A stretch of DNA of 32,000 bases from NCBI RefSeq assembly GCF_000011125.1, contig NC_000854.2, forward strand, positions 1,110,001 to 1,142,000, in the 5' to 3' direction. A model generated the notes under the pieces. The model was not told the DNA's origin. It was given only the letters and a program-made list of their open reading frames with translations, and ran no database searches. Of the stretch, positions 1 to 32,000 are shown piece by piece. Positions within the stretch are counted from its first letter, which is position 1, and the number at the start of each line of letters is the position of its first letter. Both the position numbers and the translations under genes were made by a program. Source of the DNA: Aeropyrum pernix K1. GTDB lineage: Archaea; Thermoproteota; Thermoprotei_A; Sulfolobales; Acidilobaceae.

Positions 1-15819: not shown

Positions 15820-16215
15820 ATGGTGTATTACGAGGGGGATGGTGGGTCTACGGTGGGTCTGAATGTCAGTGGTGTGGGAGTTATAACCCTGGTCTGCTCA
15901 AAATGCAATTTTAAGCTCTACTGGTATGTTATAGGGGATAAGAGCAATAGAAACAAGTTCAGCGGCCCCCCAGTGCCGTCTAAGGCTCTCGCGGGCTATG
16001 ATAAAGCTCAGTGCCCTAGATGTGAGGCCCCGCTCAGCGTTGCCAGGCCCCGGAAGATAGAGATAATGACGAGGGACGAGTTTGAGGAGGAGTATGTTGT
16101 TACCAAGTTTGAGGTCCTGAGGAGGACGACGCTTGTCGAGGAGCATATAAGGAGGCAGATCGAGCCGACGGCAGCGGTTGATGCCGGGGAAGCTACTTCA
16201 AGCCTCAACTTCTAA
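15820..16215 (+). CDS. zinc-ribbon hypothetical protein
   Basis: 131 aa with an ATG start. CSKCNF...(40 aa)...CPRCEAPL forms a CxxC/CxxC pair, followed by a charged C-terminal helix region. Confidence 0.5.
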   Translation: MVYYEGDGGSTVGLNVSGVGVITLVCSKCNFKLYWYVIGDKSNRNKFSGPPVPSKALAGYDKAQCPRCEAPLSVARPRKIEIMTRDEFEEEYVVTKFEVLRRTTLVEEHIRRQIEPTAAVDAGEATSSLNF

Positions 16216-16859
16216 ATCACACTTATATGCTTTTTAACCTCGTCCAACATCTCCATATACGTCGCTTTCCCACATCCTTCCCTATAGTATCTTTTAGCGA
16301 GATCTCGGAACCTCTCACTCCTCACCAAGCCTAGCAGGCTCGGAACCCTTCTAGATATGCCGGATACGAGTTTAACCACGTTTCCGCACCCGCTGGAGGC
16401 GGAGTCGTAGTCTATTATCAACGCCTTTCTAGGGTTAAACAACACGTTTCTCCAAGGCCTATGCAGCTCTCCGTGGAGTATGCCGGCGTTGTCCAAAGCC
16501 CAGGCAGCCTCTATGGAGGCCAGTATATGTTGCGGGGTCAGAAGCCCTTCCTCCGCGAGGTCCTGCAGGCTAGGGCCTAGTGCGGGCGCCATAGCTATAA
16601 ACTCCTCACCGTAGCCGTACACCTCCGGCGCGGCTCCGGCGAGGGCTGCTTTCTCAGCAACTCTGGCCTCAGGCTCTAGGCTACCCCTCCTGGAGTCCCT
16701 CCTCCTAACCTTCAAAGCCGCTGCTACACCCCTCCACTCTACAAGCAGCACCACGCCCGCATGCCCCTTACCAAGCAGCCCGCACACCCTCTCTACACCT
16801 GCATCCTCAAGCACAGCAGCTATCCAGCAGCCTCCTCGCGGTGGGTAGCAGGACTGCAT
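16212..16859 (-). CDS. small atypical protein-kinase-fold protein (RIO/Bud32-like, COG2112-type)
   Basis: Motifs LGKGHAGVVLLV (Gly loop), AALKVRR (VAIK Lys), HGELHRPWRNVLF (catalytic loop with Glu instead of Asp) and IIDYDSA. The ATG at 16859 shares one base with the cca TGA (TGATG). The track start at 16961 is probably an artefact. Confidence 0.65.
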   Translation of the reverse strand: MQSCYPPRGGCWIAAVLEDAGVERVCGLLGKGHAGVVLLVEWRGVAAALKVRRRDSRRGSLEPEARVAEKAALAGAAPEVYGYGEEFIAMAPALGPSLQDLAEEGLLTPQHILASIEAAWALDNAGILHGELHRPWRNVLFNPRKALIIDYDSASSGCGNVVKLVSGISRRVPSLLGLVRSERFRDLAKRYYREGCGKATYMEMLDEVKKHISVI

Positions 16860-18256
16860 CAGCTCCTGCAGCCCCCCAACACATGTCGAAGCCAAGGAGG
16901 AGTGGGGTCTCGAAGCGCCTCCAGATAGCTGGGGAAACCGCAGGGGCCAGTCGACGGGCATGTTACCACCTTATATGATCTAGTGCCGGGTGGTAGGGGT
17001 AGCGTAGCCAACGCTCTCTCTACATCGCCCGCCGCGCTGCCTGTGTATGGCCTGGCCCCGGACAGGCGGCCATCGTCCCCTATCCAAACCCAACCCCCCT
17101 CGCCAAGCCTCTTCTCCGTGAAGCGGGCGGCCCTCTCCCTCTCCCATGGAGGAGGCCCGAGCCTACCCTCTATGGGGTATCTAGAGGGGGACTCCATATG
17201 TATGTATACAGCCGCCTCCAGAGCCTCGTCAGTGTAGAAGGAGTATGAGAGGGCCGGGTAACCCCGGGCCTTGGTAGCCCTGTATAGCCTCTCCCCGAGC
17301 CTCTTAAGACGGCCCCACACGGAATCTGGAGGGTGGTCTGAATAGTTGCCGCTCATCAACACCATAACACCTGGAAGTGTCCGGCGGCAGGGCTCGCCGG
17401 GCTGGAGGGCGTGGAAGAATGTTGGCGACGGTTTCCTCAGGAAGATGTTGGCGGCGTGGACAAGCTCGGCAAGCCTCTTGGGAGTGACGGAGGCTGCGGT
17501 GTTCCTCGAGGGGTCCACCGGGTCTGGGACTATGATGGGGGAGTCTGGATACCTCCTGGCCAGCATGTCGAGGTCGGCTTTACCACTGGTTGTGTCTACC
17601 ATGACAGGCGGTCTCCAGGAGGAGGCGGCCTTAACTGTCTCCTCGAAGCCACCATGATGTATTATCAACACCTCGGCCAGGTAGCCTGAGAACCCGCCTA
17701 CACGAGTCTCAGCCCCGTATACCCCAATCCCCTTGAGGAAAGACTTGAACAGTAGTATATCGTCAACAAGCCAAGGCCTCTCCTCCAGCCTGCTCCTCAC
17801 GTACCTCGTGTGGAACGGCGTCCTCTCAACCCCTACTGCATCCCTCGGGTCTACAGCCAGCGGTGCGGGAACAACGTCGGCCTGCATGCCCATGAGGGAG
17901 ACCGTCGCGTAGGGGTGCTCGCTGTACTTGAAATAATATGGTAGCCTACCCCCTAGGCACGACCTGAGAAGACTCTCCCCCAGCCTCCTGACTTCCTCTC
18001 GGGGCGCGTCGAGGAGGAGGAATACGTCTACCTCCCACTTGTCTCTCAGCAGAGTCCCCTTAGCCGCGCTCCCCACAAGTTCAACCCTATATGAGGGTAT
18101 GGAGAGCCTGAGGTCCTCGCACTCCTCCAGAGCCCGTGCCACAAGGGAGTAGAGCCTACCAAGCATGGAAAACTGGAGCCTAGTAGGCCTTATCCTCTCG
18201 AGAACCCTACTCCTCAGGTCCTCAGGTAGAACTGATTCCCCGCTAGCGCCTCTCAA
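16859..18256 (-). CDS. cca: CCA-adding enzyme (archaeal class I tRNA nucleotidyltransferase)
   Basis: 465 aa. The motif VELVGSAAKGTLLRDKWEVDVFLL is the class I nucleotidyltransferase signature. RTPFHTRYV is also present, and length and layout fit. Confidence 0.85.
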   Translation of the reverse strand: MRGASGESVLPEDLRSRVLERIRPTRLQFSMLGRLYSLVARALEECEDLRLSIPSYRVELVGSAAKGTLLRDKWEVDVFLLLDAPREEVRRLGESLLRSCLGGRLPYYFKYSEHPYATVSLMGMQADVVPAPLAVDPRDAVGVERTPFHTRYVRSRLEERPWLVDDILLFKSFLKGIGVYGAETRVGGFSGYLAEVLIIHHGGFEETVKAASSWRPPVMVDTTSGKADLDMLARRYPDSPIIVPDPVDPSRNTAASVTPKRLAELVHAANIFLRKPSPTFFHALQPGEPCRRTLPGVMVLMSGNYSDHPPDSVWGRLKRLGERLYRATKARGYPALSYSFYTDEALEAAVYIHMESPSRYPIEGRLGPPPWERERAARFTEKRLGEGGWVWIGDDGRLSGARPYTGSAAGDVERALATLPLPPGTRSYKVVTCPSTGPCGFPSYLEALRDPTPPWLRHVLGGCRS

Positions 18257-18276
18257 CTCCCGCGCCCCAGCCGCCT

Positions 18277-18849
18277 CTAGACCCGTCCCGAGGAGGCTGC
18301 CTTGACCTCGTAGAGCGTCTTGTATATCGGCCCCTGCCTTGTGAGTATGCTCTGTTTAAGCCTTATACTGGAAACCTCAACGCTCCCTACCTCAACGTCT
18401 CCCATTTCCCTCAGCAGCTTCACAAGGGCTGGAAGGTTCCTCGCCCCCTTGATCCTGGCCAGTGTCACGTGGGGGTGGAACTCCTGCTTCTCAGGGCTGA
18501 AGCCCATGCTGGTCAGGATCCTCTCAACCTCATCCCTTATCCTCCGGAGCTCCCCTGCGCCACCGCCAACCCCGACCCACACTACCCTGGGTCTATCGGG
18601 CCTGGGGAAAGCTCCCAGCCCCCTAAGCTCTATCCTAAACCTCTCGAACCTAATCGATGCTAACCGCTCCCCGATCTCCGCCGCCACAGGCTCGCTCACT
18701 TCCCCTATAAACCTCAGGGTTATATGGAAGTTTTCATCCTCAACAGTCTTCATAGGAACCCCTGTATGGGCTATGGAGTCCCGGAGCCTAGCCAGCCTTC
18801 CAACCACTATCGGGTCCTCTATGTCAACGGCGATAAAAACCCTAACCAA
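18277..18849 (-). CDS. thpR: RNA 2',3'-cyclic phosphodiesterase (2H family, LigT/ThpR)
   Basis: 190 aa with two HxTx motifs, HITLRFIG and HVTLAR. Confidence 0.9.
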   Translation of the reverse strand: MVRVFIAVDIEDPIVVGRLARLRDSIAHTGVPMKTVEDENFHITLRFIGEVSEPVAAEIGERLASIRFERFRIELRGLGAFPRPDRPRVVWVGVGGGAGELRRIRDEVERILTSMGFSPEKQEFHPHVTLARIKGARNLPALVKLLREMGDVEVGSVEVSSIRLKQSILTRQGPIYKTLYEVKAASSGRV

Positions 18850-18972
18850 GGCCTAGCCCCAATGGTTAACACCAGGGCCCCCGAGGATTTTATCCGCAAA
18901 CCAGGCCTGGGCCCAGGATGACCTAGCTTATCCCTTTGGGAGGCAAAAATAAGCCTGTGGGTCCCTGGTGCG

Positions 18973-21054
18973 TTGCGTCGGCGCGGCTCCAGCGGTAGGG
19001 GTAGGTGCTTCAAGCCGGCGGCATTCATCGCCGTGGTTGCTGAGAAGCCTAAGGCGGCTGCTAAGATAGCCTATGCCCTGTCAGACGGCCGGGGTGTCCT
19101 GAGGTGTAGCGAGTACGGAGTACCCTACTGGATAGTCCGCAGGGATGGAGCCGCCATAGTAGTCGCTCCCTCAGCGGGCCACCTCTTCGGCCCCCACACA
19201 GACTCTAGGGGCTTCCCCGTGTTCGACTTCGAGTGGCGCCCTATCTTCGAGTTCGACAGGGGAGCGGGGTACCTCTCCAAGTTCTACCGCATGCTTTCAA
19301 GAATACTGCCCGGCGCTAGCCTCTACGTTAACGCCTGCGACTACGACATCGAGGGCAGCGTTATAGGTTTCAAAATAATAGAGGCCTTCGGAGACGTAAA
19401 CAGGGCTAGGAGGATGAAGTTCTCGACACTAGCCCCGCAGGACATTAGGAGGGCCTACGCCAGGATGGAAAGGCTGGATGTCGAGATGATAGAGGCGGGT
19501 ATGGCTAGGAGCGAGATGGACTGGCTCTGGGGTATCAACGTGTCGAGGGCCCTCATGGAAGCTGCCAGGAGGGCGGCGGGCAGGAGGGTCATACTTAGCG
19601 CCGGGAGGGTGCAGAGCCCCACTCTTGTAGAGGCCTACAGGAGGTGGAGGGAGATAAACCTCCACGTCCCCAAGGCTTCTGTCGCGGTGAAGATAACCGC
19701 CGAGAAGGGTGGAGGCGTTTTCGACGCCAGGCCGCACGGCTGGAAGCCCCAATCCCTCGAGACAGCCAGATCTATAAAGAGCGAGCTCAGGAAAAACCCC
19801 TGGCTAGCCGTGGAGGAGGTTAGGAGTGAGAGGAGCATCCTGAGGCCCCCTCCCGCGTTTAACCTGGGCGACCTGCAGAAGGAGGCTAATAGGATACTGG
19901 GTCTGCCGCCCCTCAGGACGCAAAGCATAGCTGAGGAGCTCTACCTGGAAGCCCTCATAAGCTATCCACGCACCAACAGCCAGAAGCTCCCTCCCTCCAT
20001 AAACTACAGGGCCATACTGGACAAGCTGGCCCATGGACCTCTAGGCAGGGAGGCGAGGGAGCTTCTGAAGGAGACGGGAGGCGTGCTGAGGCCTGTCCAG
20101 GGATCTAAAGACGACCCAGCCCACCCGGCGATACACCCGACGGGTGAGAAGCCTAGCCAGCGCCTCTCTAAGGAGCATATGGCTGTTTACGAGCTCATAG
20201 TTCGGAGGTTCCTGGCAGCGTTCAGCAGGGAAGCAATAGTTAGCAAGTCGTCAGTGCTGCTGAGAGACTTCCAGGGGAGGGTCTGGAGGGCTGAGGGTCT
20301 GAGGGTTGAGGACCTCGGCTGGCTCAAGTACTACCACTACAGCACGCCGGGCGAGAAGCCTATGCCCCCTCTAGACAGGGGTGATAAGGCTAGGGTTGTC
20401 AGGGTCGATGTCAGGGTGGAGTGGAGCCAGACGCCGGTGAGGCTGGACAAGGCAAGCCTGCTCAGATGGATGGAAAGTGTAAACATAGGTACTGAGGGCA
20501 CAAGAGCTAGGATTATTGAGACTCTCTACAAGAGAGGCTATCTTGAGGGGTCTAGGAAGTCCGAAGTGACACCCCTAGGGGAAGCAGTGGCCGTCATAAT
20601 CCAGACCCTATTCCCAGAGCTCTCCAAGCCGGACCTAACCAGGAGGTTCGAATCCATGATCGAAGACATCCGCAGCGGCCGTAGAACCAGGCAGGAGGTC
20701 ATAGATATGTCGAAGAAAACAATCTCGAAACTCCTGGAGAGCTTCCTAGACAGGCTCGACACCGCCGTCAGGGAGATAGGCGTCTCCCTAGGCAGCGTAG
20801 AGGTGGAGGCCGCCTGCCACCTATGCGGTAGGAAGGCTGTTTCGGCGGTAAGTGGCTACAGACTCTGCAGCCACCATATGGAGGCGTTCGATAGGCTTAG
20901 AAAGGCCCTACCTAATCTTGCCTCGACAATATCCTCGACCCCTAGGGAGGCCCTGGAGGCCATAGCCAGGGGCAGGTCCAGGGCGGGGGCCTGGGTGAGA
21001 GATGTGGCGGCCCTGGCGCTGAGAGACGACGGGCTGTACAAAGCCCTATTGTGA
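18973..21054 (+). CDS. topA: type IA DNA topoisomerase
   Basis: Toprim N-terminus VVAEKPKAAAKIAYAL, DYDIEG, active-site Tyr context ISYPRTNS, and a C-terminal Cys/His cluster CHLCG...CSHH. The start is uncertain: TTG at 18973 or GTG at 19033. Confidence 0.85.
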   Translation: MRRRGSSGRGRCFKPAAFIAVVAEKPKAAAKIAYALSDGRGVLRCSEYGVPYWIVRRDGAAIVVAPSAGHLFGPHTDSRGFPVFDFEWRPIFEFDRGAGYLSKFYRMLSRILPGASLYVNACDYDIEGSVIGFKIIEAFGDVNRARRMKFSTLAPQDIRRAYARMERLDVEMIEAGMARSEMDWLWGINVSRALMEAARRAAGRRVILSAGRVQSPTLVEAYRRWREINLHVPKASVAVKITAEKGGGVFDARPHGWKPQSLETARSIKSELRKNPWLAVEEVRSERSILRPPPAFNLGDLQKEANRILGLPPLRTQSIAEELYLEALISYPRTNSQKLPPSINYRAILDKLAHGPLGREARELLKETGGVLRPVQGSKDDPAHPAIHPTGEKPSQRLSKEHMAVYELIVRRFLAAFSREAIVSKSSVLLRDFQGRVWRAEGLRVEDLGWLKYYHYSTPGEKPMPPLDRGDKARVVRVDVRVEWSQTPVRLDKASLLRWMESVNIGTEGTRARIIETLYKRGYLEGSRKSEVTPLGEAVAVIIQTLFPELSKPDLTRRFESMIEDIRSGRRTRQEVIDMSKKTISKLLESFLDRLDTAVREIGVSLGSVEVEAACHLCGRKAVSAVSGYRLCSHHMEAFDRLRKALPNLASTISSTPREALEAIARGRSRAGAWVRDVAALALRDDGLYKALL

Positions 21055-21087
21055 GTCCGCCTCCGCCCAATGTGCAGGGGGTGTGGC

Positions 21088-21570
21088 CTAGGAGTACAAG
21101 CTCTCTAGGAGTATCTTCACTATGCCTATATATGGTATCTTCACAGGGATCCCGGACACCTCAAAAACCTTGCCCAGTATGGCGTCCTCGGGGATGCCCA
21201 CGCTGTAGCCCACGCCCTCTATTGCGACGGGGCTGCACCTGACGGGGTCGCCCATGTCTGTTATTGGGTTGTTGTCGCCCTTCACCACGTAGCACTCAAA
21301 ACCGCTTTCACTCTGGTACACGGCGATGATCCTATGTATTATAAGTCTGTCGCCCTTCCTGTAGACCACAATATCTCCTACGCTATAATCGCCTTTGTCA
21401 ATAATGACAACCAGATCCCCGCTGTGGAGTATGGGCTCCATGCTCCTCCCCTGAACTACTGCGAAGCCGGCCCCGAATACGACGCCTGCTACGTAGAGCA
21501 TAACTGTCACTACTATAAGGAGGGTTGACACGAGCTGCAGAGTCTTGGCAAGCCTAGAAGCTGACGGCAC
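21088..21570 (-). CDS. signal peptidase I (archaeal/Sec11 type, S26B)
   Basis: N-terminal TM helix, then VVQGRSMEPILHSGDLVVI (catalytic Ser), IIHRII and VKGDNNPITD. Confidence 0.8.
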   Translation of the reverse strand: MPSASRLAKTLQLVSTLLIVVTVMLYVAGVVFGAGFAVVQGRSMEPILHSGDLVVIIDKGDYSVGDIVVYRKGDRLIIHRIIAVYQSESGFECYVVKGDNNPITDMGDPVRCSPVAIEGVGYSVGIPEDAILGKVFEVSGIPVKIPYIGIVKILLESLYS

Positions 21571-21679
21571 TACTCTGCCCCCGCATCCCCAAACTATCCA
21601 GCAATCTGGAGGGTTTCAAACAGCCTTAACATCTATTATTCTCCCCTATAGTACCAAGCTAATTGTAAGGCGCGGAAGA

Positions 21680-22369
21680 ATGGGTAGCATTGAGATCAGC
21701 GTAGAGGAGCCCCTGCTGAAGCTTGGTGTCAGGCTTGTCTACAGGGTTTTCGACGGCGTGTCGGTAGGAGAGTCGCCTGGAGAGCTTGTCGAGATTCTTA
21801 GATCTGTTGAGGACGAGACTAAGAGGCTTTTCAGAGGTCCCGAGGCTCTGAAGGACGATCCCAGGGTTAAGGCCTATAGGAGGTTCCTGTGGAGGCTAGG
21901 CATAGATCCTACTAAGGTTAGGCCTAGCAGCGAGGCTCTAGCCCGCAGGGTTTTAAGGGGCTCTAGTATACCTCTCATAAACAATGTTGTTGACGCCGGA
22001 AACATCGCCAGCCTCAAGACCTTGGTTCCTATAGGGCTCTACGATCTCGACACTGTAAAGCCTCCCCTCAAGCTCGCCCTCAGCCGTGGAGGCGAGGTGT
22101 TCGAGCCTATAGGCGGGAAGCACCAGAGCCTCCCACAAGGCTACCCCATACTGGTTGACTCGCGGGGTCTGGTTATGCACATCTACCCCCATAGAGATTC
22201 TAGGGTGTCGATGATAACATCGTCGACCAGAAGGGTGCTCGCTGTTGCGGCGGGTGTTGAGGGGGTTGGCATGGATGATCTCAGGAGGGCTATAGAGATG
22301 TTGTCCGAGCTTCTAGAGAGGTTTGCGGGTGGAGAGCCTCTTGGGCCCGCCGTTGAGGTGGGAGGATGA
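21680..22369 (+). CDS. free-standing B3/B4 domain protein (PheRS beta-subunit editing-domain homologue)
   Basis: VRPSSEALARRVLRGSSIPLINNVVDAGNIASLKTLVPIGLYDLD follows the B3_4 pattern. The ATG at 21680 is preferred. The track start at 21545 overlaps the signal peptidase gene. Confidence 0.75.
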   Translation: MGSIEISVEEPLLKLGVRLVYRVFDGVSVGESPGELVEILRSVEDETKRLFRGPEALKDDPRVKAYRRFLWRLGIDPTKVRPSSEALARRVLRGSSIPLINNVVDAGNIASLKTLVPIGLYDLDTVKPPLKLALSRGGEVFEPIGGKHQSLPQGYPILVDSRGLVMHIYPHRDSRVSMITSSTRRVLAVAAGVEGVGMDDLRRAIEMLSELLERFAGGEPLGPAVEVGG

Positions 22370-23172
22370 TGATTGACGCTGAGCAGCTTAGGAGGGTTAG
22401 TGTGAAGGTCTCCTCTGAGACTGCAGGGCTTCTCAGGGATCTAGCGTGCAGCGAGGACCTGGGCAGAGTTGTATCGGGTGAGACGACTGTAGCCGACAAG
22501 AGGGCTGAAGACTATATCTTGGATCTGCTGCGAAGAGAGCTAGGCCAAGTCCAGGTCATAAGCGAGGAGGCTGGAGGCGTGGCTTCAAAAACGTCTGACG
22601 CGCCCATAGCCCTCGTAGACCCGCTGGACGGGAGCACGAACTACCTCTCGTGCATTACATGGTGTTCTGTCAGCGTTGCATTCGCCGACCCTCGGAGCGG
22701 CGAGATTCTCGCAGGATCGGTAGCCCCCGTCTACGCCGGTATGCCGGTCTCCTTCGCACGCGGCAAGGGCTGTTATCATGGGGGGTTAAAGGTTGAAGAC
22801 CCCAGTATACGGGGGTCGATAATATCGGTCTACGTCGACGAGCCTGGGGCTATAGAGTCTGTGGCAGGCGCCATAGGCAGGTTGAAGGGTGTGAGGAGGG
22901 ACTTCAAAGTCAGGAGTCTAGGCAGCGCCGCCCTCGAGCTTGCCTACACCGCCATCGGCTATATAGCTGTGTTTGCAGACCTTAGGGCGAGGCTCCGCAA
23001 CATAGATGTGGCCGCTGCTGTCGGCGCTGTTAGAGAGTGTGGCGGAGTTGTTACCGACGCGCACGGCCAGCCTCTTAGGATCGGCGTGTGGCGCGTCGAG
23101 CGCGTGGGCAGCGTGGTGGCTTCGCTGGACGAGGCCTTAGCTAGGATTGCTGTTGGAGGCGGGAGTGGATAA
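22366..23172 (+). CDS. suhB: inositol monophosphatase / fructose-1,6-bisphosphatase family phosphatase
   Basis: Motifs VISEEAG, LVDPLDGSTNY and NIDVAAAVGAVRECGG. The ATGA start/stop overlap with the upstream gene is at 22366-22369. Confidence 0.8.
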   Translation: MMIDAEQLRRVSVKVSSETAGLLRDLACSEDLGRVVSGETTVADKRAEDYILDLLRRELGQVQVISEEAGGVASKTSDAPIALVDPLDGSTNYLSCITWCSVSVAFADPRSGEILAGSVAPVYAGMPVSFARGKGCYHGGLKVEDPSIRGSIISVYVDEPGAIESVAGAIGRLKGVRRDFKVRSLGSAALELAYTAIGYIAVFADLRARLRNIDVAAAVGAVRECGGVVTDAHGQPLRIGVWRVERVGSVVASLDEALARIAVGGGSG

Positions 23173-23202
23173 GCTTTGGACGCCGCGGCGGGAGCCAGGC
23201 CT

Positions 23203-24036
23203 ATGTGCAGTGTTTGCGGCGTCAGACCGGCTGTCTTCTACAGGAGGTTCAGCGGCCACCGGCTGTGCAGCAGGTGTATGAGGACCTCGCTCGAGAGGGG
23301 GGTCAAGAGGAGTCTCCGCGGCTCGAACGTTTTCAGGCCGGGGGTTAGCATCCTTGTCTACCCCTCTGCCACTAGCCCCCCATCTAGCCTGGCATTCGCC
23401 AGGCTAGTTGGCCTCGTTGAGAGGAGTTATGGGGGGAGAGTCTATACAGTGTTGCCCAGCTATTTTAGTGCCCGCCAAGGGCTTAACCTGCTCAAGGATG
23501 TCGTTGAGCTTGTTGAGCCGCCACCGCCGGTGGAGAGAGCTGCCGGGCGTCTTGAGGACGAGGTGTGGGCGCCCAGGCTTTTGAGATTGGAGAGGGGTTT
23601 AGCCTCCGTTTCCGCCGAGCTGTTAGGGGTTGACGCAGCGGTCCTACCCGTGTCTAGAACCGTCATAAGCATGGCTGGCCTTGAAGCCCTGATATCTTCT
23701 AGACTACACTACATGTGGGATCTTGACGTCGCAGAGGCGGGAGGCGGCAGGCCCGTTGTGCTGGGGCTTAGGAGTGTTGAGGCCGAACTCATAGCGGGGT
23801 ATGCAGCGCTAGAGAGTTTCGACGCCACGTCCAGAGTGAGGCCAAAGTATGTTTACAAGCACGTGTACAAAGCCCTGGTCACCGACGACAAGCCGGAGCT
23901 GGAGTTCAGCAGCTCCTCCACTATAAGCCTTCTGGCGCGCGCCTCGAAGATCAGTGGTTGCAAGTGTCGAGCCTGCGGCGCTCCAGTCCCATGTGGAAGC
24001 AAGTACTGCGAGGACTGCCATACTATATGGGTTTGA
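23203..24036 (+). CDS. TtuA/NcsA(CTU1)-like zinc-ribbon protein lacking the PP-loop (probable pseudoenzyme)
   Basis: N-terminal CSVCG...LCSRC and C-terminal CKCRACG...CEDC zinc ribbons are placed as in 2-thiouridine synthetases. The SGGKDS position reads YPSATSPPSS. The GH..DD..ET position reads VSRTVISMAGLEAL. The EAELIAGYAAL segment is retained. Confidence 0.5.
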   Translation: MCSVCGVRPAVFYRRFSGHRLCSRCMRTSLERGVKRSLRGSNVFRPGVSILVYPSATSPPSSLAFARLVGLVERSYGGRVYTVLPSYFSARQGLNLLKDVVELVEPPPPVERAAGRLEDEVWAPRLLRLERGLASVSAELLGVDAAVLPVSRTVISMAGLEALISSRLHYMWDLDVAEAGGGRPVVLGLRSVEAELIAGYAALESFDATSRVRPKYVYKHVYKALVTDDKPELEFSSSSTISLLARASKISGCKCRACGAPVPCGSKYCEDCHTIWV

Positions 24037-24243
24037 GAGTGCACATATATGGCTCTGGGCTCGGGAGGATAGGCGCGTGGGATGACGAGCGGGGATCCGT
24101 ATTCGTATCGTGAGTGTTGTAAGCGTGGCGTCCGGAGCCCGCCTAAGGGCTGTGACGTCGAGGGCCGGCGCTACTGACCCTGGAGTTTTCCACGTTTAAA
24201 TCCTGCTAAATCCAGATAAAGATAGTTGGTGGCTCGTGCTGTG

Positions 24244-24483
24244 ATGGCGGAAGCTATTGTCGCCTACGTTCTGATAAACGTTGACGTTGGGAAGGAGAAG
24301 GAGGTGTTGGAGGAGATTCTGAAGAGGTATGGCAGGAATGTGACGGAGGCTAGGGTCACCTACGGGGATTTCGACCTGATTGTGAGGCTGGAGGCCGGCA
24401 ACATGAGGCTCCTGGACAAGATAGTCACCGGCATCAGGAGCATACCCGGGGTTCTCAGGACTACCACCCTCATAGCCTCCTAG
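24244..24483 (+). CDS. stand-alone Lrp/AsnC ligand-binding (RAM) domain protein
   Basis: AIVAYVLINVDVGKEKEV...GDFDLIVRLEA...IRSIPGVLRTTTLI is a typical RAM domain. The track start is TTG at 24226. The 3' end overlaps the pelota 3' end by 14 nt (convergent genes). Confidence 0.75.
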   Translation: MAEAIVAYVLINVDVGKEKEVLEEILKRYGRNVTEARVTYGDFDLIVRLEAGNMRLLDKIVTGIRSIPGVLRTTTLIAS

Positions 24484-25540
24484 CCTCCTGCGGGACCGGG
24501 TACCTCAGAAGCGCTATTACTCCGCCGAAGCTCACGAGCCTCTCCCCCGCGGGCGAGTCGCCCGGGATTATTATGACTCTCCCCCCCATAGATTCTACGA
24601 GCCTCAGGGCCTCGTCAACAGCCTCCCTCACCGCATCGTCCGGGGAGTGGAGGAGGGTGTCTACGAGGAGCACTGTATCGACAGCTCCCATCCGGGCGAC
24701 GGCGAGGACCTCGCCGGGTGTGTAGGCCACCGTATCTCTAGATTTCGCTATCCTCCTGAGAAACTCTTCAAGCACTCCCTCCGCCTCCACTATGCTCAGC
24801 TCCCTCAGAATCCTCGTCACACTCTCCCTCCTGAGGGCTTCTCTAACCCCTGCTACCCCTCCCATGGATGTGTCTACTGTAGCTACCTTGAGCGAGGGCA
24901 TGGCTCGCTGCACCTTCTCGGCGACACTAGTCTTGAGCTGTCCGGGGCCTGCGATAACGGCAATAGGAGACCTGTGCCTAGCCGCCTCCTCTACTATCCT
25001 CTTCGCAGCCCGGTCCACATACTTCTCTACCTCCTGCTCCCGCGACGGATCATCCTTTCCGGGGAGCCTAGCAGAAGTGTCTTCGAGAATCTTCATGCCG
25101 TGCCCAGCTAGCACAGCAAGGGCGAACTCGTCGTAGTCTACCGCAGCTATTACAGCAGTACCCCTTGCCCTTCCCGAGGCAAGCCTTTCCAGCTCCTGCT
25201 CGCTCCACCCCTTATCCCTCTCAACTACAAGCCAGGTCCCTATCGAGACAGCCGTGGAGTGGCGCCTTCCCTTCACGCCAAACTCGTCCGGCCCCTCAAC
25301 GACTATCCCACTTATCCTCAGCTTCCCCGTGAAAGGCTGAAACTCTATGGAGTCGAGTCTTATCCTGAGTGTCATGACAACTCTCTCCTTCCTGCCCGAG
25401 CCGACCGGGACGTCTCTGGAGGTGCGTATCCTAACGACATCGCCGGGCCTAAGCGTTATCCTCAGCAGCCAGAGGTCCTCCTCGCTCTCCGGCCTAAGCC
25501 TCACTATCCTCCTTTTATTGTCGAGGACCTCGACGCGCAA
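24470..25540 (-). CDS. pelA: Pelota (Dom34 homologue, ribosome rescue / mRNA surveillance)
   Basis: 356 aa. The N-terminus MRVEVLDNKRRIVRLRPESEEDLWLLRITLRPGDVV and the eRF1-like central and C-terminal domains fit. The start is TTG at 25540, with an in-frame TAG two codons upstream. Confidence 0.85.
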   Translation of the reverse strand: MRVEVLDNKRRIVRLRPESEEDLWLLRITLRPGDVVRIRTSRDVPVGSGRKERVVMTLRIRLDSIEFQPFTGKLRISGIVVEGPDEFGVKGRRHSTAVSIGTWLVVERDKGWSEQELERLASGRARGTAVIAAVDYDEFALAVLAGHGMKILEDTSARLPGKDDPSREQEVEKYVDRAAKRIVEEAARHRSPIAVIAGPGQLKTSVAEKVQRAMPSLKVATVDTSMGGVAGVREALRRESVTRILRELSIVEAEGVLEEFLRRIAKSRDTVAYTPGEVLAVARMGAVDTVLLVDTLLHSPDDAVREAVDEALRLVESMGGRVIIIPGDSPAGERLVSFGGVIALLRYPVPQEARRL

Positions 25541-25576
25541 ACCCTATCCACCCACAATAAAACTGGGGCAGAAACA

Positions 25577-26692
25577 CTAAGCTGTAACTTTCTGTATCGG
25601 ACTGTATCTTTCTATACCGCGTAGGGCTATTAGGTAGGCTGATGTTGAATGCCTATCTAAGCCGTATCTCTTCATTATCTTATCGTGTTCTTCAGAATGC
25701 GTCGTCCTCCTTGGGTCTACATATTCTACCCTAATAGCATATAGTGGTGTTTTCATAGTTATCATTTCTATTATTCTACTCCTGAATACAGAGACTCTCC
25801 AGTTGTAGTTCCTATGTAGTCTCTTACCATTTCTTATCCAAAGCAGTTTTAGTTTCCCGAGTACATCTGGGTTCTCTAGGAATAATGTTTTGACTCCATG
25901 ATGATAGGCGTATTTAAGCATATCGTGAACAGTCATCCCTATAATGCTTCTTGCCCTCCTACTTCTACATCCCTTTCTTGATGCTTCCTCAAACCAGAAA
26001 GTCTTTACATGCCTTAGCCTACCATACCTATCAACTACTGCTAGGTTGGCTCTATCAACGTTAACATCTACACCGCCGTAGAGTTTCCCATAGTTTCTCC
26101 TATATCTAGTCATATGCTTGTAGTAGAAGTCTATGGGTATTGTAAGCTGTATCTCTCCATGAACCCACAGCCTGTTTTTCCTAACACCATAATCCTTGAT
26201 AACTATTCTAGCTGTATGTTTCTGTCTCTCTTCGAGAATCTTGTCGAGCAAAACCTTGTAGTTCTTGGGTATTGTGGGCTTAACAACTATTCTATCCTTT
26301 TCTCCATTGTAGCCTATAGTTGTTATGTAGAAGCTGTAGTCATCCTTTAGGGTAATGTTCCTTACTGGATATTCCTTCTCAGCCTGCTGAAACATCAGCC
26401 AATCTCCAAGCTCTACCTCTTTGAAGCCAACTCCCAGTTGTCTGCAAGACTCGTAAATTCCACGTACAAGCGTGATAACTCCATCAACATACCTACGATT
26501 AGGTATCACCTCATAGATTGCCTTCCTAAAGGTGTTTTTCCAGCCAATGTCAGTAGCAGGTAGTATGGGTGTTTGCTTGGCTAAACTGAGCATTCTATGA
26601 GTAGCAGTCTTAAACAACCATGCAGTACTGAACAAGTCCCCAGCTTCGCCACCTCCAACATTAAATGGTAGTGTAAGCGTTATGTAGCTCAT
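25577..26692 (-). CDS. tnpB: TnpB/OrfB-like RuvC nuclease, zinc-finger-less variant
   Basis: 371 aa from ATG 26692. RuvC-I is GGVDVNVDR (D209) and RuvC-II is LFLENP (E273). VEYVDPRRTT corresponds to the V.P.YTSQ position. RuvC-III is GLDRHSTSAYLIALRG (D346). No CxxC pairs are present. The track N-terminal extension to 26833 runs through GC-rich hairpins and is unlikely to be coding. Confidence 0.7.
   Translation of the reverse strand: MSYITLTLPFNVGGGEAGDLFSTAWLFKTATHRMLSLAKQTPILPATDIGWKNTFRKAIYEVIPNRRYVDGVITLVRGIYESCRQLGVGFKEVELGDWLMFQQAEKEYPVRNITLKDDYSFYITTIGYNGEKDRIVVKPTIPKNYKVLLDKILEERQKHTARIVIKDYGVRKNRLWVHGEIQLTIPIDFYYKHMTRYRRNYGKLYGGVDVNVDRANLAVVDRYGRLRHVKTFWFEEASRKGCRSRRARSIIGMTVHDMLKYAYHHGVKTLFLENPDVLGKLKLLWIRNGKRLHRNYNWRVSVFRSRIIEMITMKTPLYAIRVEYVDPRRTTHSEEHDKIMKRYGLDRHSTSAYLIALRGIERYSPIQKVTA
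25582..25613. repeat. three CTGTA (TACAG on minus) repeats phased at 10 nt, within a 12-nt near-repeat
   Basis: CTGTA occurs at 25582, 25592 and 25602. CTGTAaCTTTCT (25582-25593) pairs with CTGTAtCTTTCT (25602-25613). All lie inside the last codons of tnpB. Confidence 0.8.
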
Positions 26693-26709
26693 ATTGGGGA
26701 ATCCCCAAT
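26693..26709. promoter_or_regulatory. perfect 17-bp palindrome ATTGGGGAATCCCCAAT abutting the tnpB ATG
   Basis: An 8-bp arm, 1 central base, and an 8-bp arm, immediately upstream of ATG 26692 on the minus strand. Confidence 0.8.
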
Positions 26710-26713
26710 AAAA

Positions 26714-26737
26714 CTTATAAGGCTTGAAGCTTATAAA
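26714..26737 (-). promoter_or_regulatory. two TATA-like boxes upstream of tnpB
   Basis: On the minus strand, TTTATAAG (26737-26730) and TTATAAG (26720-26714). The proximal box is centred about 25 nt from the ATG, which fits a leaderless transcript. Confidence 0.45.
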
Positions 26738-26744
26738 CCTAACC

Positions 26745-26808
26745 CGGTGACCCCGGGGTTCCCGAGGGAAGCCCCCAGGGGCTTCCGTAGGCGGCCCCGG
26801 GGAGACCG
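26745..26808. repeat. GC-rich compound hairpin (candidate IS left-end structure)
   Basis: The outer arms are CGGTgaCCCCGGGG (26745-26758) and CCCCGGGGagACCG (26795-26808). They enclose an inner hairpin GAAGCCCC-ca-GGGGCTTC (26769-26786). A second stem AGCCGTGCC / GGCACGGTT lies at 26819-26827 and 26859-26867. Confidence 0.7.
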
Positions 26809-26913
26809 TGATGAACCCAGCCGTGCCCGACACAACCTGCTATAATTTGTTACATGAAGGCACGGTTTGGGTGAACGGCTTATTTAGAGGCTCTGCAGGA
26901 TTATGGGGTGTTG

Positions 26914-29427
26914 TTAAGATTTCTTAGCTATGTAATATACGCTGGACCCTGGAATCGCCTCCTCCGAGCCCTCCGGGGGTGCACCGGTGTATGTCCTTAT
27001 AGCTGCTTTGTGGAGAGCCTCGAGATCCCTCCTAGCAGACTCTATACCGCTAGGAACTAGGACCTCCACTGTGTCAAGCGGCTCGTACAGCTTCTTCCCC
27101 ATAGACCTCTTCAGGTTCCATACAGCCTTGTTGACGCTGACTATCAGCCTGGCTTTCCCGGCGAGCTCCCTTCTCTCCTCTGGTGTGAACAGGGGGTCTG
27201 GCCACCTCTGCCTGTGGACTGAGCTGCCATAGAGTCTCCTGTGGATCGCATCCGTAACGAAGGGCATTATGGGTGAGAGGGCTACCAGTATCCTCCTGAG
27301 GAGTTCGTGCAGCGTCGCCCACGCCGCCTCCTGTTCCTCCCTTGTGAATAGTCCCGACCTGTTGTAGGACCTCTCCTTCACTAGCTCTACGTAGTGCGAG
27401 GCGAAGATGTCCCAAGCAAGCTCGTAGATCAGGTTTGCAGGCTCGTACACATCCAGCTCCCCGTAAGCCTTGTCAGCGGCCTCCAGATACTCGTCGGCAA
27501 GAGCTAGGAAAGCCTTGTCAACCTCTGTGGCTTTCTCCAGCGGGCTCCCCTCCGGCCGTGGGAAGCTTGAGACGAACCTCGCCAGGTTCCAAAGCTTCGT
27601 GGCGAAGTTCCTCCCGGTCTTCACCTTGTTCTCGTCGAACCTGTAGTCGTAGCCTAGCTTTGCAGCTATGGCCGCCCAGAACCTGAAGGCGTCTCCCCCA
27701 TACTTAGCTATAATCGGCTCGGGGTCTATCACGTTGCCCAGGCTCTTATGCATAGGCCTGCCCTTCGGGTCGAGGCCGAGCCCCGTTATCCTGACCCACC
27801 TGAAGGCCGGCTTCCCGGTTAGCTGGAGCACCCTTAGGATGCTGTAGTACAGCCACGTCCTGATTATGTCCTGGCCCTGAGGCCTTAGGACGTTGCGCGA
27901 CGCCCTCTCGTAGAACCTCTTATCCCACATCCAGCGGGTCACGTAGAGGGGGCTTATGCTGCTGTCAAACCATGTGTCGAAAACCCTCGTCTCGCCTTTG
28001 AGGTAGCGGCGGGGGGCGCCGCACCTGGGGCAGGAGTCCCAGGGAGGCTCCTCGGCCCACGGCCTGTAGTATCTTCCAGGCTCTGGAACAAGCTTAGCCC
28101 CACACTTCTCGCAGGTCCAGAGGGGTATCTCTGTGCCGTAGAACCTCTCCCTCGATATTGGCCAGTCCATCTTGATGCTGTCTATCCAGTCGTAGAGCTT
28201 CTTGCGGTGCATCTCGGGCTTGAAATCCATCTTAGCCGCAGCCTGCTTCACAGCATCCTTAAAGTCGAGTTGCCTTAGGAACAGCTCCCTCCTATGTATT
28301 ATCTGGAGAGGGGTCTTACACCTCCAGCAGACGGGGACGCTGTGGACGATCCTCTCCTTCTTAACCAGAAGACCCTCCCTCTCCAGTATCTCTGCAATCC
28401 TCCTCCTAGCCTCCTTAACGGGGAGCCCGGCTATGGGGCCGGCATTCTCGTTCATGACGCCGTTCTCGTCTATCAGAACCTTGGGCTTGAGGTCTAGCTC
28501 GAGGAATAGCCTGACATCCTCCTCGTCACCATAGCTGCATATCATCATAAGTCCAGTGCCGAAATCCTTCTTAACGGCAGGGTGCTCAACTATCTTGACC
28601 CTATGCCCGTATAGCGGGGCTATAGCAGTTTTCCCTGCAAGCCCCTTATACCTCTCGTCCTCCGGGTGGTATGCCAGGGCGGCGCAGCCTGCGAGGAGCT
28701 CGGGCCTGGTAGTCGCCACCACCAAGTCCCTACCGTCCTCCTCCAGCCTGTACTTGACGTAGTATATGAAGTCCTCATCCTCCTTGTGCTCTATCTCCGC
28801 CTCGGCCAGGGTCGTCTTACACCTCGGGCACCACCTCACAGGCCTCTCAGCCTCGTATATCAGGCCGCGCCTCCAGAGGTCTATGAAGGTTGCCTGGGTC
28901 ATCGACCTATATCTGGGGCTGTCCGTGCCTTCTCTCCAGTAGTCGAAGCCGCAGCCAAGCCTCCTCCACAGCTGCACTATCTCGCTCTCAACCTTGTCGA
29001 GGAACTCGCTACATAAGGCCAGAAACCTCTCCCTCCCCTCCGTTGTACGGGCCATCTCGTGAGCTACAACCCCGTAGGTCTTCTCCACCTGGACCTCCAC
29101 TGGGAGCCCGTTGCGGTCGGCGTAAAACGGTGCTACGACATTGTATCCTTTCAGCCTGAAATACCTGGCTATCATGTCAATCTGGGTATAATGGGCGGCG
29201 CCGCCAACGTGCCACTTGCCGCTCGGGTATGGGGGCGGCGTGTCTATGACAACAATTTCGCGCGGATCGTCGGGGTCCAGGGTGGACTTGTGCAGGTCCT
29301 CAGCATCCCAGAGGGATAGTAGCTTCTCCTCCTCGCCTATGTCCCACCTCTTCTCCTGGATAGCAGGTTTAAACTCCTCGCCCAAACATGCCACCCAGCA
29401 TAATGCGGGGTAGACCCCGATACTCAT
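26914..29427 (-). CDS. valS: valine--tRNA ligase
   Basis: Motifs IDTPPPYPSGKWHVGG...IARYFRLKGYNV, CP1 editing TTRPELLAGCAALAYHPEDERY and GTGLMMICSYGDEEDV, MHKSLGNVIDP and YGGDAFRFW. The start is uncertain: ATG 29427, GTG 29394 or TTG 29385. The track start at 29583 is probably too long. Confidence 0.85.
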   Translation of the reverse strand: MSIGVYPALCWVACLGEEFKPAIQEKRWDIGEEEKLLSLWDAEDLHKSTLDPDDPREIVVIDTPPPYPSGKWHVGGAAHYTQIDMIARYFRLKGYNVVAPFYADRNGLPVEVQVEKTYGVVAHEMARTTEGRERFLALCSEFLDKVESEIVQLWRRLGCGFDYWREGTDSPRYRSMTQATFIDLWRRGLIYEAERPVRWCPRCKTTLAEAEIEHKEDEDFIYYVKYRLEEDGRDLVVATTRPELLAGCAALAYHPEDERYKGLAGKTAIAPLYGHRVKIVEHPAVKKDFGTGLMMICSYGDEEDVRLFLELDLKPKVLIDENGVMNENAGPIAGLPVKEARRRIAEILEREGLLVKKERIVHSVPVCWRCKTPLQIIHRRELFLRQLDFKDAVKQAAAKMDFKPEMHRKKLYDWIDSIKMDWPISRERFYGTEIPLWTCEKCGAKLVPEPGRYYRPWAEEPPWDSCPRCGAPRRYLKGETRVFDTWFDSSISPLYVTRWMWDKRFYERASRNVLRPQGQDIIRTWLYYSILRVLQLTGKPAFRWVRITGLGLDPKGRPMHKSLGNVIDPEPIIAKYGGDAFRFWAAIAAKLGYDYRFDENKVKTGRNFATKLWNLARFVSSFPRPEGSPLEKATEVDKAFLALADEYLEAADKAYGELDVYEPANLIYELAWDIFASHYVELVKERSYNRSGLFTREEQEAAWATLHELLRRILVALSPIMPFVTDAIHRRLYGSSVHRQRWPDPLFTPEERRELAGKARLIVSVNKAVWNLKRSMGKKLYEPLDTVEVLVPSGIESARRDLEALHKAAIRTYTGAPPEGSEEAIPGSSVYYIAKKS

Positions 29428-29599
29428 AATTTTTAGCAGTAGAAGCCGATAGGGAGAGGGGGCGCGCTGGATGGAGGACGAGCCTGTTGAGACGGGGTTT
29501 GACAGCGGGCCATCCCAGGAGGAGAGTGTCGAGTGCGGGTGGGTTGAGGCTGCTAAGCGGGCATACGGTCTCGAGGTCCTCATAGCTTCAGCATGGACG

Positions 29600-30001
29600 A
29601 TGTTTATATCTCTAGTGGCGGGCGCCCTCGGGGGGCCGGAGGCAGCATCCCTCGTAGTATCGCTATCCCTAGTGACATACCTGGCGCTATCGCTCTTCGA
29701 AACCCGCCTACGTCTAGCATCTCTCGCCGCAGCCGTGGGAGCGCATGTAGGCGCAGTAGCCTCTTACTACTCAAACCCCCTGCCCCTACCGTTTATCGTG
29801 GTTGAGCGTGGATCCCAAGGGGCTATAATCAACATTGATATAGTCCAGATAGTGGTGCTGACGGAGATAGCTAACCTCATGGTATCAGCCCCAGCCTGCA
29901 GGTGGGAGAAAGACTCAAAAACCCCAGTGGAGATTAATAGTGAGAACGGGCCGCAGGCCGGAGCACCTGAGCCTACAAGCGCGGGAGCCGCGGTAGTATA
30001 G
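29600..30001 (+). CDS. hypothetical small membrane protein (doubtful)
   Basis: Hydrophobic segments MFISLVAGALGG and LVVSLSLVTYLALSLF. The ORF's last 15 nt overlap the tRNA-Glu gene, and the likely tRNA promoter lies inside it. Confidence 0.3.
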   Translation: MFISLVAGALGGPEAASLVVSLSLVTYLALSLFETRLRLASLAAAVGAHVGAVASYYSNPLPLPFIVVERGSQGAIINIDIVQIVVLTEIANLMVSAPACRWEKDSKTPVEINSENGPQAGAPEPTSAGAAVV

Positions 30002-30064
30002 CCCGGCCCAGTATGCGGGCCTCTCGAGCCCGTGACCCGGGTTCAAATCCCGGCCGCGGCACCA
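29987..30064 (+). tRNA. tRNA-Glu (anticodon CUC) with encoded CCA
   Basis: Hand-folded cloverleaf. Acceptor stem GCCGCGG/CCGCGGC, D arm GTAT-AGCCCGGCCCA-GTAT, anticodon stem CGGGC/GCCCG. The anticodon loop is CTCTCGA, the T arm is CCGGG-TTCAAAT-CCCGG, the discriminator is A, then CCA. Confidence 0.9.
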
Positions 30065-30163
30065 TACTATTAATCTATTAACTAAACGTTTACAGCGGGG
30101 CCTACTCCTTAGCCGGGTAGAGTTTGACTGTAGAGGCTATGAAGAGATTATCTCAAAACCGTC

Positions 30164-30655
30164 TCAGGGTACAGCTCCAGCAGGCTTTATAGATATCCCG
30201 TAGAAGTGTGTGATGAAGTAGTAAATCATTATTGCTGAGCCCAGAGTTGCCATGGCTCTGTTGACGGTCCTGTTACTGGATTTGAAGAGCTTAAGCGCGA
30301 CTTTCCTCCTGGATATGGGCCAAAATGGCTGGAACTCCATGTATGTCAGGAGGTCCCCAAGTATGTGGATCCAGACTGCTGTAAAGCCCGCTACGAAGCC
30401 CTCGATGAATCCCAATCCTTTGAAACCGCCCATCTCCAGGACTGCCCCGAGCAGGAGGCCCGCTACTATCGAGGCGGCGAGGTTGTGTGTATACTTCCTG
30501 TGGGCTATCTCTAGAGCCAGGTCCACGTCGGGGAGTGTTGAGAGGCCTACTATGAGGAATCCTATTATCAAGGATTCAGTGGATTTTATGTCTAAAACAG
30601 AATATGCTCCGAAGACTATGGCCATAGCCATTCCAAAATGCCCGTCCCTATTCAT
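30164..30655 (-). CDS. membrane-bound metal-dependent hydrolase, YdjM/DUF457 family
   Basis: 163 aa, multi-TM. LPDVDLALEIAHRKYTHNL matches the PD.D...HR..THS signature, and a later HILGD is present. Confidence 0.65.
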   Translation of the reverse strand: MNRDGHFGMAMAIVFGAYSVLDIKSTESLIIGFLIVGLSTLPDVDLALEIAHRKYTHNLAASIVAGLLLGAVLEMGGFKGLGFIEGFVAGFTAVWIHILGDLLTYMEFQPFWPISRRKVALKLFKSSNRTVNRAMATLGSAIMIYYFITHFYGISIKPAGAVP

Positions 30656-30721
30656 AATCCTATTGAACCCTTAGTACATATAGCCAAGTTAATTATGTTT
30701 TAAACCTTACCGTACAATATA

Positions 30722-30743
30722 CGCTGCTTGCCGTGAAGCAGCG
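30722..30743. other. 8-bp stem / 6-nt loop hairpin downstream of a TATA-like box
   Basis: CGCTGCTT-gccgtg-AAGCAGCG. TTTTAAACCTTACC lies at 30698-30711, just upstream. Confidence 0.5.
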
Positions 30744-30809
30744 GCCAGGCTATGGAAGCCTCCAGCATTAATTCCTCCCGCAGTCCCGGGATATGCGTGG
30801 GTCTAAGCT

Positions 30810-32000
30810 GTGGCAAGGCGGATATCAATAGAGAGTGTGCTCCGCAGGATAGACGGTAGGGGGTATAAGGCGTATAAGGATTTAACCGGCGCCTCCGAGG
30901 ACCTCGGCAGGCTGGAGATCAGGGTTACCAGGGTTCAGGGCGATCCCTTCGCGCCCCCCAGCGTGGTCGAGGTTTATGTAAGGGGTGTCAGCCCCCCGGC
31001 TGGAGCCCATCCCGTGCCCTACGCGGACTATGTTCACAGGCTCCTGAGCAGAGTCCTGCCACGTTACTCGATGAGGGGCGTGGGAGAGGGGGGTAGCGGC
31101 AAGCTCTCAGTACCAACACCCTCCCCCATAATCATACCCAGGAGTGCTGTGGAGGCCCAGCCCCGGGGAGACGGTGTGTGGAGCCTCCTCTTAAGGGTGT
31201 GGGTTGGCCTACCTTCTAGGGGTAGAAGGGTTCTTGGGAGGGCTGCGAGGGAGCTCCTGCTTGAGAGGCTGCCCAAGGCTGTGCTAACAGTTCTCGAGGG
31301 GCTCAAGGGCGGTGGAGTGGAGCAACATATCACGGTGTGGAAAGACCAGGAGCACATTAGGTCTAGGCTGGAGGATATGGGTCTCTACGCGTTCGTGGGC
31401 GACGGCTCTATACTTCCTAGGAAGTGCGGTGGCTGTTGGGAGCCGCTGGAGGATGCTGTTCCCTTCGAGAGCCCGCCTAGCATGAGGGTCGAGATAGAGC
31501 TGCCGAGCGGGAAGGTCGTCAGCGGCATGGGGCTGCCGAGGGGCGTCACAACGATAACAGGCCCCGCGTTCCACGGTAAGACGACGCTGGCGGAGGCTAT
31601 AGCCCAGGGTGTTTGGAACCACATACCCGGCGACGGCAGGGAGCTTGTTGTGAGCGACCACATGCTAGCGTATGTGGAGAGCGAGAACGGGAGGTGGGTT
31701 TCCTGCGTCGACGCATCACCCTTCATAGAGGCCCTGCCGGGGGGAGCTGACACCCGGTGCTTCACAACTCCAGACGCCAGCGGTGCAACGAGTATAGCGG
31801 CTTCTATCCAGGAGTACGTGGAGGCCGGCGCCTCGGGGGTGCTGTTCGACGAGGACCAGACTGCGACAAACATAATACACAGGGACGTGTGGGCCGAGGA
31901 GATCACAGGAAAGAGGACTGTAAACCCTCTCAGCGACATGGCCCCCAGCATGAAGAAGGCAGGCTTGTCTATGATAGCGGTGGCGAGCGGCGCCATGCCC
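30810..32000 (+). CDS. ABC_ATPase-family protein (COG3044-type predicted ATPase), 3'-truncated by window end
   Basis: Absent from the ORF track because no stop is reached. The frame is open from TAA 30804-30806 to base 32000. GTG 30810 gives MARRISIESVLRRIDGRGYKAYKDL. Other matches are VQGDPFAPPS, FVGDGSILPRK, a Walker A motif ITGPAFHGKTTL, IPGDGRE, SPFIEALPGGADT and LFDEDQTATN. The long minus-strand ORFs here are shadows. Confidence 0.75.
   Translation, partial: MARRISIESVLRRIDGRGYKAYKDLTGASEDLGRLEIRVTRVQGDPFAPPSVVEVYVRGVSPPAGAHPVPYADYVHRLLSRVLPRYSMRGVGEGGSGKLSVPTPSPIIIPRSAVEAQPRGDGVWSLLLRVWVGLPSRGRRVLGRAARELLLERLPKAVLTVLEGLKGGGVEQHITVWKDQEHIRSRLEDMGLYAFVGDGSILPRKCGGCWEPLEDAVPFESPPSMRVEIELPSGKVVSGMGLPRGVTTITGPAFHGKTTLAEAIAQGVWNHIPGDGRELVVSDHMLAYVESENGRWVSCVDASPFIEALPGGADTRCFTTPDASGATSIAASIQEYVEAGASGVLFDEDQTATNIIHRDVWAEEITGKRTVNPLSDMAPSMKKAGLSMIAVASGAMP

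Follow-up and report, generated by a model that had tools for sequence, protein, structure and literature searches.

A mobile element of Aeropyrum pernix with a predicted zinc-ribbon-less TnpB/Cas12f-fold nuclease gene and a divergent candidate guide RNA

Introduction

The guide RNA of known TnpB elements is excised from the transcript of the nuclease itself, an arrangement that couples the expression of RNA and protein and limits both. The top strand of IS200/IS605 elements bears the hairpins that bind the transposase as well as the omega RNA. TnpB proteins are the ancestors of the Cas12 nucleases. Some large TnpB branches, e.g., RIIIr-4, have lost the C4 zinc finger that lies between RuvC-II and RuvC-III (Altae-Tran et al. 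2023, PMC10691335).

Here, we analyze a locus of Aeropyrum pernix K1 that resembles these systems in its protein and differs from them in the position and strand of its structured RNA. Coordinates refer to a stretch of 32,000 nucleotides (contig NC_000854.2, positions 1,110,001 to 1,142,000), which we call the window. The features of the locus are as follows:

25570-26878, minus strand: mobile element with sharp homology ends, about 1309 bp long, containing one ORF and one divergent RNA gene
25577-26692, minus strand: gene APE_1804 for a zinc-finger-less nuclease of predicted TnpB/Cas12f fold, 371 aa from an ATG start, triad D209/E273/D346
25565-25569, plus strand: GGGGC, conserved target-site motif adjoining the element and candidate TAM (minimal core GGGC), host-derived and outside the mobile DNA
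25570-25576, minus strand: TGTTTCT, terminal motif that fills the gap from the stop codon to GCCC (family consensus G-WWW-C-W, from an end logo)
26696-26706, unstranded: palindrome GGGGATTCCCC, separated from the downstream ATG by 3 nt, with GGG and CCC invariant in 23 loci
26714-26721, unstranded: palindromic TATA-like box 2, CTTATAAG, with TT-TA invariant
26730-26737, minus strand: TATA-like box 1, TTTATAAG, ending 23 nt before GGGGATTCCCC on the ORF strand
26746-26878, plus strand (antisense to the ORF): structured RNA scaffold, a candidate omega-type guide RNA, delineated by covariance model, covariation and fold
26879-26898, plus strand: predicted guide segment CTTATTTAGAGGCTCTGCAG, between the element and the ValRS stop codon, with presumed readthrough into the flank and an assumed length

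Results

The locus is a mobile element

Nucleotide homology of 69-77% connects the locus to over 100 archaeal loci, the metagenomic ones collected by a scan with close homologues. This homology stops abruptly at the ends of the element, beyond which the flanks are unrelated. A preliminary description of this DNA, made from its letters and ORF translations, had also recognized an element but placed it at 25541-26867; the sharp homology ends move its limits to 25570 and 26878. Terminal inverted repeats were absent from the element ends, and a search of the flanks revealed no target-site duplication. The stop codon is followed by just 7 nt before the nearer end, and the 3' untranslated part varies in length and sequence between subtypes. 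The two ends were inspected for mutual pairing, for a hairpin on the ORF side and for co-variation of end types, with no consistent result.

In the window, the element lies among genes encoding pelota, ValRS and an Lrp/AsnC-domain protein. The K1 genome harbors a second copy, APE_1276, which is 99% identical to APE_1804, and another Aeropyrum strain (locus L112) carries an identical ORF at another site, downstream of a glycosyltransferase gene. In A. camini, the ValRS and pelota genes are 65 nt apart and the element is missing. The preliminary description had proposed a search for just such further copies and empty sites. In Vulcanisaeta, the element splits an amidohydrolase gene. Miniature derivatives without the ORF, 226 and 295 bp long, still carry the two ends, the scaffold and the promoter region. 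Because of the two K1 copies, the different site in the other strain, the empty site and the miniature derivatives, the locus is a mobile element and not the domesticated gene that had been suggested as an option.

No transposase gene, whether Y1 TnpA or serine recombinase, was found in the element or among the neighboring genes inspected, and no member examined has a TnpA, in agreement with the earlier remark that no Y1 transposase is present. The region 23000-30000 contains no CRISPR repeat array, and no cas genes are adjacent. Viral contigs, when searched, yielded no relatives, which leaves a viral carrier unsupported.

The ORF encodes a predicted TnpB/Cas12f-fold nuclease

The 371-aa ORF of the preliminary description is real. 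The K1 annotation of APE_1804 is a 418-aa form with a GTG start that reaches 26833; it is over-extended, and its 47 surplus N-terminal residues represent a reading across the RNA gene described below. The G+C content of the ORF is 41.1%, compared with 55.5% for the whole window. Sampled values of 43% (25681-25740), 33% (25741-25800) and 66.7% (25441-25500) exactly reproduce those given before, and the composition of the element is indeed foreign to Aeropyrum. Proteins of the family range from 363 to 371 aa. Chance is ruled out for the ORF by its 749 homologues (E<=1e-3), by the sharp-ended nucleotide homology and by dN/dS values of 0.07-0.14, which were obtained with synonymous sites close to saturation; the ORF is under strong purifying selection.

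The motifs GGVDVNV (containing D209), LFLENP (E273), VDPRRTT and GLDRHSTSAYLIA (D346) are located where the preliminary description had placed them. Across 28 diverse family members, D209, N211, E273, N297, P327 and H348 are invariant or nearly so, and D346 is kept in 27. None of the 28 contains a CxxC...CxxC zinc-ribbon motif; the absence first noticed in the window protein is thus common to the whole family. In an AlphaFold2 model of the 371-aa protein (pLDDT 89.5, pTM 0.80), the position of the zinc ribbon is taken by a short helix formed by residues 334-343; this helix is all that the model shows where the preliminary description had imagined a possibly His-liganded bridge. The order of secondary structures in the model is that of RNase H/RuvC: three strands, a helix, strand 4, helices, strand 5 and a last helix. 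D209 closes strand 1, E273 closes strand 4 and D346 opens the final helix.

The model was compared with structures in the PDB using Foldseek, a comparison also proposed in the preliminary description. The best 20 matches were all Cas12f or Cas12k (E 8e-10 to 5e-6; TM 0.32-0.57 on the query) with alignments that cover the full length of the protein, as expected for the WED, REC and RuvC architecture of the TnpB/Cas12 superfamily. Cas12g, Cas12m and RuvC were among the lower-ranked matches. A single-sequence search of PDB sequences with the protein returned no match, and the family profile matched only Cas12j, Cas12X, Cas12f and TnpB-type chains. The best profile alignment, to Cas12j/Cas12X, pairs E273, VnPrgTS and glDrHtaSAYlIA with MEN, VDPRHTSQ and IDADVNAAINIA, respectively. 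The link to Cas12 and TnpB therefore emerged only through the family profile and the comparison of folds.

Since the AlphaFold2 model aligns with Cas12f and Cas12k from end to end, the protein has a TnpB/Cas12f fold, consistent with the TnpB-type RuvC fold claimed earlier. The D-E-D triad of RuvC appears intact in the C-terminal half, as judged from its order in the model, the Cas12j/Cas12X profile alignment over E273 and D346, and conservation in the family. The protein lacks a C4 zinc ribbon (TNB / OrfB_Zn_ribbon) between RuvC-II and RuvC-III. Some TnpB clades are known to have lost this finger (PMC10691335), and its absence is thus compatible with membership in the superfamily. A Pfam-A search with the window protein gave no match, OrfB_IS605 and OrfB_Zn_ribbon included, and TIGR01766 scored 13.8 bits against a cut-off of 32; PF07282 was weakly matched by two of the 28 members (E 0.002). 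PF27229 (SSO2105_N) appears in the precomputed annotation of 119 of the 120 listed homologues, APE_1276 being one of the 119. APE_1804 is thereby a putative RNA-guided DNA nuclease of this family.

A candidate structured RNA is encoded upstream of the ORF on the opposite strand

On the ORF strand, the fold of the region upstream of the gene was weaker and partly broken, and the opposite strand was therefore tested. This strand folded better in 42 of 43 unique sequences, with a mean of -61.6 compared with -48.9 kcal/mol. The resulting scaffold (z=-3.74) consists of stem-loop A (26751-26804), the linker GAGACCGUGAUGAAC (26802-26816), stem-loop B (26815-26872) and the tail GAACGG (26873-26878). 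It measures 133 nt in the window and 133-165 nt overall, and comprises an inner hairpin, two helices of 12 bp each and a 15-nt linker that is invariant. A covariance model of the scaffold scored 107 bits on the plus strand compared with 7 bits on the minus strand, and this was its sole match in the window. The 5' end may instead be near 26737. At the 3' end, scaffold and element finish on the same base.

Covariation was assessed in 91 distinct sequences. Paired cells amounted to 92.5%, compared with 71% in shuffles, and changes on both sides were found in 27 of 30 pairs. By any measure, none of 500 shuffles reached the observed value, and pairing fell to 40-51% when partners were slid against each other. 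In the helices, G.U outnumbered A.C by 112:19 on the antisense strand, a bias that cannot separate RNA from top-strand DNA because G.T wobble is tolerated in single-stranded DNA as well.

Part of the scaffold matches the Rfam family Sso133 (RF02814), with 37.3 bits and E=6e-6 in the window against a gathering threshold of 44 bits. Three other loci (L006, L024 and L029) matched on the same strand, also below threshold (33.7-34.5 bits), and none of 20 loci matched at the gathering level. The scaffold is related to Sso133 without being a curated member. The scaffold model found no match in two distant members (L106 and L107; 28-31% identity to the window ORF), and folding the upstream region of L106 revealed no clear structure. 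The claim of a structured RNA is therefore limited to the APE_1804-like subfamily.

The spacer between the RNA and the ATG is constant across loci (49-53 nt); in the window, it spans about 53 bp and holds the two TATA-like boxes. On the plus strand, 24 nt lie between the end of box 2 and the start of the scaffold; on the minus strand, the distance from box 2 to the ATG is 21 nt. The palindrome GGGGATTCCCC may mark the mRNA 5' end or leader, or may be an operator. Beyond the scaffold 3' end, flanks of different loci are unrelated except for a pyrimidine at +1. Because the scaffold and the element end together, flanking DNA could supply a guide. The structured RNA is probably the guide of the nuclease: it would be transcribed in Aeropyrum, bind the protein and direct it through flank-derived sequence. 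A divergent arrangement of this kind is unreported for TnpB-type elements, and a literature search on SSO2105, PF27229, APE_1276, Sso133 and TnpB in Aeropyrum or Thermoproteota found nothing relevant.

The element adjoins a fixed host motif

All 47 unique right ends carry GCCC, which reads GGGC on the RNA strand. The Vulcanisaeta motif codes for a conserved R-G of the interrupted amidohydrolase, and intact homologues read ...GRG(G)WDQ. The Vulcanisaeta reading frame alone leaves both boundary models in frame; the intact homologues settled the boundary. GGGC is thus host-derived. The empty site of A. camini carries GCACTCT at the corresponding place. On the evidence of a single interrupted gene and a single empty site that has diverged, GGGC is likely the TAM. 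In inserting 3' of a short fixed motif, with neither target duplication nor terminal inverted repeats, the element behaves like those of the IS200/IS605 type.

Discussion

A proposed model for maintenance of the element

Our best explanation, which we consider reasonably probable as a whole, is a non-autonomous transposon resembling the IS200/IS605 family that carries divergent genes for the nuclease and for a guide RNA of ~133 nt, with a guide derived from the flank and GGGC as TAM. In this model, the RNA would be transcribed outward from its own promoter into flanking DNA and would thereby acquire a 3' guide matching the sequence beside the element. Insertion occurs directly 3' of GGGC (as read on the RNA strand), and excision would thus join GGGC to the guide-matching flank and recreate a TAM with its target. 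The complex of nuclease and RNA would cut this empty site, and homologous repair from an element-bearing copy would restore the element. Spread to new sites would rely on a transposase supplied in trans. Homing-type maintenance of this sort is plausible by analogy with TnpB elements.

Alternative readings of the structured region

The strongest competitor, which we nevertheless consider improbable, holds that the covarying structure acts as DNA: subterminal hairpins would be bound as single strand by a transposase acting in trans, as in IS200/IS605, and a guide RNA, if any, would come from elsewhere. Such a role would be consistent with the location of the structure next to the element end, with its retention in the miniature derivatives and with insertion beside a fixed short motif that leaves no duplication. 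However, known transposase-binding hairpins are far smaller than this scaffold, with its two 12-bp helices and invariant linker. The match to an Rfam family annotated as sRNA, albeit below threshold, and the conserved TATA-like boxes at a fixed distance upstream in the direction of the RNA also argue against it, as does the finding that RNA-like structure occurs nowhere else in the element. The DNA and RNA roles are not mutually exclusive.

Somewhat less probable still is a model in which the antisense RNA regulates the nuclease gene in cis or serves as its antitoxin-like partner, through promoter competition or pairing with the mRNA 5' end, and guides nothing to DNA. The promoters are interleaved, each TATA-like box lying between the other box and the start predicted for that other box; initiation on one strand should therefore interfere with the other. 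The conserved palindrome at the predicted mRNA 5' end also speaks for regulation. Against this model, the scaffold at 26746-26878 overlaps neither the ORF, whose ATG is at 26692, nor its leader, simple antisense regulation calls for no conserved two-domain fold that stops exactly at the element boundary, and the protein has the predicted fold of enzymes that require a guide RNA.

We think it very unlikely that the locus follows the canonical layout, in which an omega RNA on the ORF strand overlaps the ORF 3' end and takes its guide from the pelota-side flank, even though this is the arrangement of all characterized TnpB elements (PMC8612924, PMC10097598). The preliminary description had expected a minus-strand RNA of 100-200 nt of this type, ending near 25541-25560. 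The stop codon leaves only 7 nt of element beyond it, and the 3' untranslated part is unlike between subtypes. The final 170-196 nt show no excess of structure (z=+0.07 in the window; 49 loci were no different from shuffles), and the scaffold lies at the opposite end on the opposite strand. A relic, domesticated or inactive, whose role in the host has nothing to do with mobility would fit the few copies per genome and the position between housekeeping genes but is the least credible reading of all, given flanks that differ in every lineage, several occupied sites and an empty one, miniature derivatives, foreign composition and a conserved catalytic triad.

Implications

A broader proposal, which in our judgment could as readily fail as hold, is that these loci constitute an OMEGA lineage of hyperthermophilic archaea defined by a separate, divergent guide-RNA gene with its own promoter, a nuclease of 363-371 aa without zinc ribbon and a GGGC TAM, and that the Sulfolobus sRNA133 class comprises omega-type guides. 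If a guide RNA is transcribed separately and in opposite orientation, coupling through a shared transcript would not be obligatory. Such a system would resemble a step on the way to CRISPR-Cas12 loci with their separate RNA genes. The scaffold also suggests a function for Sso133, which Rfam annotates merely as an sRNA gene, with neither function nor protein partner.

The host organisms grow near 90 °C. A nuclease among the smallest of its kind that lacks a zinc ribbon and comes from such hosts could be a robust, compact scaffold for editing, and a G-rich candidate TAM would complement the T-rich TAMs in use. At the level of annotation, APE_1804 is corrected to its ATG form.

Comparison with known systems

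The closest parallels are the TnpB elements of the IS200/IS605 and IS607 families with their omega RNA, e.g., ISDra2 TnpB. In common with these, the locus has a compact nuclease encoded by a single ORF, with a predicted WED/REC and RuvC architecture and D-E-D triad, in a small transposon that lacks terminal inverted repeats and target duplication and inserts at a short fixed motif. Moreover, the 3' end of the structured RNA coincides with the transposon end, such that the flank can serve as guide. In contrast to these elements, the protein matches no TnpB family in Pfam and has no zinc ribbon, no TnpA accompanies any member examined, and the candidate motif is G-rich (GGGC). The RNA gene lies upstream and divergent under a predicted promoter of its own; a same-strand omega RNA overlapping the ORF 3' end, as in OMEGA systems of the IS200/IS605 type, was not found. 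The RIIIr-4 branch, which also lost the zinc finger, has a rearranged RuvC-III site, whereas D346 is canonical here (PMC10691335).

Cas12f (type V-F) and Cas12k provide the best full-length structural matches (E about 1e-9, TM 0.44-0.57), and the RuvC-III motif LDRHTASAYLIALRG resembles DADxNAAxNIA. Unlike these effectors, the protein is smaller, without zinc ribbon, and borne by a transposon rather than accompanied by a CRISPR array and cas genes. Sso133 (Sulfolobus sRNA133) resembles the scaffold on the RNA strand, where the whole 73-nt model matches stem-loop A and 9 nt upstream of it; the model spans only the 5' half of the scaffold, and its score is under threshold. In the IscB/IsrB OMEGA systems, whose proteins are of the Cas9 lineage, the ORF strand encodes the RNA, and the guide occupies the RNA 5' end. 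These systems share with our locus a guide RNA encoded upstream of the nuclease gene, at the transposon end opposite to that used by TnpB systems; here, the candidate guide RNA lies on the opposite strand, its guide is presumed to be 3', and its putative partner is a protein of the Cas12 lineage.

Protein fold and family

The features of the element referred to here are as follows.
25565–25569: GGGGC, adjoining the ORF-side end
25570–26878: mobile element
25577–26692, minus strand: nuclease ORF, 371 amino acids counted from the ATG
26746–26878, plus strand: RNA-like scaffold

The minus-strand ORF of 371 residues claimed in the preliminary description was borne out, together with its motifs and residue numbers, and its G+C figures were reproduced exactly (43% and 33% for the two sampled 60-mers; 66.7% for the 5′ end of pelota). 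Read from a GTG, the ORF gives a 418-amino acid form that is 100% identical to annotated APE_1804 of A. pernix K1, from which the window comes; K1 has one further gene, APE_1276, with 99% identity to APE_1804. Because homologues begin at the ATG (363–371 amino acids), the annotated N-terminus appears almost certainly spurious. Its first 47 residues (26693–26833, minus strand) cross the promoter spacer and the antisense RNA scaffold. The G+C content of the ORF is 41.1% compared with 55.5% for the window. The value stays at ~41% across 50 loci, independent of flank G+C (33% to 61%), which explains the foreign appearance of the ORF in Aeropyrum.

The window protein had no match in Pfam-A or, in a single-sequence search, among PDB sequences, and scored 13.8 bits against the NCBIfam model TIGR01766 (TnpB-related; cut-off 32). 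A search of 1.84 billion proteins gave 202 representatives of its family at E ≤ 1e-3; homologues are assigned to Pfam PF27229, SSO2105_N in the protein database and, judged by these searches, form a small, self-contained group. Named matches belong to Thermoproteota (Aeropyrum, Vulcanisaeta, Desulfurococcus, Zestosphaera) and, in some cases, to Njordarchaeia; Ignisphaera occurs among the genome loci. Alignment of 28 diverse full-length relatives shows D209, N211, E273, N297, P327, and H348 to be invariant or almost invariant, D346 to be kept in 27, and CxxC pairs to be present in none, in agreement with the reported absence of a zinc ribbon. The family profile matched only Cas12j, Cas12X, Cas12f, and TnpB-type chains among PDB sequences (E 1e-3 to 4e-2); in the best alignment (Cas12j/Cas12X), E273, VnPrgTS, and glDrHtaSAYlIA pair with MEN, VDPRHTSQ, and IDADVNAAINIA.

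An AlphaFold2 model built on the 28-sequence family alignment (pLDDT 89.5, pTM 0.80) has the secondary-structure order of an RNase H/RuvC domain. In the model, strand 1 ends with D209 and strand 4 with E273, D346 opens the last helix, and residues 334–343 form a short helix in place of the zinc ribbon. The Foldseek comparison proposed earlier, run against the PDB, supported the RuvC fold: the top 20 matches are all Cas12f or Cas12k (E 8e-10 to 5e-6; TM 0.32–0.57 on the query), and lower-ranked matches include Cas12g, Cas12m, and RuvC. The window ORF compared with six homologues gave dN/dS of 0.07–0.14, with synonymous sites close to saturation. The modeled fold, the kept triad, and these ratios argue that the protein is a functional, zinc-finger-less member of the TnpB/Cas12 fold class that is probably catalytically active.

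Mobility of the element

Over 100 genomic and metagenomic loci share nucleotide homology with the element (69–77% identity). This homology runs from ~186 nt upstream of the ATG to ~12 nt beyond the stop codon, where it is cut off sharply; the flanks beyond are unrelated. The element is mobile. Both checks named in the preliminary description were positive: K1 carries two copies, and the site in A. camini is empty, with ValRS and pelota 65 nt apart and nothing in between. Another Aeropyrum strain has an identical ORF 3′ of a glycosyltransferase gene, and a Vulcanisaeta copy of the element interrupts an amidohydrolase gene. Short-read assemblies are interrupted exactly at the element ends, as expected when a de Bruijn graph breaks at a repeat, which provides independent evidence for a multi-copy element in those Aeropyrum strains. 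The breaks are seen in Logan assemblies of read sets SRR263742xx–263743xx, in which contigs L110 and L111 (1–54) and L112 (2440–2452) begin exactly 30 nt inside the ORF-side end or end exactly at ...GCCCC. Miniature derivatives of 226 and 295 bp at two loci lack the ORF but retain the two ends, the promoter region, and the scaffold. As noted previously, no transposase gene lies within or adjoining the element; terminal inverted repeats are absent from its ends and a target-site duplication from its flanks.

Two loci show further rearrangement. The split amidohydrolase of Vulcanisaeta sp. JCM 14467 (L001, 5272–7449) is also short of ~200 codons, corresponding to residues ~98–298 of its PDB homologue 3igh. 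These directly adjoin the RNA/guide-side end, so a flanking deletion of ~600 bp accompanied or came after insertion. Two metagenome copies (L069, 1293–2798; L076, 331–1843) are 91.7% identical over the ORF, stem-loop A, and the flank on the GGGC side; their stem-loop B types differ, their guide-side flanks are unrelated, and the break falls in the conserved linker. From sequence, this looks like recombination between elements within the scaffold, swapping the guide-proximal half and flank.

A covarying structure opposite the ORF

The earlier prediction of an RNA over the ORF 3′ end was not supported. On the ORF strand, the last 170–196 nt fold with z = +0.07 in the window, the ORF 3′ ends of 49 loci on average fold no better than shuffles, and only 7 nt separate the stop codon from the element end. 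Obvious compensatory changes are found in the 186-nt upstream region, and several lines of evidence put the structured element on the non-ORF strand. This strand folds better (mean −61.6 vs −48.9 kcal/mol; lower in 42 of 43 unique sequences) and, in helices defined on a sequence-only alignment, has 112 G·U vs 19 A·C pairs, several positions being almost always G·U. A covariance model built on it has a single window match (26746–26878, plus strand, 107 bits), compared with 7 bits for the ORF strand of the region, and finds a copy, likewise placed and oriented, at essentially all loci and in the two ORF-less miniatures. Across 91 distinct sequences, paired cells reach 92.5%, vs 71% in shuffles and 40–51% with slid partners; both sides change in 27 of 30 scaffold pairs, and compensatory cells number 521 (168 expected). 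None of 500 shuffles was as high as the observed values. The window copy folds with z = −3.74. In a relaxed-threshold Rfam scan, the 5′ half matched the full model of RF02814 Sso133 (Sulfolobus sRNA133) on the same strand at 37.3 bits (E = 6e-6), below the gathering score of 44, and at 33.7–34.5 bits in three other loci. The sole gathering-level Rfam match in the window is tRNA-Glu (CUC) at 29987–30064, plus strand.

Parts of the scaffold, 5′ to 3′
1: GGUGA
2: stem-loop A, a 12-bp outer helix with an inner hairpin
3: linker GAGACCGUGAUGAAC, invariant
4: stem-loop B, 12 bp with a large A/U-rich loop
5: tail GUGAACGG, whose final G is the final base of the element

The spacer between scaffold and ATG is constant at 49–53 nt across loci and contains two conserved TATA-like boxes. 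Palindromic CTTATAAG ends 24 nt ahead of the scaffold 5′ end, and TTTATAAG ends 23 nt ahead of conserved GGGGATTCCCC, which lies upstream of the ATG; we take these spacings to fit archaeal promoter geometry. GGGGATTCCCC is itself a perfect palindrome (26696–26706), 3 nt upstream of the ATG and almost invariant in all loci. It might form a hairpin at the mRNA 5′ end, help to bind the ribosome, or serve as an operator for a protein.

Target motif and flanks

The 47 unique ORF-side ends conserve G-WWW-C-W-GCCC, beyond which bases are nearly random. The RNA-side flank is random except for a pyrimidine at +1 (T 43, C 23, A 7, G 0; n = 73). The interrupted Vulcanisaeta amidohydrolase reads ...KTGWIVG-RG before the element, and intact homologues (~80% identity) read ...W(V/I)(M/I)G-RG(G)WDQ. 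Since these keep R-G, GGGGC lies within host codons (AGG GGC); by this comparison it is a target-site feature outside the mobile DNA. At the empty A. camini site, GCACTCT stands opposite A. pernix GCCCCA, a better fit than a 6-nt gap. The order on the RNA strand is 5′-GGGC, element ... scaffold, flank-3′, so excision would set GGGC directly 5′ of the sequence matched by an RNA read-through tail. This predicted joint has the TAM-target geometry of TnpB and Cas12.

Several features of the flanks deserve mention. TATA-like AGTTTTATTG (within 25541–25564; TGTTTTGACG in A. camini) adjoins GGGGC and the element end. It is probably the promoter box for a leaderless pelota transcript (TTG start at 25540); insertion of the element thus took place just 5′ of the pelota promoter and left it intact. 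On the other side, the ValRS ORF (26914–29583, minus strand) has 889 amino acids from its first ATG, against 822 in the annotated A. camini orthologue. The first ~60 residues look non-homologous, and translation probably begins further downstream. At the second Aeropyrum insertion site (L112, 1125–1139), the guide-side flank ...GCTGAACG beside CCGTTCACC forms a near-palindrome with the element end (TGAACG/CCGTTCA), which may be chance, or hint at a target preference or the remnant of an inverted copy.

Proposed mechanism and comparison with known systems

We favor, and consider probable, an OMEGA-type element in which the guide RNA gene is reversed and has a promoter of its own. The analysis establishes the fold, the mobility, the RNA-like covariation, where the scaffold lies, and that GGGC comes from the host. 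From these we infer that the scaffold is transcribed in Aeropyrum, binds the nuclease, and serves as a guide for cleavage. After excision, the complex of nuclease and RNA would cut the joint between GGGC and the flank, repair of the cut joint would restore the element, and a transposase acting in trans would carry it to new GGGC sites. The main rival, which we judge unlikely, is that the structure acts as top-strand single-stranded DNA for a transposase. This role predicts the same strand bias; however, the size of the structure, the promoter-like boxes, and the sRNA-family match favor RNA. The two roles are compatible. An antisense RNA with a purely regulatory role is less likely again, a canonical omega RNA at the ORF 3′ end is very improbable, and domestication of the nuclease gene slightly more so; all three fit the data less well than an OMEGA-type element with a reversed guide RNA gene.

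Among the papers that our literature search covered, none describes the family, the RNA, or the gene arrangement. Some TnpB clades are already documented to have lost the zinc finger (PMC10691335). The mode of action proposed here resembles that of TnpB with its omega RNA, and Cas12f is structurally nearest to the window protein, which differs from TnpB in falling below curated sequence models and in having no zinc ribbon. The layout that defines TnpB elements, an RNA overlapping the ORF 3′ end on the same strand, is one from which the window element departs. In IscB and IsrB systems, the RNA lies upstream of the nuclease gene on the same strand, with the guide at its 5′ end. The window element has the upstream position in common with these systems, but its RNA would lie on the opposite strand, with the presumed guide at the 3′ end.
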